Positions 1 to 64,000 of a stretch of 64,000 bases of DNA are shown here, in pieces. The position numbers were made by a program, and so were the translations under genes. The stretch lies in NCBI GenBank assembly GCA_964016885.1, contig OZ024749.1, positions 34,038,001-34,102,000 on the forward strand, read 5' to 3'. This DNA comes from Eledone cirrhosa (lineage: Eukaryota). The stretch's first letter is position 1. Each line of letters opens with the position of its first letter. The notes beneath the pieces are model-generated. The model was not told the DNA's origin. It did not search any database and worked only from the letters and a program-made list of their open reading frames with translations.

Positions 1-960
1 ACTACTACCACCATCACCACCACCACCACCGCCACCACTATCCTCACCACTACCATCACCACCACCACCATCATCAGTACCGCCAGCGCTGTGTTAATGA
101 CTTATAAACATCGCTACGTCCTTCATTAAAGCAACTTCCCAATCAGAAGCACCGCCATTACCACCGCCACTACCACCACCATTACCACCACCATTACCAC
201 CGCCATTACCACCGCCACTACCACCGCCACTACTACCGCCACTACCACCAAAGCCACTCAGCTATTAGTACCACAACAACAACAATTATATATATAGCAA
301 TACTACAACCACCACACACATTAATTCTATCACTAACATCAACAGCAACAACAACAATAAAACTACAACATAAACTACAACATACAAATGATAAACATGA
401 TGACGTTACAACTACGCCACCACCACCACCATCAACACCGTTCATATTACTACCACCACCACTACTACCATTACTACTAATACTAATACTATAATTAAAT
501 GTATCACAACATTATCACCTCACTACCACCACCACCACCACCGTTGATCCACCAATACTACTACTACTACAACTACTACGACGACAACTACTATTACTAA
601 TACGACGACTACTACTATTACTACTACTACGACTACTACTATTACTACTACTGCTACTACTAACACCAACAGTACGACGACTACCAATACTACTACGACA
701 ACGACTACTACTACTACGACTACTACTAATATTACTAATACTACTATTACTCCTGCTACTACAACAACAACCATCAACAGTACAACCACTACTACTACTA
801 CTACTACTATTACTACTACTACTACTACTACTATTACCACTACTACTACCACTACTACTACTACTATTACCACTACTACTACTACTACTACTGTTACCAC
901 TACTACTACTACTACTACAATAAACAATATCAATGGTACCAACAACACCGCCATTGCTAG
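1..960. repeat. (ACC)n/(ACT)n/(AAC)n trinucleotide low-complexity tract
   Basis: Visible accacc/actact/acaaca runs; the poly-Val ORFs here are repeat translations. Confidence 0.95.
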
Positions 961-1909
961 CAACATCACCACCTTCGCCACCACCTTCGCCTAATACACG
1001 AGGTTTAATGAATTGTAATATCTTTGAAGAGACAGTTAACAGAGACTATTGCAGTGTTTCAAAGACAGCAAGAAACGACAAAAACAGAGCCATAACACAT
1101 TATAAGCAGCTAATCACTATGTATGGATGGCTGGAAGTATGGAAGTATGGATGGATGGATGTAGGGATGTAGGGATGTAGGGATGGATGGATGGATGGAT
1201 GGATGGATGTAGGGATGGATGGATGAATTGAGATATATATGTGTGTGTGTACGGATAGATGTACGTATATATATGGGGATGTATGGATGGATTTATATAT
1301 GTATGTATGTATGGATGGATTGACATGTGTGTGTGTGTCTGTGTACGTATGGATGGATGCATTTGTGTATGTATGTGTGGATGAACGGATGCAACAACAG
1401 GAACAGTCTTCGTTGGAACTGACGGAAGTTCAATACACAACACGTTTGTGTATATAAATATCTATATGTATATATGTATGTGTGTATGTGTGTGTATGTG
1501 TGTGTATGTGTGTGTATGTGTGTGTATGTATATATATGCATTAATGTGTATATATGAATGTACATATATGTGTGCGTGTTTGTGTATATATAAAGATGCA
1601 TACATTACATACATGCATACATATAAACACACACACATACACTCACACACATACACACAAGGACACAAAACATATATATAAATATAATTACAAATGGAAT
1701 AATGACCAGGTGAGAGAAGAAATGAAGCACATGGGGAAAATAAGCTAGAATGGACAGCCTTTAGTCATACGTATTAATGAAAGTGTTCTTGAGAAACAGA
1801 CAAAATGAAGCGGTAAGTAGGGGATCTCTTTAAATAACGATTCTATTGACTCTATTTCCTTCTTTCACGTGAACCATATACTCTCACGAAAACTGTTCTA
1901 AAAGTGTTA

Positions 1910-2089
1910 GTGGATTGGCAGTATCGGTAGAGGGTCGGACGCCATGCTTTCCAGCATAGCTACGTCCCTTTACGATCTGAGTTCAAATCCCGCCGAGGTT
2001 AACTTTGCCTTTCATCCTTACGGGGTCGATAAAATAAAGTACCAGTAATGAACTGAGTAATTGCTGGCCTTGTGCCTAAAGTAGAAACA
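1910..2089 (+). mobile_element. tRNA-derived SINE, family S1 (Meta-domain-like core)
   Basis: A-box-like tggattggcagtatcggtag, B-box-like gagttcaaatccc, core ctttgcctttcatccttacggggtcgataaaataaagtaccag, tail ttgctggccttgtgcctaaagtagaaac; many copies in the window. Confidence 0.85.
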
Positions 2090-2601
2090 GTTATGTAAAA
2101 TTCATCGAACATAAAAAAAAATAAGAAAGGCGCAGAGCCACATTTATCCATGACTCATTCCCTGGACTTCCATATGTGTCAGGTCCATTCTGGTACTTCA
2201 ATATTTCACCTCAACACAGTTCCATCATGGAGATGTACACTTGAATTGCATATGCATTATGCAACTTGTAGCGTAACTTCCAGGGGTCCCAGAAACCTAT
2301 CGAATATTATTTCTACCGATTTCTTTCCATTCAAATCTACTCGAGCTAGTCCAGGTTAGTCTTCAATCTTTTTGTATTTAACGTTGTTGTGGTATAAGTA
2401 TGGCCACTGTCTTCGGTCGTTTTTCTTGATGTCACACTTTATTAACTGTTGTGTTTATTCTGGACAATAAAGTTTAACTTCTCGCTTCATTGAGTGATTT
2501 GTGGTTGCCTCAAACAACTCGATTAGTACCTACTATATGGCGGCTACAACTTCGATTCAAATCCAATATCATAGATATATATATATATGTGTGTGTGTGT
2601 G

Positions 2602-2730
2602 CTAGCAGTCGAAACGGCCGGAGCTCAGCCGTTGGAGTCGTGACTCTTTTCCTATTACCCACTCTACTACTCCAAGTATCGAGTACTCTTGTGCGTTATG
2701 GTCCACCTGGTTTGTTACCACACTTTCTTT
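2602..2730 (+). mobile_element. Family A short microsatellite-inserted element (3' half of a hammerhead plus tail)
   Basis: gtcGAAAcggccggagctcagccg...cctattacccactctact...gtgcgttatggtccacctgg; same sequence recurs about 15 times. Confidence 0.8.
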
Positions 2731-3061
2731 GTGTGTATATATATATTATATATATATATATATGCTGCCAATAAATTCACATGCAACAGTTCAGTTACAC
2801 TTCAGCTTTATTATTAGTTGAGTAACTAATCCATTGATCGGTTGGTTTACTAAACAGACGGTTATTTAATTGTCAAAGCTCTTTTGTCACACATTCTGTA
2901 ATATCTTCACTGACTATTTTTGCCCTCTATGTCTTTCCTTCGTTTTATAGTTAATCCATCTCGCTCCCAAAATATAACAATATCTCTTTCAACACGATTT
3001 CACAAGAAGCTTGCAAAGTAAATACAAAACCGAGTATGGAAGTCCATATATATATATGTGT

Positions 3062-3115
<54 letters not shown>

Positions 3116-3128
3116 ACATGTATGTAAT

Positions 3129-3181
<53 letters not shown>

Positions 3182-3222
3182 TAATATATATATATAATAT
3201 ATATAATATATATATATAATAT

Positions 3223-3424
3223 AGTAATGACAATAAATGTGAAGACTAAAATCCAAAGAGGGTTCGATAAGGATAAATATATATCAAATATATAAGAACC
3301 CTAGAGCAAATATTTATTAAAATAACAGATTAAAGTTTAAGCAAAGAATCGCTGCTTTCACCCTTAACGGGATCTTCTGAAACTGGATTCTTTGCTTAAA
3401 CTTTAATCTGTTATTTTAATAAAT

Positions 3425-3425
<1 letters not shown>
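3223..3425 (-). mobile_element. Family F (TA)n-inserted element with HHR-like fold (3335-3383) and inverted arm (3386-3425)
   Basis: Minus strand gttt-CAGAAGA-t ccc gttaa ggg t-GAAA-gca gcgattctt tgc-TT-aaac; related copies at ~17110, ~31070-31230 and ~55735-55805. Confidence 0.7.
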
Positions 3426-3490
<65 letters not shown>

Positions 3491-3945
3491 TATAGATAGA
3501 GAGAGCTAGAGAGGGAGATAGGGGGTGAGAGAGAGGGGGAGGGGGAGATGGGGAGAGGGGGGAGAGAGGGGGAGAGATAGGGGGTGAGAGGAGAAGAGGT
3601 TGATGAAAGAGAGTCCAAACATAATAGCTTTCTTATACTTTGGCGATGAAATAGATTATTATTTATTCCGTTAGTAAAACAATAGGTTACATACAAGCTA
3701 AAGTAACAAGAAGAAGAAATTAACCATGCAAGAATAATAAGGTGGACAGGTCACCCTTCAGCCAAACGTACATATCGATATGTTATTGTGAAGATGTAAA
3801 TAGTATGTAATAGATGTAAATAGTATATAGTGAATAGTGATTATAAAGAGAAATAGTGAATAGTGATTATAAAGAGAAATAGCAAAAATATATAATCTGG
3901 AAGTTTCCTACGAACATATTTCTTCCATCTAAGTCTGTCTGTTTT

Positions 3946-4209
3946 AAGCCAGAAGGCTTATTTGGCCGGTGCTTATCCCGGTTTCATGGCGTGAAGCGAC
4001 TGAGAGTACAAGATTCCCCCTGGACAGGACGCCAGTCCGTCGCAGGGTTAAAACCCCAGCTATTGCTGGTACTCATTTTCAGCTGAGTATACTGGAACAA
4101 CGTGGAATGAAGTGTTTTGCTCAAGAACATAACACGAAGCCTAGGTATTGAACCCACGACATGATGATCGTAAGTCCAACACCTTTACCTCTAGGTCACG
4201 TGCCTCCAC
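3946..4209 (-). mobile_element. tRNA-derived SINE S2 with CORE-like and V-like segments
   Basis: Minus strand tRNA head (gtggaggcacgtgacctagaggtaaagg...gggttcaatacc), then ttcttgagcaaaacacttc...ctcagctgaaaatgagtacc, then ctgcgacggactggcgtcctgtccagggg. Partial relatives at 7195-7345, 47860-48090 and 61825-61975. Confidence 0.8.
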
Positions 4210-5048
4210 AATTACTTCTATATAGAGGCGTATTTAGAAGCATATGTAATGTTTATTCATAATAAACATCACATATAGGAATATATGGATGTATATATAT
4301 ACTGTTTAAAATAAACGTACATAATCCTCCTTGGGGTATTCTTACGGTACAGTAAGGGCAGTGGATTGGCAATAATCGGTAGACCGTTTTGTAGCATATA
4401 GTTATGCCCCTTTAAATTCTGAGTTCAAATCCGGCGGAAGTTAGCTTTGCCTTTCATCCATTTGATATTTTATGTGTATATTTTATCCATTCATTGAGAC
4501 GTCTAAGCATTAGAGGCAAATAACCTTTTAATTAATATTAACAACCCCTTCATTGTAGAATTGATTTAGACGGTTTTTCCTGCTGTTTCTAGCGTCAATA
4601 TAAGCCTGTGGTATTGTCCTAATATATAGAGAGATTTGTTCATTTAGTAGTTCGGCAGCACCAAGCAGTTTTGACAATGAACTAGTCTGTATACTTTATG
4701 ATTTATATCTCCTCTTGCTCCAAAATGTTCTCCCCTGATGATAGAACAAGTTCTTCCGATATTGGTTGTTCCAATGATTTAAAATAATTTATATTGTTTC
4801 CTTTGTTCTTGAAACCATGGTAGAGAGATGATTATATAAGTTAGACTAACATATTTTAGTCGGTATGCTGACTTAAACTCCTCTAAATTGAAATATTTGC
4901 ATAAGTTGCAGCTGCGACTGTGGTTCCTGAGACATACATACATACGTATTTATGTAGATAGATAGATAGATAGATAGATACATAGATAGATAAATATATT
5001 TCTTTATTAGCCACAAGGGCGCACAAGAAAAGGGGACAATACAAAGAC

Positions 5049-5111
<63 letters not shown>

Positions 5112-6525
5112 TAACAAATTTTACATGTATATATATTTGAATGTATTTATATGTCGGTGTTTTCAGTGTAGACGGAGTATGAAAGAAAGGAGCGAAGACA
5201 ACAGGAAGAATATCTACAACAACAACAACCAAAACAGTAACAACAATAGCAACAACATCAACAATCACAGCAACAATAACAACAATAAGATGCACAAGAA
5301 CGACCATAACAATCACAACTTCAACAACAACAAAGGCAACAACAAGAATTATTGCATCTAGAACAATTTGTATAAAGAAAATAGTTCAAAATTTATGCGT
5401 GAATTATGGAAATAAATTTAATAGAAACGTATTGAAAATGGCAGACGTGTTTTATTTTTGGTGTCAAATGAAATTTTGTTTGCTACAGCTCAAATAATAT
5501 TGTATAGATAATTGAATCAACGTTAGTACATACCACGTTAAAAATATCACAATATTTGCTCCTGCATTCTGCACTTATAGTTCATATCTTGTCGAGGTCA
5601 ACTTTACTTTTCACCCTGATTAACATCTTATATGTTTCACCAGTTTGTTTGAAGGTAAATGAGATTGGTGAGCATGGTGCGAATGAACGAGCCTGCTCTG
5701 AGTATGTATCTGTTAATTAGAAGAGGGCAACTGGGAAGGGGCACTTGCCCTAGCGGACGGAGGGGTGGGCTATAGCTTTCTGGGGGGAGTGTCTATGGCT
5801 TTCTTGAGTGGGTGGGGTTGAGCTTCTCCATACGTTTAACCAGTTTGTTTGAAGGTGAATGAAATTGTTGGCGAGTGAACGAGTAGGCTAGAGAACAACT
5901 GGGTAGAGGCACTTACCCTGGTGGGCGGAAAGGGGTGACTATTGCTTTCTGGGGGCTCGATGGCTTTCTTGCAGAGGGGGGGGGGTCCCCACTAGTTGAA
6001 TTTCTACATGATTGTTTTATTAATTGAACAAAGTCTTTTCTCGATTGCTGCGGTGGTGACCTGAGTAAGGCACTGTGTGCGTGCAATATAGAACTGTTAG
6101 CAAAACAGGCAATAAACACTGTTAATTGCAGAGCCACCTCGTTTCATAAATATCATCTCTTTTCTTTCAAACTTCTCCATCAAAGCAGGCATCAACATAG
6201 TCCTCTTCCCCAAACCAATTACAGTGTACAACATCTGTTGTTACTGCACTATTCTGATAATATTCTTTTTTAGACTTTTTCTTCTCCCCACTTCTTCTCT
6301 ATAGCCATTTTTTCCTACATTAACGACCTCCCCGCTGCTATTTCTACCCATCTTCTTGAACCTAAGTGTCATCTACACATAAATTAGACAATATAAGAGA
6401 CCCGGGGGTTAGCAAGCGATTGAATAAACGGACTCCAATTCGGAAATTAAGGGGAAATACAGGCTATGGGATGAAAGAGTGCCTTATTTGAGCTAGGAAC
6501 ATCATTATAATCTATCTATCGACAG

Positions 6526-6737
6526 TCGATCGACTTTTCGTCAAATCGGACCGAGGACACAATATTTCCATTGGTCTTTCCAATTGCTAATACTCTCTAT
6601 CGGTCGCAACTCCAAGCAGAAGGAAATGAAATAAAGTGTCTTGCCCAAGGACATAACGCATCGCCCGGTCCGGGAATCGAACTCACAACCTCACGATTGC
6701 GAATCCAATTCTCTAACCACTCGGCCACGTGCCTTCG
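6526..6737 (-). mobile_element. tRNA-derived SINE S3
   Basis: Minus strand ggcacgtggccgagtggttaga...gagttcgattcccggacc, then ttatgtccttgggcaagacact and a distinct tail; second copy at 51061-51272. Confidence 0.85.
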
Positions 6738-6759
6738 CTATCTATACGTTCCATTAATG

Positions 6760-6925
6760 CAGTGATTCCCAAAGTGGGTTCCGCAAAGGAGTGCCTTGGG
6801 TTCCGTGAAAAAAGGTAGAGGAGTATATTTATACTACGACCATATAACTGTATTAGATTTTGGGGTCCCCCAAAAGTTTCTGAACCAAAAAGGGTTCCGC
6901 GTTTGAAAAAGTTTGGGAAACTCTA
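6760..6925. mobile_element. hAT-type MITE
   Basis: Imperfect TIR cagtgattcccaaa / tttgggaaactcta; 8-bp TSD cattaatg at 6752-6759 and 6926-6933. Confidence 0.85.
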
Positions 6926-7973
6926 CATTAATGCGACGCCGCTTATAAATTATGATGGAGCGTTAATAATTAGTGATGATATAAAAAGCCAGGCATCTTT
7001 TGTCGGAGTTAAATTATAGACTTGTTTACAGTGCTCACAACTATGCCAATTTCTTTAGAAGGTTGCTGGTATTCTAGGCTATAATTGAATTAAATACGTC
7101 AGTGAAGGCATATACGTCATGCAAAATAGACTAACCATTTCAGCTATTTTCTATATCTGGAACGTTACATATAACGTTAACTTAAAGTCTGTCTTCTTAA
7201 GCCAGGCCATTGCAGCAGGCTTAACTCCCAGCGTGAAATGAAGTGCTTTGCTCAAAAACACAACGCGGTGCCCTGTCCATGAATCGAACTCACGACGTTA
7301 TGACCGTAAGTCCGAACCCTAACTACTAGGCTATGCGTCTTCATGGTGTAATAATGATTTATATTATAGACACAAGGCCAGCAATTTGGAGGGAGGGGAA
7401 AATCGATTAAACCGACCCACCCAAGTGTGTTACTGGTTCTTTATTTTATCGACCCCGTCAAGAGTATATATATATATATATATATATAGTTCGGATCTAG
7501 CTGTCGAAACGGCCGGAGCTCAGCCGTCGGGGTCCTGACTCTTTTCCTCTATATATATATATATATATATATATACTCTGGACGAAAATGTATTAACTTT
7601 TCACACCGTCGGGTGCTTGTGTAAGCCTCATATAATTCGGTTATACACTGCGGCTACATTTTCGATTTATACTCATTACATATATATATATAGCATTATA
7701 GCATTATATAAACAAGACACACGTGCTTGCCACACGTGTAACTATTGCACTCAATAACTGCTTATGACTATCCTATCGCATTAATTTCATGTTGCATTTT
7801 AACCTGAATTTTTGATTTTGTCCTCTTTTAATATGAATGTAACCTCTAAATGTATACTGCCACACTAAATGCTATAATGGATGTCGACCCACCAAGCAAC
7901 AATGTTTGCATATGTATCTGTATGTCTCTTGGGTTGAAAAGGAGGTCATATATGTGTTCATTCATTAATAAAT

Positions 7974-8020
7974 TGCTCCGAAGAATCCAAACCTCGGTTT
8001 GGAGGAAACAATTGTAAGCA
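7974..8020 (+). ncRNA. Minimal type I hammerhead ribozyme (CCGAAGA core variant or decay)
   Basis: tgct-CCGAAGA-a tccaaacc tc ggtttgga g-GAAA-caattg-TA-agca; stem I tgct/agca, palindromic stem III acaattgt; (TA)n follows shortly. Confidence 0.7.
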
Positions 8021-8055
8021 TATAAATGTTTTGAACAGAACTTTGATTCTTATAA

Positions 8056-8114
<59 letters not shown>

Positions 8115-8308
8115 AATATGGATGAGAGGAGGGTGGTGTTAGAAGTTAAAGAGACACAAACGGTCTCCCTTCGTCAGTAGTTGACTACGGGTCACTGATG
8201 TTTCGGCCCATTATTAACCTTACATCTATCCGTAGCGCGCCCATAGCCTTTTATCTATCAAAAGACCATGAGGGAGAGAAAGAAAAGAAGTATATATATA
8301 CACAGCCG

Positions 8309-8361
<53 letters not shown>

Positions 8362-8528
8362 ATATTAAATAAATGGAAACTATATTTATAAAACCATATT
8401 TATGGCTTTATAAATATAGTTTCCATTTATTTAATATAATTCAATATTATACTCCAAAACACTGTCGAGTGCTTTGAATCAGTTATAAACATTTATATTT
8501 GTTGAATATATTGAATATCCCTTTTGCT

Positions 8529-8566
<38 letters not shown>

Positions 8567-9971
8567 TATGGGAGAGAAGGAAAGACAGTGGGGAACCCTG
8601 ACTATAAAGAAAGCTACAGAAAAATAATGAGAAAATATTGCAATAAAGAAAATATAGGGATTTTTTCCATCTTTCCTTTCAATCACTTTAAATAACTTTC
8701 ATTCTTTTCGTTTCTTTGATTCCACTATATTCTTCTTTTCAAGCGGTTGTGTTAAGATGCGTGTTCTTATACATCCATGTACGTGTGTGTGTGTATCTGT
8801 GTGTGTCTATCCATGTACGTGTGTGTGTCTATCCGTGTGTGTGTGTGTATGTGTGTGCCTATACATCTATGTGTGTGTGTATGTGTGTATGTGTGTATGT
8901 GTGTATACACGTGCCTAACTGTGTATGTGTCTGTGCGTGTTTTTGTACGTGTGTGTGTATACGTGTGTGTGTCTGTGTTTGGAAGCAGGCTGAGGTTTAT
9001 CTGCATTTGCGTGTATGTGTGTGTGTGTGTGTTTTTGGCTGTACATGAGCGTATATGCGTGTGTATGCATGTATCCGTATATACATATGTCTGTCTGAGT
9101 ATGTTTGTGTGGAAGCAAGAAAGAGTGTATATATGCGTGTGTGTGTGTGTGTGTTCGCTTGTACGTGAACGTATAAATGTGTGTATATATACATGTATCC
9201 GTGTATACGTATGCCTGACCGCGTATAAGTGTGTGGACGCAAGATGGTATATATATATGCATTTGTGTGTGTATTCCCATATACATAAGCGTTTATGGGT
9301 GTGTGTATGTGTCTATGCGAGTGTGACAATGTTTGTAAGTTTGCGTATATGTATGTAAATATGTATGTATATATATATCTGTGTCAAGTCACCAGTTGGT
9401 GCTACTGGTAACATGTATCCCAGTACAACCTGTCTCATAGTCGGGTTGTTGGCGACTAAACTGGCAACCCCACCAAGGTTTCTTGGTGAGGAGGGTGACT
9501 TTGGACAACAAAACCTGTCAAAGGGCAAAGGAGCTCTTAAGAGTCAATGGCCATCCAAAATCACCGGGAGAGATGACCCCTTAGCCTTTGTCAAGGCAGA
9601 ATTCTAGGAGAAGGAAAACTCTGATATAACATCTGCAACCCTGATGGTATCCAATAATGTTGACTTGTTCTTCTTTTTGGTAAATATCATCTTGGTTAAG
9701 AGAGTGGGACTGGCTTTGTGCAGTGCCTTTGCTCACTATAAAAGCTTCATGGCACAGGCATTGCTTTATATCTGGAGATCTCTCTGCACTTGTCGTCACA
9801 TGGTACCATGGGCCCAGCACTATGTGTCAATAATTGTCACAAGTGTAGTGTTTGTACCAGAGTTTTCAAGTCCTGGTTGGACTAAAAAGTCACACTCGTT
9901 CAGCGCATCGGTAGGGGTTCTCCTACATGGATATAAAGTAGTGGCCGTACTCGAAAACGAGTTGGTAGCCA

Positions 9972-10049
<78 letters not shown>

Positions 10050-10225
10050 ACACATCTAGCTAAGCATGTGGGTGTGTGTCTGTGTGATGTGTGCGTGTGT
10101 TTATATATGTGTATCTGTGTACATATGCGAGTGACTAGATGTGTGTATGTGTCTACGTCTGTGCATATGTGTAGTGTATGCATATATATGTGTGTGTGGG
10201 TGTGTATGTGTGTGGTGTTTGCATG

Positions 10226-10256
<31 letters not shown>

Positions 10257-10373
10257 ATGTATATGTATGTGTGTGTGTATATATATATATATATATGTGT
10301 ATGTGTGTATATATATATGTGTGTGTGAATGTATGTATATATATATGTGTGTGTGTATGTATATATATATATA

Positions 10374-10446
<73 letters not shown>

Positions 10447-10451
10447 ATATA

Positions 10452-10496
<45 letters not shown>

Positions 10497-10550
10497 GTCC
10501 ATAATGATATTGTATTTCTTTAAAACTGCTTTATATGTGTGTTTGTCTGC

Positions 10551-10598
<48 letters not shown>

Positions 10599-10695
10599 GC
10601 AAACACACACATATATATATATATATATGTGTTTGCATGTATATATATATACATATATATATATACATATATATATACGTGTGTGTGTGTATGTG

Positions 10696-10745
<50 letters not shown>

Positions 10746-10753
10746 CGTGTGTG

Positions 10754-10806
<53 letters not shown>

Positions 10807-11527
10807 GTGTGTATGTATGTGTATGTATATATGAGTGTATATGTCTATAATGATATTGTGTTTCTTTAAAACTATTTTCGTTTCTCACCACTTCCAGTTG
10901 AAACTGTAAATAGTGAAAATTCTTCAAACAGCTTTTCTTTTATATTTTATATTTTCCTTCGAAAAATTAATTATACTTGTTTGGTCACGCTGACAGTTGA
11001 ACATGAAAGAAGTTTAAATCTATTTCAAACGAAATTAATTAATAACTTACTGCCATTTTCTTAAAAGACCAGGGTGAAATATTATTACTATATAATTACA
11101 ATTCAAAGAGATTGGAAATAAATATTTCCTAAATCGATGTGAAGCCTAGCATTGATTCTAAGAAACTAAAAGAAAAAAAGTGAGGGTTGGTGGGTTGTGT
11201 GTGTGTGTGTGTGTGGGTGTTTGAAAGGAGGGGGGGGGGGCATAGAGAGAAATAGAGAGGGAGAGAAAGTATGAGAGATGTATAGAGAGAGAAGTGAGGG
11301 AGAGAGAGAAGTGAGTGAGAGAGAGAGGGAAGTGAGAGAGAGAGAGAGAGAGAAGTGAGAGAGAGAAGTGTGAGAGAGAAGTGTGAGAGAGAAGTGTGAG
11401 AGAGAAGTGTGAGAGAGTTGGTGGAAGAGAGAGAAAGAAAGAGGGAGACGGTATGAGAGGGAGAGGGAGAGGTATGAAGAGAGACAGCTTGAAAGAATAA
11501 AATATATATATATATATTTACATACAG

Positions 11528-12128
11528 AGAGTGAGTGAGTGAGTGAGTGAGTGAGTGAGTGAGTGAGTGAGTGAGTGAGTGAGTGAGTGAATGAGTGAGT
11601 GAGGGGGTGAGTGAGGGGTGAGTGAGGGGGTGAGTGAGTGAGGGGGTGAGTGAGTGAGGGGGCGAGGGGTGAGTGAGTGAGGGGGTGAGGGGTGGGGGGA
11701 GTGAGTGAGTGAGTGGGTGAGTGAGTGAGGGGGTGAGTGAGTGAGGGGGTGAGTGAGTGAGAGGGTGAGTGAGTGAGGGGGTGAGTGAGTGAGTGAGTGA
11801 GGGGGTGAGTGAGTGAGTGGTGGGGTGAGGGGGTGAGGGGGGTGAGTGAGTGAGTGAGTGAGTAAGTGAGTGAGGAGGTGAGTCAGTGAGTGAGGGGGTG
11901 AGGGGTGAGTTAGTGAGAGGGTGAGGGGGTGAGTGAGTGAGTGAGTGAGGGGGTGAGTGAGTGGGTGGGTGAGTGAGTGAGTGAGGAGGTGAGTCAGTGA
12001 GTGAGTGAGGAGGTGAGTCAGTGAGTGAGTGAGTGAGTGAGGGGGTGAGTGAGTGAGTGAGTGAGTGAGTGAGTGAGTGAGTGAGTGAGTGAGTGAGTGA
12101 GTGAGTGAGTGAGTGAGTGAGTGAGTGA
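11528..12128. repeat. (GAGT)n tract with GAGGG(G)T variants
   Basis: Directly visible. Confidence 0.95.
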
Positions 12129-12469
12129 GAGAGAGAGGGAGAGGGGGGATATATACACGTATATAGATATAGCGTGTAAGTGAATGAAAGGAAGAAAATA
12201 TTTTTTAAAAATAATAATAAGATCTTTAAAGGAAGAAAAGGTCTTTGCGGTATTTAGTTATGACCTTTACCGTTGTGAGTTCAAATAGTGATATATTTCG
12301 ATTGAATATTGCTTTTATCCTTCCGGATATTGATTTTGAGGAAGAAAAATCAGTGTAAGTGATTGGCTATAAATGGTTTATTGAAGTATTTCTGGATTCC
12401 ATGAAGTTATTGATAGAAGTTATTGATACAGGGCTGAGAGTGAGGTAAACTTATTGACGTTTTACACTA

Positions 12470-14480
12470 TGTACGTGTGGATATGTGTAAGTATGTATGT
12501 GTAGATATGTGTAAGTATGTATGTGTGGATATGTGTAAGTATGTATGTGTGGATATATGGACGTGTGTAAGTATGTATGTGTAGATATGTGTAAGTATGT
12601 ATGTGTGGATATGTGTAAGTATGTAGTGTAGATATGTGTAAGTATGTATGTGTAGATATGTGTAAGTATGTATGTGTAGATATGTGTAAGTATGTATGTG
12701 TGGATATGTGTAAGTATGTATGTGTAGATATATGTGTGGAGATGTGTAAGTTGGATATGTCTAGATATATGTGTGGAGATGTGTAAGTATGTAAGTATGT
12801 ATGTGTAGATATGTGTAAGTATGTATGTGTAGATATGTGTAAGTATGTATGTGTGGATATGTGTGGATATGTGTAAGTATGTATGTGTGGATATGTGTGG
12901 ATATGTGTAAGTATGTATGTGTGGATGTGTGTGGATATGTGTAAGTATGTATGTGTGGATATGTGTAAGTATGTAAGTATGGATGTGTAGATATGTGTAA
13001 GTATGTATGTGTGGATATGTGTGGATATGTGTAAGTATGTTGTGTAGATATGTGTGGATATGTGTAAGTATGTATGTGTGGATATGTGTAAGTATTTATG
13101 TGTGGATATGTGTAAGTATTTATGTGTGGATATGTGTAGATATGTGTAAGTATGTATGTGTGAATATGTGTAAGTATGTATGTGTGGATATGTGTGGATA
13201 TGTGTAAGTATGTATGTGTGGATATGTGTAAGTATTTATGTGTGGATATGTGTAAGTATGTATGTGTGGATGTGTGTGGATGTGTGTAAGTATGTATGTG
13301 TAGATATTTGTAAGTATGTATGTGTGGATATGTGTGGATATGTGTAAGTATGTATGTGTGGATATGTGTGGATATGTGTAAGTATGTATGTGTAGATATG
13401 TGTGGATGTGTGTGGATATGTGTAAGTATGTATGTGTGGATATGTGTAAATATGTATGTGTGGATATATGGATGTGTGTAAGTATGTATGTGTGGATATG
13501 TGTAAGTATGTATGTGTGGATATGTGTAAGTATGTATATGTGGATATATGGATGTGTGTAAGTATGTATGTGTAGATATGTGTAAGTATGTATGTGTGGA
13601 TATGTGTAAGTATGTATGTGTAGATATGTGTAAGTATGTATGTGTGGATATGTGGAAGTGTGGATATGTGGATATGTGTAAGTGTGGTGGATGTGTGGAT
13701 ACGTGTGGATATGTGTAAGTATGGATATGTAGGTATGTGTAAGTATGGATGTGTGGATATGTGTAAGTATGTAAGTGTAGATATGTGGATATGTGGATGT
13801 GTAGATAAATGTAACTATGTATGTGTGGGTATGTGGATATGTGTATGTATGTATGTATATGTGTGGATATGTGTAAGTATGTAAGTGTAGATATGTGGAT
13901 ATGTGGATGTGTAGATATGTGTAACTATGTATGTGTGGGTATGTGGATATGTGTCAGTATGTATGTATGTATGTGTGGATATGTGTAAGTATGTATGTGT
14001 GGGTATGTGGATATGTGTCAGTATGTATGTATGTATGTGTGGATATGTGTAAGTATGTATGTGTAGATATGTGTGGATATGTGGATATGTAGATATGTGT
14101 ATGTATGGATGTGTGGATATGTGGATTATGTGGATGTGTAGATATGTGTAACTATGTATGTGTGGGTATGTGGATATGTGTAAGTATGTATGTGTGGGTA
14201 TGTGGATATGTGTCAGTATGTATGTATGTATGTGTGGATATGTGTAAGTATGTATGTGTAGATATGTGTGGATATGTGGATATGTAGATATGTGTATGTA
14301 TGGATGTGTGGATATGTGGATTATGTGTAAGTATGTATGTGTAGATATGTGTAAGTATGTATGTGTAGATATGTGTAAGTATGTATGTGTAGATATGTGT
14401 AAGTATGTATGTGTAGATATGTATAAGTATGTATGTGTGGGTATGTGTAAGTGTGGATGTTTGGATATGTGTAAGTATGG
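12470..14480. repeat. ~24-bp minisatellite (gatatgtgtaagtatgtatgtgtr)n, about 2 kb
   Basis: Unit recurs throughout with 10-bp gatatgtgtg insertions and diverged variants. Confidence 0.95.
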
Positions 14481-14544
14481 ATGCTGTCTATATTTCCACG
14501 TTGGCTTGTACGTACATATGTATATGTATGTATATGGATATATA

Positions 14545-14622
14545 CAGAGTGTCCCAAAAAATTGTATACACTTTTCAACAACCTTATAATCAATGTGAGT
14601 ATACATTTTTGGGTACACCCTG
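14545..14622. mobile_element. Tc1/mariner-type MITE
   Basis: TIR cagagtgtcccaaaaa / tttttgggtacaccctg with TA on both sides. Confidence 0.8.
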
Positions 14623-14932
14623 TATCCCCCACTCACCCCAAGCGTGAAGCTAATAATACTATGTACTATTGACTCCTGCGTTTATTTGTCCTTTTGAACT
14701 ATATATATGTGTGTGTGTGTGTGTCTGTGTGTGTGCGTGTGCGTGTGTGTGTATGTGTGCATGTGCGTGTGCGTGTGTCTGTGTGTGTCTGTGTGCGTGT
14801 GCGTGTGCGTGTGTGCGTGTGTGTGTGTGTGTGTCTGTGTGTCTGTGTAAAAGGTAAACAGAAATAACAAAGCAAACGACACAGATATGGAAGGAATATA
14901 TTAGTTTAACGCTTGAAATAGCAGGAAAACAG

Positions 14933-14968
14933 TCTTAACGTTTCGGACGACAATCCTTCATCAGACGA
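14933..14968 (-). ncRNA. Minimal hammerhead, family E
   Basis: Minus strand CTGATGA-a gga ttgtcg tcc-GAAA-cgTT-aaga; element 3' end at ~14850 joins a (CA)n-rich tract. Confidence 0.75.
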
Positions 14969-15336
14969 AAGAATGAGAAATTAAAGAAGAAATACACCGA
15001 TTGAGGAGACGGTTAGAGCGGGAACGGAAAAAATATTTAGAGAAAAATAAAAGGTCCATTCATGTTGCCATCTCTTGGAAAATTGTTGATGGTGGCATCT
15101 TGTGTGTGTATATATATTAATATATATATATACTACTATTGTGTGTGTATATATAAATATATATATACATACTACCAATACAACTACTGCTGTTGCTGTC
15201 ACTACTATTACCACCACCACCACCACTACTACTACAAATACTGCTACTGCTACGTGTTATATAGTATATAGTGACATGTTTGAATTAGTTGTACAGCTAA
15301 CAAAGACCAGCAGCAGCAATAGTAGTAGTAGTAGTC

Positions 15337-15400
<64 letters not shown>

Positions 15401-16305
15401 CATTATTACTACTACTACTACTACTACAAGTCTTTTGTAGAATACAACTAATTTCAACATGTCACTATATACAATATAACATATTCAATGTGACACCATC
15501 TCAACATCTCACCATTTTATTTGTTTTTGGTTACCGTGGGTGGTGAGTAGTGTTATGTTTTATATTTTCAGTTAACTCTTTGTAGGTTTTCCTCTTTAAA
15601 AACTATTTATGGCTTCTAAATTCTTTACACTGAAATTTCTAAAGATAAAAATACAACTAAATGCTTGGGAAAGCTTTACTTTGCAATATCAGCGGCGCTC
15701 ATCTTAGTTCGTTGCTTGTTAGCATTTCAATGAAATTATTTCTAACATCAGGTCTCTTTGTATGAGAATTATATATTTCGTTGAAAAGAGTTACATTTAA
15801 TTATCAATCTTTTGGGCTTTTTTTTTTTATTTTACAGTAATTATTGTTTCTATAGAGTTGCTGGTTTTGTTTGTTGTTTTTTTACCAAAAGCCCTCAAAA
15901 ATATCTTTACAATGGATTTAGTAATAAGCAGTAAGAAATTGCGAAATATTAATATATAACAAAAATGTTTTGCTTCTCGTAATTTTCTAAATATTCTGCT
16001 TCTATTTCGTTCAGAATTTTACAGTATTTATGTTTCTATAGAGGTTTTTATTTGTTTACTCTCTTTTACTCTTTTACCTGTTCCAGCCATCCGGCTGAGG
16101 CCATGCTGGAGCACCGCCCTTGTTTGTTGTTATTGTTTTTTTTTTACCGAAAACCGTGAAAGAAATCTTTACTGCAATGGATTTAGTAATAAGCATTAAG
16201 AAATTACGAAATATTGATACATAGCAAAAATATTTCGCTTCCCGTAATTTTCTGAATATTCTACTATTTCGTTCAGAAGTATATCTATGCAATAACTTAC
16301 TCTGT

Positions 16306-16341
<36 letters not shown>

Positions 16342-16808
16342 AGGTCCCGGGTTCGATCCCACTGCGTGACATCTTGTTCATATGTTTTCTCCATTGCCTC
16401 GGGTTGACCCAAGCCTTGTTACTGAAATTGGATCGATGGAAACTGTCTGGTAGTCGTCGAATCTATTGCACCTGTAATTCCCAGATTTTGTCAAATATTC
16501 TACAAAGGTTCTCAAAATACCAGTAACATACTCGGTCGATTTAATCGACTTTCTCCTCTCCAAAAATTGTTGGCCTTGTGCTTAAATCAGAATTCATTAT
16601 GATGTTTACTCGTTGCTGAGGGTTGGATCTCTGTTCTCGAAACTGGTCTTTCATATACTTTTTCCATATCATAATGAGGATTTTTCCACCTCGATCTTCT
16701 GTTCTTGAATCACCTATTTACTCTCCTATCCAAGTCCAATCCAGTAAAATAGAACATGGTAGAACTAGCCACAAATATATGATATATCTAGTATTAAGCG
16801 AGCCATTA

Positions 16809-17003
16809 CAGATCTGCCAATCTCTAAAAACCTAAACGGTGAATATCATGAAAAAATGTGCCCCAAAATGCAGAGAAATGAGGCAAAATGAGGAGATTTT
16901 ACATAATGAAAGCTATACCTACTTTCACAAGAGAAGACATCTCTTACCCACCCCAATGTGGGTAGGAGATCTCCCCGTCCGACGGGGGAAGTTGACAGAT
17001 CTG
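16809..17003. mobile_element. Probable hAT-type MITE
   Basis: TIR cagatctgccaa / ttgacagatctg; internal sequence recurs at ~17190-17335 and ~40795-40896 (reverse); TSD not clear. Confidence 0.65.
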
Positions 17004-17373
17004 AATTGAAATTCGTAATAAATGAGAAACAACTAAACTAAGAATGAAAACAATGACAAAAAAATAAGGCGAAGGTTATGAGAGTTTTCTTGATAGCTAT
17101 CAGTACACAGATTAAAGTTTAAGCAAAGAATCACTGCTTTCACCCTTAACGGGATTCGTCCGGCATGAGACCACATATATTGCCCCAAAATAGTGCCCCA
17201 AAATGCGGAGAAATGAGGCAAAATGGGGAGATTGTACATAATGAAAGCTATACCCATTTTCACAAAATCGTAGAGACGGGGAGAAATAAGCGAAAACAAG
17301 GAAATCTCCCCGTCATACAGTGAGGGTTGACAGGTCTACCCTTATCAAAATAAATGTACCTAGAATTTAGTTA

Positions 17374-17462
17374 TTGGGTCGTTAAGTATAAAATGGTATG
17401 AAATTTGTAGAAATGTGTCTTTTTTCTACAAATTTCTACAATTTTCATACTTGACGACCCAA
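17374..17462. mobile_element. Palindromic Tc1/mariner-type MITE
   Basis: ttgggtcgttaagtat / atacttgacgacccaa flanked by TA; copies at 42161-42236 and 47967-48044. Confidence 0.8.
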
Positions 17463-17688
17463 TACTTTCGCTGTAGACATTAATTATCAAACGATAGATA
17501 CGTTTGGTTGTTTTTGATCTTTTCTTGCAAAAAAAATCAAGCATGGACATTTATAAAATAAGTTTGGGGCGGAATTTGTTTATGTTTTCTCAATAAAATA
17601 TTTAATCGAACATGTAATATTTACGTTCGTTAAATTGATTAATAGGTAGAAGAGTTAATGTTTTTTTACAAATGGGTTAGAGATTAAT

Positions 17689-18750
17689 GAGAGAGAGAGA
17701 GGGAGAGAGAGGGAGAGAGAGAGAGAGAGAGGGAGAGAGAGAGAGAGAGAAAAGAATATATAAATCAATTAGATGATGTAGGTATAATGTAGGTAGTGAT
17801 TTATCGATGTCTAGTTATGTCTCTTTAGGAGGGGGGTTAGAAAAGAGACAACAAACAAAAAAGCAATAAAACAGATATATAATATAGGTAAAAAAAAACG
17901 ATAATAAAATCTAATAGAGAGGAGGGAGAGATGAGGAGGAGAGGGGAGGATGAGAGGAGGGAGGGGAGAGGGGGAGGAGAGAGGAGGGAAAGAAAGAAAG
18001 GAAAAATGAAAACCTGATAGAGAGGGGGGAGTGAGGGAGAGTGAGAGAGAGGGGGAGATAGGGGGGAGCGAGAGAGGGGGGACATGGAGGGGGGAGATAG
18101 GGGAAGCTAGAGAGGGGGGACAGAGAGGGGGGAGAGAGAGGGGAAGCGAGAGAGGGGGGACAGAAAGGGGGAGAGAGGGGGGACAGAGAGGAGGAACAGA
18201 GAGGGGGAAGAGAGAGGAGGGACAGAGAGGGGGAAGAGAGGGGAGGGACAGAGAGGGGGAAGAGAGAAAAGAAAAAAGAAAATCTGATAGAGAGGGAGGA
18301 GAATGAAAGGATGGAAAGAAAGAGAGGAAGACAGAAAATGGGAGGGATGAAAGAAAGAAACAAAAAAACAATGAAAATGAGTAAGAGAGATTTAAAGAGA
18401 TAAATATTTATGTAGAGAGATTGAAGGAGAAAGAAAGAGAAAACAAAAACGTAAGACAAAAAGAAAGAAGGGAAAATAAAGGGAGAGAAAGAAATTTAAA
18501 GGGACGAATAGAAAGAGATGGTGTGCATAAGAGGAAGTGAGAGGTTTTTGAGAGAGAGAGAAAGAGAGAGAGAAAGGAAGACAGAAAGAGAGACGGAAAG
18601 AAAGAAAAAGAGAAGGAAAGAAAGAAAGAAAGAAAGAAAGAAAGGAAGACAGAAAGAGAAAAGGAAAGAAAGAGAGAAAGACAGAAAGAGAGAAGGAAAG
18701 AAAGAAAGACAGAAAGAGAGAAGGAAAGAAAGAAAGAAAGACAGAAAGAG

Positions 18751-18820
<70 letters not shown>
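17689..18820. repeat. GA-rich, (GA)n and (GAAA)n purine tract
   Basis: Directly visible. Confidence 0.9.
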
Positions 18821-18821
<1 letters not shown>

Positions 18822-19039
18822 CTGTGTGTGTATGGATATAAAAGCAAAAATCTAATTGACTGTTGATATCCAGCAATATATATAAATTTTCCTATTTTAT
18901 CGATATTTTACGAAGCTAAATTCATGTAATTATTAAGAAGTGAAAAATTAGATGAAAGAATATAAAATGGAAAGACTTAGATAACTGTGTCTGCTTTAGT
19001 CCGTTTAGTTGGATAAATAGGTAAGGGCACAAACGGGAG

Positions 19040-19206
19040 GATTGGAGGGTCGGACGCCATGTTTTGCAGCATAGTTACGTCCCTTTACGATCTGAGTTCA
19101 AATCTCGCCGAGGTTGACTTTGCCTTTCATCCTTATGGGGTCGATAAAATAAAGTACCAGTAATGCACTGGGTTATTGCTGGCCTTGTGCCTAAAGTAGA
19201 AACAAT

Positions 19207-19207
<1 letters not shown>
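19040..19207 (+). mobile_element. SINE S1 copy
   Basis: Matches 1910-2089; 3' end runs into (TA)n(GA)n. Confidence 0.85.
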
Positions 19208-19279
<72 letters not shown>

Positions 19280-19367
19280 GGGGAAAGAAAAGAGAGAGTC
19301 TTTTTCCTTTCTTTCTTTCCCTCCTCTCTCTCCCCTCTCTCTATCCCCCTCGCTCTCTCTCTCTCTA

Positions 19368-19550
19368 GGTGTGGTAAGGAACCAGATGGACCATAACGCA
19401 CCAGAGAACTCAATACTTAGGGTAGTAGGAAAATGTTTTGACCCCGACGGCAGAGCTCAAGCCGTTTAGACGGCTATTTCTGGACTCCTGAGTCCAGAAA
19501 TAGTCGTCGAAACGGTTTGAGCTCTGCCGTCGGGGTCAAAACATGTTCCT
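19368..19550. mobile_element. Family A head-to-head inverted pair
   Basis: Arms meet at tttctggactcctgagtccagaaa; the short arm ends at ttcctat|(AT)n. Confidence 0.85.
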
Positions 19551-20011
19551 ATATATATATACATGTATGTATGTATTTAGGATAGAACTGGTCATTCCGT
19601 ATAGTCAACCATGATGTTATAATTAGAAAAAAGTATTCGACGTTATGCAACTCATCCATCTTCGATGTTGAATCTTGTTGATGGTGCGAAAACGCAGTTA
19701 ATTATTATTGAGTGTGTGTTCGCGTTTGAGTGTATGTGTTTTTGTATTCTATCTTTGTTCACTGTGTGTGTGTTTATATGTGTTTGTTGTTAACAACAAA
19801 CACATAAATACACACTATATATATATATATTTATATCTGTATTTTTAACCGCTGGTGAATCAATGATAAACATTGATTGCCAAATAAATTAACTATGGAG
19901 ATATAAAAGATACAGAAGTGAAAACCAACCAAACAGTGAGTGTGTTCTGTTATTATTTCTGGCAATATTATAACAATATGACCCTACCCAAGTATAACAA
20001 AATATATATAT

Positions 20012-20172
20012 AAGGAATTGTGATAAGGAACCGGATGGAACATAACGCACCAGAGTACTCAATACTTAGGGTAGTAGAGTGGGTAATAGGAAAAGGTATG
20101 ACCCCGACGTGTCTGGACAGAAATAGCCGTCGAAACGGCTTGAGCTCTGCCGTCGGGGTCATACCTTTTCCT
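20012..20172. mobile_element. Family A inverted pair with internal deletion
   Basis: Same family sequence in both orientations between (TA)n tracts. Confidence 0.8.
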
Positions 20173-20244
20173 ATATATATATAGAGAGAGAGAGAGAGAA
20201 GTTTATGAAATGGAAATGCGGGTATAAAGAGTTTATTAGGTAAC

Positions 20245-20285
<41 letters not shown>

Positions 20286-20355
20286 AAAAATTTAACGGGA
20301 ACAAAACAGAGAGGCAGTACGAACAAAGGTTTATCAGTTTCACGCTCTTGAGAGT

Positions 20356-20416
<61 letters not shown>

Positions 20417-20640
20417 TGAGGTTGTGAGTTCGTTTATCGGACCAAGCAGATGAAAATATAGAAAGCATTGTCCTCCTCCTCTATCAATCTTTCCTGTATT
20501 TCATCTGCCTGTCACCCACCTTGTGGATTGTCTCTCTCTGTTGACCGCTGGCCTCTTTCCGCTGAGGCATTTTTGCTCATTGCTGCCTTTGACGGCATTT
20601 AACTGTTTTAACAGCTGTTCTAGAGATGAGTTTTCTCCAT

Positions 20641-20671
<31 letters not shown>

Positions 20672-21051
20672 GTGAGGTTTTTTTTTACAAAATGAAAAAT
20701 AACCGAGGTGTCCTACACGAGTGAAAGTATAAAGAAAAAAAGATGAAATCGAAAATGCAACTGGAGTCTTATTTTTAAAAAAATATCTATATTTATTTGG
20801 TTCCTTTACTGGTTTCGCAGTTCTTCTGCTTTTCAAAAGTAGAGTCTGTGATATATATATATACATAAGCAGGTATATTTGAGCCTTATTTACAAACCAA
20901 AGAAGGAATTTTCTTTCAGCTTTGCTAATCCTTATGCATACAATTTATATATATATATATATATATATATATCCGGATGACTTCCAAAAACAATGGTTGC
21001 ATTTTAATAGGGTACGTCAAAGCTTATTTGTAAAACTGTTTATATATTGTA

Positions 21052-21112
21052 TTTTGTCTGATGAAGGCATACCATAATTTAATTTGGTATCCCTGAAATA
21101 TGTATAATGAAA
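21052..21112 (+). ncRNA. Minimal type I hammerhead, family B
   Basis: ttttgt-CTGATGA-agg c atacca taatttaatt tggtat c cct-GAAA-tatgta-TA-atgaaa. Confidence 0.8.
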
Positions 21113-21154
21113 TAAATATGGTTTTATAAATATAGTTTCCATTTATTAATATCG

Positions 21155-21191
<37 letters not shown>

Positions 21192-21206
21192 ATATATATA
21201 TATATG

Positions 21207-21241
<35 letters not shown>

Positions 21242-21332
21242 CAACGAAGGTGTGGTAAGGCACCAGGTGGACCATAACGCTCCAGAGTACTCCGTTCGAA
21301 TCTAGCTATATATATTATATATATATATATTA

Positions 21333-21387
<55 letters not shown>

Positions 21388-21490
21388 AAAAGTGTCAAGA
21401 CCCCGACGGCTGAGCTTCGTCCGTTTCGACAACTAGATCCGAACGGAGTACTCTGGTACGTTATGGTCCACCTGGTATCTTACTATATAT

Positions 21491-21706
21491 ACGGGCGAAA
21501 CCAACAGGTAGGAGGCCTAGGGGTAGACACCGAGCAAGATGGGTGGATGACATACATGAGCTTGGCTGGTCACGCTTGGGGATCCAGCCGGATCAGTTGG
21601 CGACAGTTGCTTCTGACAGGACCCTCTGGACGGGAAGTGTTTGAGCACTCTGTCCTCACGCCCCTTCCAGAGCAAGAAGAAGAAGAAGAAGAAGAAGAAG
21701 AAGAAG
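21491..21706 (+). mobile_element. 3' end of an RTE-clade LINE with (GAA)n tail
   Basis: Translates with a frameshift as AKPTGRRPRGRHRARW..DIHELGWSRLGIQPDQLATVASDRTLW, matching the RTE C-terminal GRRPRGR.R.RW...A.DR..W pattern; related copy at ~58020-58220. Confidence 0.75.
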
Positions 21707-22572
21707 ATCTAGGGAAGTCTTCATATATAGGGAAGAGGAAGTAGTGATATATATGGAAGAGCGGAGTAGTGATATGTAGGGAAAGGGGAGGTAGTGATAT
21801 ATATAGGGAAGAGGAAGTAGTGACATATATAGGGAAGGGAACTTTTCATATATAGATGAGTTTTTCAAAGGTATCTAAAGGAGGAGGAATTTATGAGAAT
21901 ATTTCATAATTAGTTGGGTTCGATAATATAGAATATCATCGCAATTTTTAAAGAATTACCGATAATTTATTATCGGAAATTCGATATTTTCTATTAGAGA
22001 CTGTGGATAAAATTTCAGCAACTCAGCAAAGAGGTTAATATGTTGGATATGTAGGACAGATCCGGTAGAGTCCATTGTGAAGACCACTACGCCGCCTTCT
22101 TTCTACTATGGGGGCTGTGGGAAACGAAGTTGTGTGGTAAAAATAATGCAAACGGCTGATGTCAGATACTTTTTCAAATATTTCTTGATCTTGAAAGGGA
22201 GGAAACTAAGGGCAGAGAGTGATGTTCTGCCTACCAGCAAATTTGTTGAAAGGTAAATGGATGAACAGGGTCCAAGTAAACGGGTTCTGTTTTGAGTATT
22301 TAGCCGTAGATTGGAAGAGGACAAGAAGGGGTAGACATTGGCCATAGTCGTGAGAGTGACAGCTGCCTGGGTGAGTTTTACGAGAGTTTCTTTACGTTTT
22401 CATATAAACCTACACTGTATCGTCCAGTACCTTCCTCAAACTCTATGTAAAGAAATCATTATAACAGACTACTACTACCACCACCACCACTACTACCACT
22501 ACCACCACTACTACCACTACCACCACCACCACCACTATTACTAGTACTACCACAACCACCACTACTAATAAT

Positions 22573-22743
22573 AATTGCTTCTACTTTTGGCACAAGGCCA
22601 GCAATCACCCCAGTGCATTACTGGTACTTTATTTTATCGACCCCGTAACGATGAACGGCAAAGTTAACCTCAGCGGGATTTGAACTCAGACCGTAAAGGG
22701 CCGTAACTCTATGCTGCAAAGCATGGCGTCTGACCCTCTACCG
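22573..22743 (-). mobile_element. SINE S1 copy
   Basis: Reverse complement of the S1 sequence. Confidence 0.85.
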
Positions 22744-23131
22744 TAATAATTAAAATACCATCACTACCACCACCATTAATATCACCACTTCTACTACTAT
22801 TACTACTACTAATACCATCACTACCACCACCACCAATATTACTAATACCACTACCACCACCACTACCACAACTACTACTACTACTACTACTATAATACCA
22901 CCAATACCACCGCTACTACTACTACTACTATTACTACTACTATTACTACCACTACTACTAGGAAATGTTCTAGAGCTTACGAGACGTAATTGAAATTGTG
23001 GTTGTATTAAAGGTAAAAACCAAAGAAAAAATAGAATTAATTATAGGTAGTTTTATAATCTCTGTTGCAGAGATTGGTGGACAAGATAAACAGGAATTAT
23101 ATCTTCGTCTGGGAGAGTGCATATATATATA

Positions 23132-23500
23132 TACGATATTAACAAATGGTAACTATATTTATAAAACCATATTTATTTCATTATACATATTTCAAGGACA
23201 CCAAGTTAAATTATGGTGTGCTTTCATCAGACAAAATATAATATAGATCAGTTTTATAAATAAAGGGTATGTCAATATTTATTTATAAAACTGATCTATA
23301 TTATATATTGTCTGATGAAAGCACACCATAATTTAACTCGGTGTCCTTGAAATATGTATAATGAAATAAATATGGTTTTATAAATATAGTTTCCATTTGT
23401 TAATATCGTATGTTTACTCCAAATACTTGTTGAGTGCTTTATATCAGTTATAAACATATTTGCTTGTTGTATCCCAACAATTTAAATAGAACTTTTGCAT
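23132..23500. mobile_element. Family B head-to-head inverted pair, one HHR per arm
   Basis: Minus arm 23132-23263 and plus arm 23277-23500; CTGATGA at 23312-23318 and GAAA at 23349-23352; (TA)n on both flanks. Confidence 0.85.
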
Positions 23501-23684
23501 ATATATAGATATACTTTAACTTTAATTATATCTCATAAAATAATACAACTGGTTTTTCCACATTATACATATTGTTAGCACCCCAAACACTTAAATTGGG
23601 TTTATATTTTAATATAACCTAATGTTTGTTGAGTGAGATGGTTACCAGTCAGAGTTTAGCTTTAAACTATCTCTGTTATTGTAT

Positions 23685-23720
<36 letters not shown>

Positions 23721-23881
23721 CAAGTTATCAATAATGTAGTGATAATATATCGTCACGTTAGAGATGAACAGCGTACGTGTAGGTTTGCTCAACGAGTATA
23801 AATTATATTCCGGAGAAAATATAGAAAAGATGAATATAAAATGAAAGTGCTTTTATAAAGGAATTTATTTGGTATACATAT

Positions 23882-23928
<47 letters not shown>

Positions 23929-24029
23929 TATATATATATACACACATATATATACACACATATATATATACATACTTATATATATATATATATATATATA
24001 CAAGCAGAGCACACTAGAAATATATATTA

Positions 24030-24215
24030 TTGGATTGGCAAGTATTGGTAGAGGGTCGGACGCCATGCTTTGACGTATAGAGTTACGGCCCTTTCCATTC
24101 TGAGTTCAAATCTCGCCAAAGTTAACTTTGCCTTTCATCCTTACGATGTCGATAAAATAAAGTACCAGTAATGTACTGGATAATTGCTGGCCTTGTGCCA
24201 AAAGTAGAAACAATT
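24030..24215 (+). mobile_element. SINE S1 copy (another partial copy at 24345-24467)
   Basis: Match to S1. Confidence 0.85.
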
Positions 24216-24464
24216 ATATATATAGTTTTGGTATTTTGACATCGTGTCCCTGCTAGTTCTATATATATATATATATATTATGAGATACAACCGGTCCCGG
24301 CCTTGATAAATATGCTGGATCCGTCAACTCTTTATTATATATAATCCCGCGAGGTTGACTTTGCCTTTCATCCTTACGGGGTCGATAAAATAAAGTACAA
24401 GTAATGCACTGGGTAATTGCTGGGTAATTGCCTTGGGTAATTGCCTTGTGCCTAAACTAGAAAC

Positions 24465-24512
<48 letters not shown>

Positions 24513-24691
24513 AACTGTATCTCAGTATATTGATACGTGAATGTATTTGGATGTGTGTAAATGTGTTTGTGTATGCGTAAATCTGTGTGTTTCTGTGTGT
24601 TTCTGTGTGTGTATGTATGTATATATATATATATAAATATGTATGTGTCTTTGTGCATATATGTACATGTGTCTATGTATTTGTGTGTGTG

Positions 24692-24722
<31 letters not shown>

Positions 24723-25639
24723 ATGTGTGTGTGTGTGTGTATGCGTTTCTTGGCAAACAAACATTGAGAAAGAAAAACTAGAGAAAATGTAATCGCATGT
24801 AGTTGAATATGTTATCTCCCCAGCTAAACTACTTATGTAGTTTTATCTTGTGTTTGCTTTTCACAGCAAGAAATGAGAGAAGCTTTACACGTATTGATAG
24901 TAACATTTATATAATATACAACGGAAAAATTATAATATACATTGGAGGGAAAGTAAAATAAAACATCTATTTGCAATAAGATAAACCAACGGGGCCAGTA
25001 CATGAGTGTATTGAATCTATGAACCAATTTCGATTCTGGATTACAGCAATTTTTAAAAATATTTCCATGGTTAATATAAGGCGCTGAATTGGCTGAGTCG
25101 TTAGAACGTCGGATAGAATGCTTTGCGGTACTCGTTTCGATTCTCTGCTCTCTGAGTTCAAGTCGCGCCGAGGTCAACTTTGTCTTTCATCCATTCGAGG
25201 TCGATAAAAAAAACTACAAATCTAGTACGCGAGTCATTTTTCCTCTATATCTCTTTCTGACCTCAATCTCTCTCTCTCTCTCTCTCTCTGGACTAAAATC
25301 TGCTGTATTCAGACCTGGAGAGGAAATGGGCTCCGTCAGACTTTAAAATGCCTTAGAGACGCCGTATATCAATACAACGCACCGACAACTTTATCAGATG
25401 TTAAGGGACCAAGCATGTGTGCATACATGGTTAATGTAGACAACGAATTGGTGGAGTCGTTAAAATGCTGAAACGCTTTGTGGTATTCATTGCGGCCCCA
25501 CTGCGTCCTCAGTTCAACTTTGCCTTTCATCCTTTCAGGGTCAATAAAAAAAGGACCACTCCAGTAATGTGATTGATTTCATCTCTATTTCTTCTCATTT
25601 CCAATTTCTTCCTTTCTATACACGTTCAATTTCATACCT

Positions 25640-25826
25640 ATTGATTGGCAGTATCGGCAGAAGGTTGGACGCCATGCTTTGCAGCATAGAGTTATGGCCC
25701 TTTATGGTCTGGGTTCAAATCCCGCCGAGGTTAACTTTGCCTTTCATCCTTACGGGGTCGATAAAATAAAGCACCAGTAATGCACTGGTATAACTGCTGG
25801 CCTTGTGCCAAAAGTTGAAACAATTA
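25640..25826 (+). mobile_element. SINE S1 copy (more diverged relatives at 25080-25215 and 25440-25570)
   Basis: Match to S1. Confidence 0.85.
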
Positions 25827-26785
25827 TAATTGGAGGTACCAAATATGTACCTGTCCATCTGAACTGAACATGGAATTTTTGAGAACGAATGCATTTCCAT
25901 ACTTTATAAGTTACATATGGCCACGATATCTGGAACCTTCAAAAACTGTAAAACTTTCTCGAGATTCAAAGGAGAAATGATTGTAGAAACCATGACAGAA
26001 ATTTCCTTTTCTTTACAAGCTTGCCGCCGGAAAGGTGTCCGGTCAAAAATAAACTCGAAATTTGGAGGCAAACATACACACACACACACGCATTAGATAT
26101 ATACATACATATATTCACATTACATTTATGTTATACATATACATTTTTCGATACACAGGACATTAGTGGAAACATTCAAATCAAAGAAACACAAAATTTC
26201 CAGCGAATGTAATGTAAATATAATAAATCCGGAATTGGCGAAATAATGCGTAAAATATGCATCGATGTGGAATAGTTGTGATTGGCATATGTTAACAATG
26301 CGAACATTTCCCAGAATATCAACCCGGACAACAATATTTAATAACATGTTTCTCTCATCCTTTTGCTCCAATAATCTTATATATTCTGGACTCACGTTTA
26401 TGTCTATAATTATCGGTGCTGCTTTCGCTTGTTTTAAAACAGGATTGATAAGAAATTTTGAAAAGATGAGGTTGTAAACGGCATTGAAAATGATGAGAAA
26501 ATGATGCTAAATTTCTGATAAATATGAAAACGAGGGACAAATATTACGCATGATATGTCTTTTTATTTTTCTTATGGTTTCTCTAATTGCTGTGATTCCA
26601 CATATATGCTGTTTGTCTGAATTCCAATGAGAGAATGATACCCCTATATAAAATATAGTTCTGCTTTAATATAATATATGTATGTATGTATGTATGTATG
26701 CTCGCATGTATATATGTATGCTTGTATGTATGTATGTATGTATAAAGAATAGAGAGAATATGACTTGTGCTTATGTGTATATATG

Positions 26786-26824
<39 letters not shown>

Positions 26825-26948
26825 TGAAAGGATAACAAGGACTATTGATTACTCCTTCATTGCATTTATTGGTAAATGATGAACCCGGGCGAACCTTCAG
26901 TAACCCCAAGTTACACCCCCTGGGTATATATATATGTATATATATATG

Positions 26949-27123
<175 letters not shown>

Positions 27124-27138
27124 GTATATATATATATG

Positions 27139-27341
<203 letters not shown>

Positions 27342-27529
27342 GTATATATATAAATTATTAAAAAAATAATGAATAAACAAAGAAACAGTTCCTTATATTA
27401 AACAAAAAAAGTTCATTATTTTACGATCGTTCTAGGACATATATGTGTTATAATTGGTATGCATATTCAAAAGATCTATGTACAAAATTATACAAACTAT
27501 CAAAGAGAATATACATACCTTCACATATA

Positions 27530-27589
<60 letters not shown>

Positions 27590-27678
27590 TGAAAACACAA
27601 ATATTATTGCACGATGATGTTTGTTTTTGAAATGCGCATAATAAAATACATGGAACTCCTTTAACCATCTTTTGATCT

Positions 27679-27713
<35 letters not shown>

Positions 27714-27831
27714 ACAAGATAAGCAGAACAAGTAAAATTCAACCAATTTTTCAAAATAAATCAAAATTAATATACAATTAAAATTAATCAAAATTTAAAA
27801 ATATAATATAAATATTTACCTATTCAAATGG

Positions 27832-27909
27832 CCCTAACTGTACAGTTTCACTTTGCAAAACATTAAATATCACGAGGATATTAATGGAAAAGCAACGATC
27901 ATCAGAGAA
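27832..27909 (-). ncRNA. Hammerhead, family G (element ~27712-28010)
   Basis: Minus strand ttct-CTGATGA-long stem II-GAAA-ctgtacag-TT-aggg; palindromic stem III actgtacagt. Confidence 0.7.
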
Positions 27910-28010
27910 GTATTTTCCTGTCCTAGGGTTAAAAACCCCAGGAACGACAAAATATATAACCTCACTCCAACTAATACAGGTCTAAAAGGTCGTAAAGTGA
28001 CCCGTAAATA

Positions 28011-28082
<72 letters not shown>

Positions 28083-28439
28083 GTATGTATATATATATAT
28101 GTATGTATGTATATATATATGTATGTATGTATATATATATATATATGTCAGGTCACCAGTTGGTGCTACTGGTGATTGGGGAAAATCGACTAATTTTTAA
28201 ATTGCATTTGTGATAATATTTTACACGTTTTTATTGTATGTAAACTTCCCCCTTTGTACTTGACCCCTTCTTGTGGCCCCTGTGGCTAATAAAGAAACAT
28301 ATATGTTCAAATGTCAACATTAAGTATGATTTTTATTCAATTTCAAGTGAAGGTTTGTGACTTAATGATTAGAATGTTGGATTTATGATCAAATTCAGAT
28401 TATATATATATACCAAACCAGCTTCCTACCTTAATGGTC

Positions 28440-28596
28440 GCTCATATTTATGGTACGTCAAAATTATTTATAAAACTGTTTATATATTGTATTTTATCTG
28501 ACGAAGGCATGCCATATTTTTAATATGGTATCCCCGAAATATTTATAATGAAATAAATATGGTTTTATAAATATAGTTTCCATTTGTTTAATATCG

Positions 28597-28598
<2 letters not shown>
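28440..28598 (+). mobile_element. Family B copy with HHR (CTGACGA at 28498-28504)
   Basis: Aligns with 20995-21155 and ends in (TA)n. Confidence 0.8.
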
Positions 28599-28629
<31 letters not shown>

Positions 28630-28856
28630 ATACTTGGGGAAGGTCATATTTGTGTAATATTGCCAGAATTAATAACAGAACACACTCACTGTTTGGTTGG
28701 TTTTCGCTTCTCGCGATGTGTCTTTTATATCGGTAATCTAATTTATTCGGTCCTCAATGTTGCCATTGACTGACCAACGGTCAAAAATAATATAACAATA
28801 TTTGTTTCGACACATGATTTCATATCAAAAACCTCGCAAAACTAATTCATCGCCGT

Positions 28857-28962
<106 letters not shown>

Positions 28963-29190
28963 TTACCGTAAGTACACACACACACACACACAGCGCTACT
29001 GGTACATGTAATCCAGTACAACCTGTGCATAGTCCATGGTCGGGTCGTGCAAAGACTTTCCTTACTTAAAGAAGCGTCAAACACAGGCACCGCTTGATAT
29101 GTGACATGTTTTCCCACGGTTCTAAAAACCCACTTCCGTGATGCTAATGCTTAAGTATCAAGCGATGGCATTAATCGAAATCGAATTGCA

Positions 29191-29262
<72 letters not shown>

Positions 29263-29278
29263 ATATATATATATATAT

Positions 29279-29444
29279 AACGAAAGAGGTGTGGTAAGGA
29301 ACCAGATGGACCATAACGCACCAGAGTACTCAATACTTAGGGTAGTAGAGTGGGTAATAGGAAAACGTTTAACTCCGACAGTAGAGCTCAAGCCGTTTCG
29401 AAGACTATTTCTGGACTAGTCCAGAAATAGCCGTTAAACATTTT

Positions 29445-29448
<4 letters not shown>
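29279..29448. mobile_element. Family A inverted pair
   Basis: Junction tttctggactagtccagaaa; (TA)n on both flanks. Confidence 0.85.
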
Positions 29449-29528
<80 letters not shown>

Positions 29529-30350
29529 AACTGAACAGCTTACTAATGAAATGAACGTGTAAATGGTCGAACATTCAATAGATAGGAATACCATTAAGCT
29601 AATCCTCGGGAATATTCAGCAAGAGTCAGAATATGATGAGGTTAGCCCTTGATTTGTAGGTACAGTCCATCTGATCGTTATTTTTGAGGAGATTCAGCAA
29701 GACACAGATTGAGACGAAGCTGGCCCTTCGATTGACAGATACAGTCCATCTGACGAACGTCCAAACAGTTTCCATCAACCCAATTTCACTCACTGGTCCT
29801 GAGTCAACTCGAGGATCGAACCATAGAGCTAATGAATGTGAAGCAAACCTCTTAATCATTTTGCCATACAGGGTCCACAGTAGTTAGTATGAAGTAAATG
29901 ACAGTTCCTATAGCTTCTGTATGCCATGATAAACTGTGTAAATGGATGAGGTTAACATAATAGTGTTCAGATTTTTATTGTTGTAAATTAGTTCAAGGGT
30001 AATAGAAATAAGCAATAAATACTTGTGTAGCAGTAGCATGGCCGTATATTAAGAAGTGAGATTCGCAATCATAAAGACCCAGTTTTAAACGTTCTGTGTG
30101 ACATCTCGTTTAACCGACTGATACCATAAAAATGAAATGAAATTTACCGCTCACACTTATGTAGCTTTATTTGGATTTCTACAGTATTACATTTCATAAG
30201 AGGTTTCTTTGTCGTGTTTATTAATACATGTGGAGAGAGGGAAGTTCTATAATAAATAACTATGAGAAATAAATCGGCTTTCTTAAGAACATAACGCACA
30301 GCGATGTCCAAGAATTGACCGAGGATCGTCAGTACTAGGTTACCTGTGGT

Positions 30351-30537
30351 CAGTGCCGGATTTAGGACAAATGAGGCCCTGTGCTAGTCAAGTTATGAGG
30401 CTCCTTTGAACGTTTGACATTTGAAAATCATTTGAAAAATTCATCGTAAAAATGTTGGTGGACAGGAAGATAGGCCTCTCTAGCCAACAGAGCTCTGTGC
30501 TTAATCACACCTAAGCACTATGGTAAATCCAGCACTG
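30351..30537. mobile_element. hAT-type MITE
   Basis: TIR cagtgccggattta / taaatccagcactg; 8-bp TSD cctgtggt at 30343-30350 and 30538-30545. Confidence 0.9.
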
Positions 30538-31227
30538 CCTGTGGTGACAGATTACGTCTACCGCCCACGTTTTCCAAGGATGTCATCTCGAAAGAACGTA
30601 TACGTTAGTTCTACATACAATGTTACCAACTTTCGGGAAGTATGAATAACGTTCTAGTACAGGTATACTGAACGTGCTTAATAAAATGTTTCCTCTCGTA
30701 CTGAAGTATTCAGCAGAAGAGAAATATTGTTAGTCTAAGCACAGGCATTTGTGATGGTGCAAGCATTTGGATAAATTCCTTGTTGATATTCTATAAAGTA
30801 GAGTTCTCTAGAAGGGATTGGTGTGATGAAGAATGTCAGAGACAGGTTTTGAAGATTTTTGTGTCGATTTGTTGTTTGTTTGTTTTGTTTGTTTTTTTTT
30901 CGTTTGTTTGTTTGGCTTTTTTTGTGTTTGTTTTTTTTTGGGGGGGGGGGATACTTTTAGATATCTTATGGAGTGCTGCAGTCTCGTTTTCCTCTCCATA
31001 GTATCGTGGAATATATTGTAGACTGACTATCAATCTCTCTCTTATATATATATATATATATATATATAGTAATAATAATAAATTTGAAGACTAAAATCCA
31101 AAGAGGGCTCGATAAGGATAAATATATATCAAATATATAAGAACCGTAGAGCAAATATTTATTAAAATAACAGATTAAAGTTTAAGCAAAGAATCGCTGC
31201 TTTCACCCTTAACGGGATCTTCTGAAA

Positions 31228-31277
<50 letters not shown>

Positions 31278-31455
31278 TGTGGATGCAGTAAAAATCAGTT
31301 AGGCCATTACTCACCAAAGTACTCGATACTTGGGATAGTGGAGTGGGTAGTGAGAACAAATTCTGGACCCCCAACGGCTGAGCTTGTGTCGTTTCAACAG
31401 CTAGATCGAGTTGGATCTAGCTGTTGACAGCTCAGCTGTCGGGGTCACGATTTCT

Positions 31456-31497
<42 letters not shown>

Positions 31498-31500
<3 letters not shown>

Positions 31501-31920
31501 GGAGGTGAGTTTTATTGTAGTACAATAAAGCAATGCAGATATCGGATAAGAAGCACTCTACAATTTGTAGGACTGGAGTATACATAATATATAAGATCAA
31601 AAGATGGTTAAATGAGTTCCATGTATTTTATTATGCGCATTTCAAAAACAAATATCATCATACAATAACATTTGTGTTTTCATCAGATAAAATAGGAAGA
31701 CATGATATGAAGGTTAAAAACACTTGTGGATAGTGCAGTTTTAAATCAACATATATGATATGTTGATTTAAAACTGCACTATCCACAAGTGTTTTTTTAA
31801 CCTTCATATCATGTCTTCCTATTTTATCTGATGAAAACACAAATGTTATTGTATGATGATATTTGTTTTTGAAATGCGCATAATAAAATACATGGAACTC
31901 ATTTAACCATCTTTTGATCT

Positions 31921-31925
<5 letters not shown>
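31498..31925. mobile_element. Family C head-to-head inverted pair, HHRs at 31626-31692 (-) and 31822-31888 (+)
   Basis: ttttat-CTGATGA-aaaca...tgtttt-GAAA-tgcgca-TA-ataaaa; near-perfect arms around 31754; (TA)n flanks. Confidence 0.85.
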
Positions 31926-31971
<46 letters not shown>

Positions 31972-32174
31972 AAACATGAGAAGAAAGAAGAATACTGCGT
32001 GGTTTGCACATGGGTTACATATGATAAAAATAGTCCTTCGTCGGTGATTTTCCAACCATCATTGGTATTTCATCGCATTAAAAATCAGATACCTCAGGTT
32101 GGTGCGAGCAATAACTAAAAAAGTTATTGGGACCAGTAATTCCTGTAAAGCTAGGGGGACAAGTAAACAACATC

Positions 32175-32217
<43 letters not shown>

Positions 32218-32730
32218 CCAATATGGGTTTGTTTTTATTGATTTATTATTTTAAATCGAGACAGGCAAACTATATTTATTTGAATTAGTTTATTTCATTC
32301 TAGCTAACTTCGTCTTTTACAATACAAACACTTATGTGTTTATCATATATTAATTTATATTAACTTGTATTTCACGGCTCAGAAATGCTTCTTTCTTTGA
32401 GCTAATTAATTGTAAAGGACTGTTTGAGTTTATAACTCTAAATATAATATAATATAATATATATATATATATAATTGGTACCAGCCTGAAAGCAGTCTAC
32501 GAATTGGAACCCGTAGAAGAATAAAGGAATAGTATGACAGAGAGAAGAGGGAATATGAGATGTATTTTTATATATTTGAATAATATACATATACATTTAT
32601 ATATGAATAGATATATATATATACGTACATACACACACATACATACATATGCGTGTATGTATGTATTTTTATATATTTGAATATACATATACATATGTAT
32701 ATGTATAGATGTATATATACAGACACACGT

Positions 32731-32788
<58 letters not shown>

Positions 32789-32904
32789 ACGTGTGTCTGT
32801 ATATATACATCTATACATATACATATGTATATGTATATATATATATATATATATAAATTAAAGTATAGAAATTGTTGTGAGCGTGAAGCCAACAGTATTT
32901 CATT

Positions 32905-33082
32905 ATTTGGCAGTTTCGGTAGAGAGTCGGACACCATGCTTTGAAGCATAGAGTTACGTCCCTTTATGATCTGAGTTCAAATCCCGCCGAGGTTAACTTT
33001 GCCTTTCATCCTTACGGGGTCGATAAAATAAAGTACCAGTAATGTAGTGGGTAATTGCTGGCCTTGTGCCTAAAATAGAAAC

Positions 33083-33086
<4 letters not shown>
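32905..33086 (+). mobile_element. SINE S1 copy
   Basis: Match to S1; ends in (TA)n. Confidence 0.85.
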
Positions 33087-33118
<32 letters not shown>

Positions 33119-33120
<2 letters not shown>

Positions 33121-33310
33121 CGGAGGAAATGTGGTAAGGAACCAGGTGGACCATAACGCACCAAAGTACTCAATACTTAGGGTAGTAGAGTGGGTAATAG
33201 GAACGAGTAGGACCCCGACGGCTGAGCTCAAGCCGTTTCGACGGCTAATTCTGGACCAGAATTAGCCGTCGAAACGGCTTGATCTCAGCCGTCGGGGTCC
33301 TACTCGTTCC

Positions 33311-33312
<2 letters not shown>
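33119..33312. mobile_element. Family A inverted pair (full arm on minus strand)
   Basis: Junction ctaattctggaccagaattag; (TA)n on both flanks. Confidence 0.9.
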
Positions 33313-33343
<31 letters not shown>

Positions 33344-33801
33344 CAGCTATGCATGGGGGTGGACTGGGTGAATGTACTCATTTAATATACATAAACAAGA
33401 AATATGAGAAAGAATGTCCAAATCACACATACATACGTACAAATGTAACAACAGGCTACAAACAGTGCTTAGTTTCAAATTAGTTTCTTAAATTCTTTCT
33501 TTCTCTTTACATATACACCATCTTCTGCAGTCTAAGCATTTTCTATTTCCGATGAAACTCTAATCTAATAGATTAAGCAGCAGCGTAGCCATGAGACTGA
33601 AATACAAAACCCACATATTCATTCACACATTCAAACACATAGATTCATCCGTTCAAACACAAACACATGTCAGTGCGCGCGCAGATACACATACACACAT
33701 TGACGCTCATCAGAGTATATACTAACCACACACGTCCTCTAAATTATGGATATATGGTGACTTCCAGTGTGTATATAAATACATCATTCTCTGGCTATAT
33801 C

Positions 33802-33868
<67 letters not shown>

Positions 33869-33983
33869 AGATAAGCAGAACAAGTAAAATTCAACCAATT
33901 TTTCAAAATAAATCAAAATTAATTTAAAATTAAAATTAATTAAAATTAAAAAATATAATATAAATATTTACCTACTCAGATGG

Positions 33984-34061
33984 CCCTTACTGTACAGTTT
34001 CACTTTGCAAAACATTAGATATCCTATGGATATTAATGGAAAAACAAAGATCATCAGAGAA
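33984..34061 (-). ncRNA. Hammerhead, family G (element ~33866-34098)
   Basis: Minus strand ttct-CTGATGA-t ctttg...caaag t-GAAA-ctgtacag-TA-aggg, with a GUA cleavage triplet. Confidence 0.8.
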
Positions 34062-34104
34062 GCATTTTCCTTTCCTAGGGTTAAAAACCTAGGAACGATA
34101 TATG

Positions 34105-34328
<224 letters not shown>

Positions 34329-34334
34329 CATATA

Positions 34335-35084
34335 TTGTTATACTTGGGGAGGGTCATATTTGCGTAATATTGCCAGAATTAATAACAGAACACACTCACT
34401 GTTTGGTTGGTTTTCGCTTCTCGCTGTCTTTTATATCTGCGATCTAACTTACTCGGTCCTCAATGTTGCCATTGACTGACCGACGGTCAAAAATAATACA
34501 GATACAATATAGACACAAACACATATATATAGTTTACATAATTTACATAAATCTTTCGTTGCACATCTGCAACATCGTCAGTGGTGTTATATTCTTTGTT
34601 CCTCCTGTTGTGTTGTATGTCTACGCCATTTTTTATCCAGTCTGTCTATATATTTATTTATTTATTTGCTTGTTTGTTTATTTTATTTTATTTTGTCTTC
34701 TTTGCGCATGCGTTTGCGTGTGTGTATAGTGTTATGTGTGCTGTGTGACTAGTGTGTATAGTGTTGTGTCTGCTGGGTGACTAGTGTGTGTTTATGTGCT
34801 TGTTGTTATTGTGCTTGTGTATGTATTTATTTATCTTATTTTATTTGATTTGATTTACTTATTTATACTTGTCTTAGGTCAGTGTTGTTTGTTTGGGTGT
34901 TGTTGTTCCACTCATTCTTTCTGTTTAGCTTTGGTCTTCTAATTTCTATTTCACTGGCCTCTCTGATTTGCCTATCTGCTGGGTCATTCTTATGTTTAGA
35001 TATTATTCTAATTTCTATGTTGTCTATGTTACCGTCATGTTGTTGTCTAGCATGTTCGTATAGTACTGACCCGTTTTTTCGTCC

Positions 35085-35115
<31 letters not shown>

Positions 35116-35342
35116 GTATATTTAAATTATTGATGTATTGTTTTATTGATATTTTTTATCTGTTTGTCCCGAATCTTCTATTATCGATTTTTTATCGTAT
35201 GGTTGATTGTAGACTTGTTCTATGTGTGACGGTATTTTAACGATAGTTATAGCTCTGATTCATCTGAATTATTGAGCCCTCTGCCGCTCATTTCGAATAT
35301 TGTTTATCGTGAACTCGTGCGCCGATTTTTCGATACTCGATC

Positions 35343-35348
<6 letters not shown>
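34335..35348 (-). mobile_element. ~1-kb 3' fragment of a probable Penelope-like element (family H)
   Basis: (TA)n on both sides; tail shared with 28624-28800, 19830-20000 and ~62995-63050; CTGACGA-t gttgc agatgt gcaac-GAAA at 34554-34581 (-); possible ORF end at 35269-35348. Confidence 0.5.
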
Positions 35349-35964
<616 letters not shown>

Positions 35965-36089
35965 GTGAATATAGACATAGAATATTCGAAAATATTCTGT
36001 ATGTTTATAATAAACATTTTGAAGACCTAATCGCTATAGAATAGAATACGTCACGTATTACAATTAGATTCTCGATAAAAGCAAGGGAA

Positions 36090-36132
36090 GTAATCTACGC
36101 GTTTCATTCTTGTTAGAAATCATCAGGACTAC
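36090..36132 (-). ncRNA. Type I hammerhead in the 310-bp unit (also 36400-36442, 36710-36752, 37020-37062, 37330-37372)
   Basis: gtagtc-CTGATGA-t ttct aaca agaa t-GAAA-cgcg-TA-gattac; 6-bp stem I, palindromic ACGCGT stem III, GUA cleavage site. Confidence 0.85.
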
Positions 36133-37624
36133 ATATCCAGTGCTTTTATCGAGAATGACACAGCTAGAGACTTATAGAATACTTAGCTGTGTACAGGAAC
36201 TGGTTTGAAAGAGCGGTTGCCGGTCCGGCAGAAATTAGAAATTGGAATAAATGCTCTGAAATAGCGATATATATGTGAATATAGACATAGAATATTCGAA
36301 AATATTCTGTATGTTTATAATAAACATTTTGAAGACCTAATCGCTATAGAATAGAATACGTCACGTATTACAATTAGATTCTCGATAAAAGCAAGGGAAG
36401 TAATCTACGCGTTTCATTCTTGTTAGAAATCATCAGGACTACATATCCAGTGCTTTTATCGAGAATGACACAGCTAGAGACTTATAGAATACTTAGCTGT
36501 GTACAGGAACTGGTTTGAAAGAGCGGTTGCCGGTCCGGCAGAAATTAGAAATTGGAATAAATGCTCTGAAATAGCGATATATATGTGAATATAGACATAG
36601 AATATTCGAAAATATTCTGTATGTTTATAATAAACATTTTGAAGACCTAATCGCTATAGAATAGAATACGTCACGTATTACAATTAGATTCTCGATAAAA
36701 GCAAGGGAAGTAATCTACGCGTTTCATTCTTGTTAGAAATCATCAGGACTACATATCCAGTGCTTTTATCGAGAATGACACAGCTAGAGACTTATAGAAT
36801 ACTTAGCTGTGTACAGGAACTGGTTTGAAAGAGCGGTTGCCGGTCCGGCAGAAATTAGAAATTGGAATAAATGCTCTGAAATAGCGATATATATGTGAAT
36901 ATAGACATAGAATATTCGAAAATATTCTGTATGTTTATAATAAACATTTTGAAGACCTAATCGCTATAGAATAGAATACGTCACGTATTACAATTAGATT
37001 CTCGATAAAAGCAAGGGAAGTAATCTACGCGTTTCATTCTTGTTAGAAATCATCAGGACTACATATCCAGTGCTTTTATCGAGAATGACACAGCTAGAGA
37101 CTTATAGAATACTTAGCTGTGTACAGGAACTGGTTTGAAAGAGCGGTTGCCGGTCCGGCAGAAATTAGAAATTGGAATAAATGCTCTGAAATAGCGATAT
37201 ATATGTGAATATAGACATAGAATATTCGAAAATATTCTGTATGTTTATAATAAACATTTTGAAGACCTAATCGCTATAGAATAGAATACGTCACGTATTA
37301 CAATTAGATTCTCGATAAAAGCAAGGGAAGTAATCTACGCGTTTCATTCTTGTTAGAAATCATCAGGACTACATATCCAGTGCTTGTAATACGTGACGTA
37401 TTCTATTCTATAGCGATTAGGTCTTCAAAATGTTTATTATAAACATACAGAATATTTTCGAATATTCTATGTCTATATTCACATATATATCGCTATTTCA
37501 GAGCATTTATTCCAATTTCTAATTTCTGCCGGACCGGCAACCGCTCTTTCAAACCAGTTCCTGTACACAGCTAAGTATTCTATAAGTCTCTAGCTGTGTC
37601 ATTCTCGATAAAAGCACTGGATAT

Positions 37625-37667
37625 GTAGTCCTGATGATTTCTAACAAGAATGAAACGCGTAGATTAC
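37625..37667 (+). ncRNA. Same hammerhead in the inverted arm
   Basis: gtagtcctgatgatttctaacaagaatgaaacgcgtagattac read directly on the + strand. Confidence 0.85.
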
Positions 37668-37826
37668 TTCCCTTGCTTTTATCGAGAATCTAATTGTAAT
37701 ACGTGACGTATTCTATTCTATAGCGATTAGGTCTTCAAAATGTTTATTATAAACATACAGAATATTTTCGAATATTCTATGTCTATATTCACATATATAT
37801 CGCTATTTCAGAGCATTTATTCCAAT

Positions 37827-38620
<794 letters not shown>

Positions 38621-38841
38621 AGTAATAATAATAACTGCGCGAAATTCGCACTTGGCAGTAGCGTTCAACGGGAGCTCCATTCTCAACGGCTGCCAAGCCA
38701 AGATTGATCATCCCAGCGAAGCGCGCGCATGCTTGTTTGGGAGTGAAGGAAGCACCAATCGCAACAGTGTTGCCAACAGCCGTACGAACAGTTTCTCTGC
38801 GTTCCCATCGCTTTGGAGACCTTACTTTTTTGATTACCCTC

Positions 38842-38895
<54 letters not shown>

Positions 38896-38912
38896 CAATT
38901 TCTATACTTTAA

Positions 38913-39004
<92 letters not shown>

Positions 39005-39462
39005 CGTGTGCGTGTGCGTGTGAGTGTGTGTGTGTGTGGAGTGCCTTTGTTTCTGATTATGTTCAAGCCAATCCAGACACGCACATCTACGTAGTTGGAT
39101 AAAGATGCAACTTTGTTTAAATAAATAACAAAATATTCTGTCATACGTAATTGAAATCAACAATGAATGACAAAGCATAATGAATATCATTAACTCCCAT
39201 AAAGAAGAGCTCTCTGATAAACAACATTCTTCATTTTACTACATTATTGTATGATGTTTCTAGCTATATCAAAAATATCTATTTTTCTTACAAAAGGTAT
39301 AACCTATCAACAGATAATGAACAGAAAATCATTATGATACAGAAGACTATTCTTATAAACAACATTCTCGTTATTATTTTTGGTTTATTTGCTTACAATT
39401 TTCTGGCTTTTGAAATTATATGAAAGATATATATATATTCTGACAAAAGGTAAACATAGGAC

Positions 39463-39574
39463 AGAGATAATGAACAATTCTACAGAAGAAAGAGACAATG
39501 AACAATTCTACGGAAGAAAGAGACAATGAACAATTCTACGGAAGAAAGAGATAATGAACAATTCTACGGAAGAA
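39463..39574. repeat. 4 x 28-bp tandem repeat agagayaatgaacaattctacrgaagaa
   Basis: Four consecutive near-identical units. Confidence 0.9.
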
Positions 39575-39979
39575 CATTTTTCTCACAAAAGTTAAACATG
39601 ATAAAATGTAACAATGATAATAGATAACTAAATATTCTACGGAAGGCCATTAGGGAAAACAACATTCTTGTTTTGTTTTGGGGGGTTTTGTTGTTGTTGT
39701 TGTTTTCTGTTTTATCTACGCTTGTTGGTAGAGGAAAATGAATGTGTAAACGTATCGGGCGTTAGTCCTTCTTCAGGAAAGAGCAAAGTTTGGAGAAAGG
39801 TGAGGTTGGAAAAAGAAAACTTCATTGGGATGTGAAGTGGGCAGTCAAGTCGATGTATATATATAGGAGAAAGTATGACCCCCGACGGCAGAGCTCAAGC
39901 CGTACTCACTCTACTACCCTAAGTATTGAGTACTCTGGTGCGTTATGGTCCATCTGGTTCCTTACCACAACTCCTCCGC

Positions 39980-40010
<31 letters not shown>

Positions 40011-40585
40011 TTGTGTGTGTGTGTTTGTGTGTGTATGTATGTACTTGTATGTGTATATATATATATACATATAGACTACATTTGTATATATGTGTGTGCG
40101 TATGTGTGTATGCATATGTGTATATATGCGTGTGTGCTTATGTGTATGCGTAACTGTGTGTGTGAGTCTTTATATCAGGTCTCTGTCTTCCGCCACTCTC
40201 TCTCTCTCCCCCTCTCTTTATTGTTCATACCAATTGCATAATGAACTCATCTTACACCAAAATACTTCTGTCATGCTTCACTAACTATTGCTCACAATTA
40301 GTATTCAGACATAATTTGTTGTTAGCATTTCAGCTCTGCAGACTTCCCTCACGTAATCAAACTCCTTAACAGCCTTACCTGTATCTTAGACTTGTTACCG
40401 CTAACCCCTCACCTTCTTTCACATACACAAAAAATATAATTATTATTTTCTAATTAACGGTAAAACTAATACAACCTGATTCAGTATTTAGGAGTATAAG
40501 AAGCCATATACAATATACTTTGTCTGTAATAAACACACATTTAGTTAGACTAAGATCATATTACAGCCACACCACACCAAAAAGG

Positions 40586-40795
40586 TGGTGGATTGGCAGT
40601 ATCGGTAGAACGTCGGACGCCATGCTTCACAGCATAGAGTTACATCCCTTTACGTTCTGCGTTTAAATCTTGCCGAGGTTAGCTTTGCCTTTCATTCTTA
40701 CGGGATCGATAAAATAAAGTACCAATAAGCACTGGGATCGATTTAATCGACTCTCCCCTCCCTAAAATTGCTGGCCTTGTGCCTATATAAGAAAA
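40586..40795 (+). mobile_element. SINE S1, long variant
   Basis: Carries an extra segment gggatcgatttaatcgactctcccctccctaaa before the tail. Confidence 0.85.
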
Positions 40796-42027
40796 CCTGA
40801 TGTAAAATCTCCGTATTTTGCCTCATTTCTCCCCGTTTTGGGGCCCTTTTTTCATGGCACTCTCCGTTTCGGTTTTTAGAGTTTGGCAGGTCTGTCAATT
40901 TGTATTTTTTTCCACATTTTGAAATATAGTTTTACTCTTTGGCAGTGCACCAAATTATGTGTTGTGTTCCGGCACACAGTTCAGGCACCGCTGTAGACTG
41001 TACCCGTTCGTGGCTAGCCTAGGGTTGAACAACAATAACAACAACAACAGCAACAACAAAGCCGAAAAGGCGGAAATCAAAGATTACCTCGTCGGCATTA
41101 AAACTCGAAAAGATGATAATGAAGATTTTGTTTGTTAAAGAATGTAGCTGATAAAGAAGGCAACCAACCGTTGGTATTTGCTTACCTATTAACTGATTCT
41201 TTTTTTCACTATTACCTGTCTTAATGTAGGTCTGCAGGTGTGCAGGTGTTGTTTTAGGTAAAAGTACTATAGAAGTAATGAGCGGACAGAGATAAATCTG
41301 GTAAATGAAAAACATAGAAATAGAGGGGGGTGAAGGAAGTGAAAGGAAATGAAAGAAGTAGGGGTGTGAGGCAGATGGTGGGAAGGAAAGAGATGGTAGA
41401 GGGAGGGAGAGAGGGGGAGGGTGTGAGAGTGGGAGACAGAAAATGAAGAGGAAGGAGAGAGAGAGAAAGGGGAGAGAGTTAGAAGGAGAGACGCCATGAG
41501 TGAGAGAGGGGGAAGAGGGGTGAGCTAGATAGAGAGAGAGATACTACATATATAAGAACGAAAGGAAGAAAGAATGAGAAAAAAAAAGAAAGAATGTCTA
41601 CATACACACGCACACATGTATATCATGACTCATACACATTCATTTTTCATTTTCCTGATATTTGTACATTATTCTATGTACTATACATGCACCTTTGATG
41701 AATTGTAGTGCACCTGAGCACTGTACACAATTTCATTATTATTATTTTATTATTATTATTACATGTGTATATCTGTATGTGTGTATATCTACATGTCTGT
41801 ACGTGTGTTTGTAGAATGCTCTGCCACTTCAAAGTTCGTTTATTAGGACGGATTTCGGTTGGTCTAAAACCATTAAATAGATTCACTATGCGTATTATTA
41901 TTACTTTTATTTTGATCATGCCTTTATTTTTAATTTCATTTGCACCGTTTCCTCTCACGCCCCTTTTGCTATATGTCTCTCCACCACTCTCCTACACACC
42001 CTTTGAACTCTCTTCCCACACACTTTT

Positions 42028-42060
42028 CACCTGAAGAAGGGCTTATGCCCGAAACGTCGT
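42028..42060 (+). ncRNA. Minimal hammerhead, family D
   Basis: cac-CTGAAGA-a gggc ttat gccc-GAAA-cgTC-gt; downstream tail with aataaa ends in (TA)n and recurs reversed at ~20282-20360. Confidence 0.75.
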
Positions 42061-42262
42061 TCCCCACCACCACCCCACTCTCAAGAGCGTGAAATTAATA
42101 AACATTCGTTGTACTGCCTCTCTGTTTTGTTCCTGTTCAATTTTTCATTATATATATATATTGGGTCAAGTAAGAAATTTGTAGGAATTTGTAAAAATAA
42201 AACAAATTTCTACAAATTTCATGCTTGACGACCCAATATATGTATGTATATATTACACACAC

Positions 42263-42385
<123 letters not shown>

Positions 42386-42964
42386 ATATGTTTTTATAAT
42401 TTGGAAATAATTGACATATCCCTGAGGAAAGAAATATCAAGATAAAAGCCTTTTAACTGAGATGTGATGTCTTCTCCTATGGGAAATCATAATACTTCAA
42501 TGGATGTATTATCTTTGTCTTTAGTTTCTTAAATGGACATTTTATCAGGTTTTTGTCTGGAAATTATTTCAAAGAAATATAGGGAAAAAAAGCCGAATTT
42601 CAAACATAGAGCCGTTCACCTTATTTTAAAATATTTTTATTTCCCGTGAGTCCGCCATCACAACACTGTTGATTTTGTTCGTTTGATAAAGAACGTAAAA
42701 GCTGGTTGTATACTTTTTAAGGTTAGTTTCTCATATTTGTAAATATAGAAGTTATAAAGTGCAACATTAAATCAACATTTGTTAACTAGATTTAGGTGTT
42801 TAAAATAAAATATACAAAGTGAATCATTTGATGAAACAACAGCTGGAGGATTCATCGTTGAAACCGACAGAGAACCATTTCTTCTTTGGTATCCTAGTGT
42901 ATATGCGTGACCATATGGGATTATATATGCATAGTGTGTACAATTATTTCTCTTTCTCTCTTTC

Positions 42965-43012
<48 letters not shown>

Positions 43013-43094
43013 GTTATTCCGGGTTGAATCGGAGGTAACCACAGTAAGTAAGGTACTCAATACATTGCAGAGTATAAAATGTTTAATATAGATG

Positions 43095-43145
43095 AGATTC
43101 TACAGGACTAGAACTGTTTCATTCTTTAGAAATCATCAGGAATCT
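43095..43145 (-). ncRNA. Type I hammerhead related to the array ribozyme, inside a (TA)n-flanked element (~43008-43471)
   Basis: agattc-CTGATGA-t ttct aa agaa t-GAAA-cag ttctagtc ctg-TA-gaatct; perfect 6-bp stem I; decayed copy at ~50890-50940. Confidence 0.85.
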
Positions 43146-43469
43146 GGGTATCAAAAAATAAGTATGGTATTTATAGGTCTCTACAAGTGGTAGGAGAGGG
43201 TGGGGAGTGGGATGGGTGTAGGTCATTGGTTGATAGAAAAGGGAATTCATTAAAAGCTAATTCTACAAAGCTATAGTTTATTTTTGTTTTGAGAGTAACA
43301 AAGGCAGACAGAATTCTATAAACAGGTTCAGGATGGCCTGCCATTCCTTGTTATTAAGTTTCTCTTAAGCTAACAGGTGTCTATAAGATCAGTGGGGGGT
43401 CAGTCATGGTAGATAGATTTAAAGGAAAGGGAGATTCTTTAAAAGCTAAATTCATTAAGGTTCTACTAA

Positions 43470-43537
<68 letters not shown>

Positions 43538-43584
43538 AATGAAAAGTATAGAAATTATTATGAGCAAGAGGCACACAGTATTTC

Positions 43585-43629
<45 letters not shown>

Positions 43630-43698
43630 ACCAAAATTATATTAATAATGTCATGTCTGAGAATATCAGAATATATATATATATCATCCAACTTTTGA

Positions 43699-43736
<38 letters not shown>

Positions 43737-43888
43737 AATTATATAATGCAAGGCAATAATAGACAAAAAATATACCCATATTTTCTTCAAAGTCTCGACT
43801 ACAGTTTCACTGACTGGTCTGCAGCAATCATGCATCATATATGTATATATATGTGTGTATATGTATGTTTATATATATACATATGTGC

Positions 43889-43956
<68 letters not shown>

Positions 43957-43971
43957 TCATACATACACACA

Positions 43972-44031
<60 letters not shown>

Positions 44032-44060
44032 TATAGATATATATACATTCATACATACAC

Positions 44061-44100
<40 letters not shown>

Positions 44101-44220
44101 AGAATGAATAATAACAGGTAGACATCATAAAAAGGTAATTTATTCCGTGTGCTTACAAATGTTTCCATGGTGGTACTACAGTAGTAAATAACCATTACTA
44201 CATCTTGGGTAATCCTATAC

Positions 44221-44255
<35 letters not shown>

Positions 44256-44260
<5 letters not shown>

Positions 44261-44447
44261 AACGAGTATGACCCCGACGGCTGAGCTCAAGCCGTTTCGA
44301 CGGCTAATTCTGGACAGAATTAGCCGTCGAAACCGCTTGAGCTCAGCCATCGGGGTCCTACTCGTTCCTATTACCCACTCTACTTCCCTAAGTATTGAGT
44401 ACTTTGGTGCGTTATGGTCCACCTGGTTCCTTACCACATTCCCTTCG

Positions 44448-44449
<2 letters not shown>
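44256..44449. mobile_element. Family A inverted pair (full arm on plus strand)
   Basis: Junction ctaattctggacagaattag; (TA)n on both flanks. Confidence 0.9.
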
Positions 44450-44505
<56 letters not shown>

Positions 44506-44517
44506 TCATACATACAC

Positions 44518-44579
<62 letters not shown>

Positions 44580-44591
44580 TCATACATACAC

Positions 44592-44653
<62 letters not shown>

Positions 44654-44950
44654 TCTGCGTGTACTTACAATATTTGTATGATAATCAGTGATTAGGAACA
44701 AAACAGCGAGAAATTTACATCGAATGAATTTTTATGAATCTCATCACTGTGTTACAATGAATAACATTTTATTGAAGTGATGCAGTAAGAATTTCTAACC
44801 GAAATTTTCTGCGATGTTTTACTGTTATATATTTAAGAATTTATAATGCTATTGTTCGATATTAGTAAAGCAGAGAAATTTATTCATAAGTAGAAAGACA
44901 CCCGGACTTTTGTAAATATGTATGTGTGTGTATGCATGAATGTTTATATT

Positions 44951-45022
<72 letters not shown>

Positions 45023-45026
<4 letters not shown>

Positions 45027-45843
45027 GGAGGTGAGTTTTATTGTAGTACAATAAAGCAATGCAGATATCGGATAAGAAGCACTCTACAGTTTGTAGGACT
45101 GGAGTATACATAATATAAGATCAAAAGATGGTTAAAGGAGTTCCATGTATTTTATTATGCGCATTTCAAAAACATCATGCAATAATATTTGTGTTTTCAT
45201 CAGATAAAACAGGAGAACATGATATGAAGGCTAAAAAACACTTGTGGATAGTGCAGTTTTAAACCAACATATGAAAAGTGGTTTTAGATTGATGTGTGAT
45301 ATTGGGAAAAATATTTTATTTAGAGAGGGGGGGTGGAAAGGATGAAAAAGGGGAGGAGATGAGAGTGAAGGTGGAGAGGGAGAGATGGGTGATAGAGAGA
45401 AAGAGATAGTTTTTATAACTGAGAGAAGATATATTGTTTTACATAGAGAAGTTGAAAACCGTTGGAAGATAATGTATAAATTAAAAGAATTTGAAAATTA
45501 ACGAAGGGAAAAATATGTACGAGGAAAAAATATTTTATTTAGGTAGGGGGGTGGAAAGGATGAAAAAAGGGGAGGAGATGAGAGTGAAGGTGGAGAGGGA
45601 GAGATGGGTGATAGAGAGAAAGAGATAGTTTTTATAACTGAGAAAAGATATATTGTTTTACATAGAGAGGTTGAGAACCGTTGGAAGATAATGTATAAAT
45701 TAAAAGTATTTGAAAATTAACGAAGGGAAAAATATGTACGAGGAAAGAAAGGGAGTTTATGTATGAAGATAGAGAGAAAAAATAATACATGAAGATAGAG
45801 AGAAAAAAAAATACATGGAACTCCTTTAACCATCTTTTGATCT

Positions 45844-45850
<7 letters not shown>
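45023..45850 (-). mobile_element. Longer family C copy with HHR (~45150-45210), an internal ~219-bp duplication and a short inverted arm
   Basis: Matches 31498-31750 then continues; 45811-45850 is the inverted tail fragment. Confidence 0.8.
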
Positions 45851-45887
<37 letters not shown>

Positions 45888-46014
45888 AAGGGTGGACCAT
45901 AACGCACCAGAGTACTCAATACTTAGAGTAGTAGAATGGGATCTAGCTGTCGAAACGGCCGGAGCTCAGCTGTCGGGGTCCTGACTCTTTTCCTATATAT
46001 ATATATATATATAA

Positions 46015-46570
46015 GCGCCTGAAGATTAGGTCACAATTTTGATCCCTTTTTACATTCTAGAGATATGGTCGGTATTGGGCCTTGAACCCTTCGTGGTAGA
46101 CAGTTCCCCTTTTTTTACGGTAGGCAGTCATGGCTTCAAACGACGAAACAGGTACGTTGACAAACTTAAGATTGTACACCAGTCTGTCTCCTTATGTCGG
46201 AATAGTAGCCTGCCCACACTATGCGTATCATCCTGGGGCTGAGTGTACAAGAGTACTTTAAGTGTGCGGTCATCAGACCTCCGTGGGACATGACCAACCC
46301 ATCTTAGTTGGGATTGTATAGGAAAGGATTCAATCGCACCAATGTAGGACCCTGTGAACAGTTTAGCATTGGAGACTGTCAGAAAGTGTATATCCACAGA
46401 CATAGCGAAGAGAGCGATTGTGGAAGACATGAAGCTTATGAATGTGGGTGCGGTAAAGTGTCCACGACTCACAGCCATATAAGAGTGTTTTCAGTACCAA
46501 TGTACGATAAGCTGCAACCTTTATTTTCAGGGACATACCTCTGATATTCCACTGGCGGTGATGTAGCTTG

Positions 46571-46573
<3 letters not shown>
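46015..46573 (-). mobile_element. Decayed RTE (BovB-like) LINE ORF, C-terminal region
   Basis: Frameshifted translation SLKIKVAAYRTLVLKTLLYGCESWTLY...QLRWVGHVPRRSDDRTLKVLLY, typical RTE post-RT motifs. Confidence 0.9.
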
Positions 46574-46607
<34 letters not shown>

Positions 46608-46612
<5 letters not shown>

Positions 46613-46767
46613 AACAAGTAAGACCCCGACGGCTGAGCTCAAGCCGTTTCGACGGCTAATTCTGGACAAATTTGGTCTTACTTGTTCCTATTACCCACTC
46701 TACTACCCTAAGTATTGAGTACTTTGGTGCGTTATGGTCCACCTGGTTCCTTACCACATTTCCTTCG

Positions 46768-46769
<2 letters not shown>
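46608..46769. mobile_element. Family A inverted pair with deletion
   Basis: Same family, (TA)n on both flanks. Confidence 0.8.
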
Positions 46770-46801
<32 letters not shown>

Positions 46802-46807
<6 letters not shown>

Positions 46808-47010
46808 AACACAATATAATTATTCCATTACCCAAGGTTTTACGAAGTTAGACGATTCTAACAGAACGAAACGGACGTTTCTGTTAGAGTCGTCTAACTT
46901 CGTGAAACCTTGGGTAATGGAGTAATTATATTGTGTTGTTTATTACAGAATTAAATAGCTCTGTACTATACACAGAACACTCGTCTTCCCTTTACCTTTG
47001 CTACGGAAAT
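46802..47010. mobile_element. Inverted-pair element with the 3' half of an HHR-like motif
   Basis: Arms 46802-46866 and 46879-46943; GAAA-cc ttg gg-TA at 46904; (TA)n on the left, CA/GTGTG repeats on the right. Confidence 0.6.
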
Positions 47011-48313
47011 ACTTCACACACACAGTGTGGTGTGGTGTGGTGTGGTGTGGTGTGGTGTGGTGTGGTGTGGTATGGTATGGTGTGGTGTGTGTGTGTAGTA
47101 GTAGTAGAGCATTCAGTCCATGGGATGAGTTTAGTAGAAGTTAGTTCCACAACAGTTAATAAACCATTAACGAGGACGCGCATTTCACCTTGCGATTTTC
47201 AACACGAGTGGCTGGGTTATAATGATGAGTATGTACGCCTTAACACTGTTGATAACTATTTATTGATATAGTGTTGCAAGCTTGATTCACCGAACAAATT
47301 ACATGTACACGGTGTTACATAACTACCTACTTTTAATTTAATCCGCTCAGCAACTCTGCTGCCAGCCTATGCTTCATTTATATGATGTAATGTGTTTGTA
47401 ATGTGTTTTTAATTCATTTTTATTAATTTTTAAGTAATTTCATTTTCATTCTTTTACATGATGATTGGGGAAGGGGGATGAGATATACTGATAACTTCTG
47501 TGACTGTTAATTAGGAGGAGTCGTTAGATCATCAACTGCAAATGTTTCGCAGTATTTGGTCCTCTTCCCTCTCTGAGTTTAAATCTCGCCAAGGTCATCC
47601 TTGCCTTTCATCTTTTCAATCTCACGTTAAATAATGTCCCACCTGCTCGAGCAACGAAAGTAATGCCTTGTGGTAACTTTTTCAGTCTTTTGCATTCTGA
47701 CTTTGCAATCAAACTCAGGATGCAAAAATACTGCCAAGCTCTATCAGCTTTTAGACAACGTCTGTAGTGTCAAGAGAAGAGACTGGTGGTCTTCCACCAA
47801 AACACCTTGATTAACCTACTTCCAGGTGCAATCGTTCTGAAGTTAGGACAAACGGATTGACGTCTCGTGGTCTAGTTGTTGGTGGGGTGTTGGGCATACG
47901 ATCATAAAGTGGTAGATTCGATTCCCTGATCAGGAGATTCGTTGTATTCTTTAACAAAGGACATTATTGGGCCATCAAGTATGGAATTTGTAGACATTTG
48001 GAGTAAAACAACAAATTTTTACAAATTTCATACTTGACACCCAATATTTCAGGCTGAAAATGGGCACCACTCATCTAATGGACTGTACTTTCACTCAACA
48101 CTCGTGAAATAGTATAATCTCAGGGTTTCATCGAGCCCATGCAATCATGGAAAGAGAATTAACAGAAAACAAGAAATTCTTTTTAAAAACAAGTATACAG
48201 CAGAATCGAAGTCAAAGACCTCACCTCGACTAGCGATTCTAAATCCTCATTCATACATACATATATATATATGTGTGTGTATTATATGTGTGTGTGTATA
48301 TATATATATATAT

Positions 48314-48708
48314 ATTATTAGAAATGTAAGCTATCGCCGTATTTTGACTAAAGAAATTAAAGAAATTATTTAGCCTGATAGTGGGGTTAAGAACCCTCGG
48401 AGAAATGGAAAAAGATGAGTATTGACGTACATAGGAGTCGAACCCACATCTTTGGTTATCCAGACCACTGTGCTACCATTTACACCAACACATCACCCAT
48501 GATATGTTGGTGTGAATGGTAGCACAGTGGTCTGGATAACCAAAGATGTGGGTTCGACTCCCATGTACGTCAATACTCATCTTTTTCCATTTCTCCGAGG
48601 GTTCTTAACCCTACTATCAGGCTAAATAATTTCTTTAGTCAAAATATAGCGATAGCTTACATTTCTAATAATTTCAAACCAACTCGCTGTTTCGAAAAAT
48701 ATTCTTAC
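48314..48708. mobile_element. tRNA-headed SINE-like element as a head-to-head inverted pair in (TA)n
   Basis: Cloverleaf at 48501-48572 (+) and 48423-48494 (-); A box tggtgtgaatggtag, B box gggttcgactccc; headless copy at 63175-63310 (-). Confidence 0.8.
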
Positions 48709-48768
<60 letters not shown>

Positions 48769-48794
48769 CATATATATATACACATATGTATAAG

Positions 48795-48825
<31 letters not shown>

Positions 48826-48956
48826 CCATTAATAATTCCATCGACAGACAATATAAGACAAAAATGCTAATATTAAATAATTAACTGCCGGCTTTACTAC
48901 AGAGTTCTTCCTTCTATCATTTTGTGATTGGGTGACCACTAATTTGTGCTATGAAT

Positions 48957-49161
48957 ATACGTACGTACGTACGTACATACATACATACATACATACATAC
49001 ATACATACATACATACATACATACATACATACATACATACATACATACATACATACATACATACATACATACATACATACATACATACATACATACATAC
49101 ATACATACATACATACATACATACATACATACATACATACATACATACATACATACATACA

Positions 49162-49190
<29 letters not shown>
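48957..49190. repeat. (ACAT)n tetranucleotide microsatellite
   Basis: Directly visible. Confidence 0.98.
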
Positions 49191-49192
<2 letters not shown>

Positions 49193-49459
49193 CAGTCATG
49201 AACTAAGCGATTCATCTACTAATGTTCAAAGGGTAATTTTCCTACTTTAACGCAACTGACTAAATTCTAACCTCCTAGACTAATATGAAATAAGAAAATC
49301 GCCATTAATACATAGATACATACATACATACATACATATATATATATATATAACAAAATCGCCATTAATACATACATATATATATATATATTATCGTTTC
49401 CATCAACAGACAATATATAACAAACACGAATACAAACAGGATTACTAGATCTACAAATG

Positions 49460-49495
<36 letters not shown>

Positions 49496-49500
<5 letters not shown>

Positions 49501-49680
49501 AAAATGTTTAACCCTGACGGCAGAGCTCAAGCCGTTTCGAAGGTCCAGAAATACCCGTCGAAACGGCTTCAGCTCTGCCGTCGGGGTTAAACATTTTCTT
49601 ATTACCCACTCTACTACCCTAAGTATTGAGTACTCTGGTGCGTTATGGTCCATCTGGTTTCTTACCGCCCTTCCTTCGTT
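49496..49680. mobile_element. Family A inverted pair
   Basis: Same family, (TA)n on both flanks. Confidence 0.85.
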
Positions 49681-49727
49681 ATATATATATTTGCAAACCG
49701 CCAGAGATTCGATTTTACTGAGTATCC

Positions 49728-49804
<77 letters not shown>

Positions 49805-49845
49805 AATATATATATACATACATATACAAATATATATACATATAC

Positions 49846-49877
<32 letters not shown>

Positions 49878-49917
49878 ACATATATATATACATATACATA
49901 TATATATATACATATAC

Positions 49918-49949
<32 letters not shown>

Positions 49950-50243
49950 ATATATATACATATACATATACATATATATATACATATACATATATATATA
50001 TATATACATATACAAATATATATACATACATATACATATACATATATATACATACATATAATCATATATATATACATATACATATACATACATACATATA
50101 TATAAATATATATACATACATATATATATACATACATATATAAATATATATACATACATATATATATATACATACATATATATATATACATACATATATA
50201 TATATACATATATATATACATACATATATATATACATACATAT

Positions 50244-50316
<73 letters not shown>

Positions 50317-50386
50317 CGTGTGTGAGTGTATGTATATATATATATGTATGTATATATCTATGTATCTACACATACACGCATGTATG

Positions 50387-50437
<51 letters not shown>

Positions 50438-51060
50438 GTATATATATGTGTGTATATATGTATATATTTGTTTTTGTCGTGCTAACGGCTGTAAATTTAA
50501 TTGAAAGAGTGATGTAGAAACACATTAATGTATTAATGACGTAAACTTCGACTGTTTGAAGTTGAGGGAACATCTACTATTTAAAAGAACTTAAAAGGTA
50601 ATGGATAATTTTCCGTTGTTTTTGGTGTTTTTTCTATCATTTTCCTCTTTTATTATCATGATGAGCTATCATAACATAAAAATAAAACAGAAATAATCTA
50701 CCACGTTCCATCGCTGATAAACTTACAGTTTCTACAAGAAATCAATTTATTTTATTGCTTTATCCATAAGCAAATCGATGGTGGTATTTTCATGTTATGT
50801 TATTGACCCGTGACTACAGTGGACTGTATAGCAACGAATTAGTAGAGTCGTTAGAAGACTGTTGAATAGTCAGTTTCACAAGTATTGCTTCCGGTTGGTG
50901 ATTTCACACGAATAAAACAGTTCTAGTCCTGTAGAAGTCATTTCTATGCGAAATATGTTTCTTCACTACTAATGTATTAATGTATTATCTACCCTATTTA
51001 GTTGTATTGTTTTCTCGATGCCCTTCGGAAAACCATACTTTATATATATATATATATATT

Positions 51061-51272
51061 ATAGGAACGATCGACTTTCGTCAAATCGGACCGAGGGAAC
51101 AATGTTTCCGTTGGTCTTTCCAATTGCTAATACTATCTATCGGTCGCAACTCCAGGTAGAAGGAGCAACGTGAAATAAAGTGTCTTGCTCAAGGACATAA
51201 CGCATCGCCTGGTCCAGGAATCGAACTCACAACCTTACGATTGCGAATCCAATTCTCTAACCACTCAGCCAC
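51061..51272 (-). mobile_element. SINE S3 copy
   Basis: Aligns with 6526-6737. Confidence 0.85.
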
Positions 51273-51279
51273 ACTCAAC

Positions 51280-51481
<202 letters not shown>

Positions 51482-51796
51482 CATCCGGAAACTAATCATG
51501 CATCCCAGACCCGGCAAGAATCGACCCAGGCGGGCAGGCGAAGCAAACAAACGTCTCGAAACTAACGTTGCATACCTGGCCCTGTGCGCATCGACAATGG
51601 TAGGGTAGTAACCACATAGTGGTAACGGATAAAAAAAAAATCGTCGGGAAAAGACTGCCCTAACACCGGCTAGAGTTATCTCCCTTGACCTACTGCAAAA
51701 TCAATACATGTTTTTTTACGAAGAATGAACTCTGACGTGAACTTATCTCTAAAAACCCATTCCGGGTCATGTAAGGAACGCTTTTTAGTTGTTTAT

Positions 51797-51836
51797 GCCC
51801 TTGAGAAGCCCATTCGGGCGAAACGTACGTAGGTGC
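51797..51836 (+). ncRNA. Hammerhead with U3/A8 core (TTGAGAA) in a (TA)n-flanked element (~51478-52048)
   Basis: gccc-TTGAGAA-gccc attc gggc-GAAA-cgtacg-TA-ggtgc, followed by aataaa. Confidence 0.7.
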
Positions 51837-52479
51837 TATTTTAAATAAACATGTTTTAACGGTCTGTTCTCCTGTATTTACTTCTCCACGTGCTTCCGCT
51901 CTGCTAATTCTCTCGCCCACTAGATATTAACACTTCTAATATTTAACACTGCCAGCACTAGTATTGAGCACCCTCTGCATACGCTATTGGCAAATAACTA
52001 CATGTATCGCCTTTCCCTCCTTCTCTCTCTCTCGATACGTAAATATTCTATATATATATATATATAATATACAATCTATTGTAATGTAATAAGATAAAGT
52101 CTACTTACAACCACAATTCTTCATATAATCTAATTGATTATATATACAATATTATAACTCATAATATAGCTAAATAAATTTAAATTCTGGAATCATATTC
52201 CACCATTCCCGCAAATTGTTAATTCCTTTTAAATTAGCGTAAATACAAGCTCTTCTTTCTTTTTTTCTTCTTCCTACTCATACCGTTACACATATATCCT
52301 AATTATTTAAATTCTGCATAGCGTCTAAAATAACGTTTTTTTTTCAGTCCTATACCTCAACCTCATTTGCATACTCATCTCAATAATTTGAAATATCTGA
52401 CTTTTCTTCTCTTTTTCCTTCACTATCCGAGAAAAACTTGAACCGTTAAGGTATCTTTTCTTGGTTATGTCACTATTTA

Positions 52480-52693
52480 TAAAACAAACTTTGCATTTTA
52501 TCTGATGAAAGCGTACCAAAGTTTTGACACCCTTGAAATATATATAATAGAATAAATATGGTTTTATAAATATAGTTTCCATTTATTTAATATCATTGAA
52601 TATTATACTCCAGAAAAACTGTCGAGTGCTCTGAATCAGTTATAAACATATATATTTGTTGAATTACCAACAAATTGAATATCCCTTTTGCTT
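52480..52693 (+). mobile_element. Family B copy with HHR (CTGATGA at 52502-52508)
   Basis: Aligns with the 63500-63702 and 23277-23500 copies; ends ccttttgctt|(AT)n. Confidence 0.8.
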
Positions 52694-52753
52694 ATATATA
52701 TATATATAAAATAACAGGAGGCTGGACTGGTGTAAATCCTTGAAAGGTTTATT

Positions 52754-52811
52754 ATACTATGATCATTTCAATGACCGAGTTCAGTATGAATCTGGTGACA
52801 TCATCAGGTAT
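52754..52811 (-). ncRNA. Minimal type I hammerhead, separate family
   Basis: atac-CTGATGA-tgtcacc...cggtcatt-GAAA-tgatca-TA-gtat; palindromic ATGATCAT stem III. Confidence 0.7.
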
Positions 52812-53209
52812 TCAAAATATAACAAAGGAATATAACAGATAAAATCCATGGGGGCTGAAAATCAAAGACAAGAGGACGACCGACTATTTAGCAGCTTTTA
52901 CCTCGGTCGGCCGTCCTTAAGTATTTAACTCAAGCCTTTAACTCCGTACTCGCACCACCAACTACACAAACGAAGACGAGTGCTCTCCATAATATTACAT
53001 CGAGGTTGACCAAACGAAATGACCAGTTCTATCCAGTGGTGAACCAACAAACCTAAATTATATATATATATATATAAGAAAAGAGTCAGGACCCCGACGG
53101 CTGAGCTCCGGCCGTTTCGACAGCTGGATCCGAACTAGTTCGGGTCTGTATCGCAACTAAACAGGTCAATCAAACATGCTGTACAAATCAACATATAGCT
53201 ATTATTAGA

Positions 53210-53350
53210 TAATTGTTTCTACTTTTGGCACAAGGCCAGCAATTACTCAGTGCATTACTGGTACTTTATTTTATCGATCCCGTAAGGATGAAAGGCAAAG
53301 TTAACCTCGGCGGGATTTGAACTCAGAATGGCAAGGACCGTAACTCTATA
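53210..53350 (-). mobile_element. SINE S1 copy
   Basis: Reverse match to S1. Confidence 0.85.
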
Positions 53351-53617
53351 CGAGACATCGCGTCTATTTACATAATTTCACTCCAAGAGTATTAGTTAAC
53401 CCTATGTTGTAGTACATAGGTTCTCAGTGGTATCGAACCTACAAATATAAGATTATCAAACAAAGCTCTTAACCCATTAGCTAATGTCAGCACCATTACA
53501 ATTTTTTTTTATTTTTGCATTTCGATTTGGTTAACAGATGCAAGATATTTTATTTAATCTTAACTAGAAACATTAACTGGGATTACAGTTGTAGATTGAT
53601 AGTGGAGATATCAGATT

Positions 53618-54200
53618 CGTGGTGGTGGTGGTAGTGGTAGTGGTGGTGGTGGTAGTAGTGGTAGTGATGATGGTGGTTGTGGTAGTGGTGGTAGTGGTGG
53701 TAGTGGTGATGGTGGTGGTGGTGATGGTGGTAGTTGTAGTGATGGTGATGGTTGTGGATGGTGAGGGTGGTGGTGGTGGGTGGTGGTAGTGGTGGTAGTG
53801 GTGATGGTCGTTGTGGTGGTTGATGATGGTGGTGGTGGTGAGGGTGCTGATGATGATGATGGTGGTCGTGGTGGTGTTGGTGGAGGGTAGTAGTAGTGGA
53901 GATATCATGATGGTGGTGTTGATGGTGGTGGTGGTTGATGATTGTGGTGTGGAGTGGAGGTGTAATGGGGGGTGGGGTGATGGATGATGAAGGTGGGAAG
54001 AGGTTGTGATGATTATGATGGGAGGTTTTGTAGTGGTGGTACGATGGTAGGGGTTGGGTGACGGTCGTCGTCTTCGGGGTGGACGGGGTGATGATGGTGG
54101 TGGCGGAGGTGTTGGTGGTTGTCGTCGAGGGCATGGTCGTTGAGGGTAGGGATGTCATCGTCGTGGAGGTGATACTGGTGGTGGTGATAGTGTTGTTTTT
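53618..54200. repeat. (GGT/GAT/AGT)n low-complexity tract
   Basis: Directly visible. Confidence 0.9.
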
Positions 54201-55070
54201 GTTGTTCTAATGATGGTGTATTTTTTTATATTTTGAAATAGAAACCTCCTCCTTTGGGACACAGTTAGGTGCATCTTGCAGCATCCAATTTGGGAGACCC
54301 TGCCCTATATAATCACAGTTTTTTTTCAACACACTGACGCGTATGTGTGTGTATGTGTGTATGTGCATATGCATACATTTATATGTATGAGTTTATAAAT
54401 ATAAACGCGCAAATGCAGACACACAAAATTACACAGTCACAGACACACATTCACACGAACACACACATGTACATTTATACAAACACAAACAAACACATAC
54501 ACTCACACACAGCGTAGCAAATGGAATGCCACCCACTGTTTTGCTTTAGTGTTTTCACCATTTCACTTCCTTACTTTTACACACACAAACACAAACACAC
54601 ACTTTGTGTGACGGACGGAAGTCGCTCAAATTTATAAATAGTTTTCATTTACACCAAATAGCAGCCAAGCCTTGCTTATATTGCACCATATTGTCTTCAA
54701 TATTGAGAAAAAAAGCTTATAGCTAGATAGGCACTGCCCTCCAAAAATATGAGGCGTTGATTTTTAACGAAATGTCTTTAACTTTGATCGTCTCAATGCT
54801 GCCCAGGCTGGAGCTAAGCAACAAACAGCAAATAAATCTAAAACCTCAAAATGTAACCAAATATTACCCACTTCTTCATGATAATAACTTAACTTGACTT
54901 CATAGGAATTTATTTAATAGCCGAACGATTTCAAGTGGAACTAAGGACTCCAGCGATTCTTAATCAGATTTTAAAGTACCATTTATTCCAGTTTGTCATA
55001 GGAGCTAACTGTTACCACATGGCTGTTAACTAATTAATGATATATTTAAACACAGAAAAACTATCATATG

Positions 55071-55110
<40 letters not shown>

Positions 55111-55250
55111 TATATATATATTTATTATTTATATATATATTTATTATTTATATATATATTTATTATTTATATATATATATATATTTATTATTTATATATA
55201 TATATATATATATTTATTATTATATATATATATATATATATATTTATTAT

Positions 55251-55317
<67 letters not shown>

Positions 55318-55320
55318 TAT

Positions 55321-55459
<139 letters not shown>

Positions 55460-55474
55460 ATAAATATATATATA

Positions 55475-55734
<260 letters not shown>

Positions 55735-55813
55735 ATTTCAGAATATCCCGTTAAGGGTGAAAGCATCGATTCTTTGCTTAAACTTTAATCTGTTGTTTTA
55801 ATAAATAAATAAA

Positions 55814-55865
<52 letters not shown>

Positions 55866-56815
55866 CTATTCATACATAACTATATAGACATACACATATA
55901 TACATTCAAACATACACAACCACATACACATTCACATACATACACACACACACACATCTGTCTGACATATTTTTCCCTTGATCATTTTATCTATGAAATA
56001 TATCTCTCGTAAAATACAGAGTATATATTGTATTGTATATATATATTATAGTGTTGTGGAAAATATTCAATATGGCATAAATATAACCGGAAAAGAAGGA
56101 TTTGATAAGAAAATGTTATTTGGCTTCGTTATGCTTTATCTAAATCTTCGCAATTTTTTAAGTTCTTTTTATACGAAAGAACTATTTAAAAGAAAGTTAA
56201 AATATTTCATAAATAAACACGTGTATTTTGTATATATTTGACTGTAGCTGTACTTAGTAAAGTAAAGTAAATGAAGAGAAAGGGGAAAGAAAAAAAAGAG
56301 GTAATCGTCAGATCGGACCGAGTACGTTTCCATTGGTCTATCCATTGCTGATAAACACATTATTTTTAGCAAATTGTTCTTAGTTTAAAAACAAAATCAA
56401 ACAAAGATCATATCATTCTTTGTTACAACTCCGGAAAGTGTTATAGGATTCATATAACAAAATTCCAAACTTCACCATGAAGGATTTATTAAGCAGTACT
56501 AGCAGAAAATATGTTATAACTTACTGAAAGAACCGATATTTCTTCTTAGCTTAGTACGGACGTATAACAACACACACATGATACGCACGCGCACAAGTAT
56601 AGCTCTTTTTACAAAACGTTTTTTTTTTTTTCCCATTTCAGGAAGACGCGCTCCATCAACCACTTTTCTAAACAAATAAATCATGCACTAAACGCCAGCA
56701 TCAACAGTTTTCCAAGAGATGTCAACATGAATGCACCTGTTATTTTTATTTAAAGACATTTTTTCCAATTCCAACCCGCCCGTCCCTTCAATCTATCTTA
56801 TTATTTCTCATTCTT

Positions 56816-56851
56816 TCTTCTGATGAAGGATTAGCGCCTGAAACGTTAAGA
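56816..56851 (+). ncRNA. Minimal hammerhead, family E
   Basis: tctt-CTGATGA-agg attagcg cct-GAAA-cgTT-aaga; another copy at 59146-59180 (-). Confidence 0.8.
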
Positions 56852-56920
56852 CCCTCTTCCTGATATACTGTACTGATTGTGTCGTTATTTCTGTTACCTT
56901 TTGCATACATATATACATAT

Positions 56921-56955
<35 letters not shown>

Positions 56956-56956
56956 C

Positions 56957-56989
<33 letters not shown>

Positions 56990-57020
56990 CATATATATAC
57001 ATATATATACATATATATAC

Positions 57021-57057
<37 letters not shown>

Positions 57058-57058
57058 C

Positions 57059-57101
<43 letters not shown>

Positions 57102-57156
57102 TATATACATATATATATACATATATATATACATATATATATACATATATATATAC

Positions 57157-57187
<31 letters not shown>

Positions 57188-57338
57188 CATATATATATAC
57201 ATATATATACATATATATATATATATACATATATACATATACATATATACATATACATATACATATATATACATAAACATATATATACATATATATACAA
57301 ACATATATATACATATATATACATATATATATATACAT

Positions 57339-57369
<31 letters not shown>

Positions 57370-57384
57370 CATATATATATACAT

Positions 57385-57418
<34 letters not shown>

Positions 57419-57548
57419 ATATACATATATATACACATATATACACATATATATACATATATATACATATATATACATATATATATATATATACATATAT
57501 ATACATACATATATATATATACATATATACATACATACATATATATAT

Positions 57549-57611
<63 letters not shown>

Positions 57612-57691
57612 TAACTCACCAAGAGGAAACCAGTTGTTTTAATCCTTCTAAGTTACAGTTGCCCCACAGCTTTAAAATATTTAACTGTAAT

Positions 57692-57907
57692 AATTGTTTC
57701 TACTTTAGGCACAAGTCCAGCAATTAGAAGGAGAGGGGAAAGTCGATTAAATCGATCCCAGGTGCATTACTTGTGCTATATTTTACCGACCACATAAGGA
57801 TGAAAGGCAAAGCTAACCTTGACGGTATTTGAACTCAGATCGTAAAGAGCCGTATCTCTATCCCACGAAGCATGGTGCCCGACACTCAACCGATACTGCC
57901 AACCCAC
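57692..57907 (-). mobile_element. SINE S1, long variant
   Basis: Reverse match to 40586-40795. Confidence 0.8.
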
Positions 57908-59227
57908 CGAAATAGGAGTAAAGTTCCTAGATAGAGTGCATAGCTCGGAGATCAGAGACTGGCTCCAAGTAGATCTGCTGCTACTCTGAATTGAGAGATC
58001 AAAGCTTTGATATTATGGACATGTCTCAGGTAAGAATCACCGGACAGATTTTACGGGAAAAACCAGCTGGAGGAAGACCCATGAGGCCATGAGTAGACTC
58101 CAAGCAAGACAGTTGGAAAATATTCATATGCTCGGGATGTCTCGCTTGAGGACCCAGCCGGATCAATTTGAGACAGTTGGCTCTGAAAGGGCTCTCAAAG
58201 ACGTGCTTGGAAACACTCATTATTAAATGAGGAATTTAGTTATATTTCTAAATCCTTCCAAAATTTTGATTATTTTCAAAAATGTTTGAAAACCTTGAGC
58301 AATAATTTCATATAGTAATGAAAGGGTTAGTGTTTATATATATTCTTTTGAAATATATATAAACATTTGCAGCACGTTTCTATAAATATTTGCAGCATTT
58401 TTCTTTAGAAATCAGGTAATGGGTTAATGCTGAGATCAGTCTAAACCTTTTAAATATTTACTGCTAATACCCAGTGACATGAGACTACGCAACATCTTCG
58501 CTGCGGTCTTATCTTTTCTCTATGGCGGCTATAAAATATATTTCTTGTTCTATTATTACAACTCTTCGTTACATGAGTAATATGTTATTTAGGCAAACTC
58601 TAAAGAAAGTCGATAAATCTTTGGTAAACGTAACTTTGTTTTTTGTTTATATGTAGATTAATAATATAACCTCATAACATTTACTTCCATCTGAACAACA
58701 GAGGTATTTTATAGGGTTAATTATATATATATATATATATATTAGCTATGCAAGAACATAATGAATGTGGCATATAAAATAACACTTACCTCCGTAGAGT
58801 TCAAAGAGCTACTCAAAGTTTAAATAAATATATTCATTCTATACTGAAGCATACTGCAAAATGACTGGGAGGGATGAATACTCGGGGATGCCTGCTGCTT
58901 GAATAACATACAGTAAAGTAGCTGCTAAAATGTAGTGATCCAAAAAGATTTAATTAATGAAAATTAGACCTGTATTTAAAAGTAAAAAATATGATTCTAG
59001 GAAGAAAGAAAGGGGAGATCACTCCGGAATGTAAATTACATATATATATATGGATGTGTGTGTGTTTGTGTGCATGTGTGTGTGTGTAAAAGGTAAACAG
59101 AAATAACAACATAATCGGTACAGTATATGGAAGGAATATATTAGGTTAACGTTTCGGATTGCTAGTCCTTCATCAGAAGGAAGAATGAGAAATTATAAAG
59201 ATTTAAGGAACGGGCGGAGTGGAATTG

Positions 59228-59281
<54 letters not shown>

Positions 59282-61077
59282 AAATGTAATCTATAATCTA
59301 GAGATGACCTTTATATAATAAAACATGTTTAGCTTTCAAGCCAGAATACCAAGAACGTGTGACTCATGAATAAACGTTTAAGAGGTTGAGTATTCCACAG
59401 ACAAATGTACTCTTAACGTAATTCTTTGCTAGAATGAATGGGATGTAATATGTGAGAAAATTGAACCTTTGAATTACAAATATTATAAAATATTTACCCA
59501 CACTCATATGATTTGGCTCAACGTGAGGCTAGAGTAAAAAAAAAAGATACCTGCTCAAGAAACCTCACAGTAGGATTGAACTGAACGGCATATCTCACGA
59601 CTGTGAAGCGAACTTCTTAACTATATAGCCATTGCTGCATCCTTAGAATAAGAAGTATCTTATATCAACCTAAATTCATATTTGATGGAATTACAAAGCA
59701 GAAAATGTCATTAAGACAACAACTACAACAACAACAGCATCAACACATTTAGCAAACAAATGTTGATTATTATGAGAAAAAAAAACGATGACAAAAAGAA
59801 AAGTAGTTCGTAAAATGAATAATGGATGAATTATTCAACAATCGATGACAATGCATGAAATAGAGAAATTTTATGCATGAATGATGACCATCTTCAACAG
59901 CATACCGTGGCTATTATAATCAATCTGATTTGCATATCTGCCCAATGCTCTGATGTATGATAACGACGGCGATAAAAAAAATAAAGAACTATATTTTAAT
60001 GGTATGTCTTCTTATATTACGCGCCATTACATTTATTCGTATAACATATTCATACACCAATGTAGTTAAGTACCACTATCTGTGTTGTTGCTATTATTTT
60101 TCATTATACTTTTACTTGCTTCGATCATTAGACTGCGGTCATACTGTGACATTACTTTGAAGGTATTTACTCCATTGTGTTGAGCCGAGTGCTTCTTTTT
60201 TCAAGTTTGGTATTTATTTCATCGATCCCTGTTTGTCGAGCCACTAAGTTACAGTATATAATCAAATAGTGAACACAAATACAGATGCTGTCACACACCT
60301 CCCTTTGTCTCTTTATAGATATATATATATATATATTTATATATAAATACATATATCTATCTATCTCTCTCTATATATACGGCGAGTTTCCACAACCAAA
60401 TTTCAATCACAAGACTATAGTGCCTATAGTAGAAGACAATTGCACACTTGACCAAAGTACAATACAGAAGGAACCAGAAACATGAGGTTGCGAAACCAAA
60501 TCCCTAACCACATAGCCATATCTCACCTTCTTTTAAGATCGTTTACTTAATTAGTGTTTCAGTGTTCACTGTCGTAACTCTGTCGTAACTCTGTCGTAAC
60601 TCTGAACCTACTAAAGGATGCTCAAACGCAGAAAATAACTGTAAGCCTGCAAGCATAGTCAGTTACTGTAGATTATAAAACAACTTATATCTTCTACAAA
60701 CTTATTGCCTCAGCGTTTCGTAAGTACGAATGTTCGAGCTTTGCTCACGATGTATGTTTACATTCTGGAAAACTGTTTGATTCAGCTCTTAATGTATATG
60801 GTAAGATATTGTAAGAGACTTCATAGCACAATTAGCTATCATTAAAGCATTCAATTAGCTGATTAGAGCATTCAGCTGGGATCTGAGAGATACGAAAATT
60901 CGATACCTCGTAACGGCCGCTGTCAACTTCATTTTCTGTTTATAATGGGGGGGGGGGGGGCATGACTTAAATAGACAGGTAGATAGATTGATAAATAGAT
61001 AGATAGATAAATCGATAGATAGATAGATAAATCTATAGACTGACTGACAGACAGATAGATGTCTTTATTAGATAGAC

Positions 61078-61144
<67 letters not shown>

Positions 61145-62227
61145 AATTGCTACATATTTCCTCGACCCCTCTTTGACAAATGACAACCGAAGTAATTTAA
61201 ATCGAAATTTGTATTGATAATTTCTATAAACGGGTCAAAATCCTATGAATAGGATAGTATATTCGTCAATACTAAATACCATTAATACTGAATTTAGTCC
61301 GATGCTCTGCCGCCTCTTCCACTTTACAGCCTTAAGTAATATATAATTATCGACATACAAAAGATGACCGTAATCTGTTTTAATTTTTATGACATTATGA
61401 AAACCGCTTTATAGAAGTATTCCGACCTCCCATTGCGCATGAAGTGAAAGCTAGATTGTATTTAAAAGCCGTTCTATAATTCAGTTTCGTTTGAACAGGC
61501 ACCAAATTAGATTTTGTAAGAGAGAATATAGTCTACCTTAAATGTATATTAATGGTACTTACTATATCGTGCCAACTGTCCAGATTAGATTCACTGAAGC
61601 GAAATACTTATTCATCTCACATAAGCGTTATGATGGACGCCGGGCATGGCTGTATGGTAAAAACGTTTGTTTCGCTACTGCGAAGTTCTCGGTTCGTTGT
61701 CGAGCACACAGTGATACTTTCTGTAAGGTGTGTGGTTCACGTGTCTTATATCATAGGTGCAGGTTGACTACTACCATGTGAGGAGAGTGTGTTATGCGAA
61801 AGGCCGTCGTATGTGCAGTATATATGAAGTCGCATGGTTAGGATCTTCGGCTCATGATCGTAATGTCGTGAGTTCGATTCCTAGACCGGGTAACACGTTG
61901 TGTCCTTCGACAAGACTCTTTATTTCCTGTTGCTCCAGTCAACTCAGCTAGCAAAAATGAGTTTTACTCGTGAATTGTCTAACAACAACAAAAACTAATA
62001 CTTCAGTACCATTCATAAGATGGAAACTTCTGATGATAGTTAATAGTTTCTCATACAGATCTCAATTGCGTTGCCCACATATTAATATGAATACTGGTAC
62101 AGCAAGGAATATTGTTAAGGGGTGCAAATGCCTGTGGAATGCACAGTCACTTGCATGTTAATTTCATGAGCATGCAGTTCCGTTCATTAAATCAATTGGA
62201 GCACCTGTCACCCAGCAACAACATATA

Positions 62228-62600
62228 TAGGGTGGGTGGAAAGAAAGTTTCATATTGAAAATTACTTTTGATAATTTCACACCATTTGCATGAAAGAAGC
62301 AAAATATATTGTAATCCCTAAAGTAATAGAAGCTCATTGCTAATTTCTGTTTTGGGTGTTGAATGACAAGGGTAGCCTACAGTGGCACAACCCCTGGCAC
62401 AGCATGAGCCTACTCAGCTAGCATCCCGTTACAAAGTGTGGCTGACCGTGGTAAAGTGCTGAGATGATGGGTATTGTTTATGGACCTCTTGCTTCAGTAG
62501 ATGTCAAACCCATTAGAAACTGTCATTCCAAGCTGATGAGTTTAAGATCTGTGATAGATATCCACTGAAGAGGTCATTCTTCAACATCCAGATTGGAGGA
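62228..62600 (-). mobile_element. Possible heavily decayed Tc1/mariner end
   Basis: tagggtgggtggaaag resembles a Tc1/mariner terminus; only a faint echo of the W.P.SPDL motif (WISITDLK), with many stops. Confidence 0.25.
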
Positions 62601-63309
62601 AAATATACAAATGTGTATGCTGATGTATGACGGTACCGGTAAATTGATTGTCGGAAACCTGTAAACAACGACATCATTGTTCACCATTAATTCGTAAATT
62701 TTTTTTAAAATAAAAACATAATAACCATGTCCTGAAGAAGCTAATTATCGTATCAGTAATGTATGTAAATCTATTCTTTAGACATTACACCATTATCCTA
62801 TTTGCATAGTGATTCAAACATGATTACATCATTCTTATTTAAAATATATGTAGCAATTAGTTAACATTAATCAATGTTGTAACACAATTACTGCATCAAG
62901 AATCATTTTAGTCATTTAAAAGCACAAACACTTTTAGCTTTACTTTATGTGTGTGTGGGGGGGGGTTATATATATATATATATATATATATATACTGTTA
63001 TATTTGGGGTGGTCATGCTGTTAATATTGCCAATAGAAAGAAAACACACGCACCATATAATTTTCACTTTATTTCTATTGTTCGTTATTCATTCGTTTGT
63101 CTAAGTTATTTTGTCACACACTCTGTGACCTCAGATACATAAACGTGCATGTGTGCGTGGGGGGGGGGGGGGGTAAGTAAGTATGTTTTAAAACAGCGAG
63201 CGAGTTTGAAATTAGAATTAGGAGCTTTCGCCGTATTGTGACTGAGGAAAATTTGGCCTGATAGTGGGGTTTAGAATCCTCTAAGAAATGGAAAAAGATG
63301 AGTATTGAC

Positions 63310-63422
<113 letters not shown>

Positions 63423-63499
63423 GGGGTGTGTGGTGATTCAGTAGATTTGTGGTTTACTGAAGAAGGTACCTATATTAGCACTCTGAGCCTCAATGTGAA

Positions 63500-63702
63500 A
63501 CTTTGTATTTTATCTGATGAGAGCGTACCAACGTTTTGGTACCCTTGAAATATATATAATAGAACAAATATGGTTTTATAAATATAGTTTCCATTTATTA
63601 ATATCATTGATATTATACTCCAGAAAAGCTGTCGAGTGTTTCGAATCTGTTATAAATATATATATTTGTTGAATTACTAACAAATTAAATATCCCTTTGC
63701 TT
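63500..63702 (+). mobile_element. Family B copy with HHR (CTGATGA at 63514-63520)
   Basis: gag c gtacca...tggtac c ctt-GAAA-tatata-TA-atagaa. Confidence 0.8.
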
Positions 63703-63717
63703 ATATATATATATATA

Positions 63718-64000
63718 TATCTTCCTGGGGATTCCATAAGCCTGTAAGATCTTCATCAGGCAGTGACGGTCCACAGAATCAAAGGCCTTCCTAAAGTTAA
63801 TGAAAACCATGACCGCAGGAAGGCACTTTGCTTTAGCTCCCTCTAATAACCTCCTCAGCATCAGGATGTGACTGGTGGTTGATCTTCCCTCTCTGAAGCC
63901 GTTCTGGTTGTCCCTGAGCTTCTTCTCCATCTCAGACTGGATCCTGTTAAGAATCATCCTGTTGAGGGTCTTTGCCACAAGTGACGTCAGTGAGATTCCC
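63718..64000 (-). mobile_element. Non-LTR retrotransposon (RTE or RTE-X-like) reverse transcriptase fragment, interrupted by (TA)n and running off the window
   Basis: GISLTSLVAKTLNRMILNRI...QNGFREGRST...FINFRKAFDSV...ILQAYGIP are the early LINE RT motifs (Q.GF..GRS, F.DF.KAFD). Confidence 0.92.

Follow-up and report, generated by a model that had tools for sequence, protein, structure and literature searches.

A tandem, tRNA-bearing element of Eledone cirrhosa inserted in the manner of Penelope-like elements, with a tRNA-like fold that may mark its monomer ends

Introduction

Animal non-LTR retrozymes are hammerhead-bearing tandem units that have been proposed to be parasites of Penelope-like elements (PLEs) (PMC7229834; PMC7761336; 10.64898/2026.07.22.740005). 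As set out in two of these accounts, the case for PLE mobilisation is built on co-occurrence and on similarity to the PLE pLTR (10.64898/2026.07.22.740005; PMC7229834); 24 of 57 Xenopus retrozyme families matched transposable elements, nearly all of them PLEs (10.64898/2026.07.22.740005). RtcB is described as joining ends in retrozymes (PMC7229834), and the role of the hammerhead in PLEs themselves is called unknown in the cited part of PMC7761336. PLE insertions show partial tandems, an inverted 5'-truncated copy, a 30-40-bp tail at either end and (TA)n, and the cited sections state that such tandem and inverted forms and tails are absent from LINE TPRT (PMC8557442).

Here we describe an element found in a 64,000-nt window of the Eledone cirrhosa assembly (contig OZ024749.1, positions 34,038,001 to 34,102,000) that is of the non-autonomous PLE and retrozyme kind, outside SINE2 and outside retrozymes as defined. 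Like non-LTR retrozymes in the cited descriptions (PMC7229834; 10.64898/2026.07.22.740005), it has a tandem non-coding unit within 150-450 bp, low GC and forms ranging from monomers to multimers; in both cases mobilisation by PLEs is proposed and autonomous PLEs co-occur. Unlike them, it carries a tRNA-like fold, at a comparable distance from its ends, where each of their units has a type I hammerhead; in the GIY-YIG loci searched it has no match to a PLE pLTR, and it is they that are described as expressed in the form of linear and circular monomer RNA.

The partial tandems, inverted 5'-truncated copy, 30-40-bp tail and (TA)n are shared with Neptune/Nematis-type PLEs (PMC8557442, sections cited), but unlike endonuclease-bearing PLEs the element has no ORF, no hammerhead and no detectable kinship with the nine families sampled. 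MRC1 and other non-autonomous Chlamys PLEs resemble it in being non-autonomous, in their multicopy insertions in head-to-tail order, and in belonging to a clade without canonical hammerheads; unlike it, they generally share 3' ends with autonomous families, and a tRNA module is not in their description in the sections cited (PMC8557442). Sm-alpha and Sj-alpha are also tRNA-Gln-related, SINE-like and of similar size (335 bp), but they bear an active hammerhead beside the tRNA part, and a PLE insertion signature is not in the cited portion of their description (PMC2770079, PMC8490949). With the tRNA SINEs of cephalopods (octopus OK, OR1 and OR2, Ceph-SINEs; PMC4758252, PMC4824008) the element shares A and B boxes and thousands of copies, although in SINEs the head is 5'-terminal and goes with a LINE-type tail and TSDs, and the tRNA is internal here and followed by a T5 run; its separation from OK, OR1 and OR2, which were compared by name, is provisional. 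Set against SINE2 as a class, it has the A and B boxes and lacks a 5'-terminal tRNA, freedom from an early terminator, and a poly-A or terminal repeat with TSDs. Our literature search, in which most matches were judged by title-level record, returned no ribozyme-free, tRNA-bearing PLE parasite. An octopus repeat annotation reports 893 recently active 'unclassified SINE' families without sequences in the part cited (PMC13282606), so that a library entry under another label is possible.

Results and Discussion

The locus and the size of the family

At 48314-48708 of the window, two arms stand head to head with a 4-nt spacer between them and (TA)n tracts on both sides (Table 1). The cloverleaf that a preliminary description of this DNA had drawn, with its stems and GGA loop, is recovered on both arms by ARAGORN and by Rfam RF00005, both Rfam scores lying above the cut-off of 29 bits. 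The same description had the element ending in (TA)n without poly-A and its inverted arm stopping at an internal TAAT, and this is what the locus contains: the plus arm passes into (TA)n, and the inverted arm halts about 36 nt short. The arms differ by six substitutions and one 9-nt indel, which argues, as had been proposed, against a read fold-back. The outline of the element had to be redrawn, from about 210 bp starting with a tRNA head to a unit of 262-272 nt in which the tRNA is internal to a circularly permuted tandem; the forward arm of the window copy is without the ~50-nt linker that tandem copies have. A second copy, reported near 63175-63310, is real and 79% identical to the window element, but 'headless' does not describe it well: it belongs to an older subfamily in which the head is present in the other copies, and has itself been 5'-truncated.

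Table 1. Features of the window element and its surroundings, in window positions
Feature	Position	Strand	Basis or remark
Inverted arm, unit positions 1-182	48314..48495	-	ends at inner fixed end (TAAT) in (TA)n
Leader, 4-5 nt	48496-48500	-	adjoins inverted arm
Forward arm, tRNA start to outer fixed end	48500..48708	+	arm comparison
tRNA-like cloverleaf of inverted arm, 20/21 stem pairs	48423..48494	-	ARAGORN; Rfam 43.7 bits
tRNA-like cloverleaf of forward arm, GGA loop, 19/21 stem pairs	48501..48572	+	ARAGORN; Rfam 36.7 bits
A-box-like sequence (D arm)	48508..48519	+	sequence; consensus is general knowledge
B-box-like sequence (T arm)	48551..48561	+	sequence; consensus is general knowledge
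Unit positions 63-69, main 5'-truncation hot spot	48562..48568	+	copy-end survey
Trailer, T5 run at 48582-48586	48576..48592	+	predicted pairing with last 16-17 nt of linker, prolonging acceptor stem
Terminal part of forward arm	48673..48708	+	arm comparison; survey of 88 insertions; PMC8557442 (sections cited)
(TA)n target, left	48298..48313		sequence
(TA)n-rich target, right	48709..48818		sequence
5'-truncated copy of older subfamily, starts at unit 64 (hot spot)	63177..63315	-	similarity

The window locus has a segmental duplicate on a second contig (L001/L002); the two are about 95% identical along a stretch of 1.8 kb or more, and the duplicate shares the arm junction of the window copy. 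Whether the 9-nt indel could tell two templates apart was considered, but its state is not alike in the two duplicates and it is therefore unreliable in this role. Other minus-to-plus joints of the family are numerous in contigs of three public runs, which represent one sample, possibly that of the assembly itself; an assembly artefact is an unlikely source of the head-to-head locus.

The host genome is 3.0 Gb in size and rich in microsatellites. Searches with exact or one-mismatch patterns, for which control patterns gave 0, 0 and 1 matches, found the tail 25-mer 1290 times (exact), the head 21-mer 3056 times and the trailer 20-mer 9469 times. Since such matches count arms and units, they correspond to several thousand insertions. 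The head pattern had no match in metagenome and viral contig collections.

Anatomy of the unit

The unit is non-coding. After its 3' end the linker leads back into the tRNA, and partial tandem arrays run from 2 units to about 10 (L019/L020). Architecture and head are common to two subfamilies, one young and one older. The window copy has a U33-type loop, a minority state in its own subfamily (T in 52 of 178 pieces, the majority having C). The T5 run lies 10 nt behind the tRNA at unit 83-87 and is kept in 242 of 269 pieces. According to folding prediction, the end of the linker pairs with the trailer and adds 16-17 bp to the acceptor stem. Leader, tRNA and trailer together fold with z-scores of -3.3 to -5.0 (antisense -1.6 to -2.9), and in the minimum-energy folds the D and anticodon arms do not appear. 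Among leader variants the frequent ones are A-to-G changes opposite U, which lend weak support to the extended stem.

Two further properties were looked for and set aside. A viroid-like rod fold of the circular monomer was no more stable than shuffles (z -0.3 and +0.6), and there was no ADAR-type strand asymmetry, rare A>G changes occurring at 5.8 and T>C at 6.9 per 1000. One copy (L027, 1710-2239) has an inverted arm in which the initial ~58 nt of the tRNA are repeated six times before the tRNA is completed, which suggests repeated template slippage inside the cloverleaf.

Source and conservation of the tRNA module

Among the host tRNAs compared (Thr, Gln, Arg(ACG) and one transposon-borne tRNA), the closest is tRNA-Gln, with 40-47 of 73 positions identical and an almost identical D arm. 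Relative to it, and presupposing it as the source, nine of the 21 stem pairs have changed on both sides and eight of these nine are still paired (random expectation about 0.005). The young and the older subfamily differ in 2 of the 72 columns of the tRNA and in 1 of the 36 of the extended stem (four columns lacking coverage) versus 34 of 163 elsewhere, with a Fisher p of 0.001 for events counted by hand. Within the young subfamily the tRNA is mutated no less than the remainder of the unit, as decay following insertion would lead one to expect. In the extended stem the subfamilies differ by a few one-sided A-to-G wobbles, all transitions, and no change is two-sided.

The module does not behave as a functional host tRNA gene: identity is at most 47/73, the loop position is C in most young copies and the anticodon varies. 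Some host tRNA-Gln genes (L391, L392) have a trailer similar to that of the element, so that the captured sequence may have been an entire tRNA gene, terminator included.

Insertion signature

We sampled the first 100 listed tail matches on one contig (C1). These gave 90 loci covering 95 matches, five matches being left out, three of which were already represented; with two loci dropped as duplicates, 88 insertions remained. All members have the tail, because they were chosen by it. An inverted arm is present in 65 of the 88. Within 25 nt, (TA)4 occurs at 79 of 88 tail ends and at 69 of 88 opposite ends, against a background of 593 in 5063 windows (11.7%). No sampled insertion (0/88) has an A8 tail. 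None of the 88 shows a non-repetitive TSD; the six candidates are all microsatellite-like, TSDs being unreadable inside (TA)n. Inverted arms end at unit 177-184 in 55 of 65 cases and forward arms at 217-225 in 81 of 88, so that about 40 nt separate the two outer ends; at loci selected by the linker, forward arms end at either of the two sites. The linker is found upstream of the head in 19 insertions and a full head in 28. Outer ends are thus fixed, inner ends variable and truncation polarised.

Truncation with tandems, an inverted copy, a 30-40-bp tail and a bias towards microsatellites, the traits of PLE-type insertion, all occur together here. We conclude that the element was very probably moved by a Penelope-like element, a view common to the three readings that we rank highest. 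The preliminary description, which saw a Pol III SINE mobilised by a PLE, is supported in placing it with PLEs rather than LINEs, given the inverted arms and (TA)n ends, and is not supported as stated in calling it a Pol III SINE, given the internal tRNA and the T5; mostly single-armed copies with TSDs outside microsatellites, which it named as the opposing case, are not what the sample contains.

An ordinary LINE-dependent tRNA-SINE that targets microsatellites would account for a tRNA-derived 5' part with A and B boxes and for the insertions with a full head. This reading is largely refuted, and we consider it very improbable: it does not provide for the frequent inverted arms, the tail at one end only or the linker upstream of the head, and the element has neither poly-A nor a terminal repeat of its own, nor a non-repetitive TSD. 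Such tandem and inverted forms and tails are, moreover, not seen in LINE TPRT according to the cited sections of PMC8557442. Similarly improbable, and disfavoured, is an origin at the DNA level (as a fold-back element, MITE or satellite) or through misassembly, for which the palindromic look, the TA flanks and the arrays of ~10 units could be cited. Against it stand the fixed outer and variable inner ends, the polarised truncation, the divergence of the arms (mean identity 96.1%, identical in 3 of 31) and the many different places at which the minus-to-plus joints lie.

Where copies stop

Inner ends are concentrated at two places. With ends taken from BLAST, microhomology included, 49 of 153 fall at unit 63-69, a rate of 7.6% for each base at risk, and another 14 at 1-6, where the rate is 6.5%; in the rest of the unit it is 0.37%. 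The first hot spot coincides with three 4-nt palindromes, and fold-back may contribute to the stops there. It is not the whole cause, since 28 inverted arms stop at 63-69, and for 16 of these the forward arm has its stop more than 8 nt away. The second hot spot covers about -5 to +4 around the tRNA start. In a query-biased set of 155 distinct heads, 44 have 0-6 leader bases, 8 have 10-22 and 103 have the full leader, and 5' ends near the head are not single (+1/+2, GGG at -3, or CATGGG). Arm pieces that reach the head run on into the fixed upstream linker without a seam in 26 of 40 cases. The pattern of stops and the crossing into the linker together indicate that the template was likely a folded tRNA-sense RNA with an end near the tRNA start, circular or multimeric. 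An RNase Z product was rejected as the template, as stops at 63-69 keep 5-11 nt of the 3' strand of the tRNA.

These data bear on the possibility that what a PLE copied was a stable RNA, circular or multimeric, that arises in some other way, with the tRNA as a passenger or protective fold and the hot spots as mere stalls of reverse transcriptase at structure. The strongest hot spot is indeed at a stall-type position and at no processing site, and MRC1, as described in the cited sections of PMC8557442, is an existing ribozyme-free non-autonomous PLE with multicopy head-to-tail insertions. The second hot spot, however, is reached only once the fold has been passed, at the 5' edge on the far side of the tRNA, and the tRNA with its extended stem is better conserved than the rest of the unit; we regard this reading as unlikely.

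Penelope-like enzymes in the host genome

The genome contains 10596 GIY-YIG candidates. Long frames combine RT, a C-terminal GIY-YIG and a CxxxxCxxC linker, which is the Neptune/Nematis layout, and one RT+GIY-YIG family has at least 111 copies at 97-100% identity, many with a 775-aa frame. Intact young elements of this kind coexist with the tRNA element. Families with RT and GIY-YIG have (TA)n at their ends, and in two of them there are alternative ends, separated by 41 nt in one (L283/L342) and by 38 nt in the other (L273/L365); these families end about 150-245 nt after the hammerhead core, and from the tRNA start to the ends of the tRNA element it is about 180 and 220 nt. The 3' UTRs of the young families L271, L272, L277, L283 and L273 have variant hammerhead cores (U3-A8, U3-G8, and GCAA replacing GAAA); minimal hammerheads and the U3-A8 variant are described in the cited part of PMC4209133.

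The 3' tail, which the preliminary description proposed to compare with PLE and LINE 3' ends, has no match at E<0.05 in 90 GIY-YIG loci (404 kb), bar one nested copy. This search covered nine families among 59 clustered loci drawn from all the candidates, a scope that other clades may escape. A 15-nt match in the 3' UTR of one family (E ~8) was discarded as weak and far from the end of that family. None of these families shares sequence with the element, and partnership with a PLE therefore rests on signature, not homology.

Search for a hammerhead in the element

Rfam, run on a trimer of the unit, found only the tRNA. A relaxed hammerhead descriptor, which recovered 3 of 7 controls, was blank on both strands of four natural multimers, and a core-only scan detected no conserved hammerhead core on the sense strand. 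A GAAA-palindrome-UC motif near the tail was examined as a hidden hammerhead and rejected, having no core and being absent from the older subfamily. On the plus strand at window 48375-48405, antisense to the element, CUGAUAG, a conserved hairpin and GAGAAA resemble a decayed hammerhead, whose core is not intact; this candidate was likewise rejected.

How the monomer end may be set

The reading that we tentatively prefer is that a PLE copies a monomer, that the tRNA marks where this monomer ends, likely as a cut site of RNase P, and that the stem between leader and trailer closes it. RNase P, Pol III and circularity are inferred here, the RNase P step with a little more reserve than the reading as a whole. 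Transcripts of tandem copies would have the sense of the tRNA and would come from read-through or from Pol III that leaks past T5, and RNase P would cut before each cloverleaf and release a monomer. Pairing of the linker end with the trailer would then keep the monomer's two ends in contact, the circle being nicked or ligated. From both target strands the PLE enzyme would prime at internal AT-rich sites, one at unit ~180 and one at ~220, giving head-to-head arms; it would often stall on entering the tRNA (63-69), sometimes run off at the tRNA 5' end, and otherwise cross the junction to generate tandems. The wider proposition, that a class of Penelope parasites swapped the hammerhead for a tRNA mimic, with host RNase P cutting monomers and the leader-trailer stem holding pseudo-circles for rolling reverse transcription, is more tentative again.

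Several observations speak against the RNase P reading. No PLE sharing the tail appeared in the GIY-YIG loci searched, the 5' ends near the head vary, and a start by Pol III would explain the class at -3 just as well. Between subfamilies the extended stem has changed on one side only, at few places and by transitions, and the circular monomer as a whole does not exceed shuffles in stability (z -0.3). RNase P may be hindered by pairing of the leader and by a U(-1):A73 pair, and the ends that RNase P leaves differ from the kind that RtcB joins in retrozymes.

The main rival is that the PLE-mobilised element uses its tRNA only as a Pol III internal promoter, with a start ~3 nt before the head, a leaky T5 and tandems formed through multimeric transcripts or template jumps without host cutting. 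We consider this possible, if somewhat unlikely. It agrees with the intact A- and B-box sequences, with several truncated heads that start with GGG ~11 nt before the A box, with the likeness of the trailer to those of the host tRNA-Gln genes mentioned above, and with Sm-alpha as a tRNA-Gln-derived, SINE-like precedent. The retention of T5 counts against it. In 9 of 23 tRNA-like genes retrieved the first T-run is only T4-T5, so T5 should terminate, and with so conserved a T5 behind the tRNA, Pol III is expected to terminate short of the ends that serve in integration. A promoter alone has no need for paired acceptor and T stems, yet eight of the nine two-sided changes are paired, and the seamless crossing from head into linker is not accounted for either. 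The promoter-only and RNase P readings can combine, and a role of Pol III for the element is possible.

The element provides insertion-level evidence for ribozyme-free, PLE-style movement of a small non-coding unit. A substrate of ~270 nt allows end formation (by RNase P or Pol III) to be separated from priming and integration, and the young intact PLEs of this genome could supply the enzyme. If the exchange of hammerhead for RNase P is true, the job of the hammerhead in PLEs would be only to define RNA ends, and a host processing enzyme could replace it. If the tRNA is only a promoter, the element is still SINE-like with a non-LINE partner, a combination of which our literature search found no description. 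In genomes rich in PLEs, elements without a LINE partner may also lie concealed in 'tRNA-SINE' bins.

Other tRNA-bearing and hammerhead-like sequences

Host tRNA-Gln arrays (L380-L388, L406) hold copies with a CTA (amber) anticodon, most of them with a damaged anticodon stem; in one (the L406 match) the stem seems to be kept. A dispersed ~1.7-kb family (L323, L325-L333, about 1195-2960) starts after TA, has inverted repeats and carries a tRNA gene that scores 53-72 bits, has a T-run and varies in its anticodon (mostly GGC). The family has the look of a non-autonomous DNA transposon in which the tRNA is a passenger.

Between 14941 and 63550 of the window there are 28 hammerhead-core-like matches from several families, some of them in head-to-head pairs (such as 23190/23312 and 31640/31828). 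A near-perfect palindromic insert of ~100 nt lies in (TA)n at 49500-49600, and a relative of this sequence occurs in L281. At 35957-37826, between (TA)n tracts, a 310-nt hammerhead-bearing unit is present in 4.6 identical tandem copies with an inverted arm; this is a retrozyme-like insertion, and its geometry is the same as that of the tRNA element.
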